Program-made: the position numbers and the translations under genes
The notes under the pieces: generated by a model
Database searches by the model: none
What the model saw: the letters and a program-made list of their open reading frames with translations, nothing else
Told to the model about the DNA's origin: nothing
Shown: in pieces, positions 1 through 64,000 of the stretch
Layout: every line of letters begins with the position of its first letter
How positions within the stretch are numbered: position 1 is the first letter of the stretch
Assembly: GCA_963798915.1 (NCBI GenBank)
Contig: CAWCVB010000007.1
Span: forward strand, 1 to 64,000
DNA: 64,000 bases
Direction: 5' to 3'
Source: an uncultured Gemmatimonadales bacterium
Lineage (GTDB): Bacteria; Gemmatimonadota; Gemmatimonadetes; Gemmatimonadales; GWC2-71-9

Positions 1-164
1 AAGGCGGCCGACACAGGACTATCCTAAACCTTCGCCTGGCGCATCCGCTAGCCGAGGCACGCGGCCGAACGGCAAGCCCCGCGATTAGCTCTGGCCTGCC
101 GCGCGTCTGGACTGGCGGCCAGCATGGGCCACACCGACAGCCCCTCCAGCGCTCCAACCCCTAA

Positions 165-2368
165 TTAGGCCGCAACACGGACTGCAATCTGACGGAAGAC
201 CTGTGCGCCTTCGTTCTCGACCTCGCGGCGCACAGGCCAGTTGCCACTGTCATCGATAACTTCAATCACTGCTGCAAATGACTGTTTGTGTTCAGCCGGT
301 AACTCCCTGGTCCAGAGACGCATGCGCAATTCCCATGTGCCTGCCCGAAAGTTGCGGTGAAAGAGTCTATCCAGCTGCTCAACCGGGCTCCACTTGTCGA
401 CTTGGACGCTTGCATCAGATACGCCGACTTCTGCGTGTCCCAGCTCGCTGGGTTTGCGTAGGCCTAGAGTAACGCGCGCCTTGGAGTACTCAAGGTGATT
501 ATCGGGTGATACCGGAGGGTCGAGAGCAACGGTAACACGTACACGCAAATGTTGGCCCCGCCGTGGCGCTAGGCATGGCGGCACAAGAAAGGGGAGATAG
601 GTGAATCGAGCGGTGGTAAGCTGCCCAACATGCAAGTACGTTGCCGCATGCTCCTTGGACCACATTGCAGCTTCGATATCCGGCTCGCCAAGTCCAATCA
701 GGTGCTCGGGTGGAACCGCGATATCGGGGGCGGTGACAGGCACCGCAAAGTGAAGCAGTAGTGCGCGAACGAGGTTCGCGTGTGGGTTTTTGTAGTGCTC
801 GATCAACCGGGCGCTCATGGCAGCCACGAGCGGCGCTGCGAACTCGTGCCGTGTCGCAAGCCCATGCTTCCTTATCATCTATCAGTCCATGAACGCCTAT
901 ACGAGCGGATGTCTTGGTGTCACGAAAGAGGTTGCCCCCATGCGCAACAAGGTCGGGCTTTATTCCGCCAAGGGGGCCTGGACCACGCCTCGAGAAGGCT
1001 GAGAGCTCACCCGCGGTGCTAATGGCGTTCGTGTCTGTAAAGCGAGCGTAGGACCCAACCGTTAATGCCAATAGTGCGTCGCCCGGGGAGTCGATCCGGC
1101 ACTCAGCATGCTCAAGCGCCTTTGGGTAGCCAAGGACCAGCTTCTCATCGCGGATATTTCCAGCGGTTGTGACGATGACGAGATTGCGATCGCGTGTATG
1201 CTTGTCGAGAAGCTGCGCGACAATAGAGACGACTCCATCGACAGTCGGCTTCGCATTACCGAGCGACATGTTCACCACGCGCGCGTTCGTCGGCAATTGC
1301 GGAATTACTGCGTCAACAGCCGCAGCCAGGTGACCTTCGTTGATGTATACGGGCTTCTTGTTCCAATCAACGCCAATTACAGGCACGTCAATTAGTGGAC
1401 AGAGCGGGCTTAGTCTGCCGCCGCGAAGCCCCGCCTCTAAGTCATCTCCGTAGACTATCCGACTGCCTACGAACGTACCGTGCATATATGCCGGTGCGAT
1501 CGCTCCAGGAGCAGAAAAGGAATTGTCTGCAAAACGCAGCCCTGTAGACCACGACAAGCAGGGCTCACGCCGGTATCAAATAGGACGACGGGAGCACTAA
1601 TCCGTGGCGCGTCGGCTGCGACTTCTGGGGAAAAGGCACTAATGCGCCATTGATCGGGAACGAAGAAGACGTGATTCGGAACGACTTGTCGGAGAGTCGT
1701 AAATGCTGCGCCAGCCAGTCTAGCCTCTGATGGTTTGATGCTGGCCTCAACTGCTGCTACTCCATTGGAGAAGCGGCGCATTTCTCCCCAAGGTTCCGCC
1801 TGTGCGCCCAATGAAGGAGCGCAAGGAGAACAAGATCGCTGCGCGCTCCTTTTCTGTGAGCGTGGAGTAAAGCAAGAGCAGGCACTCTGTGGGTTCCTCA
1901 GGCGCTCCCGCCAGCTCGGGTGATATCTTCTCCTCGACCGGGACCGGCGAACAGATCTTCGATAATCGCCATGTACGACTTACCGACGTTATCTGCCGAT
2001 GTTGCATAGTGCTCTATTTTCGCTCGGAGATCTCCAAGACGCGCCTTAGGCAGTTGGACCGTCGCAGCGTTTGGGTCGACAGCTGAGAGTTCGACAATCT
2101 CAAAGCCCGCGCTACGTAGGCGTTGACGTTCGGCGCGAACAGGTAACTCCCTTGGCGTTCGGATCTGCAGAAACAAAGACTCTGCTGCCTCGCCGTCCAC
2201 AGCGGTCGCCTGATTCGCCGCCGCTGCTGCTGTTCGCTCACGCAGGAGAAGATCGCCGTGCGCCGAGTAATTCGGCCGGGTATAGCGCTTAGACATTCCC
2301 CGAACTTTGATTGGTGCGGATCGCACAAGAGATTGAGGGATCTCGAAATGAGAGAACAACTTGGGCAT
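165..2368 (-). CDS. S8 subtilisin-like serine protease, IetS/Y4bN type; several frameshifts (sequencing error or pseudogene)
   Basis: Joining ORFs 1898-2368, 1747-2007, 1467-1811, 499-1557 and 165-878 gives VVLFDTGV (Asp), HGTFVGS (His), VVNMSLG, TAGN, SAFSRRGPG..IKPDLVAHGGN, and GTSFAAP (Ser) recoverable across indels near 845. Confidence 0.85.
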
Positions 2369-2465
2369 GTCATCCCTTTCGAACCAGTCTGTTGCGGCCT
2401 ACCAAAGCAAAGGCGGAATTGCGGGCCGGTGGCGGCGGCCCCGACTTCTGCGATCGGGTTAAGCC

Positions 2466-2834
2466 TTACTTCTGTGCTTTGTAAAGTTCGAGCGCACGCA
2501 AAACGCTGAGTGCCTCACTGAGCTTCGCCAAGCTCTTGGATGCCCTGCTGGACTCCTTCGCATACGCTTCGGCGTTGGCCTTTATGTCGCGCAAGGCGTC
2601 CCTGAGTTCGACAAGTTCATCGATGAAGTCTTCAGGTACCTCTGCTGACAGCCATTCGTGGCTGCACGTCTCGCAGACTAGGCCTCTGCGAAACCACTGT
2701 ATGTCGGAGTGGTCATCGGAGTACCGGCGCTGGCCAGATGTCGCGCCGAGTTGGGAGGGATTCACCGCAGCGCAGACTTCAATGGCTTGGCAGTTGGGGC
2801 ACCATTTCTGGGTTCCTCCCTGCGTGACCTTCAT
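2466..2834 (-). CDS. Small Zn-ribbon plus coiled-coil protein, function unknown
   Basis: CPNC...RRGLVCETCSHEWLSAE resembles an NrdR-type ribbon; helical C-terminus; GGGAG RBS before ATG 2834. Confidence 0.7.
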   Translation of the reverse strand: MKVTQGGTQKWCPNCQAIEVCAAVNPSQLGATSGQRRYSDDHSDIQWFRRGLVCETCSHEWLSAEVPEDFIDELVELRDALRDIKANAEAYAKESSRASKSLAKLSEALSVLRALELYKAQK

Positions 2835-2932
2835 TTTGTAGCTCCCACTGTTCAACTGAGTGATCGTGCGGCGGCCACAGCCTGATCGTCGCTACCAACG
2901 GAGGCGGTCGCTCGGCCATCTGCCAGCGTTAG

Positions 2933-3711
2933 TCAGGCCCCCGACGGCAAGGCGAAACGCTGTTCATACGTAGCCATGAGGAAGGTCGCAATCGTCCCGG
3001 CGAGATTGATGGCCAAGTCCGCATGGCGGGCGCTCGGCTTGTAAGCCTTTGGGCCCTTCCCGTGGGCATCACCGAATGTGTTACGCATGGCGGCAAGCCC
3101 GTTAGCGACGGACATGCACCCCGCCGAGGATCTGCTTGAACACTTCGTCCTTGTGGCCCTGCGGCCCGAGATTCATCGCACCAGCAACCAGGCCATAAAG
3201 CTTCGGCAGGTCGTCCTTGTCGGAGTAATTCTTTCCAAGCTTATGCAGCAGCTCCTTGCACGTGCTCTCGAGTAGAGTCCGGGCGAGGGTGATGGCTCCT
3301 TCAGGGTCCGCCTCTCGACGCGCTTGAGTCCGCGACCGTGCCTCACCGATCGACGCGGCAGTGCCCCTCTCAATGAAGGGCTCGAGCGAAAGGGCCGTCG
3401 GCTGGGTTGCACCGCGCTCTACAAAGTCAAAGAGGGGCCTAAGCTCTGACCAGATGAACTGACGACGACCGGCGTACGTGCCGTCACGAGCCTTCATGAA
3501 TTGCCAGAACTGGCTTCCCGACCGGTTGGAGGCCCACCCACCTCGGCATCAGGGGCAGGAGCTCGTGCTGAGACAGGATTTCCTCTCGTGCCTTTTCCCA
3601 GTCTTCAAAACCGGCGCTTCCACCGGTGGCGAAATCGACGGTGCATTCCTGAAAAGCGGTGAGGACTCGGAGTAGGATTTCCCTTCTTGATCCCTGATGT
3701 CTCACAAGCAT
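2933..3711 (-). CDS. Abortive infection family protein (Abi_C domain), two frameshifts
   Basis: ORFs 3484-3711, 3102-3497, 2933-3115: DPEGAITLARTLLESTCK, DDLPKLY, FKQILGG, RNTFGDAHGKG, ARHADLAINLAGT. Confidence 0.85.
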
Positions 3712-3867
3712 ATCAAGCCTCGGGCGATCTAACGCTACCTATGCCGCGCTTCCACAATATTTCGTATTGCGCGTATCGGAAATGCTCGGGCAGTGGTTCT
3801 ATGAGCAGCCCAGCGCTGAATTCCGTTCTCTGTCGACTCTTGGCCAGGCCCCGTCAGCCAGCTGCGC

Positions 3868-4140
3868 TCACCTCTCCATCACCCCCAGATACCTCCGCCA
3901 CGGCCCCACCGCTTCCCTATACTGTTTCGCCATCACCCGGCTGATCTGGCCCAGGTGCGCGAGGTCATGCGCCACCCAGGTGGCCAGGAGCTGCCGGAGC
4001 GTCACCGGCCCGAACTCGGGATGCTCGCCCTCGAGCCTAGGTCATCATCGGTCAGCGCCCACTCCTCGAGCGTCGCGAGTTCTCGGCGCGGCGCCAAGCA
4101 AACTCGCAAGCAGCTCGGGGAGCAGCGTGCCCTGGCTCTC
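3868..4140 (-). pseudogene. DinB-family protein, C-terminal fragment
   Basis: Minus-strand manual translation gives LEGEHPEFGPVTLRQLLATWVAHDLAHLGQISRVMAKQYREAVGPWRRYLGVMER*; no recognisable N-terminal half. Confidence 0.7.
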
Positions 4141-4401
4141 CCGGGCGCGACTGAGAGTCGCTCCTCGGCAGGTGTCGCCTGCGGCGACTCGCGGGATGCT
4201 GTGTTGCCGGTAAACCATTATGCACCCGCAGGTTCCCGGAGCGATACTGGGATTTTCCCAAATCCGACCAGCACACTCGCAATTCCCACTCCCGGCCCCG
4301 GCGTTTCTGCCGTGGCCAGCGCGCCTGATTCAGGCCATCAAGGCAGCCGGTAACTGCCGCGAAGTCATGGGGTTACCGTGCCGCGATGCCGGCTTGTCGG
4401 C

Positions 4402-5020
4402 TCATCGTTGCCTGACGAGTTCGAGTGCAGCGCCAATGCGGCGCCAATCTTCCAGCTGCGCCGCCTCCGGGCGGTGAGTATTCAGGATCCGCTTCCCGCA
4501 GTGATAGACAGCGAACAGCCGAGCACCATTTGGCAGGGATGCACCGCGGGGTGAAGCGACCGCCTGCCTGAACACGGGGATCGGCAGGGCAAAGGCGGTG
4601 AGCACGGCCTCGAAGGCGCGCTGGCCCAGGCCCACCACCACGGCGGGGTTCACCAGCTCGATCTGGGGACGGAGGAAGGCGCGCCCGCCTTGGTCAGGAA
4701 TACACGCCCATGGGGATCAGGGTGCTCCACCGATCCAATCGACATGCCGATGGACAGGAGCAGCTTCGCCAGCATGAGGTTGGTCGGATTGCCGGCTTTG
4801 TCGAGCCCACGGTTGTCACGGAAATAGCGCACGTCGCCCCAGTCCTGGCCCACGACCATCAGATCGGCATCGAGATCACCCTGCCACTGGGTCCACGGCC
4901 CAATCTGCGGCGAATCGCACTGGCCACCATCTACCATTGCTGGGTTCGTCAGCCCGCACTGGGTGCACAGACGGCAGGCCTGTCGCGCGGAGACCATGCT
5001 GGCATAGGCGTTCGTCTTCA
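4402..5020 (-). CDS. Uracil-DNA glycosylase superfamily protein, frameshift near 4685
   Basis: N-terminal CRLCTQC, LMVVGQDWGD motif, PAVVVGLG and AVYHCG across ORFs 4650-4997 and 4402-4653; start uncertain. Confidence 0.75.
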
Positions 5021-5051
5021 GGTGAAATTCCTCCGGAGTAAGCGCTCGAGC

Positions 5052-5080
5052 CGAGTGTTTTCGTGCTTTCGTGTTTTCGT
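5052..5080. repeat. TTTCGTG (ACGAAA-type) short repeat cluster; also at ~9619-9633, ~11080-11094, ~11913-11936
   Basis: gtgttttcgtgctttcgtgttttcgt. Confidence 0.65.
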
Positions 5081-5176
5081 CTGCGCTCCCGCGAAGGCCT
5101 CGCCATCCGCTGACGACGCTGCGCAGTGCCTGCGGACAGGTCAGCTAAACTGCTATGCCGGCAATGGTTTACTGCA

Positions 5177-5276
5177 CTACTAATCTATTGTCAACCACGG
5201 TGGGAATTAGTAGCATTGACAGATGGGTTGCGCGGCTTGAATATTTATACTACTAAATTTGTTGACATTAGTAGTA
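5177..5276 (+). promoter_or_regulatory. Paired inverted-repeat operator upstream of Fic
   Basis: CTACTAAT(5177)..ATTAGTAG(5206); TACTACTAA(5248)..TTAGTAGTA(5268) enclosing TTGACA at 5262. Confidence 0.6.
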
Positions 5277-5296
5277 CATCAGCAACGAGCGTGACG

Positions 5297-6701
5297 ATGA
5301 AACTCCCCATGGCCCCGCCCCCCTTCGAGCAATTGGTCGAATCCGTCTTTCTCCCAGGACAAACGCCGTTGATCGATACGTGAAGCTCCTCAGCGCGGCG
5401 ACGACCCGGCCCCAGGTGGGCAATACCGTCATTGGCACAAGCTTCGATACCTCGCCCCACCCGATGACCTGACCACCGATGAGTGGTGGCTGGGCATCAA
5501 GACGGCTCGGCGCGCCCTGTACCGCGAATTGCCGTTGGAGGATCGCGAACACCGTCCCTTCAGGTACGCCCTGGTCGATCCCGGCCTCAGCATGCTGCAT
5601 GAAGTGGACAAGCAGGCAAGCGGAGCCATCCAGGGATCAGATCAGGTGACGGATCCTCAAACACGCGATACCTACCTCATCAAGAGCCTGGTCGAGGAAT
5701 CGATCACGTCGAGCCAGCTGGAAGGAGCGTCAACGACGCGCGAAGTCGCCAAAGACATGTTGCAGCGTGGGCGGCCGCCACGGGACCGCAGCGAGCAGAT
5801 GATCTACAACAACTACCAGGCGATGCGTTCCATCGGTGGGTTGAAGCAGGCGCCCCTGACGCCCGACCTGGTGTTCGAGCTGCACAGAATCCTGACGCAG
5901 GACACGCTGGATGACCCGACGGCCGCGGGCCGCTTTCGGCGCACGGACGAGAATATCTGCGTCGTCGATGAAATCGGGAACACGCTGCATGTGCCACCCG
6001 CAGCGGATGAGCTGCCCGAACGCCTCCGGAGACTCTGCGGCTTCGCCAACGATCACGGCGGGAAACCGTTCATGCATCCCGTCGTCCGGGCCATCCTGCT
6101 GCATTTCTGGCTCGCCTATGACCACCCGTTCGTCGATGGCAACGGTCGAACGGCGCGCGCACTGTTCTACTGGAGCATGGCGCGAGAAGACTACTGGCTG
6201 TGCGAATACATCTCAATTTCACGCGTGCTGCGCAAGGCGCCGGGCAAGTACAGCAGAGCCTACTTGTACACCGAGACCGACGACAACGACGTTACCTATT
6301 TCATCCTTCATCAGCTTGGTGTCGTGATAGAGGCGATCCGCGAGCTGCATACGTACCTGGCACGGAAAACACTGGAGTTGACGAAGACTCGGCAGCTCAT
6401 TCAGGGCTCCCGGTTCCTGAACACGATCCTCAACCATCGCCAACTCGCGCTGATCAATCATGCGCTGAAGAACCCGCACTTTGTGTACACCATTGACTCG
6501 CATCGCCGGTCGCATGGGGTGAGTTACCAGACGGCCAGAACCGATCTGCTGCAGCTCGCTGAGATGCGGCTGGTCGACCAGGGAAAGGCCGGCAAGGCCT
6601 ACGTCTTCTCGGCACCCCCGGACTTGCGTCAGCGAGTGGGTAACCTGCCAGGTGACAACGGTGCTGGCACCCGCCGGGCAGGAGCGAAGCAAGAGCCATG
6701 A
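5297..6701 (+). CDS. Fic family protein with C-terminal HTH; 5' frameshift(s)
   Basis: HPFVDGNGRTAR Fic motif, EESITSSQLEG, C-terminal VSYQTARTDL helix; probable start ATG 5297 (MKLPMAPP) in another frame. Confidence 0.9.
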
Positions 6702-6721
6702 TGCAGCAGCCGACGCCTGGC

Positions 6722-7458
6722 CTATGGCAAGAGACTCGACCGCAACAACCGGAGCGTGCCCGGCCCCCACGTCCCATTTTTCGCTCGCCCCCCTGCCAAC
6801 GAGCTGACAATCCCGCATAGTGGGCAGTGGGCCGCAGCTCGGACCAAAGCAGGCGGACGTGAAGCGAGGCCGAACCCAGCAGTCTACCAAGCTCTTTCAG
6901 GTCTTCCTTGTACTTTGTGGCTGCCTCTTCAGTGGTGCTGAATACGTGGTAAACGAGCCATCCGTTTGCGACGTCGGGCTGGCACGCTGACGCGGCGCGG
7001 TGAATGAGTTGATATGGAAGCCCTGCAATTTTCTCACGAGAGAGGGGGGCTTCCGCCACCCTGTTCAGCAAGCCGAGCCACCCATCGAGCACCTCCGGCC
7101 GATTGCCTTCGGTCTTACTGCCCAGCCAGGATTTGACGTTCTGGTACCTCGGTTCGGTTGACTTGGCCTCCACGGCCACCGATGTAGTTCCGGACAGGAT
7201 CATGAGATCGGTGCAGGACGGCTTTCCCTCTCCCCGTTGAACTGGATACCTCATACTCGAAATGCAGCTCCGTGGTGTCCCCCAACGAGATCCCCAGCGC
7301 CGAGGCGAATCCGGGTAGCCGAGCGTCCGGATGCCTCCAGTAGGAGAGCGGGCTACCGTGGATCGAAGCGGCGAGTCGAATTCTGCAGCTCCATACTTCT
7401 CGAGAAGGTCGCTGAAGGAGGCGACCGGGGTGCCGGACCGGAACAGCGCCGTACGCAT
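6722..7458 (-). CDS. PD-(D/E)XK nuclease-like protein (DUF6946-like), frameshifts
   Basis: GEGKPSCTDLMIL..VAVEAKSTEP and LPYQLIHRAASA; 3' end approximate. Confidence 0.65.
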
Positions 7459-7485
7459 GAAAGCTCCCGTATTCAGGCCAGCTGT

Positions 7486-8199
7486 TTATCCGGAAGCATG
7501 GGACGAGGCTCGAATCTGTCCCGCCCAGCGGTCATGAATTACGTCATGCGTACGATCAAACGCGGCGGCATGCTCGGGGCGGGCCGCGAGAAAGAACACG
7601 ACATGCGACGTTCGGAACGAATCGACCAGTGGTGCCTTAAGCCGGCTCGCCAGCTGGGCACCCATTCTGGCTATGAATCCATCCCGTCTCTCACGGATGA
7701 AATGCTGGTAAATGACCAGGGAGTGACCGCGGCCATATGCCTGCGTGATTTCATCCCAATACAGAAACTTGGAAGATCCCTTGTTACCCAGCCGCGTACT
7801 CGGAACTTCGATACCGTTATCCGGATCGAAAAAGATGACTGGGCACTCGGTAAGCACCTTCCAGGCACGGTCGAAGTAAGCGCGTCGAGAGCGGGCATCG
7901 TCGTGAAGGAGCTCGTCATGAAATGTCGCGCCAGGCAACAGTGTCCATGCGCGTGCTAGCTGCACTGACCGAACTGAACGGGGCTCAACCAAGAGTCGCA
8001 AACGATCATAGAGTTCCGGGTCATAGTGCCGCCATCGCTCGGGCTGGTCAAGATAGCGGCGGAACTCACCATCCGAGCGCCCGTCTGGCGTGGTCAGGAG
8101 CCAGCAGATACCGACAGGGAACTGCGTGACAGTGGCCAGTGCGCGCAGGAGCCCGTACTTGCGGTAATCATTCACGTCGCCGAAGTACTGGTCTTTCAT
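7486..8199 (-). CDS. Conserved hypothetical protein, possibly SAM-dependent methyltransferase-like
   Basis: Intact 237 aa ORF; MKDQYFGDVNDYRKYGLLR, FFDPDNG, LVIYQH. Confidence 0.7.
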   Translation of the reverse strand: MKDQYFGDVNDYRKYGLLRALATVTQFPVGICWLLTTPDGRSDGEFRRYLDQPERWRHYDPELYDRLRLLVEPRSVRSVQLARAWTLLPGATFHDELLHDDARSRRAYFDRAWKVLTECPVIFFDPDNGIEVPSTRLGNKGSSKFLYWDEITQAYGRGHSLVIYQHFIRERRDGFIARMGAQLASRLKAPLVDSFRTSHVVFFLAARPEHAAAFDRTHDVIHDRWAGQIRASSHASG

Positions 8200-8226
8200 G
8201 GAAGTCCCTCACGCCACCTCATGCGT

Positions 8227-8457
8227 TCAACCCTTCTCCTCCCACACCTCGCCCTCCTCATCCCACCGCGCCTCGCAGGCTCGGCAGAACCAGATCGGAT
8301 CATGGAGGCCGATGACACAGCCACCCAGCACGATCTCGCCCCGCATCGAGGCTTCCCCCATCTCCGGGCCAGGAAGACCGTACATGATCGGCACCACGTC
8401 CGCCGATTGGCAGCGGGGACACTTGGCCGAGATGGGTGTCCGGTCGGGCAGTCGCAT
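8227..8457 (-). CDS. Small CxxC/CxxC metal-binding protein
   Basis: CPRCQSADVVPIMYGLP..GEIVLGGCVI..WFCRAC. Confidence 0.7.
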   Translation of the reverse strand: MRLPDRTPISAKCPRCQSADVVPIMYGLPGPEMGEASMRGEIVLGGCVIGLHDPIWFCRACEARWDEEGEVWEEKG

Positions 8458-8506
8458 GGCGCACTCCGGTAGGTAGAACCGTGAACGATACCGGGCGGGT
8501 GTGACA

Positions 8507-8581
8507 GCTCGGCGGCTCGGCGGCTCGGCGGCTCGGCGGCTCGGCGGCTCGGCGGCTCGGCGGCTCGGCGGCTCGGCGGCT
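8507..8581. repeat. Octamer tandem repeat (GGCGGCTC), about 9 copies
   Basis: 8 perfect copies at 8511-8574 plus partial flanking copies. Confidence 0.95.
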
Positions 8582-8592
8582 TCCGTGACCCT

Positions 8593-8662
8593 CGACCCAC
8601 GACCGACGACCCACGACCCGCGACCCACGACCCACGACCCGCGACCCGCGACCCTCGACCCT
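8593..8662. repeat. Heptamer tandem repeat CGACCNN, 10 copies
   Basis: CGACCCA/CGACCCG/CGACCCT/CGACCGA units directly downstream of higA. Confidence 0.95.
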
Positions 8663-8665
8663 CCG

Positions 8666-9055
8666 CTAGCCGACCAGCCCATCGAGTGGAACCCCGAGCA
8701 GCTCGCGCAGGTGCTTGGCCTGGGTGAGCGACAGGCGGCGCTTGCCGCTGAAGAACTCCGAGACCCGGCTCTTGCCACCCATCACGGCACTGAGGTCCGC
8801 TCGCGCAAGCCCCTTCTGCTCCAGGGCGAACGCGACCACCTGCTGGGGCGTGACATCCGCCGTCTCGATCGGATCATGCTCGGCCTCATACGCCTCAACC
8901 AGGACCGAGAGGAACACCATGCGGTCATAGTCATCGGTGTGCTCGGCAGGATTGGCGTAGGCGAGCCCATCGAGCGCCGCCACCGCGGCGTCATACTCAC
9001 GCTCGTCGCGGAGCACGTGGGGCCGGGAGAAGTCCAGAATCACTGCGGTCATCAT
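8666..9055 (-). CDS. higA: HigA-type XRE/HTH antitoxin
   Basis: EREYDAA, LVEAYEAEH, GGKSRVSEFFSGKRRLSL. Confidence 0.88.
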   Translation of the reverse strand: MMTAVILDFSRPHVLRDEREYDAAVAALDGLAYANPAEHTDDYDRMVFLSVLVEAYEAEHDPIETADVTPQQVVAFALEQKGLARADLSAVMGGKSRVSEFFSGKRRLSLTQAKHLRELLGVPLDGLVG

Positions 9056-9091
9056 TACCTCTGCCGTGGAGACGCCCTCTTCGTGGAGGTC

Positions 9092-9400
9092 TTACCGGCT
9101 CCGTTTGCCTCGCTGAGCCCTGGTCCACGCGTCGTATCCCCTGTGGTCGAACACCCCGAGAATCAGGACCCGCCCAACCGGGTACAGGATCCGCGCTACG
9201 ATCCGGTACTTGTTGCCTCCGATATCAAAAACCGCCAGACCGTCGCCCAGGAAATCCGTTTGCCCGAACAGCTCCTTCACCTGGTGAGGCGAGGCCAGGC
9301 GGCTGGCCCGCATCAGCCGAAGCCACACCTTGAGCGGCTCCTTCGCCTTCGGGTCCTTCTTCCAGAACTCCCTGAGCCGCCGTTCGGTGATCACATGCAT
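9092..9400 (-). CDS. higB: HigB mRNA interferase toxin
   Basis: MHVITERRLREFW, VFDIGGNKYRIV, HRGYD; toxin-first gene order. Confidence 0.92.
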   Translation of the reverse strand: MHVITERRLREFWKKDPKAKEPLKVWLRLMRASRLASPHQVKELFGQTDFLGDGLAVFDIGGNKYRIVARILYPVGRVLILGVFDHRGYDAWTRAQRGKRSR

Positions 9401-9423
9401 GGGTTGCCTGGGGCCAGAGAGCA

Positions 9424-9517
9424 GTTACCAATATGGGAACCCGACGGCAGACTGTCAAGCCGGCCTAAGTCCTTAACCTACGGATCGTTAGTGAAGTGGC
9501 GTTCCCATCATGGGAAC
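9424..9517 (-). promoter_or_regulatory. higBA promoter with two palindromic operators
   Basis: Minus-strand TTGACA(9458-9453)-17-CATATT(9435-9430); palindromes GTTACCAATATGGGAAC (9424-9440) and GTTCCCATCATGGGAAC (9501-9517). Confidence 0.7.
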
Positions 9518-9536
9518 TTGAGAACGCTCGCAGGGC

Positions 9537-10298
9537 CGACCCGCGACCGACGACCGACAGACCTCGAACCGCGACCCGCGACCCGCGCACGACCGACGAC
9601 CCGCGACCCGGCCGTCGCTTTCGTGTTTTCGTGAATCCCTCGGCGTTTCTCCGCGCCCTCCGCGCTGTTGGGCAACTGCTCAACGCAGAGTCGAGAGCCG
9701 CAGAGGGTTCCACGCACGACCGGCGTCCCGATCTCAGCGGCTGGGCCACAACATATTCATGTCGGTGGAGAGCATCGGAGCTCGATGCTGCTCGGCATCC
9801 TCTGCGGGCCCCCGCGCTGTTGGGCAACTGCTCAACGCAGAGTCGCAGAGCCGCAGAGGGTTCCACGCACGACCGGCGTCCCGATCTCAGCGGCTGGGCC
9901 ACAACATATTCATGTCGGTGGAGAGCATCGGAGCTCGATGCTGCTCGGCATCCTCTGCGGGCCCCCGCGCTGTTGGGCAACTGCTCAACGCAGAGTCGCA
10001 GAGCCGCAGAGGGTTCCACGCAGGACCGGCGTTCTGATCTCAGCTGCTGGGCCACAACATATTCATGTCGGTGGAGAGCATCGGAGCTCAATGTTGCTCG
10101 GCATCCTCTGCGGGCCTCCGCGTCTCCGCGCCTCTGCGTTGTGCAGTTTCGGTCACCAACATCCTGGCGATCATCGGCTGGCCAGCAGGTCTCAGTCGAG
10201 CTGCACGCCACCCGATTGCTTCGTCGGCTTCGCCTCCTCGCAATGACGCATGGGCGAGACTCGACCCGCGACCCGCGACCCCGACCCCGACCCGCGAC
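9537..10298. repeat. Composite repeat element, copy 1
   Basis: Heptamers, TTTCGTG, three 153-bp units (starting 9661, 9813, 9966), CTCTGCG cluster, CGTC-type palindrome GATTGCTTCGTCGGCTTCGCCTCCTCGCAATGACG (~10215-10249), heptamers (10262-10298). Confidence 0.92.
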
Positions 10299-10300
10299 CA

Positions 10301-10633
10301 TCACGCCAGGTCGAGGGCGATCGCGAGGGCCTCGTCCAGGCGCTTGAGCTTGGCCGGCTTGAGTGCGGCGACGAAGTGCGTCAGCTTCGCTTTCTCGATC
10401 AGGAAGAGCTGGTCGGCCTTGATGGCGCACGACCACTTGAGTCCGTCGTCCGCGTCAAGGAGGACTTCGGTAGAAAGGCCATCGGGCTCGCTGTGGATCG
10501 CCGCCACGACCACCTTGTTGAACTTCGACTGGCAGAGGGTCTCACGACTCACGATGACGCATGCCCGCCGACGCTTCGGGTCCGCTCGATCCGGTGGAGG
10601 TGAGAGCAGATAGATCTCGCCCCGGTGCATCAC
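10301..10633 (-). CDS. PemK/MazF family toxin
   Basis: HRGEIYL, KRRRACVIVSR, AIKADQLFLIEK, LDEALAIALDL. Confidence 0.88.
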   Translation of the reverse strand: MMHRGEIYLLSPPPDRADPKRRRACVIVSRETLCQSKFNKVVVAAIHSEPDGLSTEVLLDADDGLKWSCAIKADQLFLIEKAKLTHFVAALKPAKLKRLDEALAIALDLA

Positions 10634-10926
10634 GCGAACGGGTCGGCCTGATGCTCGAGCAGCTCGTCGGTCTGCCGATCAAGCTGCTCCGCCTTCGCGT
10701 TCAGAATTTCCAGGTCGTGTTCAGCGCGGGCCCGCCGGAGCCGCCGGAGCAGCTCACGCCGCACAGCAAGCTCGACGAACCTGGAGCGCTGCTGCGCCGG
10801 CACGATCAGGTTGACGCCTTCCATGACTTCGCCAGCCATGGTGACCGAGGCAGCTACCTTCTTCTGGCGATCCTTGAGCAACTTCTGCAGTTGCAAGGCC
10901 TTATGCCATGATATAGTAGTTTGCAT
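10630..10926 (-). CDS. Putative RHH-type antitoxin of the MazF-type toxin
   Basis: 4-nt overlap with the toxin; RSRFVELAVRREL and DLEILNAKAEQL. Confidence 0.75.
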   Translation of the reverse strand: MQTTISWHKALQLQKLLKDRQKKVAASVTMAGEVMEGVNLIVPAQQRSRFVELAVRRELLRRLRRARAEHDLEILNAKAEQLDRQTDELLEHQADPFA

Positions 10927-10962
10927 ACTCTATAATCTAGTATGTAATATCTTATATATCAA
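10924..10962 (-). promoter_or_regulatory. Sigma70-like promoter, probably leaderless, with operator palindrome
   Basis: TTGATA-17-TAGATT then 7 nt to ATG; CATACT..AGTATG inverted repeat. Confidence 0.6.
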
Positions 10963-10965
10963 GCT

Positions 10966-11435
10966 TCTCAGTCGAGCTGCACGCCACCCGATTGCTTCGT
11001 CGGCTTCGCCTCCTCGCAATGACGCATGGGCGAGACTCGACCCACGACCGCGACCCGCGACCCGCGACCCGGACGGCGCTTTCGTGTTTTCGTGAATCCC
11101 TCGGCGCTTCTCCGCGCCCTCCGCGCTGTTGGGCAACTGCTCAACGCAGAGTCGCAGAGCCGCAGAGGGTTCCGCGCACGACCGGCGTTCTGATCTCAGC
11201 TGCCGGGCCACAACATATTCATGTCGGTGGAGAGCATCGGAACTCAATGTTGCTCGGCATCCTCTGCGGGCCTCCGCGCCCTCTGCGCCTCTGCGTTGTG
11301 CAGTTTCGGTCACCAACATCTTGGCGATCATCGTCTGGCCAGCAGGTCTCGGGCGAGCTGCACGCCACCCGATTGCTTCGTCGGCGCCTCTGGGCGACGC
11401 AAGCGTCGCCCCTGCGGCGCCTCCTCGCAATGACG
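10966..11435. repeat. Composite repeat element, copy 2
   Basis: Palindrome, heptamers, TTTCGTG, one 153-bp unit, CTCTGCG cluster, variant palindrome; near-identical to 10190-10290 followed by 9600-9810 and 10115-10250. Confidence 0.92.
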
Positions 11436-11437
11436 CT

Positions 11438-11896
11438 TCAGGTCGTGCCCCAGCCTGGCAAGCGGCTGGCCTGCTTCACCCAACTCAGGAATTGCGCTTC
11501 GTCGAGCCCGCCATCCTCATGGATATCCAGGTAGCGCACCTCCTTGTGCTTCGATGCGCCGGGAGGAACCGGTCTGAGCGACCCGCCATTGAAGAACGTG
11601 ACCTTGACGTACCTGGTGAAGCAATGGAAGCTCACGAACCAGCCCTGGCCCTCGATGCCGTAAAACGGCGAGTTCCATTTGACCGCCTTGCGCACGCCCG
11701 GAACAGCGCGCTGAATCAGCGCATCCAGCCGGCACCCGACGTCGCGCTTCCAGCCCGGCATTGCGGCAATGTATTCCTGCACCGGGGCATCGCCCTCGGC
11801 CTTGGCAATCTGCGGATTGCCGCCCGCAAGCAGCACTGGCTTCGCACCGGCTCTGGTCGAGACCTTCGTCGACTTCCTGGTCAGCTTGCGGCCCAT
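11438..11896 (-). CDS. DUF1801 (YdhG-like) protein
   Basis: LLAGGNPQIAKAEGDAPVQEYIAAMPGWK, KAVKWNSPFYG. Confidence 0.85.
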   Translation of the reverse strand: MGRKLTRKSTKVSTRAGAKPVLLAGGNPQIAKAEGDAPVQEYIAAMPGWKRDVGCRLDALIQRAVPGVRKAVKWNSPFYGIEGQGWFVSFHCFTRYVKVTFFNGGSLRPVPPGASKHKEVRYLDIHEDGGLDEAQFLSWVKQASRLPGWGTT

Positions 11897-11939
11897 GGCA
11901 CTCCCTCCAGAACTTTCGTGTTTTGGTGTTTTCGTGACT

Positions 11940-12497
11940 TCACAGTGCCTTCCACATCCTTAGCAGCGGCACGGCGACCCCGCCCCGGTCGTCCAGGACG
12001 CGTTCAAGTTCCTCATACCCGGAGGCGCGGTACAACGGCTCCCCAGCCATTGTCGCCATCAATTCCGCCCGGGTGAACCCTTCGGCCCTCGCCGCCGCTT
12101 CGCAGAGCGCCAGGACCAGCCGGCCCACACCCTTCCGTACATGACGTGGATGGGTATACATCGCGCGAATCCGTGCCGGTTCCGTCGCAGGATCGAGCAG
12201 GCGATCGCTCCGCGCCGGCGAATGGTCGCCACCATACAGGGTGGCCCGCCGGCTCCAGCCGCCGCAGCCCGCCAGTTCGCCATCGGCATGAATCACAAAA
12301 TAGGTCCCGTCGTCAATGAGCTGGGTGTCCAGGCCCATGATCATCCGGCTCGACGCAATCTGGCGCGCATCAAGAAACGGCTTCTGCAGCTCAGCAATCG
12401 CCGCCACCACGAGCGCCCGCAACGCGTCGAGATCGGCTCGGCAGGCAAGTCGATGGGTCAGTGCTCTCGCGTCATGGGTCACAGGTCGTGGATTCAT
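11940..12497 (-). CDS. GNAT N-acetyltransferase
   Basis: AGCGGWSRRATLYGGD, ARIRAMYTHPRHVRKGVGR, GEPLYRASGY. Confidence 0.9.
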   Translation of the reverse strand: MNPRPVTHDARALTHRLACRADLDALRALVVAAIAELQKPFLDARQIASSRMIMGLDTQLIDDGTYFVIHADGELAGCGGWSRRATLYGGDHSPARSDRLLDPATEPARIRAMYTHPRHVRKGVGRLVLALCEAAARAEGFTRAELMATMAGEPLYRASGYEELERVLDDRGGVAVPLLRMWKAL

Positions 12498-12569
12498 CAG
12501 CCAGCGCTCCCGTAGAACATCCAAAGGCCCAGGCTGATCAAGCCGAGACTGACAATCACTCGGCAAATC

Positions 12570-12726
12570 CACCGCGGAGACGCAGAGGGCGCAGAGCTAC
12601 CTCTCATTCCGAACGAAGTGAGCAATCCTGACGGCCGAACTTCGGAACCGGGCGAGAAGATCCCTCGCTGCGCTCGGGATGACAACTTCACTCATTATTA
12701 CTCTGTGTCCTCTGCGGCTCTGCGGT
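12570..12726. repeat. Repeat cluster: CGCAGAG...CTCTGCG inverted repeats enclosing two CGTC-type palindromes
   Basis: accgcggagacgcagagggcgcagag; ctcattccgaacgaagtgagcaatc; agatccctcgctgcgctcgggatgac; ctctgtgtcctctgcggctctgcggt. Confidence 0.75.
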
Positions 12727-12852
12727 TGATTCCAATGGCCAGCGAACTTGGTCAGCGATACCACTCGTCCCCCACACCTTGACGCCCGCACCGCTGCCCG
12801 CCACCATCATGTGCGCTGTGCCCCTGACCCCTAACCCCCAGCCCCTACCATC

Positions 12853-14199
<1,347 letters not shown>

Positions 14200-14204
14200 G
14201 GGGG

Positions 14205-14275
14205 GCGAGACGGCGAGGCGGCGAGACGGCTAGTTGCTCGTCATCCTGAGGGAGTGCAGCGACCGAAGGATCTGC
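14205..14275. repeat. Octamer repeat (GGCGAGRC) plus CGTC-type palindrome
   Basis: ggcgagacggcgaggcggcgagac then cgtcatcctgagggagtgcagcgaccgaaggatct. Confidence 0.65.
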
Positions 14276-14320
14276 TGGCCCGGGTCGGGAATCAGCCGTC
14301 ACAATCGAGCGGTTTCGGAT

Positions 14321-14737
14321 TCACGCATTCAGGTCCATGCCGAAGCAGAGGCGATAGCCGTCGAGGTCGTCCACCTCGAAGTCACGGCAGCCGTACATCT
14401 GGTCGCACGGCTCGCGCACGAGGTGGACTCCCGTCGAGGCGAATTCCCTACTCAGCGCGTCCGCGTCTTCCACCCAGATGTAGGCGTCCCACGCCCCCTC
14501 GTCGGGATCCGCCATTCGGTTGGGCCTCACCCCGTCACCCGAATCGAGCTGGGAGAGCATGATGATGATGCCGCTCCGGCGCACCATGCAGAATCTCGGC
14601 GGATCGCCCCAGAACCGCTCGTAGCTGAAGCCCAGGTGGTCGCGATACCAGTTGGCCGAGGCGGCCACATCCCGCACGAAGAAGTAGGGCGCAATGCTCC
14701 AGCGCGATCGTGTCTCAGCATCATTCGTCATTGGCAT
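14321..14737 (-). CDS. VOC/glyoxalase-bleomycin resistance family protein
   Basis: VRDVAASANWYRDHLGF, YGCRDFEVDDLDGYRLCFG. Confidence 0.88.
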   Translation of the reverse strand: MPMTNDAETRSRWSIAPYFFVRDVAASANWYRDHLGFSYERFWGDPPRFCMVRRSGIIIMLSQLDSGDGVRPNRMADPDEGAWDAYIWVEDADALSREFASTGVHLVREPCDQMYGCRDFEVDDLDGYRLCFGMDLNA

Positions 14738-15033
14738 CTCCCAGGCATTCGGATGTTCATTGGATCCCCCGATGCCCAAAGGTCATGGCATCGAACCGGA
14801 CATGGTAGTGTCGGCCGATTCAGCGCAGCTTCCAGCCCCATCGCTTCTCTATCGTAGCTTCACGCCGTTATGCTCGCGCTGGGAGGCGGGCATGTACGAG
14901 TCCGCGCTGGGGATTCGTCCGCTACCATGACCACAGTCGCTTCGCCGGGGGAGGCGCAATGGCGATACACCAATGTTCTGCCTGGAACCCTCCCGCGCCA
15001 GCGGTCAGCCGGACTCGCGGATCGTCGCTGCGA

Positions 15034-15438
15034 CTACCCTGCCCTCTCATGCAGCAGCATCCAGGACGTGCCGAACCGGTCACGCAGCATCGCGAACCGC
15101 GAAGCGAAGAAGGTCTGCTCCAGCTTCATGAAGATCTGGCCACCCTCGGAGAGGAGCGCATAGAGGCGTTCGGCTTCCTCGTCGGACTCGACACGCAGGG
15201 CCAGATAGGCACTTCGCATCGGTTCGCTCCCTGGAATGTCGGCGCCCATGAGCACCATCCCGCCGATCTCGATCCTGGCATGGAGAATCTTGCCGTTCCA
15301 TTCGGCGGGGAGATCCCCCTGTCCAGGCTGCTCACCGTGCCTCATGATGCCCGTGATTGTCCCGCCAAGGTGCTGCTCGTAGAAGCGGAACGCCTCGTCG
15401 CAATGCCCCGGATAGTTGAGATAGATGTCGAGTCGCAT
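15034..15438 (-). CDS. VOC family PhnB-like protein
   Basis: YLNYPGHCDEAFRFY, ILHARIEIG, FAMLRDRFGTSWML. Confidence 0.9.
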   Translation of the reverse strand: MRLDIYLNYPGHCDEAFRFYEQHLGGTITGIMRHGEQPGQGDLPAEWNGKILHARIEIGGMVLMGADIPGSEPMRSAYLALRVESDEEAERLYALLSEGGQIFMKLEQTFFASRFAMLRDRFGTSWMLLHERAG

Positions 15439-15557
15439 GTGAGACTCCTCGAAGAGGTTGGATGAGCAGACGCCAGACACGCCCACTAGTTTCGTCGAAC
15501 GAGGAGCGTCCGAATCGACCAACGCTCCGGCCGGCCATCTCCTCAAGGAGATTCCCG

Positions 15558-18962
<3,405 letters not shown>

Positions 18963-19033
18963 GATTCGTCGCTCCCCCGGCGAGACTGGCGCAAGCCGAG
19001 GTCGGTTACTTGATTCGTAACACGCTATGAATG

Positions 19034-19068
19034 TTGCATATACATCATAAGCTGCTTATGTTATCGCC
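19034..19068 (+). promoter_or_regulatory. Probable leaderless promoter with palindromic operator
   Basis: TTGCAT-17-TATGTT then 6 nt to ATG; CATAAGC-T-GCTTATG at 19046-19060. Confidence 0.6.
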
Positions 19069-19332
19069 ATGGCCGACATCAAACGGTATCTGGCGGAGAT
19101 TGGCTCGCGGGGTGGCCGCAGGAGCCGGCGCATGCTGGACCCTGAAACGGCGCGCAACATGGTCCGCGTCCGGGAGGCCCGGCGCGCCTTCCGGCGATTT
19201 CAGACCACTTGCTTCTGGTCGTATCGGCCCGATCTCGCAATCGGTCTGGCAGATGTGCCATGGGTGGCAGAACAGCTCATGAAGCATGGCAACCGCAGCG
19301 CCTGGCTCGCAGGAGCACGGCTGTGCCGTTGA
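19069..19332 (+). CDS. Small putative antitoxin partner of the AbiEii-type nucleotidyltransferase
   Basis: 87 aa, CFWSYRPD..VAEQLMKHG; TTGA overlap with the next gene. Confidence 0.7.
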   Translation: MADIKRYLAEIGSRGGRRSRRMLDPETARNMVRVREARRAFRRFQTTCFWSYRPDLAIGLADVPWVAEQLMKHGNRSAWLAGARLCR

Positions 19333-20136
19333 CCGACTTCCAGCGTACGCTCCTCGCTACGCTGGCGCAGTCGCCCAATGACGATCGCTATCTGGCGGGC
19401 GGCGCGGCTCTGCACTTCTCGCCCAACTCCGCACGCTACAGCGACGACCTCGACTTCTTCCACGATTCTGAGGCGAAAAGTGGCGTCGGCCTTCGCACGA
19501 GATCGCGACACGCTTGAGCGGGCCGGCTACACACTCGAGGTGGAATTGAGCCTGCCCGGCTTCATCCGGGCGCAGGTGCGCCGGCATGGCCAGGCGACGC
19601 GGGTGGACTGGGCCCACGACTCGGCCTGGCGCTTCATGCCGCTCGTCCGAGACGACCTCGGCGGGTTGCTCCTGCATCCGGTCGATCTGGCCCTCAACAA
19701 GGTGCTGGCGCTGGCCGGTCGCGATGAGCCGAGGGACTTCGTGGATATCCTGTTCGTGCACCGCGAGGTACTGCCCCTGGCCGCGCTCTGCTGGGCTGCG
19801 GTCGGAAAGGACCCGGGCCTGACGCCGCTTTCGCTGCTGGAGCTGCTCAAGCGGCGCGGCCGGTACCGGCCGGAAGACTTCGCCCGGCTCAACCTCGCGC
19901 AACCGTTCGACCTGGTCGAGGCCAAGCGTTCCTGGCTGGCGGCCCTCGATGAAGCCGAGCGCTTTGTCCTCGAGCGGCCGCCTGAGGAATTCGGATGCCT
20001 CTATTACGAAACGGATCAGCAACAATTCGTGGTGCCCGTCTCTGGCGAGTCGCTTACGACACAGCACATCGTGCTCCACTTCGGATCGCCCGGTGGAGTC
20101 CTTCCCCGGATGAGTGATACGAGTATCAGCGACTGA
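19329..20136 (+). CDS. AbiEii/AbiGii-like nucleotidyltransferase toxin, frameshift near 19478
   Basis: YLAGGAAL, RYSDDLDFF, LALNKVLALAGRDEPRDFVD. Confidence 0.85.
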
Positions 20137-20209
20137 CCGGCGCGCAGCAGGATCCCCACCAGGCTCAATCGCCTGGAGGAACACCTCGCCGCCGTTCGAA
20201 GCCGGGTTG

Positions 20210-20325
20210 GAAGATCCCTCGGTCGCCCGGTGTGCGCCGGGGTCCCTCAGGATGAGGCGCTTGCTGGTTCGTTCCTCATCCTGAGCGCAGCGAAGGATCT
20301 GCTCTCCCGGGTTCGTCAGGATGAG
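20210..20325. repeat. Cluster of CGTC-type palindromes
   Basis: agatccctcggtcgc..ccctcaggatgag; ctcatcctgagcgcagcgaaggatctgctctcccgggttcg. Confidence 0.75.
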
Positions 20326-20365
20326 GCGGTGGGTTGGATCGCAGGCGCGGCCCAACTTCAGGTAC

Positions 20366-20632
20366 TCACGACCCTCGCCGATACACGTCCCGCCGATGCG
20401 CCACCCGCACCACCGTGACCACGAGCTCCTGATTCACGATCTCGTACAGCACCCGATAACGGCCCTGACGAATTCGAAACCGGTCTCCGCCCGCGAGTTT
20501 CTGGCAACCGGATGGGCGAGGGTCGTTGGCGAGAGACGCGATGCGCCCCACGAGCCGGCGCCGGTCCTCGAGCGGCACCGCTTCCAGTTCCTTCTGCGCG
20601 GAGCGCTTGATCCGGACGCTATAGCTCGCCAC
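20366..20632 (-). CDS. RelE/ParE family toxin
   Basis: YSVRIKRSAQKEL, DPRPSGCQKLAG, FRIRQGRYRVLYEI, VAHRRDVY. Confidence 0.92.
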   Translation of the reverse strand: MASYSVRIKRSAQKELEAVPLEDRRRLVGRIASLANDPRPSGCQKLAGGDRFRIRQGRYRVLYEIVNQELVVTVVRVAHRRDVYRRGS

Positions 20633-20849
20633 GACGCTTGAGGTCCTGCACGTAATCCTCGAACGCCTCGCTTGGCTCGGCCACGCGATTCCGGAATGCG
20701 GCCAGGTCGTCCGCGTCCTCTGCCAGACTCTCCCGGACAGCGTCGTTCACAAGATCGGAAATGCTCCGGTCCGTCTCCGCCGCCTTAAGACGAAGCGCCC
20801 GGTGCAGGGCCTCATCGAAGTAGATCGTTGCGCGCTTTGGGGTTGGCAT
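20619..20849 (-). CDS. CopG/RHH antitoxin
   Basis: KRATIYFDEALHRALRLKAAETDRSISDLVNDAV. Confidence 0.88.
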   Translation of the reverse strand: MPTPKRATIYFDEALHRALRLKAAETDRSISDLVNDAVRESLAEDADDLAAFRNRVAEPSEAFEDYVQDLKRRGEL

Positions 20850-20892
20850 GCAGTAAACATGACGTTGTAACGTCACAACGTCAAGACGTCAG
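20850..20892 (-). promoter_or_regulatory. Probable leaderless promoter overlapping repeated ACGTCA boxes
   Basis: TTGACG(20884-20879)-17-CATGTT then 6 nt to ATG; TGACGTT, AACGTCA, AACGTCA, GACGTCA boxes. Confidence 0.6.
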
Positions 20893-20926
20893 TGTGACAC
20901 GCCGGCCGGCGGCGCGCTCCGCATGC

Positions 20927-20967
20927 CTCATCCTGAGCGCAGCGAAGGATCTCCTCACCCGGGTTCG
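20927..20967. repeat. CGTC-type palindrome, direct repeat of 20276-20316
   Basis: ctcatcctgagcgcagcgaaggatctcctcacccgggttcg. Confidence 0.8.
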
Positions 20968-21236
20968 AAGCCCTTCCCCGCCGCCTTGCCGACTCCGGAA
21001 TCCGGCGGCATATTCGCGACATGTCCCGAGAGTGGATCCTCGGGCGCCTCAGCCCGAAGGATCCTGAAGCCGACCTCCTGCAAGCCACGCAGCACGACCG
21101 ACCTCGCGCGCGCCATAGGCGGGCGTGTATCCCCAAGTCGTTGCCGACCCCCGACAGATCAATTTCCACTGCTTCGCTCACGCGGCGCCGCACGGTGCGG
21201 CGTCATTTGGCCTATTCCCCAACTCCGGAGGCTTCC

Positions 21237-21896
21237 TTGAGTACCCAGTTCCGAAATTGCGTCGCCATGTCTGCAATCCTCGCCATCGCCGCATGCGCGT
21301 CGGATTCTCCGACGAGCCCCGTCACCCAGGCCGGCGTGCTGAGCGCCGTGCACGGCCCACCGGTGGTCGACGCACTCCCATCAGGAGAGCACATCGTCGG
21401 CAAGGCGGCAATTGAGCCGGCCTACGACGCCGATACCGGCGAGATCATCTACCTGCTGACGCCGGTCATGGCTCCGCTTCCCTCGCATGCCAACGGGCAT
21501 GCGGTCTCGCCGCTCTACCTGGTGGAGTATCCCGCCAGCGCGGACGTGGGGACACTCAACTGCATGGGCCTGCCGGGCAACTGCCCGGACCACGACGCCG
21601 CCGTGGCCGGAGTCGCGACCAGCACGATGCCAAGTGTCTATGGCACCGACCCGGCAGCCCTGCCGGGACATGATCACGTGGTCGACGGGCCGGGCGCCCC
21701 GGACTTCAATGTGGCATGGGAAGTGATCGAGGTGCTCTTCACCAACTCGGAGGCGGCAAACACGCACCTGACGACCGAGGCACAGATCAAGGCGGCCGTC
21801 GCCAACGGCGATGCCATCCTGGTGGACCTGGGTTTCGCCTTCAACTGCTCCGTCGTGTCGCCGGCGGTGTACTGGCGCGGCAAGCCGGTGTCCTGA
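21237..21896 (+). CDS. Hypothetical lipoprotein, His/Cys-rich
   Basis: GGAGG RBS, lipobox IAAC, NCxxxxxNCPDH, GHDH, FNVAWEV. Confidence 0.7.
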   Translation: MSTQFRNCVAMSAILAIAACASDSPTSPVTQAGVLSAVHGPPVVDALPSGEHIVGKAAIEPAYDADTGEIIYLLTPVMAPLPSHANGHAVSPLYLVEYPASADVGTLNCMGLPGNCPDHDAAVAGVATSTMPSVYGTDPAALPGHDHVVDGPGAPDFNVAWEVIEVLFTNSEAANTHLTTEAQIKAAVANGDAILVDLGFAFNCSVVSPAVYWRGKPVS

Positions 21897-21973
21897 GTTT
21901 CGGCTGACATCGCGCCACGGGGCCGCTTGCCGGGTAGCTGCCAGCATGCGGCCCCGTCGCGTTGCTCCAGGCG

Positions 21974-23797
21974 CTAGCTGCTTGCCCGGGCCAGCGCCTT
22001 GATGGCTGCGGACATGGCCCTGACCCGCTCGGGATCCCGGGCGCCCTTCACCTCCTTGTCGACCGACCTGGCGAGCGCGGTGAGCGCCGCACTCCGGGCC
22101 TTGCCGCTCTGCTGTTCGGCGGCATCGAGTGCGCTCCCGATCGCAGTCGTCCGCGCCACGGCGAGACCGTTCCCGCGCACCAGCTGGTCCAGGTACGCGC
22201 GCACCACCGGGAACGCGGCGGGCCACTCGATCTTGGGCTGGCTCTGCGGGTTGTACTGCTTCATCCTGACGAGCTTGGCCGCCGCGATCTCGTTGGCCGA
22301 GAGCAGGTCGCTGGGCTCGAGCGCAAGGACGTCGAACCCGCGGTCAAGTTCGGAGGAATAGATGAGCCCGTTCCACCAGTAGGCGCCCCACGATCCGCCG
22401 ATGGTCCCCCGCACCCGTCGCACAGCTCCCGAATCGGCGGCGGCCGAATCAGCGGAAGGCGGCGGGTCGATGGGCCCGCGGTCGAAGTAGGCCAGCTCCC
22501 GCGGGTGGTCGGGATCGGTGAACTCCATCACGCTCACCCCGCCCTGGTACCAGCCCTGCACCATGATGTCCCGGCCCGGCACCGGGATCAGCCCGCCGTT
22601 GTGCGAGACGCAGTTCTCCTGGGCCGTCTGTGCGGCCGGAATCTTGTAGAACGCATGCTCGGTGTACTTCCGCTTCGCATCGATGGTGAGGATGGTGTTG
22701 CCACCCATTTCCATCATTGATGTGGCCTGGCACATCGGACCGGTGCCACCACCCCATTCATCCGTGAACACCACCTGCTTGCCATCATTACTGAAGACGG
22801 CGGTGTGCCAGAGCGAGAAGTTGGTATCGGAGACGGCGTCGAGCCGCTTCGGCTTGAGCGGGTTCGCAATGTCCACCAGCAATCCGTAGCTGGCGCATGC
22901 TCCGGCCAGGAGGTTCATGGCGGGATAGGCGGTGACGTCATGGCAGTTCCGCGGCCCCGTCGGAGCCGGCCGCGGAGGAGCCGCCGAGTCTCCCGGGGCA
23001 CGCGGCCGGGCAGCGCGGCGGGGCCGGCTGGCGGCGCGAGGCGCAGGACCAAGCCCGGTAAAGATCCGGGCGCCGGTGACCACCGCGGCCTGCTCCGGGT
23101 GGGCCAGCGGCACCCTGATGACATCGAGCCGGTAGAGCGAGTTCGTCTCGTCCGCCGGATCGGTTCCCTCCTTGCAGCCCGCCAGCTCCGAGTCGGGGCG
23201 CGCGCCCTGATTCCCCGAGACATAGATGTAGAGGACGCCCTTGTCCCTGGGATCCGGAATGATGGTGTGGGTGTGGGACCCCTTGCAGGTCTGCACGTTC
23301 TTGACCAGGCGCGGCTCGGCCGGATTGGAGATGTCATAGATGCGCACTCCGGCCATGTGGTCCTTCGGATCCTGCACGCCGCCCTTGGCGCAGTCGGTGC
23401 GATTGCCTCGGCCCTCCGCCGAGATGAAGAGCAGGTTGCCGTAGACGGATGGGTCGCCTTGCGACGTAATGCAGGACACGACCGACACCGCCTTCGGTGC
23501 GGCGGGGTCGCTCACATCCCAGGTGGTGAACCCGGCAAAGTTGCCCTGGTAGACGTACTTGTCGCTGAAGGCCAGGTCGGAGTTGATGAACGTCAGCCCG
23601 CGCGCCGTGTCGAACGCCGCCGGCTTGGGCGAGAACGACACCAGGCGCATGCCCTCTGCGGCGACACCGGCATCAAGCCGGCCCGGCTTCAGGCCGGTGC
23701 GGGGGTCCTGGCTGCTGGGATAGGTCTGCGCGGCCAGGAGCGACGGCACCATGCACAGCGGCGCAAGCAGCGCGAAGAGCTTACGGGAGAGATGCAT
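21974..23797 (-). CDS. Secreted LVIVD-repeat protein
   Basis: Signal peptide, NSDLAF, QGDPSVYGNL, GSHTHT, CHD, WHTAVFSNDG, ENCVSHNG, AYFDRGP. Confidence 0.85.
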   Translation of the reverse strand: MHLSRKLFALLAPLCMVPSLLAAQTYPSSQDPRTGLKPGRLDAGVAAEGMRLVSFSPKPAAFDTARGLTFINSDLAFSDKYVYQGNFAGFTTWDVSDPAAPKAVSVVSCITSQGDPSVYGNLLFISAEGRGNRTDCAKGGVQDPKDHMAGVRIYDISNPAEPRLVKNVQTCKGSHTHTIIPDPRDKGVLYIYVSGNQGARPDSELAGCKEGTDPADETNSLYRLDVIRVPLAHPEQAAVVTGARIFTGLGPAPRAASRPRRAARPRAPGDSAAPPRPAPTGPRNCHDVTAYPAMNLLAGACASYGLLVDIANPLKPKRLDAVSDTNFSLWHTAVFSNDGKQVVFTDEWGGGTGPMCQATSMMEMGGNTILTIDAKRKYTEHAFYKIPAAQTAQENCVSHNGGLIPVPGRDIMVQGWYQGGVSVMEFTDPDHPRELAYFDRGPIDPPPSADSAAADSGAVRRVRGTIGGSWGAYWWNGLIYSSELDRGFDVLALEPSDLLSANEIAAAKLVRMKQYNPQSQPKIEWPAAFPVVRAYLDQLVRGNGLAVARTTAIGSALDAAEQQSGKARSAALTALARSVDKEVKGARDPERVRAMSAAIKALARASS

Positions 23798-23827
23798 CGA
23801 ACGGGGCTCCAGTGAAGGTCAGTCAAG

Positions 23828-23897
23828 GTCAACGGTCGACGGTCGACGGTCAACGGTCGACGGTCGACGGTCGACGGTCGACGGTCGACGGTCGACG
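23828..23897 (+). repeat. Heptamer GTCRACG, 10 copies
   Basis: Direct reading; upstream of the four-helix-bundle gene. Confidence 0.95.
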
Positions 23898-23968
23898 CAG
23901 GAACTATGGTCGCCGAAGATGCGAGGATCCGGTACTGTGGCTCTCGCATTCATGTGCCACAGTAGGGC

Positions 23969-24328
23969 ATGGGAAACTACCGCGCGCTCGACGCCTGGCA
24001 GGCCAGTCGCACCTTGGCCGGGCTCACGTACCGGACGACGGAGCGGTTCCCGCCTGCCGAGCGCTACGGCCTCACGGCCCAGATGCGACGTGCCGCGGTC
24101 TCGATCATGTCCAATATCGCCGAGGGAGCCGGTCGGGGCAGCGACACCCAATTCCATCCCTTCCTGCAGATTGCTCGCGGCTCTCTCCATGAACTCGAAG
24201 CCCAGACCATCCTGGCGAGCGACCTGGCATTCGGCAGCGAGGCTTCACTCGCCGAGCTGACTGAGGCGACTCGCCAGACGGCCCGACTCCTGCACGGCCT
24301 CCTCCGTTCACTGAAGAACGCCCGCTAG
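23969..24328 (+). CDS. Four-helix-bundle protein (23S rRNA IVP / Avd-like)
   Basis: YRALDAWQ, FPPAERYGLTAQMRRAAVSIMSNIAEG, FLQIARGSLHEL. Confidence 0.93.
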   Translation: MGNYRALDAWQASRTLAGLTYRTTERFPPAERYGLTAQMRRAAVSIMSNIAEGAGRGSDTQFHPFLQIARGSLHELEAQTILASDLAFGSEASLAELTEATRQTARLLHGLLRSLKNAR

Positions 24329-24973
24329 CCGCCATCCATCGTCGACCGTTGACTGTCGACCGTCGACCTTTCTGAAAGCATCCGCTCCATCGCACCAATC
24401 TCTGCCGTCTGGACGGTGACGACATCGTTGGCGAACACGTTCACATCCACGTCCTGCGCGGCGCCAGGCGCGGCCAAGCAGATCCTTGACCATCTGCAGC
24501 GCGCCCTGGTGGTGCTGGATCATCATGGTGAGGAAGGCATGATCGAACGCCGAGCCAGTTGCAGCGTCGAGTTCCTCGAGCTGCGCCGAGGTCAGCATGC
24601 CGGGCATCATCATGGTGCGCCAGGACGAGGTATCCGGGGCCGCCTGGCCATTGCGCACCAGCCACTCCTGCATGATGTGGATCTCCGCCACCTGCGACTG
24701 GCCGATCTTGGTGGCGAGCCGCAGCAGCCGGGCGTCGGCATGGTGCGCCGCCGCCATCCGGGCCATGTGGATGGCCTGCGCATGGTGGGCGATCATGCCC
24801 TGCATGAACTCGACGTCGGGCACCGTATAGAGGGCACCCTTGGGAATGGTGATGTGGCTGTGGCCGGCCATGCCCGAATCGGAGTCCTGCGCCCATGCGG
24901 CGGCAGGCGGTGCGGTGAGCGAGGCCAGGATGGCGAGTGCAGCGACAGTCGCGGAAAGACGAGAGGAATTCAC
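24325..24973 (-). CDS. DUF305 ferritin-like secreted protein, frameshift near 24475
   Basis: DVEFMQGMIAHHAQA, FLTMMIQHHQGA; corrected frame ..QTAEIGAMERML reads through the heptamers to TAG at 24325. Confidence 0.85.
24340..24367 (-). repeat. Heptamer CGTYGAC, 4 copies, inverted relative to 23828-23897
   Basis: cgtcgac cgttgac tgtcgac cgtcgac. Confidence 0.9.
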
Positions 24974-25174
24974 GAGTCTGCCGGGTCGGTGAGCAGCATG
25001 GAAGAAAGTTAGTCAAACGCGCCAGGGAAGTGGCCGGCGCGGCGGAGACAACTGCCAACACAGAGGCGCAGAGTCGCAAAGCACACGGAGGGCTCGGCAT
25101 CCAGGCAGCTTCCGCTGGCGTCTTTGCGTTTGTAGTTCCCAGTCACGTTACGGCGTTTGCAGTCGGCACGCGAG

Positions 25175-25639
25175 CTACCGCCTCGACCCTCGGCTCCTGG
25201 GGACCGCGTGGCGCGTGTTGTATGCCACTGCTTCCCGCAGCAACGCCTTGAGCGCGGGCTTGTCCAGCTTGTCACCCTCGCGGACGTCGATCGCCCGCCA
25301 TTTGCCTCCCGCCAGGCCGGCGTTGAAGAGCTTCCCCGGATCAACAAGCTGAGCGCCGTGAAAAAACGTCACCTTCACCTTGTCCTTGTGCGCGTTGGCA
25401 AGGACATACATCCCCTCGTGCGACCAGACAGGCGTGCCCATCCACTTCCAGTCCTCGACCACGTCGGGATCCACCTCGTGGATGAGGGCGCGGATATCGG
25501 CCAGTCTGGCACCACGCCAATCGTCCAGACTCGCGATCAGCTGGTCAATCCGCTGTGGGGCAGCCAGCGCCACGGCCTTCGCCGACTTCTTCGCAGGACG
25601 CTTCCCTGTCGCAACCTTCGCCCTTGACTTGCCAGGCAT
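25175..25639 (-). CDS. DUF1801 protein
   Basis: DWRGARL, VVEDWKWMGTPVWSHEG, KVTFFHGA. Confidence 0.88.
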   Translation of the reverse strand: MPGKSRAKVATGKRPAKKSAKAVALAAPQRIDQLIASLDDWRGARLADIRALIHEVDPDVVEDWKWMGTPVWSHEGMYVLANAHKDKVKVTFFHGAQLVDPGKLFNAGLAGGKWRAIDVREGDKLDKPALKALLREAVAYNTRHAVPRSRGSRR

Positions 25640-25678
25640 TGTGTCTGCTCCGGAACTGCGGTGACGTCACTCGCTCGG

Positions 25679-26110
25679 TTATGCTGCTTCCACCAGCGCC
25701 TGCAGGCCGTCGAACATCTGGTTCCAGCCGGCCTGGGACTGCGCCTGCGCTGGGCCGGTCAGGCCCTCGTGTGTGAGTATGAGCTCGGTGCCGCTTCCGT
25801 GCGGCTCGAACTGTACGGTGACGACGCCCTTGTTGGCGTCATCGCCCTCCATCGCCCAGGAGAATTTCAGGAGCGAGGGTTTCTCGACCCGCTGGAAGGT
25901 GCCGTAAAGCCGGATGGACATGCCGTTGTCCCAGCTCATCTGCACCCGCACCTCGCCACCTTCGCGCACGTCGAGCGCGAGCACCTCGGTGCTGCTCGCG
26001 CGCACACCCATCCAGCGCGCCATTTCGGCGGGGTTCTCGAACGCCCTGAACACGCGCTCGGGCTGTGCCTTGAATATCCGCCTGACCGTGACTGCCTGTG
26101 AAGCCATCAT
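25679..26110 (-). CDS. SRPBCC/AHSA1-like protein
   Basis: RRIFKAQPERVFRAF, LDVREGG, TELILTH, GWNQ. Confidence 0.9.
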   Translation of the reverse strand: MMASQAVTVRRIFKAQPERVFRAFENPAEMARWMGVRASSTEVLALDVREGGEVRVQMSWDNGMSIRLYGTFQRVEKPSLLKFSWAMEGDDANKGVVTVQFEPHGSGTELILTHEGLTGPAQAQSQAGWNQMFDGLQALVEAA

Positions 26111-26445
26111 GCATTCCTCTCCTCTTGGCCGTCAACAATGTCTGCAAGGGCCGACAGGCTGTCGGTCCAGAAGCCGCGGTAGAACGACACCCAGTCTTCG
26201 ACCTGCCGCAGCGGCTTCGGCTGCAGCCGGACGCGGGTTGCCCTGCCTTCCGGCACCTTCACCACCAGTCCGGCCGCTTCCAGCACGTGCAGGTGCTTGG
26301 ACACCGCCTGCTTGGACATGGCGAACGGCTTGGCCAGGTCCTTCACCAGCGCGCCGCCGCTGGCCAGCCGACGCAGCATCGCGCGCCGGGTGGTGTCGGA
26401 CAGGGCGTGAAAGACGGAATCGAGTCGGGGGCTTGGGGCAACCAT
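26107..26445 (-). CDS. ArsR/SmtB family regulator
   Basis: LDSVFHALSDTTRR, MSKQAVSKHLHVLEAAGLV. Confidence 0.92.
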   Translation of the reverse strand: MVAPSPRLDSVFHALSDTTRRAMLRRLASGGALVKDLAKPFAMSKQAVSKHLHVLEAAGLVVKVPEGRATRVRLQPKPLRQVEDWVSFYRGFWTDSLSALADIVDGQEERNA

Positions 26446-26496
26446 GGAGAAGAAGATAGGGCGCCAAGCGCGATTGTCAACTAGGTGGTTGTCAAT
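26446..26496 (-). promoter_or_regulatory. arsR promoter and operator
   Basis: TTGACA-16-TATCTT, 7 nt from ATG; imperfect palindrome ATTGTCAAC-N6-GTTGTCAAT at 26473-26496. Confidence 0.55.
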
Positions 26497-26617
26497 CTGG
26501 CAATCGGAGCGACATGGGCGGGAGCGCAGGGCTCATTGGACCAGCGTCAGTGATCCACTTACTGGATCTGGACTGGACCACTTCAGCGCGCTGTTTCGCT
26601 ATCTTGGAGGGGATCCC

Positions 26618-28102
26618 ATGCCCAAACAGACGACCCAGTTACCCCTCACGCTTCCACCGCGGGCACCGCGCCAGGCCGCCACCAGATGGCTGTACGATGC
26701 GCTTCGCGGAGCAATCCTGGACGGACGGCTCGCCTCCGGCGCGCGTCTCCCTGCCACTCGGCATCTCGCACGGGACTACGGACTCGCGCGGGGCACGGTG
26801 GTGGTGGCGTTCGATCAGCTCGAGGCCGAGGGGTATGTACACTCCCGGCCCGGCTCCGGCACGTACGTGAGCACGGGGTTGCCCGACCACCTGCTGGAGG
26901 TGGAGAAGAGGCCCGGCGGCACGGCGTCGGTACCGTCCGGCCACCGCCTCTCGGCGTTCGCACGTCGGGCGGTGCCATTCCGCACCTTCACTGGCCGGCG
27001 GGTGCGGGCTTTCCTCGCCAACCAGCCCGCTCTCGATCTCTTTCCTACCGCCCTCTGGGCGCAGGTGGCCGGGCGCCAGCAGCGCATGGCGACGATGGAT
27101 CATCTGCGCGGGTCCGCCCCGTTCGGCTATCCCCCCCTTCAGCGAGCCGTGGCGACGTACCTCGCCACCTCGCGTGGCGTGCAGTGTACTCCCGACCAGA
27201 TTGCCATCGTGTCGGGGGTTCAGGAGGCCGTGCATCTCGCGCTGACCCTGGTGGTTGATCCGGGTGATCGTGTTGCCATCGAAAATCCCGGGTATCCCGG
27301 GGCATCATGCATCGCCGAGGCCATGGGCGCGAAGCTGGTGCGACTTCCCGTCGATGGTGAAGGCCTGGTCCTCCACCCGAAACGGATGGAAGGGGTGCGC
27401 TTCGTCTATGTGACGCCGGCGCACCAGTACCCGCTCGGTGTCACCATGAGCATCACTCGCCGGCTCGCCCTGCTCGAGTGGGCCCGGAGCGCCAGCGCCC
27501 TGATTTTCGAGGACGACTACGACAGCGAGTACCGCTTCTGGGGGCAGCCGACGCCGGCTCTGCAGGGGCTCGATCCGTATGGCGTCACGCTCTTTGCCGG
27601 CAGTTTCAACAAGGTGCTGTTCCCCTCCCTGCGACTCGGCTACCTCGTCGTGCCGCCCGATCTGGTCGAGCCCGCGAGTGCGGTCCTGTCGCTCACGACG
27701 CGACATGCGCCCCTGCTGGATCAGCTCACGCTGACCGACTTCATCGAGAGCGGCCACTTTGGCCGGCACCTCAGGCGCATGCGTCAGGTCTACGCCGAGC
27801 GCTGGGCGGTGCTGGCGGAGTGTGCTGAGCAGGAACTGACCGGCCTGCTGGATGTTTCTCGAGTCGAGGCCGGGCTCCAGACGGTGGGACGGTTGCCGCC
27901 GAGGGTCAGCGCGCACGACGTTGTGCGCGCTGCGGGCGAACGCGATCTCGAACTGATGGCGTTGCCGCGTGCAGGTGCGATGACTGCCGATTACCTGATG
28001 CTGGGGTTCGCCGCCATTGAACCCGATCGTATTCGCCGCGGCGTGCGCGAACTGGCTGCCGTCCTGGAAGAGCAGTGCGTCAGTCCACGTTCTCCTGGAT
28101 GA
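26618..28102 (+). CDS. MocR/GabR family PLP-dependent regulator
   Basis: wHTH RLPATRHLA, YVTPAHQYPLG, IFEDDYDSEY, GSFNKVLFPSLRLG; TGGAY direct repeats upstream (26537-26581). Confidence 0.93.
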   Translation: MPKQTTQLPLTLPPRAPRQAATRWLYDALRGAILDGRLASGARLPATRHLARDYGLARGTVVVAFDQLEAEGYVHSRPGSGTYVSTGLPDHLLEVEKRPGGTASVPSGHRLSAFARRAVPFRTFTGRRVRAFLANQPALDLFPTALWAQVAGRQQRMATMDHLRGSAPFGYPPLQRAVATYLATSRGVQCTPDQIAIVSGVQEAVHLALTLVVDPGDRVAIENPGYPGASCIAEAMGAKLVRLPVDGEGLVLHPKRMEGVRFVYVTPAHQYPLGVTMSITRRLALLEWARSASALIFEDDYDSEYRFWGQPTPALQGLDPYGVTLFAGSFNKVLFPSLRLGYLVVPPDLVEPASAVLSLTTRHAPLLDQLTLTDFIESGHFGRHLRRMRQVYAERWAVLAECAEQELTGLLDVSRVEAGLQTVGRLPPRVSAHDVVRAAGERDLELMALPRAGAMTADYLMLGFAAIEPDRIRRGVRELAAVLEEQCVSPRSPG

Positions 28103-28111
28103 ACTGGCCCC

Positions 28112-29140
28112 TCAAGTGCACCAGGCGGGGGCGTCCGCCGCGGCCGCCCGGACAGCATCCCGCGGCGACCCACCCCATTCGCCAGCCCACGCACGCCGCA
28201 ACTGGAGCGCCGATCGGAAGCCGGCAACCTCCGCGGCACGGGTAACACTCGCACCTCCCTCCAGCACCTGGCGCGCCCGCTCCAGCCGGATCGACCGCAG
28301 GTAATGCAGCGGAGAAACGCCGGCGTGCTCCATGAAGAGTCTGAGCAGGTGACGCTCGGTGGCATGGGCTACGCCCGCGAGCGCCGGCATGTCCCAGCGC
28401 TGCTGGGGCTCGGCGAGGATGGCATCCTGCACCCGGTGCACCGCGGCATGCAGGTGCCGGCGGTATATCAGAAAAGGTGAGAGCTCGGGGTCACGCGGCG
28501 AGCGGCGAAGATAAACCACCATGTCCTCGGCGACGCTGGCGGCCAGCGATTCGCCGCATTCCTCGGCGATCAGGTGCAGCGCAAGGTCGATCCCCGCGGT
28601 AATGCCCGCACTCGTTGCCAGCGGCCCATCCACAATGAAGACGCGATTATCGACCACCTTGGCCTGCGGCTCCAGCACCCGTAGCCGCTCAAGCAGGTCA
28701 TGATGGGTCGTGCACTGGCGGCCCGCGCACAGTCCCGCCCGCGCGGCAAGCAGCGCCCCCGAGCAGATGCCGAGCACCCGGTGCGAGGTGGTCGCGGCAC
28801 CGAAGCACTTGCCGAACATCGCCTTGAGCCAGGCCGCGGTAGCTGCTATCGCCGGTGTGACCGGAAGCAGGCGCGCGGTCGGCTGCCCGGCCAGCAGCAC
28901 CCATGAGGGCGTGGTAAGTCGGCCTGGCAACGCCTCGAGGTCGGCCACGCTCAGGCCTACGGAGGTCCTCACCTCGGAGCGGGGACCGACGAAGCGAAGC
29001 CGGAACCGTGGCGGCTGGCCACGCGCGTGCCGATGCAGGTCGGCCAGGCGGAACGCCTCTGCCGGCCCGGCGACGTCGAGCAGCAGCGAGTGCGGCGTGA
29101 CGACGAAGAGGAGCTCGATCGGGTGGTCGCGAGCGATCAT
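28112..29140 (-). CDS. GlxA/FtrA family AraC regulator (DJ-1 plus AraC)
   Basis: LLDVAGPAEAF, ICSGA, TSAGITAGIDLAL, RLERARQVL. Confidence 0.92.
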   Translation of the reverse strand: MIARDHPIELLFVVTPHSLLLDVAGPAEAFRLADLHRHARGQPPRFRLRFVGPRSEVRTSVGLSVADLEALPGRLTTPSWVLLAGQPTARLLPVTPAIAATAAWLKAMFGKCFGAATTSHRVLGICSGALLAARAGLCAGRQCTTHHDLLERLRVLEPQAKVVDNRVFIVDGPLATSAGITAGIDLALHLIAEECGESLAASVAEDMVVYLRRSPRDPELSPFLIYRRHLHAAVHRVQDAILAEPQQRWDMPALAGVAHATERHLLRLFMEHAGVSPLHYLRSIRLERARQVLEGGASVTRAAEVAGFRSALQLRRAWAGEWGGSPRDAVRAAAADAPAWCT

Positions 29141-29347
29141 TTCAGGACATGGCCTCGGGAGCAAACGGAAGCATAGGTCCCCTTCGGGCTTGAGGGAATG
29201 GATGACGCGTTCCCGAAGTCCGAAAGTGATCGAAAGTCGTCGGCCCAGGCGCCCGACAGGATGCGCGGCGGCCGGTATCTTTTGCCGTCTTCACCGTGCC
29301 CGGGCAAGGAGCGCCCGCCTGCGGTCGCCACTTTCCCGACAAGAGGC

Positions 29348-31435
29348 ATGTTCATGTTCCTCACTGCGTCCACCGGCGGCTCTCGATTGCGCCTGGGAAG
29401 GTCGTTCTGGGCGGCTGCACTCGGTGTTGCGAGCCTGACCGCAGGGCCCAGCGCATGCGCCGAACCGCACGGGTCCGTCCTTGAAGCGAGCGTGGATTCG
29501 ACCGTCGCACCGGGCGACGACTTCTTTGCGTACGCCAACGGCGCATGGCTCAAGGCCACCAGCATCCCGGCCGGCCGGGAGCGCTGGGGAGCCCGGGAGG
29601 AAATTCAGGCGCGGACGCGCGAGCAGGTCGCCGCCGTGCTCGAGCAGGCGCGCACGGCGCCGGCGGAATCGTCCGCACGCAAGCTCGCCGACTTCCGGGT
29701 CGCCTACCTGGACCAGGCCACGATCGACGCCAGGGGTCTCGCGCCCCTGAAGCCGCTCTTCGACAGCATTGATCAGGTGCAGGACCGGACGGCGCTCACG
29801 CGGTTCCTGGGCCGCGGCATGCAGGCTGATGTCGATCCGCTCAATTGGGGTATTTACCGATCGTCGCAGTTGCTCGGCCTCTCGGTAGAGGAAGGCAACA
29901 ACGGCGAACCTGCCTACGTCGCGTTTCTGGTACAGGGAGGGCTCGGTCTTCCCGATCGGGACAACTACATCAGCACCGAGCCGGCCATGGTCGCGCTGCG
30001 AGCAAAGTACCAGGACTATGTCGGTCGGATGCTGGCGCTGGCCGGCTTTGATCACGCCGATGAACGGGCTGGCGGCGTTGTGGATCTGGAGACCGCGATC
30101 GCCCGGAGCCAGGCATCGCGCGAGGCGTCAGCCCAGGACCGCAACGCCGACAATCTCTGGACCCGCGCCGACTTTGCGCGCCGGGCCCCGGGCATGGACT
30201 GGTCCGCATTCTTCGAGGCAGCAGGATTGTCCGGTCAGCAGCAGTTCATTGCCTGGCAACCGGGCGCCATCACCGGACTGGCGGCGCTGGTCGGCTCGCG
30301 CCCGCTGTCTGCTTGGCAGGACTACCTGCGCTTCCATGCGCTCGATCACTACGCGGATGTCCTGCCGCACGAGTTTCAGGAACAGGCGCGGGCGCTGCGC
30401 CAGGCGGCCGGCATGACCTCGGCCGCCGAGGGTTCGCGCGCCGACCGCGCGATTGCTGCAACCCAGGCGGCCATGGGTGAAGCACTGGGGCGATTGTATG
30501 CCGAGCGCTACTTCTCCGCCGCGCAGAAGGCGCGGGTGCGGAACGTCGTGGCCAATGTGGTCGAGGCCTTTCTCCATCGGGTGGAAGCGGCGAACTGGAT
30601 GTCACCTGCCACAAAGGCGCTGGCCCTGCAGAAGGTGCGCAGTCTGTACATCGGCATCGGGTATCCGGAGCGATGGCAGGACTATTCCGACCTGAACGTG
30701 GACCCACGCGATGCCCTGGGCAATCTGCAGCGTGCCGAGGCGCGGACGTACCGTCATGCCCTGGCCCGGCTTGGTCGTCCGGTCGACCGGACCGAGTGGC
30801 TGATGATGCCACAGATGCCGGGCGCGATCCTGGTGTTCCAGCTGAACGCCTATGACTTCACCGCGGCGCTGCTGCAGCCACCCAAATTCGACTCCACGGC
30901 ATCAGAGGCGGCGACCTACGGCGCGATCGGGGCCATCATCGGCCATGACGTCACCCATTATGTGGATGTGCTGGGGGCGGAGTACGAGCTTGACGGCCGG
31001 GCGCATCGCTGGTGGACGCAGGAGGACTCGTCCCGATTCCAGGCGGTGGCCGCGCCCCTGGTGGACCAGTTCTCCGCCTACCACCCGTTTCCGGACCTCG
31101 CCATTGACGGCCAGCGAACCCGCACCGAAAACGTAGCGGACCTTGCCGGCCTGGCCGCCGCTTTCGATGCGTACCGGGCCACCATCAGCGACCGGATCAA
31201 TGACCAGGCGTTTGTCCGTCGGCAGGATCGCGAGTTTTTCATTGCATTTGCGCAGGGATGGCGCAGCCGGCTGACTGACAGCGCGATGAGAGCGCAGGTG
31301 GCTTCAGATCCACATCCACCTGACCGGTATCGGGTAGCGGTTGTACGAAACCTGGATGCCTGGTACAAGGCGTTCGACGTCCAGCCCGGTCAGCAGCTCT
31401 ACCTGGCGCCCGACAAGCGGGTGCGCATCTGGTGA
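29348..31435 (+). CDS. M13 neprilysin/PepO family protein with altered catalytic motif
   Basis: PGDDFFAYANG, QGGLGLPDR, IGYPERW, GAIIGHDVTH, ENVAD, DPHPP. Confidence 0.9.
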   Translation: MFMFLTASTGGSRLRLGRSFWAAALGVASLTAGPSACAEPHGSVLEASVDSTVAPGDDFFAYANGAWLKATSIPAGRERWGAREEIQARTREQVAAVLEQARTAPAESSARKLADFRVAYLDQATIDARGLAPLKPLFDSIDQVQDRTALTRFLGRGMQADVDPLNWGIYRSSQLLGLSVEEGNNGEPAYVAFLVQGGLGLPDRDNYISTEPAMVALRAKYQDYVGRMLALAGFDHADERAGGVVDLETAIARSQASREASAQDRNADNLWTRADFARRAPGMDWSAFFEAAGLSGQQQFIAWQPGAITGLAALVGSRPLSAWQDYLRFHALDHYADVLPHEFQEQARALRQAAGMTSAAEGSRADRAIAATQAAMGEALGRLYAERYFSAAQKARVRNVVANVVEAFLHRVEAANWMSPATKALALQKVRSLYIGIGYPERWQDYSDLNVDPRDALGNLQRAEARTYRHALARLGRPVDRTEWLMMPQMPGAILVFQLNAYDFTAALLQPPKFDSTASEAATYGAIGAIIGHDVTHYVDVLGAEYELDGRAHRWWTQEDSSRFQAVAAPLVDQFSAYHPFPDLAIDGQRTRTENVADLAGLAAAFDAYRATISDRINDQAFVRRQDREFFIAFAQGWRSRLTDSAMRAQVASDPHPPDRYRVAVVRNLDAWYKAFDVQPGQQLYLAPDKRVRIW

Positions 31436-31725
31436 GCCATACCGGCTCCGCTCTGGAAGGTGACGCTCAAACCCGAGGGCCGCTGAGGCTACGTCCCGCT
31501 CGCGGTCGCGCGGTCAGGACTCCTTGCCGTATCGGAGCACTCGATAGGCGACCTCGGGTCCGCCCGCTCCTTCGTAGGCGAGCTGAGCGACCATGAGCGA
31601 GAAGGGTTCGATGTACCGGGCAATCCGCAACGGCAGCACACCATGGGCGCTGTGCGAAATTGCCATGAAGTGCGTGACCTGGGTAGGGGACTGCGCTAGA
31701 CGATGCGAAGGGCAACGGCCGCGCA

Positions 31726-35040
<3,315 letters not shown>

Positions 35041-35248
35041 CTACACCGCAGAGCGGATGGCGCGATGATCAATGGCACTCACCTCAGTCTTTAATTTGCG
35101 GGGCTGCTGATCCGCCTGGCGCCGGCTTCGTGCCGAAGCAGCCACTCCTTGCGCTCGAGGCCACCGGCATATCCTGTCGGACGTGCGTCAGCGCCGATCA
35201 CTGCGTCGCTTTGTTTCTTGCGACTCACGTGAGGCATTAGCTTTCACC

Positions 35249-35440
35249 ATGACCCGCATCGCTACCATCACCTGCCCGCACTGCGGCGCGCAGCGGACGG
35301 GTGAAATTCCGTCGGATGCCTGCGTCGTCCGCTGGACCTGCCCCGCATGCCGCCATGAGGTCCGTCCCATCGCCGGTCACTGCTGCGTTTTCTGTTCCCA
35401 TAGTGACCAGGACTGCCAGTTGCACTCGTCGGAGATGTGA
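35249..35440 (+). CDS. GDCCVxC domain small Cys-rich protein
   Basis: ITCPHCG..DAC..CPAC..GHCCVFCS. Confidence 0.8.
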   Translation: MTRIATITCPHCGAQRTGEIPSDACVVRWTCPACRHEVRPIAGHCCVFCSHSDQDCQLHSSEM

Positions 35441-35539
35441 CGGCGCGTCTGTCGCGGTTCTGGGGCGGCGCTGTTCCGTCCCGATGGCAGCGGCCAGGCC
35501 GCGTCGCAGGCTCCCATGACTGGTGAGAATGGAGTGAGG

Positions 35540-38500
35540 TTACTCCGGCGCGCCCAAGGCGAGCCGCTGAGCCGACGCCCGCGCCTCTTGCACCATGGGC
35601 TGCAGTTCGGGATCGGCATTACGCCAGGCCGATGCGAAGAACTCGAACTCCGATTGCGCCTCCGCCAGCCGGCCGGTCCGCTCGTAGAGCCGCGCCAGCT
35701 GCAGGTGAGCCAGCGGTACATTCCAGAGCGACTGGAAGGCCAGTTCAGCCGTATCCAACCGGTTCAACTTGAGTGCGACGCGGCCCAGGCCCCATTCCGC
35801 CAGCGTCGAGATGAACCGGTCCTCGAGATTATTTGCCAGCACGTCCTGAAAGCCGCGCATCGCTGCGGTGGCATCGCCGTGCCGCCACCGCGCGAACGCG
35901 TCGGCGAAGCGGACCGCCTCGCCCCACCGGTAGGCGGTGATGCTGTCGCCCGATGTGAGAGCGTGCCGAAGCTGTTGGCGGGCACCCGACAACAATACCG
36001 CATGGGCCTCCCATTGCGCCCGGTTGGCCGCATCGATGAGAGCGCATTGGATTCGGCGGGTATCATCGGCGGGAGTCTCGGTGGTCCGTGACGCGAGCTT
36101 CATCGCCAAGAACAGGGATGGGACCGGAAATTCAAACGTGGCCAGCGCGGCGACCCCACAGCCCCATGAGGTGGTACGACCCCTGGGGTCGTCCGTCACC
36201 GCGAGCGCCTGTCGCAGTCGTCCGTCAATTTGGGCCAGGGCGTAGAAATGCCCGTTCAGGACCGTCGGCAGCGCACTTCCCAGGCGCGGGATCAGCAGGG
36301 GTAGCACCGCCTCACGTTCACGCGCAAATCTGGGATGCTGCAGGTGGTCGAAGACCATCCCGGCGGTGGGGGAGTCGAGCGAATCGAGCGTTTGGCGTGC
36401 GCTGGCCTTCGCGGGCCCCTGGCCAAAGGTCAATGCGAAGGCGAGTTGGGCCGCCCGGGTGCGAGCTGCACCCGGCGCCAGCCGTTCATATGCTTCGACC
36501 TGCTGGGCGATGTGCGCACTGTCTGGCTGCCATACGAAGGCGAGATCCAGCAGGTGCGCCCGAAATGGAGCCGACGTCGGCTGGAGTTCGCTGGCACGCG
36601 TGAGGGCGCGCACCGCTTTTTCGGGCCCCCCGGCCGTCCCCCGGTCGTGAAAGTAGGCGTCTCCCAGCTCATACCACAGTTGGGCGTCATCGGGATATTT
36701 CCGCACGGCTGCCTCGAGCATGGCGACGCCGGCTTGCCTTCCCTGCCAGCGGATCCAGACCGCCCGGGCCAGACTGGCCTCACGAGGAGATAGTCGGCTG
36801 GCCAACCGGTAGGCGACGGCTCGTGCCTCCACTGCACGGGTCTCATGTGCGCTCTCATCCCACGCATACGCCTCGCCCAGGCGGCTGTAGGCCAGCGCAA
36901 AAAGCGTGTCGCTGGCCACGGCACGTTCCCAGGCGGAGGTCGCACCGTTGAAATCCGAGCGGCGGAACCGCGCCTCCCCCTCCAGATAGGCCTTGAGCGC
37001 GCTCAGTGAGGACGTCGTAATACCGGCCAGGTTGATGCCAGGAAGCTCACCTGGATCCCGGTCGAGGATCATGGCCAGCGTCTGCATCCCGAGACGGTCG
37101 GCCAGGACGAGCATGCTGTCCGCCGGCCCTTCCACCTGTAATTGACCGAGAGAGCGATCGCCCTGCAGGTCATGAATGTCTACCAGGAGGCGGACCTGCG
37201 GGCCCGCCACGATGGCAGTACCAATCAGCGCGTAGCGCGCGCCGGTACGACGGGCCACCTCGAGCTTGCTGCTCAGCTCGGTAACGCCGCGATCTCCTCC
37301 TGCCTTGTTCCAGCGGGCCAGGAGCGCTCCCACGCTTGCAGTGCGGAGGCCTGCGGCGCCATCCAGCCCGGTCGAGAGCAGGTCCATCATGCCCTCGCGC
37401 CACAGGTCAAGTCCATCCCCGTACACTCTGAAGGGCAGCACCGCGATGGCGGGGGCCGGGACGTCAGCGACGACGGGTGAATTCGACCTGCCGACCCGCC
37501 ACAGGGCGAAGGACGCGGCGGCCACCAGTGCAATGAGTGTTACAGTGACAGCGGCCCGGCCCCGACCGGTCCGGAACGCCAGGCGGAGCCGGCGGGCCAC
37601 CCCCGCAGCGGGCACCGACGTAAGATCGAGCAGGAGCTGGCTGACGCTCTGGTACCGATCCTCGGGACGCTTCTCGAGCAGCCGCATCACGATCTGGCTG
37701 AGCGACTCGGGGACCGTCGGCACCCGCCGGTTGGGTGGCTCCGGTCGGTCATGCAGGATGGACTGGATGACCGCGCGGTCGTTGCCAGCGGCAAATGGCC
37801 TCGCGCCCGTCAGCATTTCATAGAGTACGACCCCAAGACTCCAGAGATCGGTGCGTACGTCCACCTGGTCGCCGCGCGTCTGCTCCGGCGACATGTAGGC
37901 AATGGTGCCGGGCGTCACGCCGGGGCGGGTGCGACTCACGTCCACGGCCTTGGCAAGGCCAAAGTCCAGGAGTCTCGGAATCCCGTCGGACGCCAGCATG
38001 ATGTTCCCTGGCTTCACGTCGCGGTGAACGATGCCCCGGGCGTGAGCAGCGCCGAGGCCCCGGGCGATCTGCACCGCGACATCGCGCGCCTCCTCAACGG
38101 CCAGCGGTCCCCGCCGGAGCCGCTGCTGCAGGGTCTCGCCATCGTAACAGGCCATGGCGATGAATGGCTGGCCGCCAGTGGTTTCGCCAACCTCATGGAC
38201 GGTGCAGACGTTGGGATGCTCCAGCGCTGCGGCAGCCCGGGCCTCGCCCAGCAGTCGCTCCTCGTCCGCCAGGCCGCCGTCCAGGTGATCGGGCAGCAGC
38301 TTCAGGGCGACGTCGCGATTCAATCGCGAATCTCGGGCCCGATAGACGGTGCCCATCCCACCCGAGCCGATGTGTTCGAGAATCGTGTAGCGGCCGACCA
38401 TGTCACCCGGGGACAATCCAGGTGCAATGAAATGACCGGACGCAGACGAGCCGACCACTTCGCCCAATCGCTCAAAGAAGGCCTCGGCTGGCGCGACATG

Positions 38501-38635
38501 CTCCAGCAACGACAGGAGCTCAGCCCGAAGCTCCTGATCCCCGGCACACACCTGCTCGACGAATGCGGCCCTCGCATCCGCCGGCAGTGCCTGTGCCTCG
38601 TCGAACAGGCGCTCGAGGTCGTCCTGCGGTGTCAT
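35540..38635 (-). CDS. Ser/Thr protein kinase with TM segment and TPR-like region
   Basis: GSGGMGTVY, VALK, HRDVKPGN, DFG, YMSPEQ; N-terminal DQELRAELLSLL typical of ECF-linked kinases. Confidence 0.93.
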   Translation of the reverse strand: MTPQDDLERLFDEAQALPADARAAFVEQVCAGDQELRAELLSLLEHVAPAEAFFERLGEVVGSSASGHFIAPGLSPGDMVGRYTILEHIGSGGMGTVYRARDSRLNRDVALKLLPDHLDGGLADEERLLGEARAAAALEHPNVCTVHEVGETTGGQPFIAMACYDGETLQQRLRRGPLAVEEARDVAVQIARGLGAAHARGIVHRDVKPGNIMLASDGIPRLLDFGLAKAVDVSRTRPGVTPGTIAYMSPEQTRGDQVDVRTDLWSLGVVLYEMLTGARPFAAGNDRAVIQSILHDRPEPPNRRVPTVPESLSQIVMRLLEKRPEDRYQSVSQLLLDLTSVPAAGVARRLRLAFRTGRGRAAVTVTLIALVAAASFALWRVGRSNSPVVADVPAPAIAVLPFRVYGDGLDLWREGMMDLLSTGLDGAAGLRTASVGALLARWNKAGGDRGVTELSSKLEVARRTGARYALIGTAIVAGPQVRLLVDIHDLQGDRSLGQLQVEGPADSMLVLADRLGMQTLAMILDRDPGELPGINLAGITTSSLSALKAYLEGEARFRRSDFNGATSAWERAVASDTLFALAYSRLGEAYAWDESAHETRAVEARAVAYRLASRLSPREASLARAVWIRWQGRQAGVAMLEAAVRKYPDDAQLWYELGDAYFHDRGTAGGPEKAVRALTRASELQPTSAPFRAHLLDLAFVWQPDSAHIAQQVEAYERLAPGAARTRAAQLAFALTFGQGPAKASARQTLDSLDSPTAGMVFDHLQHPRFAREREAVLPLLIPRLGSALPTVLNGHFYALAQIDGRLRQALAVTDDPRGRTTSWGCGVAALATFEFPVPSLFLAMKLASRTTETPADDTRRIQCALIDAANRAQWEAHAVLLSGARQQLRHALTSGDSITAYRWGEAVRFADAFARWRHGDATAAMRGFQDVLANNLEDRFISTLAEWGLGRVALKLNRLDTAELAFQSLWNVPLAHLQLARLYERTGRLAEAQSEFEFFASAWRNADPELQPMVQEARASAQRLALGAPE

Positions 38636-39237
38636 GGAGAACTCTCCAGCGCCCGGCCGACATCCCGATGCAGCCAGGCCTGCGCCATGGCCCAGCCGCG
38701 CTTCACCGTTGCCGGAGAAATTCCCAGCGCTTCGGCCGTGTCCTCGATGCCCATGCCCGCAAAGAAGCGACACTCGACAATGCGACTCTGCCTGGCGTTG
38801 CGCTGTTCCAGGCGCAGGAGCGAGGCGTCCAGGGCGACCAGGGCATCGGCCACCACATCGGATGGATCGGTGTCACCCTTCAGGATGTCCTCGATCTCAT
38901 GCAGCGCCACCTGCTGGCGCCCGCCACCCCGCTTGAGCCGCTGCCTCCGCTTGGCATAGTCGAGCAGGATCTGGCGCATGGCGCGAGAAGCGACCGCCAG
39001 GAAATGCGGCCGGCTCTGCCAGGCCGGCGTGGACTGGTCGACCAGCCGCAGATAGGCCTCGTGAACCAGACCGGTGGTATTGAGGGTGTCGTCCCCATGC
39101 CACCGCTGTCGCTGCCGCTCGGCCAGCCGGTGCAGCTCGGCATAGACCAGCGGGAAGAGCTTGTCGAACGCCTCACGGTCTCCGGACCTCAGGTCGCCCA
39201 GGAGGCCGCTCACCGTGTCCTGGTGGGGGAGTGTCAT
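38632..39237 (-). CDS. ECF sigma factor, kinase-associated type (TIGR02999 / ECF43-like)
   Basis: LVYAELHRLA, TLNTTGLVHEAYLRL, VECRFFAGM, TVKRGWAMAQAWL; overlaps the kinase start. Confidence 0.92.
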   Translation of the reverse strand: MTLPHQDTVSGLLGDLRSGDREAFDKLFPLVYAELHRLAERQRQRWHGDDTLNTTGLVHEAYLRLVDQSTPAWQSRPHFLAVASRAMRQILLDYAKRRQRLKRGGGRQQVALHEIEDILKGDTDPSDVVADALVALDASLLRLEQRNARQSRIVECRFFAGMGIEDTAEALGISPATVKRGWAMAQAWLHRDVGRALESSP

Positions 39238-39500
39238 ATCAGTCACGCATCCAGCGGCGGGATCGGTGCATGGATTACCCACACACGGTCACTACCAACT
39301 TCCCTCGCCCGGCAGAGGCTGTCAACAGAGACGGCACCGCCAGAACGGCTTCGTCGCCGGCCGATGAGCCAAAATCCGATCGTTTGTCGTGAATAGGGTG
39401 CAGCTCTTTCGACCAGCACCGGGAGGCGATCGGCCGGGTTCGGACGGAGTATGTCTCCCATCTACCGCAGTTCCAAATGGAAATCAAGGAGAGTGCAGCG

Positions 39501-40157
39501 ATGGGCAACAAGTGCTTGCCGCTTGTCTTGCTGGCGGCGATGGCTCAGCTCGTGGGGTGCGCAGGAACAGATTCAGTGGCGCCGACCAGCAATGCGGTCG
39601 CCGGGCCGGTGTCGCTCGCCAGCGCTGCCGCGCCGGTGATTGAGACCGAACTGCCCCTCAGCGCGGTGGGCGGCTCAGGCATCTCAGGAACGGTGACCCT
39701 GACGCGGACAGCTGAAGGACTCTGGGCGGATCTCGCGGTGGACGGCCTGACCCCGGGCTATGCGTACAGCATCTGGTGGGGCATCTTCGACAATCCTCAG
39801 GGATGCGTTGACGCCTGCGATCCCTCCGACCTTGCGGTTCGCGAGGCGCAGGGCAGCCTGGTGAATGGCGGTGGCTTCGTGGCCACCGGCAGCACCGTCT
39901 ATCATCAGACGCACCTGCTCCGTCATGACATCGAAGGAAAGTCCCTCCAGGTTGGTGACGCCTCGGGCGTGGACAATCCATTCAGGGCGGAAGTCCATGT
40001 GGTGGTCCGGAACCATGGCCCGGCCGAGACCGATCCGGCCAACCTGGCGCTGCAGACGGGCACCTTCGCCACCTTCTGCAACCTGCCGATGGTCGGGTGC
40101 GCCAATGCGGCCCTCTCAATGTTCTCGGCGCCGGGCGCTCCCGGACGCGCGGAGTAG
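39501..40157 (+). CDS. Hypothetical lipoprotein
   Basis: Lipobox LVGC; YSIWWGIFDNPQGCVDAC, EVHVVVRNHGP; AAGGAG RBS. Confidence 0.75.
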   Translation: MGNKCLPLVLLAAMAQLVGCAGTDSVAPTSNAVAGPVSLASAAAPVIETELPLSAVGGSGISGTVTLTRTAEGLWADLAVDGLTPGYAYSIWWGIFDNPQGCVDACDPSDLAVREAQGSLVNGGGFVATGSTVYHQTHLLRHDIEGKSLQVGDASGVDNPFRAEVHVVVRNHGPAETDPANLALQTGTFATFCNLPMVGCANAALSMFSAPGAPGRAE

Positions 40158-40161
40158 CCCC

Positions 40162-41166
40162 ATGTTCAGGTTGTGCGGTCGCGAGCAGGGCGTACGGTTG
40201 GCAGTCGTGATGGCCGCGGTGTGCTCATTCGCGTGCGACGGCCCTGCTCCGACCGACGTATCCGCGGCAACGTTCTCGGCGGCGAGCGGTCACACCGCTC
40301 TCGTCGAGCGCGGTCGCCAGCTCTTTTTCAACGAGACCTTCGGCGGCAATGGCCGCACCTGCGGCACCTGCCATCCCGCCCCGACGCTCGTCCTCACGCC
40401 GGCCGATATCGCCCGGCTGTCCCCAGACGATCCCTTCTTTGCGGGGGCCATGGACGTCGATCCCCAGATGGCCGCGCGCGGCATGATCCGCTATCCACTG
40501 GGCGGCGCCTCCCTGTTCAGCCCGCAGATGACGGTCTTCCGCGGTATTCCCACCATCCGCAATGTTCGCCGCACTGCCCCGTTTACCTCGGACGGGCGGG
40601 CGGCCACGCTTCAGGAGCAGGCGGCCGAAGCGGCGCTGTTGCACCTGCTGGACGGCGCGGCGGACCGGCCCGGCGAGCGGGTACCCACGGCGGAGGAGCT
40701 GGACGCGATCGTTGCGTTCGAGGAGGCGATGTCCGAGCCAGCAACGGGGGGCGTGGGTCTCGATCTCCTGTCAGCCAGGGCACGCGAGGGACGAAAGTTG
40801 TTTTTCGGGAAGGCATCATGCACCAGCTGCCATGTGCCGCCGCTCTTGACCGACAACCAGTTCCACGGCATCGTGGCACGGCGGCCGGACGAAGCGGCTA
40901 ACGATCCGGGCCGCTGCCGGATCGAGCCCTCCTTGCCGGATTGCGCGCAGGGGGGCGCCGCATTCAATACGCCCCAGCTCCGCGGTGTGGCCAAGAGTCC
41001 ACCCTTCTTCCATGACAACAGCCTGGCCACTCTGCGGGCCGTGGTCGACTTCTACAACAGCCAGCGGTTCAGCAACTCGCCGGCCGCACAGCGCCTGGGC
41101 ATTGCGCCGCTGCACCTCACCGAGGCTGAGCGGGAAGCGCTGGTTGCATTTCTCGAAACGCTCTGA
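40162..41166 (+). CDS. Di-heme cytochrome c peroxidase/MauG superfamily lipoprotein
   Basis: CGTCH, DGRAATLQEQA, CTSCH, TPQLRGV..PFFHD, VVDFYN. Confidence 0.88.
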   Translation: MFRLCGREQGVRLAVVMAAVCSFACDGPAPTDVSAATFSAASGHTALVERGRQLFFNETFGGNGRTCGTCHPAPTLVLTPADIARLSPDDPFFAGAMDVDPQMAARGMIRYPLGGASLFSPQMTVFRGIPTIRNVRRTAPFTSDGRAATLQEQAAEAALLHLLDGAADRPGERVPTAEELDAIVAFEEAMSEPATGGVGLDLLSARAREGRKLFFGKASCTSCHVPPLLTDNQFHGIVARRPDEAANDPGRCRIEPSLPDCAQGGAAFNTPQLRGVAKSPPFFHDNSLATLRAVVDFYNSQRFSNSPAAQRLGIAPLHLTEAEREALVAFLETL

Positions 41167-41179
41167 GAGGCAAGCCAAC

Positions 41180-41225
41180 AAGAGGGGCCGAAGGCACCGT
41201 ATCGCAGGCCTTCGGCTCCTCTTTC
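41180..41225 (+). terminator. Probable intrinsic terminator
   Basis: AAGAGGGGCCGAAGGC..GCCTTCGGCTCCTCTT hairpin followed by a short T run. Confidence 0.6.
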
Positions 41226-41603
41226 GTTCTGAGCCCCCTCTGCGTTGCGTCGTTGCCGTCCACGCCGCACCGGGCTACTTTGTGGTACAAAGCTGACGCG
41301 TTCGATCCCGCGGAAGCTGGTTCATGGCGGGGACCACTCGCTCCACGGAGGTCCAGCGGGCAGACCGCGCTCGCGGGTCGGCTCGGCCGCGTCCGTGGAT
41401 GATCATGGCACTGTCTGATCACGGACGCGTCGGCTGCGTGACGGACGACTTGCCTCCCCAGTCTCGCGAACGTTGGCTCTGCTACTGCGTCGCGATGCCG
41501 TAACGACCAAAGCGCCATCCGCGCCGTCTGACCGAACCTGCAGTCTTGCCCGCGCCCATCTCTATTCTGGAACTTGGCCGCCGCCCACTCCGTAGATCAT
41601 GGA

Positions 41604-43319
41604 ATGCGACGACTCCCGGCATCCCTGCTCGTAATGCTGCTCGCCTGCGCTGGCGGGCCGTTGTCAGCTCAGCAGATCCCGACACTCGACCCCACCGCCG
41701 CCGTTGCGCACTACGGGACTGTCCGACGGGCGCGCGCACTGTACGCCGAAGGGCACTACGCCGAGGCGGAGTCGCTGCTCTCGGCGCTCGTCAGGGAAGC
41801 GTCAGACAACGGTGAACTCTGGTACATCCTGGCGCGAGCTCATGATCGCCAGGGTGAGGCGCGGGCGGCGATCAACGCCTATCGCCATTCCGCCGAAGCC
41901 GGGTACGGCGCGGGGCCGTGGGCCGCGCACCGCATCGCAGAGTTGTACGCGGTCCTTGGCGTGGCCGACTCCGCGCTCGAATGGCTCTCCCGGTCCCTGG
42001 CGCTTCGCTGGGATGACCGGCCGGGAATCGCGGAGGACGACGCATTCGCCACCTTGCGTGACGATCCCCGCTTCCAGCGGCTGGCCGGGATGCCGGCGAT
42101 CACGCCCGGTTCGCGGAACGCGGGCTGGCGTCAGGATGTCGACTACCTCGTCCATGAGGCGAAGCGGATGCACGCTGGTCCGGAACATCTCGCCTTCTCG
42201 ACGGCGTTCGCCTCGGCGGCGCGAGCGCTGAAGGCGCGCGTGCCCGAATTGACGAATGACCAGATCGTGATGGAGATGCGCGCCATTCTGGTGACGCTCG
42301 GTGATGGGCACAGCGCGATCTATGGTCCCGGGCCCGACTCGCCTCTCACGTTCGACGGCGGGATTCTGCCGCTCGAGTTCCACGAGTTCACCGACGGCCT
42401 GTATGTGATTGATGGCGTGGGCGCCCTGGCTCGTTACGCCGGCGCGCGCGTGCTCCGCTTCGGCGACGTGCCGGCCGAGCGGGCGCTCGCGGAACTCGCA
42501 CGCTACACGAACCATGACAACGCAATGACGGTCCGGTGGCTCGGCGATTTCTTCATCCTGCCCACGCTGGACTACCTGCGCGCGATCGGCGCCGCTGGAG
42601 CCGGACACACCGTGACCCTCACTCTGCGGGAAACCAATGGCGTCGTCCGGACCTTGACCGTCGAAGCGCCTGATGGGCCGCTTCCCTTCCCGCGTAAGCT
42701 CCGCCCGCCGCCTGACCAGTCCCATCCACCGCTCTACCTCAGTCAGGTGGACACCAACTACTGGATGCGATCCCTTCCCGATCACGACGCGGTGTACTTT
42801 CAGTTTAACCAGGTGCGCGACAGGAAGGGCGGTCTCTCCATCGCGCAATTCGCGGATTCGCTGCGGTTCGCCCTCGTCCGCACCCACGCGCACGCGCTCA
42901 TTGTGGACGTGCGGCACAACAATGGCGGGAACAACAGCCTCGTGCGCCCGCTGGTGCGGGCGCTGGTCTGGTGGGAGCTCGCGGACTCTGCGCACCGCGT
43001 CTTCGTGATCACCGGACGCAACACCTTCTCGGCGGCCCAGAACTTCATCAATCAGCTGGATCGGATCACCAATGCGGTGTTTGTGGGGGAGGCATCCTCT
43101 TCCAGCCCGAACTTCACAGGCGAAGAGACCAGCCTGATCCTGCCGTACAGCCGGGTAGTCGGCAGCATTTCGACGCAGTACTGGCAGGACTCCAACCCTG
43201 ATGATACGCGGTTGTACATCGAGCCGGACATCCCGGTGGGTCTCTCGTCGGTGGACTATTTCGCCGGCCGGGACCCGGCGCTCGAGGCCATATTCCAGCT
43301 GATCGAAGCCGAGCTCTGA
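41604..43319 (+). CDS. TPR plus S41-like peptidase, secreted
   Basis: Signal peptide, TPR, LGDGHS, LIVDVRHNNGG, GRNTFSAA, FVGE. Confidence 0.8.
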   Translation: MRRLPASLLVMLLACAGGPLSAQQIPTLDPTAAVAHYGTVRRARALYAEGHYAEAESLLSALVREASDNGELWYILARAHDRQGEARAAINAYRHSAEAGYGAGPWAAHRIAELYAVLGVADSALEWLSRSLALRWDDRPGIAEDDAFATLRDDPRFQRLAGMPAITPGSRNAGWRQDVDYLVHEAKRMHAGPEHLAFSTAFASAARALKARVPELTNDQIVMEMRAILVTLGDGHSAIYGPGPDSPLTFDGGILPLEFHEFTDGLYVIDGVGALARYAGARVLRFGDVPAERALAELARYTNHDNAMTVRWLGDFFILPTLDYLRAIGAAGAGHTVTLTLRETNGVVRTLTVEAPDGPLPFPRKLRPPPDQSHPPLYLSQVDTNYWMRSLPDHDAVYFQFNQVRDRKGGLSIAQFADSLRFALVRTHAHALIVDVRHNNGGNNSLVRPLVRALVWWELADSAHRVFVITGRNTFSAAQNFINQLDRITNAVFVGEASSSSPNFTGEETSLILPYSRVVGSISTQYWQDSNPDDTRLYIEPDIPVGLSSVDYFAGRDPALEAIFQLIEAEL

Positions 43320-43558
43320 GCGAGACGATCGGTGACCTGCCTCTCCTCGTCTCGCGAGCGTTGCCTGCTCCTGCGTCGCGATGCCGGCATGAAACGCCTT
43401 GGCGGCCAGCTCTGCGCCGCCGATGACGAGATCGATGCAGCATCCAGACGGAGAACGGGTACAGGCGGGCTGCCCTCTCGCCGTATCGACCCGCGCATCG
43501 AGCTTGGCGGGCAGCACGCCGGCGCGGCAGACCTCCTGGCGGCGGCGCATCCCCAAGG

Positions 43559-44260
43559 TTAGCCCTTCGGCCCAAACCTCCGCACTACCGTGCCACTATC
43601 GTCGAGAAACTCGATCGCGGCGGTGCCTGCCGAATCGACCACCAGCCGGAGGCGAGGCCGTCCAGCGCCGTCGGCGAGATAGACCGCGGATGAGCCGTCA
43701 AACTGGCGGCCAGCCCAGACGCGCAGGCGGCCGCGAAGCGCCCGCCACTCGGCCAGCGCCTGTGCCTTCCGGACGCTGTCGGTCATCGCCTGGATCATGT
43801 TGTACTGACGGTCCCACGCCATGCTGGTGGTCTCACCGGGGTAGTCATTGATCGCCAGCCCGGCACGGCGGCGGCCGCCGTCCTCCACATACTGCAGCGC
43901 CACCGTCTGGTCACGATCGTACTGGTCGAACGTCAGCGACCCGACCGCAGTGGTGTGGTTCGAGTCAGTCTTGCCCGAGAAGATCAGCCCACCGGCCTCG
44001 GTCTCTTCATCGTTGTAGAAGATCAGCCCCTCGCGCCTTCCTGCCCCGTAGCCGAACGGCACCCCACGCTCGATTGGCCCCGGCGTGCGTGGCGTGTTGG
44101 CGATCACCATCCGGATTCGTCCATCGGGCTCAACCACGTTGATCCGCTCCACCGTGATCTCATCGAAGCGCTGCCGGCGCTGGCTGACGAATGCTGCAGT
44201 GAGTGCCACGGTGCTGAAGGCCAGATTGGCGGCCAGCGTGGCCCGACCCAGGCGGCTCAT
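43559..44260 (-). CDS. Hypothetical exported protein
   Basis: 233 aa; FDEITVERINVVEPDG; overlaps the upstream gene. Confidence 0.7.
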   Translation of the reverse strand: MSRLGRATLAANLAFSTVALTAAFVSQRRQRFDEITVERINVVEPDGRIRMVIANTPRTPGPIERGVPFGYGAGRREGLIFYNDEETEAGGLIFSGKTDSNHTTAVGSLTFDQYDRDQTVALQYVEDGGRRRAGLAINDYPGETTSMAWDRQYNMIQAMTDSVRKAQALAEWRALRGRLRVWAGRQFDGSSAVYLADGAGRPRLRLVVDSAGTAAIEFLDDSGTVVRRFGPKG

Positions 44261-44700
44261 GGCTTGTCCTCCTGCAACCGTTCCAGCGTGTGCTGCTGTA
44301 CCGGCGTGAGGGTGTTCTTCATTCGTATCAGCAGCAGCATCTGGCTCCGCTTGAGCTCGAACTCGCGCTTGAGCACCTGATCCACTGCTGCCATTGCGGC
44401 GGCCTCATCGATCCGCTCGGGCCGGAGCAGCGAGGCGAGTTTCTCGTTGGCGGCGCTCAGCTCCCATTGACCCGTGGCGAACTGGTCCTGGATCCGGCGG
44501 ATCTCTGCCTGCATCGCCTTCCGCTGCACGTCGCTGATCCCCAGCTGCCTCTGGTGGCGGATGACCTGGTCGGGCGAGAAGACGAATTGATAGGCGAAGT
44601 GAAACCGGAACCGGCCGGTGTCGGCCGGTGTGGAATCGGTCTGCGCCGCGAGCGGGGCCGCGAGGCCCAGCACCAGCAGCGCCAGCAGCGAGTGTCTCAT
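44257..44700 (-). CDS. Spy/CpxP-like periplasmic protein
   Basis: Signal peptide, LGISDVQ, LTPVQ motif. Confidence 0.75.
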   Translation of the reverse strand: MRHSLLALLVLGLAAPLAAQTDSTPADTGRFRFHFAYQFVFSPDQVIRHQRQLGISDVQRKAMQAEIRRIQDQFATGQWELSAANEKLASLLRPERIDEAAAMAAVDQVLKREFELKRSQMLLLIRMKNTLTPVQQHTLERLQEDKP

Positions 44701-45041
44701 GGGTGTGGTTCTCCGGCAATGAACACGTCGGGCATCTCATCGACGAGCGAGGTGACCGGCGCGGAGAGGTCGCCGATTCCGGCGAGCGGTGAGTTGAGCA
44801 GGACGTCGGTTTCCGGCTGCCAGTGGACGATCTCTGCGAGGGTCACCGCCGGCAGCGGGTGATGGGCGACCCGAAGCGAGATGACGACCAGCACGACGGT
44901 CGCCGCGGCGCCGACCAGTACCCGGCGTCGGAGCCGGCTCGGGCCGGTGCGGCGGGCGCGCACCGTCTCGAATCGCGGCGCGCGGAAGCGGTCCCATTCA
45001 CGCAAGGCGGCGAACTCGCGTCGCAGTTGTTCGTCATCCAT
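44697..45041 (-). CDS. Putative single-TM anti-sigma factor
   Basis: Follows the ECF gene; one TM segment; WQPETDVLL. Confidence 0.65.
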   Translation of the reverse strand: MDDEQLRREFAALREWDRFRAPRFETVRARRTGPSRLRRRVLVGAAATVVLVVISLRVAHHPLPAVTLAEIVHWQPETDVLLNSPLAGIGDLSAPVTSLVDEMPDVFIAGEPHP

Positions 45042-45044
45042 CGT

Positions 45045-45557
45045 CTACCCCTCCTTCAGATCGGCCAGCATTGTGGCCAGGCGCGCCTTGCCACGAGCGA
45101 AGTGGGTGCGAGCCGTGCCGAGCGCGAGGCCGAGCACCCCGGCGGCCTCCTCCACTGTCAACTCGTGGTAGAAAACCAGTTCGACCATCTCTCGTTGCCG
45201 GACACTGAGCCGGCCCACAGCAGCGCGGAGCCGGCTGGCCCGGCTGGCGCGTTCAGCAGAGTGATCGGCCGGTGGCGGCGCCGTAGGGGCAACCCGGTTG
45301 CCGTGGCGCTCCAGCAACAGCCGGTGCAACCACAGGCGTCGGCGGCGGTTCGCCGCCGAGATCCGGATCACGCCGTAGAGCCAGGTCCGGAAGGCGGAAC
45401 GGCCGTCGTACCGGGCCTTGCCCTCGAGCACCGCCACGTAGACCCCCTGAAGGAGGTCGTCGGCGTCGTCGGGACGATCGCCGCTGCAGCGCACTGCCCA
45501 GGCCCGTGCATCCAGATGGGCAGCGGCCAGCATCGCACGGAGATCGCCGTGGTCCAC
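45045..45557 (-). CDS. ECF RNA polymerase sigma factor
   Basis: DADDLLQ, AFRTWLYGV, LTVEEAAGVLG..GTARTHFARGK. Confidence 0.9.
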   Translation of the reverse strand: MDHGDLRAMLAAAHLDARAWAVRCSGDRPDDADDLLQGVYVAVLEGKARYDGRSAFRTWLYGVIRISAANRRRRLWLHRLLLERHGNRVAPTAPPPADHSAERASRASRLRAAVGRLSVRQREMVELVFYHELTVEEAAGVLGLALGTARTHFARGKARLATMLADLKEG

Positions 45558-45740
45558 GTCCGCCCTTCCTCTCGCGATCAGATGGCTGTTCATGAGTGGT
45601 TTGACGCACCGCGCCATAGGACAGCCGCATCGAAGGTGGGTCAAGCGAGCGGCCACAACGTCCGTGATCCAGGTACGCAGATCGCCCGTGATCCCCTCGG
45701 CATCCGGGCATCACCCTGGGAGCTCAGAATCCCGAGTACG

Positions 45741-46238
45741 TCATCTCGATTCTTCTCGCAGATGTTGCACCGGCGAAACCAACGAATCGCGACCGTCCGA
45801 GGCCAGGCATCTACATGTGCCATCAGGCGGCAACCTACTGGCGTACAGTCCCCTGCTGGTGCAGAAATCCGCGCAAACAATGGCGTCGGGCTTGCGCCCA
45901 AGGTTTCCTGTGCTGAGTTGGTGAAGAAACGCCACGAGCAGCAGGCCTGCGGTGGAGCCCATGGCCAAGAAAAGGTGGTTCCTGTTCAGGACGGCCGATG
46001 ATTCCTGGCGTTTGCCCCACCGGTACGCAGCCGCGAGCAGCGCGAGCCACACCAGGCTGAAGGCGGCAAGAACGAGGAGCAGGAGGGAACGATGAACGGA
46101 TGATGGCCAGGCATTGTCTCCCAGCACGAATATCCAGAGTGTGCCGGCGATCGCCCCTGTCAGCAGTACGGCAAGGATTCCGGAAAAGAGAAACGCTGGC
46201 ACACCGAACATCAGCGTATAAAGGTATCGACGCTTCAT
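45741..46238 (-). CDS. Hypothetical membrane protein with C-terminal Cys cluster
   Basis: Three hydrophobic segments, CADFC..CRC; ATGA overlap. Confidence 0.65.
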   Translation of the reverse strand: MKRRYLYTLMFGVPAFLFSGILAVLLTGAIAGTLWIFVLGDNAWPSSVHRSLLLLVLAAFSLVWLALLAAAYRWGKRQESSAVLNRNHLFLAMGSTAGLLLVAFLHQLSTGNLGRKPDAIVCADFCTSRGLYASRLPPDGTCRCLASDGRDSLVSPVQHLREESR

Positions 46239-46951
46239 CCCAGGTCGTCCCTGAGCCGGGCCGCGTAGCGACGGCTGATGACCACCAGACCGGAACCGTC
46301 GGTGAGATGGAGACGGTAGGTGTAGTGGGACCACGGTTCCACGCGCTCGATCCGGGCCAGGTTCACGATGGTGGACCGATGGACCTGCCGGAAATCGGCC
46401 GGCAGGCGCCGCACCCACTCCTTGAGCGCCCGCGGCGTATGGATGGACAAGCCACCGGTGGTCCGGACCCGGCTGCCTCCTTCCTCAGCGTCGATACGGA
46501 TGATCGTAGCGATCTCCACGAATTCGGCCCGGTCGCTCGCCTCGAGGAAAATCCAGCGCGCGCCGGTAAAGGCCACGGGGGCTGCCGGCTCACGCGCTCC
46601 CAGGAATGCGTCAACCCTGGAGAGCGATTCGGCCAGGCGATCGGGGTCGACGGGCTTGACGAGATAGTCGAGGGCACGAGCTTCGAACGCGCGAACGGCG
46701 TACGCATCGTACGCGGTCACGAAGATCACCGCCGTAGCTCCGTCCAGTTCCGGCAAGAGGTCGAACCCCGATTCACGGCCGAGCCGAATGTCCAGAAAAA
46801 CAAGATCCGGGCTGGTCCGGAGCGCGAGCCCGCCGGCGGTGGCAAGATCCTTCGCCTCGCCCACCACAGTCACGTTCTCGTGCGCCTGCAGGAGCCGCTG
46901 CATCTCGCGGCGGGCCGGGGCCTCGTCGTCAACCACAATCGCCCTGATCAC
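46235..46951 (-). CDS. LytTR family response regulator
   Basis: VVDDE, VFLDI, IFVTAYD, DYLVKP, FRQVHRSTIVN. Confidence 0.95.
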   Translation of the reverse strand: MIRAIVVDDEAPARREMQRLLQAHENVTVVGEAKDLATAGGLALRTSPDLVFLDIRLGRESGFDLLPELDGATAVIFVTAYDAYAVRAFEARALDYLVKPVDPDRLAESLSRVDAFLGAREPAAPVAFTGARWIFLEASDRAEFVEIATIIRIDAEEGGSRVRTTGGLSIHTPRALKEWVRRLPADFRQVHRSTIVNLARIERVEPWSHYTYRLHLTDGSGLVVISRRYAARLRDDLG

Positions 46952-48006
46952 GGGACGGTTGTCTCCACGGGTTCGTGACTTCGGCGGGGGGCCGTGAGTT
47001 CCAGTGCTGCTAGCACCCGACCATTCCGCTCGGTGAGCTCGAAGCGTCCGTCGTCACCATACATCTGCCGCAGCCGGACTCGGGTGAGATCCAACCCGAT
47101 CCCATCCGGAGACCCGGCCAGCGTGCCCCCACTCTCGACCTCTATTCGCACAGTGGCGCCTGCGACCCGGGCGTGAACCGCGACGAGAAGCACGCCGTCC
47201 GGGCCAGGAGTTCCGTGGTGCACCGCGTTCTCGACGAGAGGTTGAAGGATGAGAGAAGGCAGGAGAACATCGCGCGCGGCCGGATCGATCCAGACATCAA
47301 CCTTCAGGTCCGGCTCGAAACGCGCCTCCTCGATCTGCAGGTAGTCCCGTGCAGCGGCAATCTCCGCCTGGACCGTAGCCGGGCGGCCAAGGTCGGCCGA
47401 GAGGGCATGGCGGAGGAACTCGGAGAGTCGGGTCAGCACGATTCGCGCACGTCCGGGATCATCGACAACGAGGGACCGGATCGTGTTGAGGGCATTGAAG
47501 AGGAAGTGGGGCGCGAGTCGTGCGGCAAGAGACCGGACCTGGGCCTCATGCGCAGTTGCCTGTTGCTCGAGGAGCATCTCCCGAGCCTCCCGCTCGCGAC
47601 CCCATACCAGCGCGCCCACCGCCGCGGCCGACCAGCCAAGAAGCACGATCAGGTATTCCAGATCCACACCGCGAACGAAGCGTACCCATGGGACGACGAC
47701 CCCGAAGGCAGTGATGATTGTGACCAGGATGGCGCGGTCAAGCACGGGCCACAGGAAGAGCCCGATCACCAACGAGCCTATCCCGAGGATGGCCAGCCAG
47801 TCGTTCCGGTCCTTTCGGACTGCCCATCGGATCGCGAGCCACAGAACGCTCGTGATCCCCAGCCCCGTTGCTGCCCGGACCAGGTTCGCGAGCGCCATCG
47901 CCTCCCGCTCCGTCGGCTGCACCTCGGGGAGAATCGCCAGGAAACGGGCGATACCATAGAGGCCCCAAAAGACGACTTGGACGCCGAGCCATCGCTTGCC
48001 GCGCAT
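46948..48006 (-). CDS. LytS-type sensor histidine kinase
   Basis: TM region, PHFLFNALN, LQPLVENAVHHG. Confidence 0.93.
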   Translation of the reverse strand: MRGKRWLGVQVVFWGLYGIARFLAILPEVQPTEREAMALANLVRAATGLGITSVLWLAIRWAVRKDRNDWLAILGIGSLVIGLFLWPVLDRAILVTIITAFGVVVPWVRFVRGVDLEYLIVLLGWSAAAVGALVWGREREAREMLLEQQATAHEAQVRSLAARLAPHFLFNALNTIRSLVVDDPGRARIVLTRLSEFLRHALSADLGRPATVQAEIAAARDYLQIEEARFEPDLKVDVWIDPAARDVLLPSLILQPLVENAVHHGTPGPDGVLLVAVHARVAGATVRIEVESGGTLAGSPDGIGLDLTRVRLRQMYGDDGRFELTERNGRVLAALELTAPRRSHEPVETTVP

Positions 48007-48015
48007 GCGAGGAGT

Positions 48016-49719
48016 CTAGTGGGAAGTCACCGGTCCACGCGAGGCGATGCTCCACCGAGCGCCACTTTTCCGAAGCAGCAGCCACTGATCGAAGGATGCT
48101 CCCTGGTACCAGGGAGAACTGTACCGGTAGCGCACGACCATCCGATACGTGTCCGGTCCGGCAGGCTCGAGCCCCGAGAGCTGGACGTGGCTGCCGGTCT
48201 CCCTGGTGGGCGCTCTCCAGGGCTGGGCTCGGGGAATTTCGTGAAGCAGCGCCTGGAACAGCGACGGCTCGAGCGAGTCGCCAGCAATGCGAAGCCCGTC
48301 GATCCAGAGCGGGCGATGGAAGGGCGGGTCATACAGTCGGAGAGCCGCAACGTAGGCGCCCATGGCGTCGTCGGGATCGGTGCTGGTCGCGATCCGTGTC
48401 GCCCGGTAGGAGCCTTCACGGTAGAGTGGATGGATCACGAAGGCCGGCGAGCGCCCCGCAACGGCCTTCTCGAAGGTGACGATGGACCAGAGGGACCGGA
48501 GGAGGAATCTGCTCCCACCCTGCGGCACGAGGACATCAATCGGAGCGGCGCCGAGGTAGATGACAAGGTTCCCGCCCTGCTCGCGAACGTGGAGGGAGGC
48601 CCCGGGTGGAAGCGAGAGGTAGTCGGGCGGTGGGTGATACGAGCCCGGGACGGCAGCGATGATGGCTGGGTCAGCGGCCACCGGCGCGGTGACCGGGAGC
48701 GCCTTCGGCTCGTGACCGTTCGAGAGGTCGATCAGGGCGCGCGCCACGTCGTATGTCATCCCCGCGGCGTAGTCATTCGCCAAAACCACCGCAATCCGAT
48801 CTCCGTCCCGGACCAGCGCCGCGTTGTAGCCCGGGCATCGCCCCGTCTCGGCCCATTTGTCATCATCTGGAAAAAGGTCGGCCCACGTCGCCGCATCGAG
48901 CACCGGGTCGTGTCCGAGTGCCAGAGCCCAGCGGTGGAGATCGCGCGCGGTGGAGACCAGCGAGCCACCGCCGGTCTTGGTGACCATCTCCTGGAACGGG
49001 GCGCGGATCGTTTGTCCAAAGGCGAGCGGGCTGGGTGCGTAGCCCCGAGCGCGGGCCCGCACGATTTCCCCGTCCGACTCATTGTGAGTGTGGGTAAGGC
49101 CCAGCGGCCCCAGGATCTCGTCCTGCAGCAGCGGTCCGTATGGGCGCGCTGCGGCGAGCTCAAGGATCCGGGTCGCCACTGCGTAGCCACCGTTACTGTA
49201 ACGCCGTTCGGCTCCCGGCTCGAAATCGAGCGGCAGCCGGGCGATCGAGTCGACGAGTTGGGCCAGGGTGTGGGGCGCAGGTGACTCTTCGTCGTACGGG
49301 AGTGAGTTCACGCTTGGCACGCCGGCCCGGTGGTCGAGCAGGAGACGGAGAGTGATGCGATCAGCGTCCGGAAAGGCGGGAAGCCATCGCGCGATCGGTG
49401 CGTCCAGGTCCACAACCCCGCGCATGGCAAGTCGGCCGGCCAACGCGCGGGTGAATGCCTTGGTGATGGAAGCGATCCGGAAGACGTTCCCGGTCGCAAG
49501 CGGGATATCCTCCTCGAGGTCCGCCGCTCCGTACGCCTTCTGGAAGAGAACCGAGTCACCACGGGCGACGAGGACCACACCACGGAACACGTGGATTGCC
49601 TGCAGCGGCGCCAGATAGGCGTCGACAGCGGTCTCCAGGTCGCGGCTCGCAGTGCGCGCGCCGGTCGGCGGTCGCGTGGGGGCAAGGGCGGCCAGGACCA
49701 GGAGCGAGAGAACACGCAC
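48016..49719 (-). CDS. Beta-lactamase-related serine hydrolase, secreted
   Basis: FRIASITK (SxxK), LLDHRAG, YSN. Confidence 0.88.
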   Translation of the reverse strand: MRVLSLLVLAALAPTRPPTGARTASRDLETAVDAYLAPLQAIHVFRGVVLVARGDSVLFQKAYGAADLEEDIPLATGNVFRIASITKAFTRALAGRLAMRGVVDLDAPIARWLPAFPDADRITLRLLLDHRAGVPSVNSLPYDEESPAPHTLAQLVDSIARLPLDFEPGAERRYSNGGYAVATRILELAAARPYGPLLQDEILGPLGLTHTHNESDGEIVRARARGYAPSPLAFGQTIRAPFQEMVTKTGGGSLVSTARDLHRWALALGHDPVLDAATWADLFPDDDKWAETGRCPGYNAALVRDGDRIAVVLANDYAAGMTYDVARALIDLSNGHEPKALPVTAPVAADPAIIAAVPGSYHPPPDYLSLPPGASLHVREQGGNLVIYLGAAPIDVLVPQGGSRFLLRSLWSIVTFEKAVAGRSPAFVIHPLYREGSYRATRIATSTDPDDAMGAYVAALRLYDPPFHRPLWIDGLRIAGDSLEPSLFQALLHEIPRAQPWRAPTRETGSHVQLSGLEPAGPDTYRMVVRYRYSSPWYQGASFDQWLLLRKSGARWSIASRGPVTSH

Positions 49720-49847
49720 GGAGACCTCCAGAACAGGGTCGCGAGGGATTTCACGATCCTAACGAGTGGGCTGATGGTTTCCGAAGAGTTTTCCGGTGGA
49801 CGGCGCGAGGAGCGGCTGAACGGTCGGAACCGCAAACGAACGGAGCA

Positions 49848-50090
49848 TCAATGGAGCACGGTGACGTGAAGGTGCGCAGCGCCAGCAACGGTATCAATCT
49901 TGTCGGAAGGAAGTCGGACCAGCTCCTCGCACAACACCTGCCATCGTGCTCCGTAGACCATCCGCAACCTGGCAATGTGTCGCTCGAAAGAGCCCTCCGC
50001 GATGAACTCGGCCAGGATGGCCTGGAGAGACAGCTGCTGGTCGTGCAGCGGCAGGGCACCTTCCCGCTGCAGCTCGATCCTGGAAAGCAT
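49848..50090 (-). pseudogene. Internally deleted MocR-family regulator remnant
   Basis: N-terminal IELQREGALPLHDQ fused to C-terminal QAILAEFIAEGSFERHIARLRMVY (compare LTDFIESGHFGRHLRRMRQVY near 27730). Confidence 0.65.
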
Positions 50091-50382
50091 TGGCTGTTCC
50101 GAGATTATCGTTTACTGATCCTTGCGGCATACCAAAGTGCACCGCGGTGGTTCGGTTGCCGGCCGTTCGTCTAGCAGGCCAATCGGCCGAGGCTGGCCGA
50201 ATCGGATCGAGATGAATTATTCAGAAAATCCAGCATGATCCGAACGTGGTGAGATTGATGACCAAACGTGGAGCACATCATGTCGTTCATCCGGTTTCAC
50301 GGACCCGCCGCCTGGTCGGTCTGGTGATCGCGCCTGCCGTCCTGGCCACCTGCCAGGCCGAGCCCAATCCCGGGCACATGGT

Positions 50383-51762
50383 ATGACCATGATGCGAGCA
50401 GCACACGGTAGACCGCGCGTCCCGGCGGGACCTCGTCTGGCGCTGCCGGCACTGATCAGCCTGCTCGCGACCGCGGCGCCAACGCCACCGGTTCATGCCC
50501 CGGCGGCGGAAACTGTTGCGGTCACCCACGTAACAGTGGTCCCGATGGACCGCGAGCGGCGGATCCGGGACCAGACCGTGGTCGTCCGGGATGGACGCAT
50601 CGTGGCGCTGGGACCGGCCAAATCCACGCCGGTGCCGCGCGAGGCGCAGCACATCGACGGCAGGGGCCGCTACCTGATGCCGGGCCTGACGGACATGCAT
50701 GTGCACCTTTTCTGGTCGCGCGATCTCGTGCTGTTCCTGGCCAACGGTGTCACGACGATCCGCAACATGGGCGGCTGGGGTGCGGCGGACAGCATCCTGC
50801 GATTGCGGACCGAGGTCGCACGCGGTGAGCGGGCCGGCCCGACCATCTACACGACCGGCAATTGGCTGGACGGCGACCAGCCGGTACGCGAAATCAACAC
50901 GGTGGTGCCAACTCCCGAGGCCGCACGCCAGATCGTGCGCGCGCAGAAGCTGGCCGGCTACGACTATATCAAGGTCTACGCCCGGCTCTCGGCGCCGGTG
51001 TACGCCCAGATCATGGCAACGGCGCACCAGGTCGGGATCCCGGTCACGGGCCACATTCCCGCCGCGGTCGGGCTGGACGGCGTGCTCGCGGCCGGTCAGG
51101 TGGACATCGCGCATGCCGCGCAGGTCTACCTCTTCGGCTTCCCCGCCGGCCCCGACACCGCCCGCATCGCGGAGGTCGCCCGCCAGATTCGGGAAGCGGG
51201 AACCGCGGTGACCACCACGCTGATCATGATGCAGCGGTCGGCCGCCATGCGCGGCGACAGCGCCTACCTCCGGGAACTGCTCGCACGGCCCCAGGCCCGT
51301 TACCTGGGCCAGGCCGAGCGGCGGTTCTGGGTCGAGGACAACCCGTTTCTCGCCCTGCCGCCTTCCGCCGCCTTTCAGCAAGGCGTCGAGTTCACCATGG
51401 GGCCGCTGGTGCGCGGCCTGCACCAGCAGGGCGTCGACCTGATGCTCGGCACTGATTGCGGGCTCTGGGCCAATCCGCCCGGCTTCTCGGCCATCGAGGA
51501 ACTGCATGATCTGGTCGCTGCCGGACTCTCGCCCTACCAGGCGCTGCGGACGGCCACGGTGAACCCGGCGGAGTTCCTCACGCGCACAACGGGACGCTCT
51601 GCGGGTAGTGGTACGGTCGCGATTGGTGAGCCGGCCAACCTGCTGCTGCTCACGGCCGACCCGTTGGCCAATGTTGGGAACGTCGCGCGTCGTGCCGGTG
51701 TGGTGGTGCGCGGCCGCTGGTGGTCCGAAGCGGAGTTGCAGGACAGCCTTCGGAGCCGGTAA
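50383..51762 (+). CDS. Amidohydrolase family protein
   Basis: LMPGLTDMHVH, GVTTIRNMG, GYDYIKVY, GTD, ATVNPA. Confidence 0.9.
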   Translation: MTMMRAAHGRPRVPAGPRLALPALISLLATAAPTPPVHAPAAETVAVTHVTVVPMDRERRIRDQTVVVRDGRIVALGPAKSTPVPREAQHIDGRGRYLMPGLTDMHVHLFWSRDLVLFLANGVTTIRNMGGWGAADSILRLRTEVARGERAGPTIYTTGNWLDGDQPVREINTVVPTPEAARQIVRAQKLAGYDYIKVYARLSAPVYAQIMATAHQVGIPVTGHIPAAVGLDGVLAAGQVDIAHAAQVYLFGFPAGPDTARIAEVARQIREAGTAVTTTLIMMQRSAAMRGDSAYLRELLARPQARYLGQAERRFWVEDNPFLALPPSAAFQQGVEFTMGPLVRGLHQQGVDLMLGTDCGLWANPPGFSAIEELHDLVAAGLSPYQALRTATVNPAEFLTRTTGRSAGSGTVAIGEPANLLLLTADPLANVGNVARRAGVVVRGRWWSEAELQDSLRSR

Positions 51763-51966
51763 CGTACCACATGCGGTCGGCGCGCACCGGGCAACAACTG
51801 ACGGGAGATATGCGGCGCGGCGTGCGACTGCGACCGGAATCCTCCTGTGATCGCCGAATTCACCGGGGCCGAGCTCGCCGCGCCGGAGTGCGGGCCGGGC
51901 GGAACGCGATCCAACTCGCCTGAGGCCGCGGTAGTCAGTCAGCGCCGCGAGCTACGAGGAGATCTG

Positions 51967-53208
51967 ATGAAGCGAGTGCGTTGTGCCGTCGCGCGTCTGG
52001 TGAAGCCGGGAATCCATGCCGGCACGACATCCATGCTCGCATCGATTTGCGCGCTCATCCTAAGCATTCCGCTGACCGTGGGCGGCTGCGCCGGGCGTGC
52101 TGGCGCGGAACCCATGCCCGACTCACTCATGATCGACAGTACCGCCCGTGCACTGATGCGGCGTGAACACGTCCAGGGATTGGCGCTCGCCGTCATTGAC
52201 GGCGGCAGGGTGAACCAGGTGGCGTCCTACGGGATCCGGAACGCCGCCGGTGACCCGCTCACCACCGAAACCGTCATGTACGGCGCGTCGCTCACGAAGA
52301 CCGCCTTCACGTACCTGGTCATGCAGCTGGTGGACGAAGGACGACTGGACCTCGATGCCTCGATCGCCGACTTGCTGCCGCGTCCACTGCCGGAGTACGA
52401 GGACTATCACGACCTGGCGGGGGATGCCCGCTGGAAGGCCCTGACCATGCGGATTCTGCTCACGCACACGTCGGGGTTCGCCAATTTCCGGTGGCTGGAG
52501 GACGACGGCAAGCTCCGTTTTCACTCCGATCCCGGCACGCGCTACGGCTACTCGGGGGAAGGCTTCTACATCGCCCAGCTCGTACTCGAGCAGGCGCTGG
52601 GGCTGGATGTCGGACGAGAGATGCAGACGCGGATCTTCGACCGCTTCGGCATGACGCGGACCTCGATGCAGTGGCGCCCGGACTTCCGGCCCAACCTGGC
52701 GGATGGGTTTCGAATCGATGGAACGCCAGAGCCGCATGACGAGCGGTCGAGCGTCAGCGCGGCCGGTTCGATGGATACCGACATTGCCGATCAGGCCAGA
52801 CTCTGGGCCGGCATCGTACGGGGCGACGGGCTCAGCCGCCAGGCCCGCGCCGAGATGGTCCGGGCCCAGATGCTGATCACGTCGGCGCATCAATTCCCGA
52901 CCCTGGCTCCCGACACCAACCACGCCAATGTGGCCATCGCGTTGTCGGCCGGTCTGGGGCTGGTGACCTTCCAGGGCCCTCAGGGCAAAGTCTGGTTCAA
53001 GGGTGGCCACAACGAGTGGACCGGCAACATGGTTGTCTGCATTGAGCGGGAGCGGCGCTGCCTGGTGCTGCTGTCCAACGACGTGCGGTCAGAGCGGCTT
53101 TACCCCGAACTCATGCGAGCGGTCCTCGGCGAGACGGGGCTGCCCTGGCCTTGGGAATATCAATGGCTTCCGCCGCACATGTTCGCGCTCGGCACCGGCC
53201 CGCGTTAA
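51967..53208 (+). CDS. Beta-lactamase-related serine hydrolase
   Basis: GASLTK, LLTHTSG, YSGEG, FKGG. Confidence 0.88.
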   Translation: MKRVRCAVARLVKPGIHAGTTSMLASICALILSIPLTVGGCAGRAGAEPMPDSLMIDSTARALMRREHVQGLALAVIDGGRVNQVASYGIRNAAGDPLTTETVMYGASLTKTAFTYLVMQLVDEGRLDLDASIADLLPRPLPEYEDYHDLAGDARWKALTMRILLTHTSGFANFRWLEDDGKLRFHSDPGTRYGYSGEGFYIAQLVLEQALGLDVGREMQTRIFDRFGMTRTSMQWRPDFRPNLADGFRIDGTPEPHDERSSVSAAGSMDTDIADQARLWAGIVRGDGLSRQARAEMVRAQMLITSAHQFPTLAPDTNHANVAIALSAGLGLVTFQGPQGKVWFKGGHNEWTGNMVVCIERERRCLVLLSNDVRSERLYPELMRAVLGETGLPWPWEYQWLPPHMFALGTGPR

Positions 53209-53238
53209 CCCGATGTTCGCGCCAAAGAGCCGCTGCCG

Positions 53239-53559
53239 TCACACCCAGACGTCGTGGGGTGCGGTCCGGTCGCCACCTTCGCCGCCGGTGTTGCGCACCC
53301 CTCGCGGCTCGATGAGCAGCAGCGTGACCTCATGCTCCGCGTTTGGCTTGTGCTCGAGCCCTTTCGGCACCACCAACATTTCGCCGGGTGAGAGGCGCAC
53401 GGCGCCGTCGCGAAAGTCGATCCTGAGGCGGCCATCGAGCATCAGGAACGTTTCGTCGGTGTCCTTTTGATACTCGTTCATCTCGGCGACCACCCGGGGC
53501 TGCCACTGCTCATCGATGAGCCCCAGCTTGTCCATGAGGTTGATGGCCTGAGAGGTCAC
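53239..53559 (-). pseudogene. Cupin protein with apparent in-frame internal deletion
   Basis: PRVVAEMNEYQ joined directly to KDTDETF; VVPKGLEHKP retained. Confidence 0.6.
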
Positions 53560-53758
53560 GCGCTCTCCAGATAAAGTCGACCCGACTCATCGCTCGCTGC
53601 GCCACATGGCGCCCTCGGCGCGTGGCCACCGGCAGGTTCGGCCTCCGCCTGCGCCGGCGACGCTCCGCACCCGTATCAAGCGGTCAACGCGCTTCCTGCG
53701 AAAGTGAAAGCGGGAGGTCGGCCGGGCGACGCACAGGCCGCCCGGCCGTGGGAATGTA

Positions 53759-54118
53759 TCAGCTGCGCTCGTCGAAATGATCCAGGCAGAACTGCTCCAC
53801 CTCCTGCGGATCGCTGGACGCGAACGATTCGCTGCCGAACTGGGAATAGTTCTCGCTGGCGCTCACATACTGGCAGTTGGTGAACATGGAATTCTGGTTC
53901 AGCTTGCTGCCGGCGTAGATCTCGCCCTCCTCGCCATTGGGCAGGGTGACCGGATCAAAATGGAACTTCAGGTTGAAGTGATCGGACTTCGACTGGGCAA
54001 GCTGGACCTGGCCGGCATCGGGCCCCAGCGGGGCGCTGCTGTCCGCACACGCGGCGACGCCCAGGATGCCGCAGGCCGCAACGCTCAGGGCCAAGCGGTG
54101 AATATGAGTGACAAACAT
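53759..54118 (-). CDS. Small hypothetical lipoprotein
   Basis: Lipobox VAAC, GGGAG RBS, Cys pair; GC hairpin downstream at 53719-53748. Confidence 0.7.
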   Translation of the reverse strand: MFVTHIHRLALSVAACGILGVAACADSSAPLGPDAGQVQLAQSKSDHFNLKFHFDPVTLPNGEEGEIYAGSKLNQNSMFTNCQYVSASENYSQFGSESFASSDPQEVEQFCLDHFDERS

Positions 54119-54611
54119 GGCAAGACTCCCTTCTGGAAATGCTTACAGCTATTTGCTGACGTCTTTCTACTATAAAAGGCTGACCATCCTCCGCCACCCT
54201 TGGGGGCAGGGACGTCCGGCTGCTTCAGGTCAATAGCTGCGAGTCGAACAGTTCGACGCCAGACCTCAGCGCTATCTCGAAGGCTGCCGCCAGACCGGGA
54301 TGTGGCCGGCGCCGGCGGGGTGCGGCCGAATATCAACTACAGGGCGACTCCGCCGACCAGGCGGAGAATGATGAGCGTCGGTGAAGGACTTCGGGGTCAT
54401 CCTGTCCGCCAGTCCGTTCACAGCAGCGGTCGACGGTGGGTCAGCTCGGTGAAGGATGCTCACCGTCCATTGCCGAGCTCGAACGCGAAGAGACGCGCGA
54501 AAAGTGAAAGGCGAGCTGCGCCCCACAACGGTCCGCCGGCTCGCTCGGCCCATCCCTGGCGAAATGAACCGAAGCGGTGTTTAGATTCCCTTTCCCTGGC
54601 CGGAAGGCCCT

Positions 54612-55655
54612 ATGATGAAACGGGCTGTGAAATGGCTGCTGGCCGCAGTCGTCCTGCTGATTCTGGCGGGTGCGGCAATGCTCGCCCGCCGCGGCTCGAC
54701 ACCGCGCATCCATGGCCCGAGCGCCGTAGCGGAACTCCGGCAGCTGTCCCTGGGCGGGGATCCGCAGTGGGTGCTGATTCGCGGGCAGCATCGCTGCAAT
54801 CCGGTGGTCCTTTTCCTCCACGGCGGCCCTGGCATGCCGACGATGTTCCTCGCCCATGACTTTCAGCGCGACTGGGAGAAGTACCTCACCGTCGTTCAGT
54901 GGGACCGCCTTGGAGCCGGGAAATCCTACGCCGCCGGACTCGCCTACGACTCCTTTACCGTCCGCCGCACGCTCGACGACACGCACGCGCTCGCCTCGTG
55001 GCTGCGCAAGCGCTTCGACGTGCCAGGCGTCGTCCTGGTCGGCCACTCGTGGGGCTCATACATCGGCATGCGTGCCATCGCCGAACGGCCCGACCTTTAT
55101 CTCGCCTACGTCGGCACCGGTCAGCTTGCCGGCTCCCGCGAAGCGCGCGCCCGGGCCCGCGCCGCCGAGCTCCGCCCTCTGGCCCAGGCCCGCGGCGACA
55201 CAGCGCTACTCCAGATGCTCGAGCACGATCAAACTGTTCCCGAGAACACACTCTTCCGATATCACGGTGAGCTGGTCAAGGCTCATAGCTTCCTCCCGAT
55301 CCTCCTCACAGGACTTCGGGCGCGCGAATACACGCTCCACGACGTGCTTGACGTCGGGCGCGGCGCCCAGCGCGTCGGTCGCCTCATGCGCGGCGACGAC
55401 GTGCCGCTCGATTCCGCCGTCCGCAAGGTCCGGGTGCCCGTCTACTTCTTCCTCGGCCGCCATGACATGAATACCCCACCGGCCACCGCGGTCTCGTACC
55501 TCCAACAACTTGACGCGCCCGAGAAGGGGATTCGCTGGTTTGACAGCTCGGCGCACTTCCCCTTCTGGGAGGAGTCCGCCCGGTTCGGCAACGAACTGCG
55601 TGGGATTGCGGACGAGGTGCACGGCGCGGCGCCATGCCGGCTGGCCGGAGGCTGA
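54612..55655 (+). CDS. Alpha/beta hydrolase, proline iminopeptidase-like
   Basis: LHGGPG, WDRLGAGKS, GHSWG, SAHFP. Confidence 0.9.
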   Translation: MMKRAVKWLLAAVVLLILAGAAMLARRGSTPRIHGPSAVAELRQLSLGGDPQWVLIRGQHRCNPVVLFLHGGPGMPTMFLAHDFQRDWEKYLTVVQWDRLGAGKSYAAGLAYDSFTVRRTLDDTHALASWLRKRFDVPGVVLVGHSWGSYIGMRAIAERPDLYLAYVGTGQLAGSREARARARAAELRPLAQARGDTALLQMLEHDQTVPENTLFRYHGELVKAHSFLPILLTGLRAREYTLHDVLDVGRGAQRVGRLMRGDDVPLDSAVRKVRVPVYFFLGRHDMNTPPATAVSYLQQLDAPEKGIRWFDSSAHFPFWEESARFGNELRGIADEVHGAAPCRLAGG

Positions 55656-55909
55656 GATCGCTTCGGTTCAATGTCCGACCTTGGCCTGAATCAGTACAGC
55701 TTGGCCGCGGACCGTGGGCTTTCAGCCGCTCCGGTCGAGTAGCCGCTCGCCGGGAGTCGATGGCGCCGCTTTCCGCCAGCGCCGCGATCTGGATGACCTG
55801 TTCGCCATTGGTCTGCAGGAAACAGCGCTCCTACCGAGCCTTGTGCTTCCGCGCGTCGCGTGGGGCCTTCTGGACAGCACCCTGATCGCGAGGTCTGTGT
55901 GGGTTGGAC

Positions 55910-56593
55910 CTACGGATTGGAGAGTAGCTTCACCGCATGCTCGGCAATCGTCGCCATCTGTCGCTCGCGTTCGCGGGCCCAGCCCGGTAACCGAAGCAGG
56001 TTGGCTCCGAAGGCGGCGAGCGCCATGCCGCCGAACATGCCGAGGACCGTCAACGCCTTGCCCGGCTTGCCATCGGCAGCGACCACCGCCGCCATGAGCA
56101 GTGCCAGCCCGCCCATCATGAGCCCCACCACATTGATGGCAGCAGCGTCTCCCTTGAGCGTGCTGAGACGGAGTTGTTCGCCATGCCCGGTCGGCTCGAC
56201 ACAGATGTGCAGGTTGCCGTTGGACCATTCGCGGAGCCCGCCGGAGCTCATGGCGTGGCCTCGTACGCCGAACGTCGTCCTGAATGCAGCAATCAGTTGT
56301 TCCCACTCTCGATCCGTTGGCGCGCGCGGCAGATCCACCACCCGCGACACCCCGACCGGCAGCCCGAAGGAACGCCGGATCGGCGGCTGCCTCCCGCGGG
56401 CGTCGAGACTCGCCGCCGCTGCTGCGACTCGCGCCGGCTCGATGCCCGCCTCCTGGCCGATCTGCTGGAGCTCACCGAGCGTGAGACCGCCCGGTTCGGC
56501 GGGCAGCGACTGGTCGCGTGGATCGCCTGTCGTCGCGAGACTGAAGATTTCGCGGACCTCATCGTCTCCGTATTTCCGTATCGGCATGGTCAT
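55910..56593 (-). CDS. Hypothetical membrane protein
   Basis: YGDDEVREIF, GLTLGELQQIGQEAGI, two C-terminal TM segments. Confidence 0.7.
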   Translation of the reverse strand: MTMPIRKYGDDEVREIFSLATTGDPRDQSLPAEPGGLTLGELQQIGQEAGIEPARVAAAAASLDARGRQPPIRRSFGLPVGVSRVVDLPRAPTDREWEQLIAAFRTTFGVRGHAMSSGGLREWSNGNLHICVEPTGHGEQLRLSTLKGDAAAINVVGLMMGGLALLMAAVVAADGKPGKALTVLGMFGGMALAAFGANLLRLPGWARERERQMATIAEHAVKLLSNP

Positions 56594-56621
56594 CGATTGT
56601 ACAGTGGGCGCCCGGCTTGCG

Positions 56622-57072
56622 CTACCGCTCCGGGGCCCCGGGCCGCGCGCACGAGATGGTCCATCGGAACCCATCCGGATCGCGCACGCGGAAGATGCGG
56701 ACCCCACGGCGTGTCGGTAGGCTCGGTATCCAGGGTGCCAGCATGGGCGCGGGCCCGTACCGCGAGCAGGTCCGCGTCCTGGGTGGTACTGAGCTGGAGC
56801 GAGAAGCCGACGCCCTTCGTGCGGTCAGCGCCCTGCGCGCCGTCGTCCTGTGTCAACAGCACGCGGACGGCGCCGGCCTTGAGCGAAACTGCGACCAGGC
56901 GACCGTTGCGCTCGTGCCGGCGCTCGAGCGTGAAGCCCAGAGCATCCTGGTACCAGGACACGCTCTGGTCCAGATCGCGAACAGTGAGTGAGGCCGCGAG
57001 TTCGTGTGCGTCGAGCGGCTGACCGGCATCGGGTAGATCAGGAGAGATGGACACAGCGGACCTTGATTCCAT
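56622..57072 (-). CDS. VOC family protein, frameshift near 56700
   Basis: VRDLDQSVSWYQDALGF, DTPWG, then IFRVRDPDGF in the shifted frame. Confidence 0.85.
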
Positions 57073-57164
57073 GTGCATGCGGTTCGGCGCCACGGCACCG
57101 CAAGGCAGCCGCAAGGCCGCCGCAAGGCCGCCGCGTCACCGCGGAGTAATCAACCTAACGGAGC

Positions 57165-57914
57165 TCACATCCGGTTGTCGTCAGACTGTGTGTACCCGTG
57201 AGCAAGCTGCACCGCGGCGACGACCAGCTCGGTATTGTCATGTGCGTCACTGCCGTCGGGCAGCACCGCGACGTCTTCGAGCCCTGTCCGGATGCCGTGA
57301 CCTCGTTCAAGTGCGCGCCGGTTCACGGCCCAGCAGGCCAGATCATAGCCATGATGCACCTGCTCCAGCTCGATTCCGGCGGACAGCACGATCGCTTCCA
57401 TCTCTGCCGCATGCCGCAACGCCACGGCCGGATCAAGGTCGAGCGGCTCGATCAACACCCGGCGACAGCGGTTCGCGAGGCCAGAGCGTACGAACGCGCG
57501 CGCATCCTTGCTGCTCAACAATCCAGCCTCGATGCCGACGCCCCTGGCCAGCAGCACCTCACACAGGTGGACTATGCCTGGTTCGCCCTGATTGGCCGAC
57601 ACCAGGTCCGGGAGCTCTTCCCAGGCCTCGATAATAGCCAGACGCTCCCGCGGATCGCTGACGATCGCCGCCGATGTGGTCATGGACACGGAAATGCCGG
57701 GGCAGGTGGCTCGGACGGCACGCAGTACGCGTGCACACGCGGCGCTCTCGAGGGTCTCGCAACCCATCTGGTCGAAGGCGTGGACATGGACTGAATGCGC
57801 ACCGGACGCGATGGCGGCGCGTGCCGCGTCGGCGATGTGGGACGGACGACGTGGGGCGGCTGGATGAATCCTGTCGCCGTTCAGCGCAGCCTGCAGGAAG
57901 ACGGTACTCGACAT
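57165..57914 (-). CDS. BKACE/DUF849 beta-keto acid cleavage family protein
   Basis: LQAALNG, GAHSVHVH, GIRTGLED. Confidence 0.88.
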   Translation of the reverse strand: MSSTVFLQAALNGDRIHPAAPRRPSHIADAARAAIASGAHSVHVHAFDQMGCETLESAACARVLRAVRATCPGISVSMTTSAAIVSDPRERLAIIEAWEELPDLVSANQGEPGIVHLCEVLLARGVGIEAGLLSSKDARAFVRSGLANRCRRVLIEPLDLDPAVALRHAAEMEAIVLSAGIELEQVHHGYDLACWAVNRRALERGHGIRTGLEDVAVLPDGSDAHDNTELVVAAVQLAHGYTQSDDNRM

Positions 57915-57956
57915 CTCTTTTCGTGTGTTGCGCGACCTCGATTACGACCGAGCCTG

Positions 57957-58460
57957 CTACGGGGTGAGCGCCGAGGTGTCGCGCAGCTGCCGCTGGTACT
58001 CCGCCTCGTCATAGTGGCCCAGCGACCGCGCGATCAGGCCAACCGGCGCGAATGTCCATTCCTCGCGGCCCGTGATGCGGACAGCCTTGCCCGTGCCGCC
58101 GGGCCCCGTGTTGGTGCCGGTCCACGTCCAGTGGAAGATGGCGGTGTTGCCATCTGCGATCACGGAGTCCATGCGGACGACCATGTCGGGAAACGCCGCC
58201 ATGAAGGCCTGCGCCGTTTCACGAACGGCCGCACGCCCCTTGGCCGGCGCGCCGTCATTCACCTGCAACGATCCCGTATCCGTATAGAACGAGGCCAGGC
58301 TGTCGGGGCTCTGGCTGCTCCAGGCCGCGGCGTAGCGCGTGGCAAAATCGGTGAGCTCGGCGTGCGTCATGGGCGTCGTACCACCTGTGCAGGCAAGCAT
58401 GAGGACACTCGCGGCCAGCCACCACCGTGGCGCCGTTGCGAGCGGCATGAGACGCATCAC
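57957..58460 (-). CDS. SnoaL-like/NTF2 ester cyclase family lipoprotein
   Basis: YAAAWSSQ, FMAAFPDM, WTWTGTNTGPGG. Confidence 0.85.
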   Translation of the reverse strand: MMRLMPLATAPRWWLAASVLMLACTGGTTPMTHAELTDFATRYAAAWSSQSPDSLASFYTDTGSLQVNDGAPAKGRAAVRETAQAFMAAFPDMVVRMDSVIADGNTAIFHWTWTGTNTGPGGTGKAVRITGREEWTFAPVGLIARSLGHYDEAEYQRQLRDTSALTP

Positions 58461-59506
58461 GGCACCAGCGCCAGTCCATTGGGGCCGTCGACCGACCCCA
58501 GGCTGGTGACCGCCCAGTTGCCGAGATCGATGACACTCACGTGATCGTCCTCGGCGTTGGCCACGTAGGCCAGCGCGCCACTCGAGTCCACCAGCACCCT
58601 GATGGGCGACTTCCCGGTGCGGAGCCGCCGCACGGGACGGCCCGTTTCGAGATCCACGACCACGACCGCCGAGTCGCGGGGTGCCGGCGCAAGAATGAAG
58701 CGGCCGTCGGGGGTCACGCCGGAGTAGAGAATCTGGCCGACGCCCAGGTCACCGATCCGTCGCGCAATGCGGAGCTCGGCACTGTCGATGATGAGGAGTT
58801 CATTGCGCCCGGATGCGAGCAGGTGCGTGCCATCCGGCATCCAGCTGAGGCCCCGGATGGGTGTGGCAGTGGGGATCTGGCCGGTGATGTGCCCGCTGTC
58901 CGGGTCCACCCGGTACACGCCCGAATCCGCGGCCATGAGCCAGAGGGTACTGCCGTCGCGGGAGAAGACGAAGTTGTGGGTTCCTGCGGGAACCGGAAAG
59001 CCACGGATACGCTGCCGGCTGGCGACATCGAAGACGAGCATCGAATCGCCCACTTCCGCGTTGACGAACAGCTCATGCCCGTCCGGCGGCCGGAGCTTCA
59101 ATCCATGCGGTGCCTGGCTCGCCCCGGAGCTGGCGGCGTGCAGTGAGTCGCCTGCCAGCCACAGGTGGTCCCGGACCGCGCCGGTCTCGATGTCGATGAT
59201 CGCGACGGATGTGCCGGGCGTACCGAGCCTGGTGTCGTAGTCTCGCAGGCCGAAATTGGAGACATAGGCCGTCCGGCCGTCCGCCGTGACGGCCACTTCA
59301 TGCGGCAATGTGTCGACGGGGATCCGGTGCCGCGCCGCGCCGGTGCGGGCATCGAGCAGGCTTACCTGGCCGGCATTCTCTTCCACGACCACGAGCACCG
59401 GGTCGCGGTGACTGGCGACCGGCGCCCGGGACGGCGAGCAGCCACCGACCGTGAGAGCGGCTGCCGCGACGAGCGCGAGGCGCAGCGCGGGTCCCGGCCC
59501 TGGCAG
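58457..59506 (-). CDS. YncE/YVTN beta-propeller lipoprotein
   Basis: PHEVAVTADGRTAYVSN-type repeats; in-frame upstream lipobox TVGGC; start codon uncertain. Confidence 0.8.
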   Translation of the reverse strand: MPGPGPALRLALVAAAALTVGGCSPSRAPVASHRDPVLVVVEENAGQVSLLDARTGAARHRIPVDTLPHEVAVTADGRTAYVSNFGLRDYDTRLGTPGTSVAIIDIETGAVRDHLWLAGDSLHAASSGASQAPHGLKLRPPDGHELFVNAEVGDSMLVFDVASRQRIRGFPVPAGTHNFVFSRDGSTLWLMAADSGVYRVDPDSGHITGQIPTATPIRGLSWMPDGTHLLASGRNELLIIDSAELRIARRIGDLGVGQILYSGVTPDGRFILAPAPRDSAVVVVDLETGRPVRRLRTGKSPIRVLVDSSGALAYVANAEDDHVSVIDLGNWAVTSLGSVDGPNGLALVP

Positions 59507-59508
59507 CG

Positions 59509-62500
59509 CTATCGCCGGCCTCGGTCCGGCACCAGTTCCGCCATGGCTTGCTTCGCCTCGGTCACCCGCGGCTGCAGCTCGGGGTCGGCATTCTTCCAGA
59601 GATCCACGAACCGGCCATAGTACTCCATGGCATGCGCCGTGTCGCCGGCGTTCTGGTACAGCTGGCCAAGGCGAAGCAGGGTCGGCGCCAGGTGGAGCGG
59701 ATCCGCCTCATCCCGGCCGGTCCCCGCCATCTCGACGTACTGCGTGAAATACTTTTGCGCCGAGTCGGGCCGGCCGCCGTGGTCGAATGCCTGGCCAAGG
59801 AGCAAGGGCGTCCATGCCGTACCGTTGAGGGTTGGCAATCCATCCGCATCGGAGTCGCTGCGGCGGTATTGTGCGATGGCGCTATCGATCTTCCCTTCCG
59901 CCAGTGCGATCGCGCCCCGATCGCGCGTCAGAAAGACCCACTGCTGGCGCCGGTCCAGCGAATCCAGCCGCGATTCATACTGGTGCAGCACCTCGCGCGC
60001 CCTGGCCGGGGCGCCAAGACTGGCGTAGGCCCGCGCCAGCCACAGGCTCTGGTCACGCTCGAGCGGCGCGGACGCCGCCGGATGTGCCAGGCGGGTGGAG
60101 TCAAGCGCGGCCAGTCCGCCTGCGGTATTTCCCCGCAGCAGCCCATCCACCATCGCGTGAAAATACGCCACCTGATACGGACTCGCGGGGTCACCGCGGA
60201 CCCGGGCCTTGCCGTCGAGCACCTGGGGATAGAGCCGCTCAGCCTCCCGCAGCCGACCGCGCAGCACCAGCAGGTTGAGTAATTCCTCCTGGGCGCCGAC
60301 CCTGGCGTCCGGGGATCCGCTGTCGATGCCCGCGCGGGCGTGTCGCTCGGCTGCGTCGTATGCGCGGCGAGTCCACAGGTTCATGAACTCCATCGGCCCC
60401 CTCGGGAAGGGCACGCTGTCCCGCTCCATCGTCGCGATCACGGAGTCGGAGGATGTGTACCGCCCCATCCACGTGTACAGATTGGCGAGATTCGCGCGCA
60501 CCGTTCCGTTCCTCGGGTCGTTGTCGAGCGCTCGCCGGTACATTCGCTCGGCGCCGTCGTAGTCCCGAATGGTGGCAAGCGCGAAGGCCAGCGTATTGGC
60601 CGCGTCCACGTTGGTGGAATCAAGTTCCACCGCGCGCCGGAGCGACGGCAGCGCCTTCTTCCGGTCGTTGGTCACCAGCCAGTAGTAGGCTCCTTCCACG
60701 TTGGCACGTTCGCGCTCCGGCAGCCGGTTGCGCAGCCGGAAGCCCTCGGTGAGCGCGGCGCGCGAGCCGGCCTGTCCGGCGGCCCCACCCTGGCTTGAGA
60801 GGGAATAGGAAAGCTGCACCCACGCCATGGCGAAGGTGCTGTCCTGCCGGATGGCGTTGCGGAAATGCTGGATCGCGGCGGGGTAGTCACCTTCGACGTC
60901 ATTCGAGTGGAGCCCGGCAGCGTAGCTCCGCAATGCACCGAGCGAAGCCGTCGTCACCTGGTCGAGGCGCGGCGCATCGTGCACCGCCTTGAGTGACTCA
61001 CCGATCTTCCGACGGAGGGACTTGGTCAGCCGGTCCACGACGGGAATCAGGTCGCCGGCGTCCTTCGCCGACTCGGTGTACGATGCCAGGTCATTGCCAG
61101 ACGACGCCTCCACCAGCTTGGCCGTCACCAGGTAGCCGTTGCCGGCCGGCACGATGCTTCCCGCCACCACCGCCTTGGCCCCCGACCGCTGGGCGATCTC
61201 GCGCGCCGTGGCGTAGTCCACCCGCGCCGTGTCGGGGCGCTGCATCTGTTCCAGTGTCGCCACCAGCGTGCTCGTCGGCAGCACGTGGACGGCGCTGCTC
61301 TGTGCGAGGTTGGTCTTGACCGCCTCCGCGATGGTGCTGCCGAGGGAGGAATCGGCGCCTGGCGAATCGAACGCCGCCACTACCACCCGATCGCTGGCGG
61401 CAAACTTGCCCGACGAGAGCAGCGACGCCGCCGGCCCGATGCCGAGCGCCCGCGTCACCATGTAGCCCGCGATGAGAAGGACGAACGCGCCCACCGCAAT
61501 GATTCCGCCACGAGCGGTGCGTTTCCACGAAATATGGGGCATCGCCTTGATGGCGAGCGTGGCCATCGTGCCCTGACCGGCAGAGAGCGAGCGGCTGCCA
61601 CCAGGCGTGAAGGTGGGTGTCGCTGCGGCGGCCCGGCGGGCGATGTACTGGGTGTACGCGGTGAAGAGCACCACCGGAAGGCCCAGCGCCATCACCACCA
61701 GCGCGCCGGGGAAGACCCAGTCGGGAAGGCCAATCGCGATGATGGCGGCCCGCGCCAGTATGGCCACGGCGACGAATGCACCGGCGTAGATCGCCATTGC
61801 GCGCCACACCATGTTGCGCCCACCCATGAGGATCGCCGGCATCGCGGCGCCCGCTCCCGACGTCGAGGAGACCGCGTCGAGCTGGCTGAGCAGCTCGGTG
61901 GCGCCGGCCGGCCGAGCGTCCGGCTCCTTGGCAAGGCACCGCATTACCAGCGCGGCAAGGGCCGGCGGGCAGCCGGAACGCAGCTCGCCCACCGGCGCCG
62001 GCGTCTCGCTCATGTGGGCGATGAGCAACTTGTGCGGCGACGGGCCAAGGAAGGGCGGCCGGTTGGCGATCAGCTCGTACGCCATGCAGCCAAAGGCGTA
62101 GATGTCAGCCCGGTGATCGGTTGCGGGATCACCGGCGGCTTGCTCCGGGGCCATGTACATCGGGGTGCCCACGGCGGTGCCCAGCTGGGTGATGGTGGCG
62201 CCGACCGGGCCTTCGGCGGCGGCCGCGATCGCCTTGGCGATTCCGAAATCGGTGACGACCGCAGTGTGGCCCGAGAGGAGCACGTTGTCGGGCTTGATGT
62301 CGCGGTGCACCACTCCGCGCTCATGGGCGTAGGCCAGCGCACGGGAGACATCGCGCAGGATACTCACGACGTCCGCAATGGCCAGCGGTCCGCGCCCCAG
62401 ACGGGCGCGGAGGCTTTCGCCCTCCACGAACGGCATGGTGTAATAAGGAAGGCCGTCCACGTCACCCGCGGAGAGCACCGGGACGATGTTGGCCTGCTGG

Positions 62501-62709
62501 AGCGAGGCGGCGACCTGGATCTCGCGCTCGAACCGGGTGGCGGAGAGCGCCGCCGCGAGATCAGGAGAGAGAAGCTTGACCACGACCTTCCTGCCGAGCC
62601 GGTTCTCCTGGGCGACGAACACGCGGGACATGCCGCCACCGCCCAGCTCGCGTTCCAGCGTATAGCTGGACGCAAGTGCCTCCTGCACCCGGTTCTGAAG
62701 GTCACCCAT
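59509..62709 (-). CDS. Ser/Thr protein kinase with TM segments and TPR
   Basis: RELGGGGMSRVF, HRDIKPDN, DFGIAK, YMAPEQ; C-terminal WKNADPELQP. Confidence 0.95.
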   Translation of the reverse strand: MGDLQNRVQEALASSYTLERELGGGGMSRVFVAQENRLGRKVVVKLLSPDLAAALSATRFEREIQVAASLQQANIVPVLSAGDVDGLPYYTMPFVEGESLRARLGRGPLAIADVVSILRDVSRALAYAHERGVVHRDIKPDNVLLSGHTAVVTDFGIAKAIAAAAEGPVGATITQLGTAVGTPMYMAPEQAAGDPATDHRADIYAFGCMAYELIANRPPFLGPSPHKLLIAHMSETPAPVGELRSGCPPALAALVMRCLAKEPDARPAGATELLSQLDAVSSTSGAGAAMPAILMGGRNMVWRAMAIYAGAFVAVAILARAAIIAIGLPDWVFPGALVVMALGLPVVLFTAYTQYIARRAAAATPTFTPGGSRSLSAGQGTMATLAIKAMPHISWKRTARGGIIAVGAFVLLIAGYMVTRALGIGPAASLLSSGKFAASDRVVVAAFDSPGADSSLGSTIAEAVKTNLAQSSAVHVLPTSTLVATLEQMQRPDTARVDYATAREIAQRSGAKAVVAGSIVPAGNGYLVTAKLVEASSGNDLASYTESAKDAGDLIPVVDRLTKSLRRKIGESLKAVHDAPRLDQVTTASLGALRSYAAGLHSNDVEGDYPAAIQHFRNAIRQDSTFAMAWVQLSYSLSSQGGAAGQAGSRAALTEGFRLRNRLPERERANVEGAYYWLVTNDRKKALPSLRRAVELDSTNVDAANTLAFALATIRDYDGAERMYRRALDNDPRNGTVRANLANLYTWMGRYTSSDSVIATMERDSVPFPRGPMEFMNLWTRRAYDAAERHARAGIDSGSPDARVGAQEELLNLLVLRGRLREAERLYPQVLDGKARVRGDPASPYQVAYFHAMVDGLLRGNTAGGLAALDSTRLAHPAASAPLERDQSLWLARAYASLGAPARAREVLHQYESRLDSLDRRQQWVFLTRDRGAIALAEGKIDSAIAQYRRSDSDADGLPTLNGTAWTPLLLGQAFDHGGRPDSAQKYFTQYVEMAGTGRDEADPLHLAPTLLRLGQLYQNAGDTAHAMEYYGRFVDLWKNADPELQPRVTEAKQAMAELVPDRGRR

Positions 62710-62940
62710 GGTGAAGCTGCTTTTTGGGAGGGTTCAGGGAGCAATATAGGGTCCAGGCGGGTATGCGGCACCCTGATGGGTCGGGCCGACTGAGGTGCCG
62801 ACCGCCGCTTTGACCACGGCCAGGTGAGCCTCCCAGCGGCGTGCCGCCTGAAGAGTGGTCCTTTCGATCATCGTGAGCACGTGCAGTCGTCGGGATGGTC
62901 CAACCGTCAGCTCAGTCCGCTTGTCAATGCGCGCGCGGCT

Positions 62941-63237
62941 TCACAGCAGCGGGAAGAGCAGCATCAATCCCACAAAGGCAATGCTGAGCCAGAACAGGGG
63001 CCGAGCCCAGCCTACCACGGCGGCCTCGTCTCCACGAGCGCGCGCCCGGCGCACCCACGCCATGGAGCCTGCCAGCGCGACGCTCGGCAGGGCGCTGCCG
63101 GCGAGCCCGATCCCGTAGCCCAGCTTGAGGGCACCAGTCGTGTAGAGGTGATCGGCCCAGAACCAACTCGCGCCACAGAGGATGATGGCCAGGACGAGGG
63201 CCGCAACGGTCGCGAGGTGATAGCGTGCTCGGGTCAT
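62941..63237 (-). CDS. Small membrane protein
   Basis: Three hydrophobic segments; ATGA overlap. Confidence 0.55.
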   Translation of the reverse strand: MTRARYHLATVAALVLAIILCGASWFWADHLYTTGALKLGYGIGLAGSALPSVALAGSMAWVRRARARGDEAAVVGWARPLFWLSIAFVGLMLLFPLL

Positions 63238-63659
63238 TGGCCTGTTCCGGGCTGAGGAAGGTGCTGCGCACCTGCCGGCGACACGAGGAGCCGGCGCGGC
63301 CTGCCACCGTAGCGACGTTGCGGGTCATGCCGAACAGCACCGCCGATGCCAGGCAGAAGATTCCCAGGAACTGGGCGAATGCCGTGGTGACCGGGTTGGC
63401 CAATGCAGCGAATCCATAGATGCCGGCGAGGGTAGAGCACTGCCGCCACGGTCAGGAACACCCTTGCGTTCACGCCATTCTCCGGCAACAGGATGATTGC
63501 CCCAAATGCGGCCTGCCAGTTTGCCCTGTCGGTGAAGTCCTGCCTTGCGTGGGTGCCGTTCGGGTCCGTGACGCGCGTGCCATGAACCGTCATGAAGCGC
63601 ATGGTGATGTCGTCGGATTGGCGACGGTACCCAACTGGGTGATGCGGGTGTGATGTCAT
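63234..63659 (-). CDS. Hypothetical membrane protein, frameshifted
   Basis: Hydrophobic C-terminus split over two frames; start uncertain. Confidence 0.4.
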   Translation of the reverse strand: MTSHPHHPVGYRRQSDDITMRFMTVHGTRVTDPNGTHARQDFTDRANWQAAFGAIILLPENGVNARVFLTVAAVLYPRRHLWIRCIGQPGHHGIRPVPGNLLPGIGGAVRHDPQRRYGGRPRRLLVSPAGAQHLPQPGTGQ

Positions 63660-63731
63660 CTGCGGTGGATCACATACATTGGCGCGGTGGACCAGACCAC
63701 AGGCTCTGGCCGTGAGCCGCCCGACACACGA

Positions 63732-64000
63732 TCACCCGTCGGCACCCACCGGCGTCGCGACCTCGCGCACGCCGTCCCCGGGCGGTCCGTAACGCCGGGT
63801 GACGAGGCCGTTCGCGGCCACGGGGAACGCCGCGAGCACGGGCGCGATCGCCGCGTAGAGCGCGTCCGCGTCGGGGCCGTACATGTAGAGCACGGCCTTG
63901 CCGCCGCCGACTTCGTTTCCATCGAACGCCCCGGAGCCGCTGGCTAAGATCGCGGCCGAGAGCGCGTCCTCGAGGGTGAAGAGGGGCGCGAGGTCGGACC
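63732..64000 (-). CDS. Conserved hypothetical protein, 5' end outside the window
   Basis: Manual translation LFTLEDALSAAI..GAFDGNEVGGGKAVLYMYGPDADALY..RRYGPPG..*. Confidence 0.65.
   Translation of the reverse strand, partial: SDLAPLFTLEDALSAAILASGSGAFDGNEVGGGKAVLYMYGPDADALYAAIAPVLAAFPVAANGLVTRRYGPPGDGVREVATPVGADG

Follow-up and report, generated by a model that had tools for sequence, protein, structure and literature searches.

Two toxin–antitoxin operons in a repeat-built spacer of a bacterial chromosome

Genes and repeat modules at the locus

The window analyzed here is a stretch of 64,000 nt (C7:1-64000) from the 207-kb contig C7 of a metagenome assembly that comprises 17 contigs and is 84.8% complete. 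Sequence mapping places a HigBA operon and a MazF-type pair at 8507-11436, both inside a spacer built from repeats. From left to right the modules are octamers, heptamers, higBA, heptamers, TTTCGTG, three 153-base units, a CGTC palindrome, heptamers, the mazF-type pair, the palindrome again, heptamers, TTTCGTG, a single 153-base unit and a longer form of the palindrome; the order of repeats and genes given in the initial annotation is borne out, with every module in its place. A small Zn-ribbon gene (8227-8457, minus strand) adjoins the octamers on the left, and on the right a DUF1801 gene (11438-11896, minus strand) has its stop 2 nt from the end of the long palindrome.

The first operon lies on the minus strand with its toxin gene first. 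The higB-type toxin gene (9092-9400) matches PF09907 HigB_toxin (E 4.6e-18) and solved HigB chains (E 1.8e-8), and the higA-type antitoxin gene (8666-9055, minus strand; HTH_3, E 2.7e-6) lies downstream of it, as in HigBA operons. A promoter-like site, TTGACA-17-CATATT, is found at 9458-9430, and operator-like palindromes form two 17-nt boxes at 9424-9440 and 9501-9517, all on the minus strand.

The second pair, on the same strand, consists of a MazF/PemK-type toxin gene (10301-10633; PF02452 PemK_toxin, E 1e-13; solved MazF9 chains, E 5e-6) preceded by a small 98-aa ORF (10630-10926) that overlaps it by 4 nt and is the putative antitoxin gene. This partner matches no family in Pfam, NCBIfam or solved chains, neither MazE/PemI (AbrB-type) nor any other known antitoxin family; the toxin identity in the earlier assignment is upheld by PF02452, and the partner is left without a family. 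An NCBIfam scan of six proteins gave no match, and searches for the MazF protein in the collections metagenome_contigs and genome_contigs returned pattern matches and no confirmed relative. Upstream of the pair, on the minus strand, lie an AT-rich promoter-like site, TTGATA-17-TAGATT (10962-10934), and a 19-nt imperfect inverted repeat, also operator-like (10911-10929/10939-10957). Promoter-like and operator-like sites are therefore present upstream of both pairs, as had been claimed; the region holds four promoter-like sites where 0.4 are expected. Judged by their sequences, with a HigB toxin gene followed in the same operon by an HTH antitoxin gene and a MazF-type toxin gene with its overlapping partner, both are genuine, ordinary, self-regulated type II toxin–antitoxin operons.

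Short tandem arrays lie on both sides of each operon. The array between higA and the start of the Zn-ribbon gene (8507-8581) consists of 9.4 copies of the octamer GCTCGGCG with 100% matches (score 150). It is followed at 8587-8661 by 10.7 copies of the heptamer CGACCCN, which end 4 nt from the higA stop and are G-rich on the coding strand (GGGTCG). Beyond higB, ten copies of CGACCNN (9537-9610), 82% like 8593-8643, form the left end of the first copy of a composite element. The remaining two heptamer arrays are shorter: 5.7 copies at 10262-10299 end 1 nt from the mazF stop, and 5 copies at 11038-11071 both close a duplicated block and open the second composite copy on its left. All four arrays flanking the two operons belong to one family in one orientation, and higBA is thus enclosed by two direct arrays of a single heptamer family.

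The composite element itself consists of heptamers, TTTCGTG, a long hairpin, a tail and a palindrome, in two copies that are 91–94% alike. In the first, a TTTCGTG doublet and linker (9611-9647; 95.8% like 11074-11121) lead into 3.1 copies of the 153-base unit (9648-10122; 96% matches, TRF score 871), each unit made up of the long hairpin's left arm, its loop and a portion of its right arm. The tail at 10124-10189 completes the right arm. In the second copy the doublet, one 153-base unit (11118-11278) and the tail occupy 11072-11346, within which an imperfect hairpin of about 170 nt is predicted at 11135-11305. None of 200 shuffled sequences equals the fold of 11072-11346 (z −4.5; z −3.2 on the minus strand), and the long hairpin has no Rfam match. 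Over 8000-12500 Rfam returned a single 20-bit match to a snoRNA model (E 0.17), which we judged irrelevant, and at two further repeat loci of the genome it returned nothing relevant.

Tandem arrays and palindromes across the genome and the genus

The host is a soil-type bacterium in which gene gaps across the genome are filled with short repeats. Arrays of period 7–9 with at least three copies number 695 and are present in 336 of 1580 intergenic gaps. The family CGACC[CGA]N accounts for 109 arrays, and among those past a stop codon the coding strand is G-rich in 36 and C-rich in 13; the TTTCGTG/CACGAAA family likewise has further arrays elsewhere. Many of these repeats stand directly downstream of the stop codons of ordinary genes. 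The genes with arrays on both sides have a median length of 294 aa, compared with 249 aa for genes without arrays, and the genes enclosed by arrays of the same family are of all kinds.

A conserved transporter gene, 87–88% identical in relatives, has boundary arrays past its stop, and also at its start, in six of six species of the genus, and the repeated unit is different in each of the six. Arrays therefore form at gene boundaries with no gene having been inserted, and turnover at this one orthologous site is fast. The octamer GCTCGGCG is found at the same position in genome G004 and absent there in G009.

These repeats resemble known heptamer systems. The intergenic heptamers found in Xanthomonas (GGGAATC) and in Nostoc/Anabaena (Rehm et al., 2015; PMC4692102), like the heptanucleotides of Geobacter metallireducens (PMC2700814), are 7-base tandems that mostly occupy intergenic positions near where the upstream gene ends; one strand is G-rich with runs of GGG, and a genome carries dozens to hundreds of arrays. 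The heptamers here are likewise mostly intergenic, near upstream gene ends, G-rich on one strand and many per genome. The host differs in having many unit families, 8- and 9-mers included, fast unit turnover at the one orthologous site and frequent inverted pairs. GGGTCGN on the coding strand reads, from its sequence, as a quadruplex-type motif, and we infer a role analogous to that of the Xanthomonas repeats. The arrays are more likely to space or insulate the 3′ ends of transcripts than to act as capture sites. A comparison of solo arrays with the arm units of four-helix-bundle cassettes gave exact matches for 175 of 679; with up to one mismatch the count rises to 315 of 679, which is indecisive, given that shuffled units yield a mean of 149 (sd 57) and a maximum of 315.

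The palindrome is also dispersed. At the locus its short form occurs twice (10190-10260 and 10966-11036, 71 of 71 nt identical), and a long form with the nested hairpin GGGCGACGCAAGCGTCGCCC (11392-11411) lies at 11347-11436. The genome holds about 25 copies in intergenic positions, next to genes of 43–977 aa. Matches are found in nine of nine genomes of the genus. Of 151 genomes sampled from the phylum, 16 contain the core pattern, one of the 16 being unpublished (G120), and none the reversed control. The outer stem is conserved and the inner stem variable, and relatives often have inverted pairs a few bases apart. The palindrome is thus a dispersed REP-like hairpin common to the genus. REPs are not known as carriers of cargo genes. 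The genome has three Y1-transposase-like genes, and the nested hairpin stands on both sides of one of them (C2:114029-114574), whose PF01797 match is weak at 25.7 bits; flanking copies of the outer palindrome were seen at none of the three. As a short, dispersed, intergenic hairpin it is like the REP, BIME and REPIN elements associated with RAYTs (PMC3116915, PMC3337134), but its copy number is low and the Y1 match is weak.

The 153-base unit is the exception to this dispersal. Its four copies are confined to this locus within the genome, it was found in none of the 40 relatives searched, and an exact 33-base pattern taken from it had no match in metagenome_contigs or genome_contigs. This confinement speaks against the idea that the composite element is a non-autonomous mobile or copy-prone element that landed or was copied downstream of both mazF and the DUF1801 gene, with the toxin–antitoxin genes as bystanders. 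The similarity of the two copies and the inverted ends of the hairpin at their core would suit such an element; moreover, a different hairpin element of low copy number, also with inverted ends, is present in two copies around two genes (C2:5614-5776 and C2:8776-8939), and the Y1-transposase-like genes could act in trans. However, a single copy-and-paste event cannot yield the circularly permuted order around mazEF, no target-site duplication was seen at the composite element, and the long hairpin shows no convincing homology to the C2 element. Like a MITE it has inverted ends, but it is present at a single locus, and we regard a mobile origin as improbable.

The duplication around mazEF and the comparison with integrons

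The initial annotation had noted a direct repeat of about 90 bp around the MazF pair, and our alignment confirms it: the block spans 98 nt at 93% identity ungapped, or 107 nt at 96% gapped. Specifically, 10190-10298 and 10966-11074 are 95.5% identical over 111 nt, and the first 71 nt are identical; the composite copies on either side are only 91–94% alike. The mazEF pair therefore lies between two copies of a palindrome-plus-heptamer block of about 105 bases. If mazEF and one copy of the block are removed in silico, the composite element is left as a clean tandem, which together with the duplication of about 105 nt is consistent with one insertion event mediated by homologous recombination. 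The small duplication thus suggests that simple recombination between copies of the repeats may have brought mazEF in. The arrangement is like that of Campbell-type integration or duplication-insertion between dispersed repeats, in which direct copies of a sequence already in place enclose a segment, and the order presumed to be ancestral returns once the segment and one copy are deleted, but here the homology is only about 105 nt of generic spacer repeat. Comparable duplicated composite spacers occur elsewhere in the genome around unrelated genes: a DUF6880 gene and a 93-aa gene, and around a flavin oxidoreductase and a LuxR-type regulator.

A trivial source of such a pattern would be the assembly. 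The duplication, the threefold tandem of the 153-base unit or both could be artefacts that arose from mixed strain variants, since this is a metagenome assembly in 17 contigs and the repeats are short and similar. Public reads were found in one run, which covers little of the locus (0.08 of sampled words) and gives ten contigs of about 150 bases over 8000-12600; two are exact within higBA and none spans a joint, so that the run is uninformative on assembly or excision. On the other hand, the copies are 91–96% identical and differ by many substitutions, while copies without differences would be expected if an assembly path had collapsed or looped; perfect identity extends over just 71 nt, and the contig measures 207 kb. 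An artefact is accordingly very improbable.

It had also been proposed that the repeats act like an integron without attC sites, as sites at which toxin–antitoxin cargo is captured or recombined, with any recombinase acting in trans. Sedentary chromosomal integrons (PMC13108822, PMC4889954) share with the locus small co-oriented genes, self-promoted toxin–antitoxin pairs and a repeated element after each unit. The locus differs in having no attC-type site, and the window lacks an integrase. Beyond the window, contig C7 carries a true array of integron type, with 26 attC-like sites and toxin–antitoxin cassettes, from which we built a covariance model (R1) specific to this genome's attC family (17 attC-like sites of C7, 88% of cells paired, 10 pairs with two-sided changes). 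R1 finds no attC in the locus, hence none after either pair; its best match in the window (15.1 bits, E 0.16) lies outside the locus, and the 153-base units score 9.7 and 8.4 bits, compared with 27–93 bits for true sites elsewhere. This speaks against a capture system. The two settings form a useful contrast within one genome: the attC array has toxin–antitoxin cassettes and no heptamer arrays, whereas the two pairs here have arrays and no attC. The long hairpin was also considered as an attC site on account of faint R″/R′-like ends (GCTCAAC...GTTGTGC), and was ruled out by its score under R1.

The initial claim that integrase and transposase are absent is borne out for the 29 ORFs scanned from 1 to 26 kb, and PF00589, PF01797 and TIGR02249 have no match over the whole 64-kb window. 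No integron integrase (PF00589, TIGR02249) thus adjoins the locus within C7:1-64000; the nearest integrase-like match is a truncated gene at C7:119578-119826, which scores 125 bits against a cut-off of 265.

How the operons may have come to lie among repeats

The reading that we consider probable is that two ordinary toxin–antitoxin operons lie amid generic spacer repeats, mazEF having come in through host recombination with no dedicated recombinase. The scaffold consists of boundary arrays of 7–9 bases, a dispersed palindrome, a locus-specific long hairpin and one local duplication. In this genus such arrays stand at gene boundaries everywhere, mostly directly past stops, and are quickly replaced. 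The ancestral spacer, by the logic of the sequence, would have held two tandem copies of the composite element, into which mazEF with its own promoter would have entered via host homologous recombination across the palindrome-heptamer block. The higBA operon may have entered the adjacent heptamer array likewise, and neither a dedicated recombinase nor a recognition site would have been involved. If such a recombination-mediated insertion did take place, it would show how gene gain can start from generic spacer repeats with no dedicated enzyme.

A stronger claim would be that the repeats are a recurrent capture substrate, by which small self-promoted cassettes are repeatedly gained and lost through repeat recombination, again without a dedicated recombinase. 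Part of the initial proposal survives in this form: mazEF does lie between direct repeats and higBA between direct arrays of one family. Same-family direct arrays enclose a gene in 16 of 224 neighbouring array pairs (7%), compared with 3.7% of random pairs, same-family pairs around genes, whether direct or inverted, occur at about double the frequency seen in random pairs, and the duplicated composite spacers at the two other loci would fit recurrent capture as well. The region also varies between species of the genus: the Zn-ribbon gene is kept in G004 and G009, and for its neighbours to the left and right no counterpart lies near the locus. The stretch carrying both operons is a variable, accessory part of the chromosome.

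The genome-wide distribution speaks against recurrent capture. Every module except the 153-base unit is generic, and the dispersed arrays and palindromes show no link to toxin–antitoxin genes in general. Among the 11 toxin loci of the genome, arrays stand on both sides of two (higBA and the MazF pair), on one side of one and nowhere near the other eight. Arrays flank conserved genes and change their unit in place, and the genes they enclose are of no particular kind. No second copy of the higBA or mazEF cassette was found, nor any empty-site allele among the relatives compared, whose contigs are short and whose transporter neighbours differ. In Xanthomonas, heptamer-bearing gaps are reported to be more conserved than control gaps (PMC4692102). 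We therefore consider recurrent capture unlikely. A local link between arrays and gene gain is possible nonetheless, because these two are the only array-bracketed toxin loci, with all four arrays of one family and orientation, and because of the excess of same-family enclosing pairs over random ones.

The corresponding conjecture about function, that in this lineage arrays and REP-like palindromes together serve as a recombinase-free landing pad on which toxin–antitoxin cassettes are gained and lost by host homologous recombination, with the mazEF duplication as an example caught in the act, is similarly doubtful. If true, the landing pad would be a second, attC-independent route of cassette turnover beside the integron array of the same genome. 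The probable reading, of ordinary operons amid generic spacers, carries a caution instead: in a genome with short repeats throughout its gene gaps, a small operon of any kind will seem to be bracketed by a scaffold. A HigB relative in genome G060, 85% identical, lies in a 3.2-kb locus with no tandem repeat.

Architecture and genes of the two-operon locus

The order of elements that the initial annotation gave for 8507-11436 is correct, as judged from tandem-repeat (TRF) arrays and a self-comparison of the locus. A perfect octamer array (GCTCGGCG, 9.4 copies) starts at 8507 and is followed by a heptamer array (CGACCCN, 10.7 copies), by higA and then higB on the minus strand, by a second heptamer array beyond higB and by a TTTCGTG doublet. 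Next is a 153-base unit, repeated 3.1 times with 96% matches; it is followed by a tail of 66 bases, a palindrome of 71 bases (10190-10260) and a third heptamer array. The MazF-type toxin gene and its upstream partner, also on the minus strand, lie between this array and the second copy of the palindrome (10966-11036), beyond which a fourth heptamer array, another TTTCGTG doublet, a single 153-base unit, its tail and a longer palindrome variant (11347-11436) complete the right end. TRF scores of these repeats range from 54 to 871, too high for chance. The block found on either side of mazEF measures 98-111 nt at 93-96% identity, its first 71 nt being identical.

HigB is identified by PF09907 (E 4.6e-18) and by similarity to solved HigB chains (E 1.8e-8), and its downstream partner is an HTH_3 domain protein. 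For the second toxin the matches are PF02452 (E 1e-13) and, among solved structures, MazF9 chains (E 5e-6); the 98-aa ORF upstream, which overlaps the toxin gene by 4 nt, had no match in Pfam, NCBIfam or solved structures. Each operon has a promoter-like site on the minus strand with operator-like palindromes over or beside it, and at the level of sequence patterns the proposal that each toxin-antitoxin (TA) pair brings its own promoter and operator is thus borne out. A third pair in the window, a ParE toxin with a ribbon-helix-helix-like partner (20366-20849), has no adjoining array of at least three copies; some 20 nt off, at 20869-20891, an octamer is repeated 2.9 times. The parts of the locus, i.e., HigBA, the MazF-type pair, heptamer spacer arrays and REP-like hairpins, are of known kinds, with new members. 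The heptamer arrays are like those of Xanthomonas and Nostoc (PMC4692102).

Short tandem arrays and the genes between them

The assembly comprises 3.31 Mb in 17 contigs (66% G+C, 84.8% complete; the window is C7:1-64000), in which TRF places 695 arrays of 7-9-base units, none overlapping another and each of three copies or more. Of the 1580 intergenic gaps that measure 20 nt or more, 336 contain one, by a rough gene calling of our own (3129 genes; coverage 88%). As many as 109 arrays belong to the CGACC[CGA]N family; where these follow a stop codon, the coding strand is G-rich 36 times and C-rich 13 times, a rule obeyed by the arrays behind higA and mazF, whose distances to the stop codon are 4 nt and 1 nt. 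Arrays stand on both sides of 51 of the 3129 genes, and since the median length of these is 294 aa, against 249 aa for array-free genes, the arrays do not mark out small cargo genes.

A peptide-transporter gene (12853-14199), whose orthologues are 87-88% identical within the genus, illustrates how arrays come to flank a gene. Short arrays lie directly 3′ of its stop codon in all six species examined, and also 5′ of the start wherever a species' contigs extend that far (arrays at the two gene boundaries, 12821-12847 and 14204-14230 here; L037-L041 in the relatives). The unit varies by species, being GGCGAGAC here and inverted AGGGGTT/CCCTAAC pairs, GGCTGCT, GGGGCGT or others elsewhere, which shows fast turnover in place. 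A vertically inherited gene therefore gains and swaps arrays where it stands, and array flanking is no sign of insertion.

Family searches of the whole genome gave three PIN, three PemK, three ParE and one HigB locus, to which one BrnT locus met later is added. Of these 11 toxin loci, higBA and mazEF of the present locus are the only ones flanked by arrays left and right; a PIN locus has arrays on a single side, and no array adjoins the remaining eight. The 3.2-kb locus of the closest HigB relative found, which is 85% identical and comes from a different genus of the family, is free of tandem repeats. Neighbouring array pairs that are less than 4 kb apart and enclose at least one gene (n = 224) comprise 16 same-family direct, 21 same-family inverted and 187 unlike pairs. 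Random pairs are same-family direct in 3.7% and inverted in 4.2% of cases, a two-fold excess among the gene-enclosing neighbours, and the genes within same-family pairs are of all kinds. Duplicated composites also occur elsewhere: one of three array types in the same order (93% alike) at C5:1314-1445 and 3405-3535, around a DUF6880 gene and a 93-aa ORF.

Four-helix-bundle genes, which the initial annotation had proposed looking for between the same motifs, show the one strong association of genes with arrays here. All eight TIGR02436 (23S rRNA IVS protein) genes are flanked by arrays of 7-, 8- or 9-base units: in the window at 23827-24368 and at C3:116075-116584, C3:181126-181653, C5:49059-49718, C5:74009-74637, C5:98872-99477, C10:14707-15206 and C10:106494-107076. 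Six of the eight pairs are same-family inverted at no more than one mismatch, and the other two are, by hand comparison, inverted arms of closely related units; in the cassette C3:181178-181534 the arm unit is that of the array behind higA. Four-helix loci fetched from nine other genomes of the genus (n = 27) have arrays on both sides in 20 cases (16 inverted same-family), on one side in five and on neither in two. Whereas these cassettes have inverted arrays, higBA and mazEF have direct ones.

Neither MazF nor higBA DNA was found in the nine other genomes of the genus, which are fragmented assemblies of other species. The Zn-ribbon gene beside the octamers is kept in G004, where the octamer unit is the same, and in G009, where it is lacking; the genes to its left and right are different in each of the three genomes, with no counterpart near the locus. 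In G004 the octamer array beside the Zn-ribbon gene has an inverted copy about 100 nt further on (L043, G004:C513:1480-1650), with another widespread palindrome, GGATTCCCGCGTTCGCGGGAATGAC, in between. At the contig start (1-8200) G+C is 56-61%, lower than the genome's 66%. Encoded there are an Abi_C fragment, a Fic-domain protein, a DUF6946 protein and a family-less 237-aa ORF, and the stretch looks like an accessory or defence-type island. Given the differing neighbours and the low-G+C start, the region is a variable accessory stretch with no clean empty-site allele. With repeats scattered genome-wide, no TA enrichment and no empty-site allele found, most of what the initial annotation itself had named as refuting a repeat-guided cargo-insertion system applies here, and it is not supported as a system.

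Hairpin elements and the duplication around mazEF

The palindrome is a REP-like hairpin that is dispersed over the genome, with about 25 copies in intergenic gaps; the neighbouring genes encode 43 to 977 aa, and arrays of unrelated units often adjoin it. Matches occur in all nine other genomes of the genus. Of 151 genomes sampled from the phylum, 16 (one of them, G120, unpublished) carry the core pattern (GATTGCTTCG, 10-40 bases, CTCGCAATGA), with up to 67 per genome and no hits for a reversed-pattern control; the inner stems vary from copy to copy but stay self-complementary. The long variant at 11347-11436 contains a nested 20-base hairpin, found 13 times in the genome at up to three mismatches (control, 1) and occupying the loop of four palindrome copies. 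This hairpin (GGGCGACGCAAGCGTCGCCC) also lies on either side of a Y1-transposase-like gene (C2:114029-114574, in the region C2:113966-114969; 181 aa, PF01797 at only 25.7 bits, a weak match), upstream of which is a tandem repeat of about 25 bases; gene and hairpins are a possible RAYT-REP pair.

The 153-base unit is the only local module of the scaffold: all four copies in the genome are at this locus, it was not found in any of 40 relatives, and an exact 33-base pattern from it had no match in either of two public collections. One unit with its tail folds as an imperfect hairpin of about 170 nt (z −4.5), which matched no Rfam family, and in the threefold tandem its left arm, loop and part of its right arm are repeated. 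A second low-copy hairpin element of about 140 nt, with inverted ends (GCGACTAAAAGTCGC...) and likewise no Rfam match, occurs twice (C2:5614-5776 and 8776-8939; 89% alike), preceded by GGGTCGA heptamers, in a duplicated composite spacer around a flavin oxidoreductase and a LuxR-type regulator gene.

If heptamers, TTTCGTG, long hairpin, tail and palindrome are taken as one composite element with copies E1 and E2, the locus reads E1, heptamers, mazFE, palindrome, E2. A block of about 105 nt is present twice here, the heptamers behind E1 being part of one copy and the palindrome ahead of E2 part of the other. Once mazEF and one block are taken out, E1 runs straight into E2 as a clean tandem. With 71 of 71 nt identical, the blocks are younger than the two copies of E, which are 91-94% alike. 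A single copy-and-paste of E cannot yield this circularly permuted order. It can be produced by homologous recombination that integrates a molecule carrying mazEF and one block, or by replacement of the middle of a third E copy. The higBA operon likewise lies between two direct same-family arrays, 82% alike over 51 nt. From these alignments we infer one or two recombination events with generic repeats as homology, and a local recombination footprint around mazEF is plausible.

attC cassettes on the same contig

The initial annotation had likened the locus to an integron without attC sites. A search for integron integrases led to C7:112-120 kb, outside the window, where imperfect palindromes 59-143 nt long, ending in ..CTAAC and GTTAG.., stand between small genes that share one strand. 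For 17 of these sites a proposed R-box/L-box structure with two bulged bases has 88% of cells paired and 10 pairs changed on both sides; its covariation score is 0.284, whereas shuffles give 0.099 and slid partners no more than 0.105. A covariance model from these sites detects 39 attC-like sites genome-wide (E ≤ 0.01), 22 of which were not used in building it. On the plus strand of C7, 26 of the 39 lie at 73.8-119.05 kb (73817-119047; L087, L088), and the others at C2:20361-20495, C2:506234-513133, C4:58778-62561 and C13:5582-11983. No 7-9-mer array occurs between C7:112044 and C7:122031.

The cassettes include BrnT/BrnA and ParE/antitoxin pairs, and a PemK pair on C13 stands beside attC-like sites. 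In the window the model scores at best 15 bits (E 0.16), and 8-10 bits on the 153-base units. The genome thus keeps TA pairs in true attC cassettes, and the higBA-mazEF locus is not one of them. The C7 array is closed by a truncated tyrosine-recombinase gene (C7:119578-119826), which scores 125 bits against the integron-integrase model (cut-off 265).
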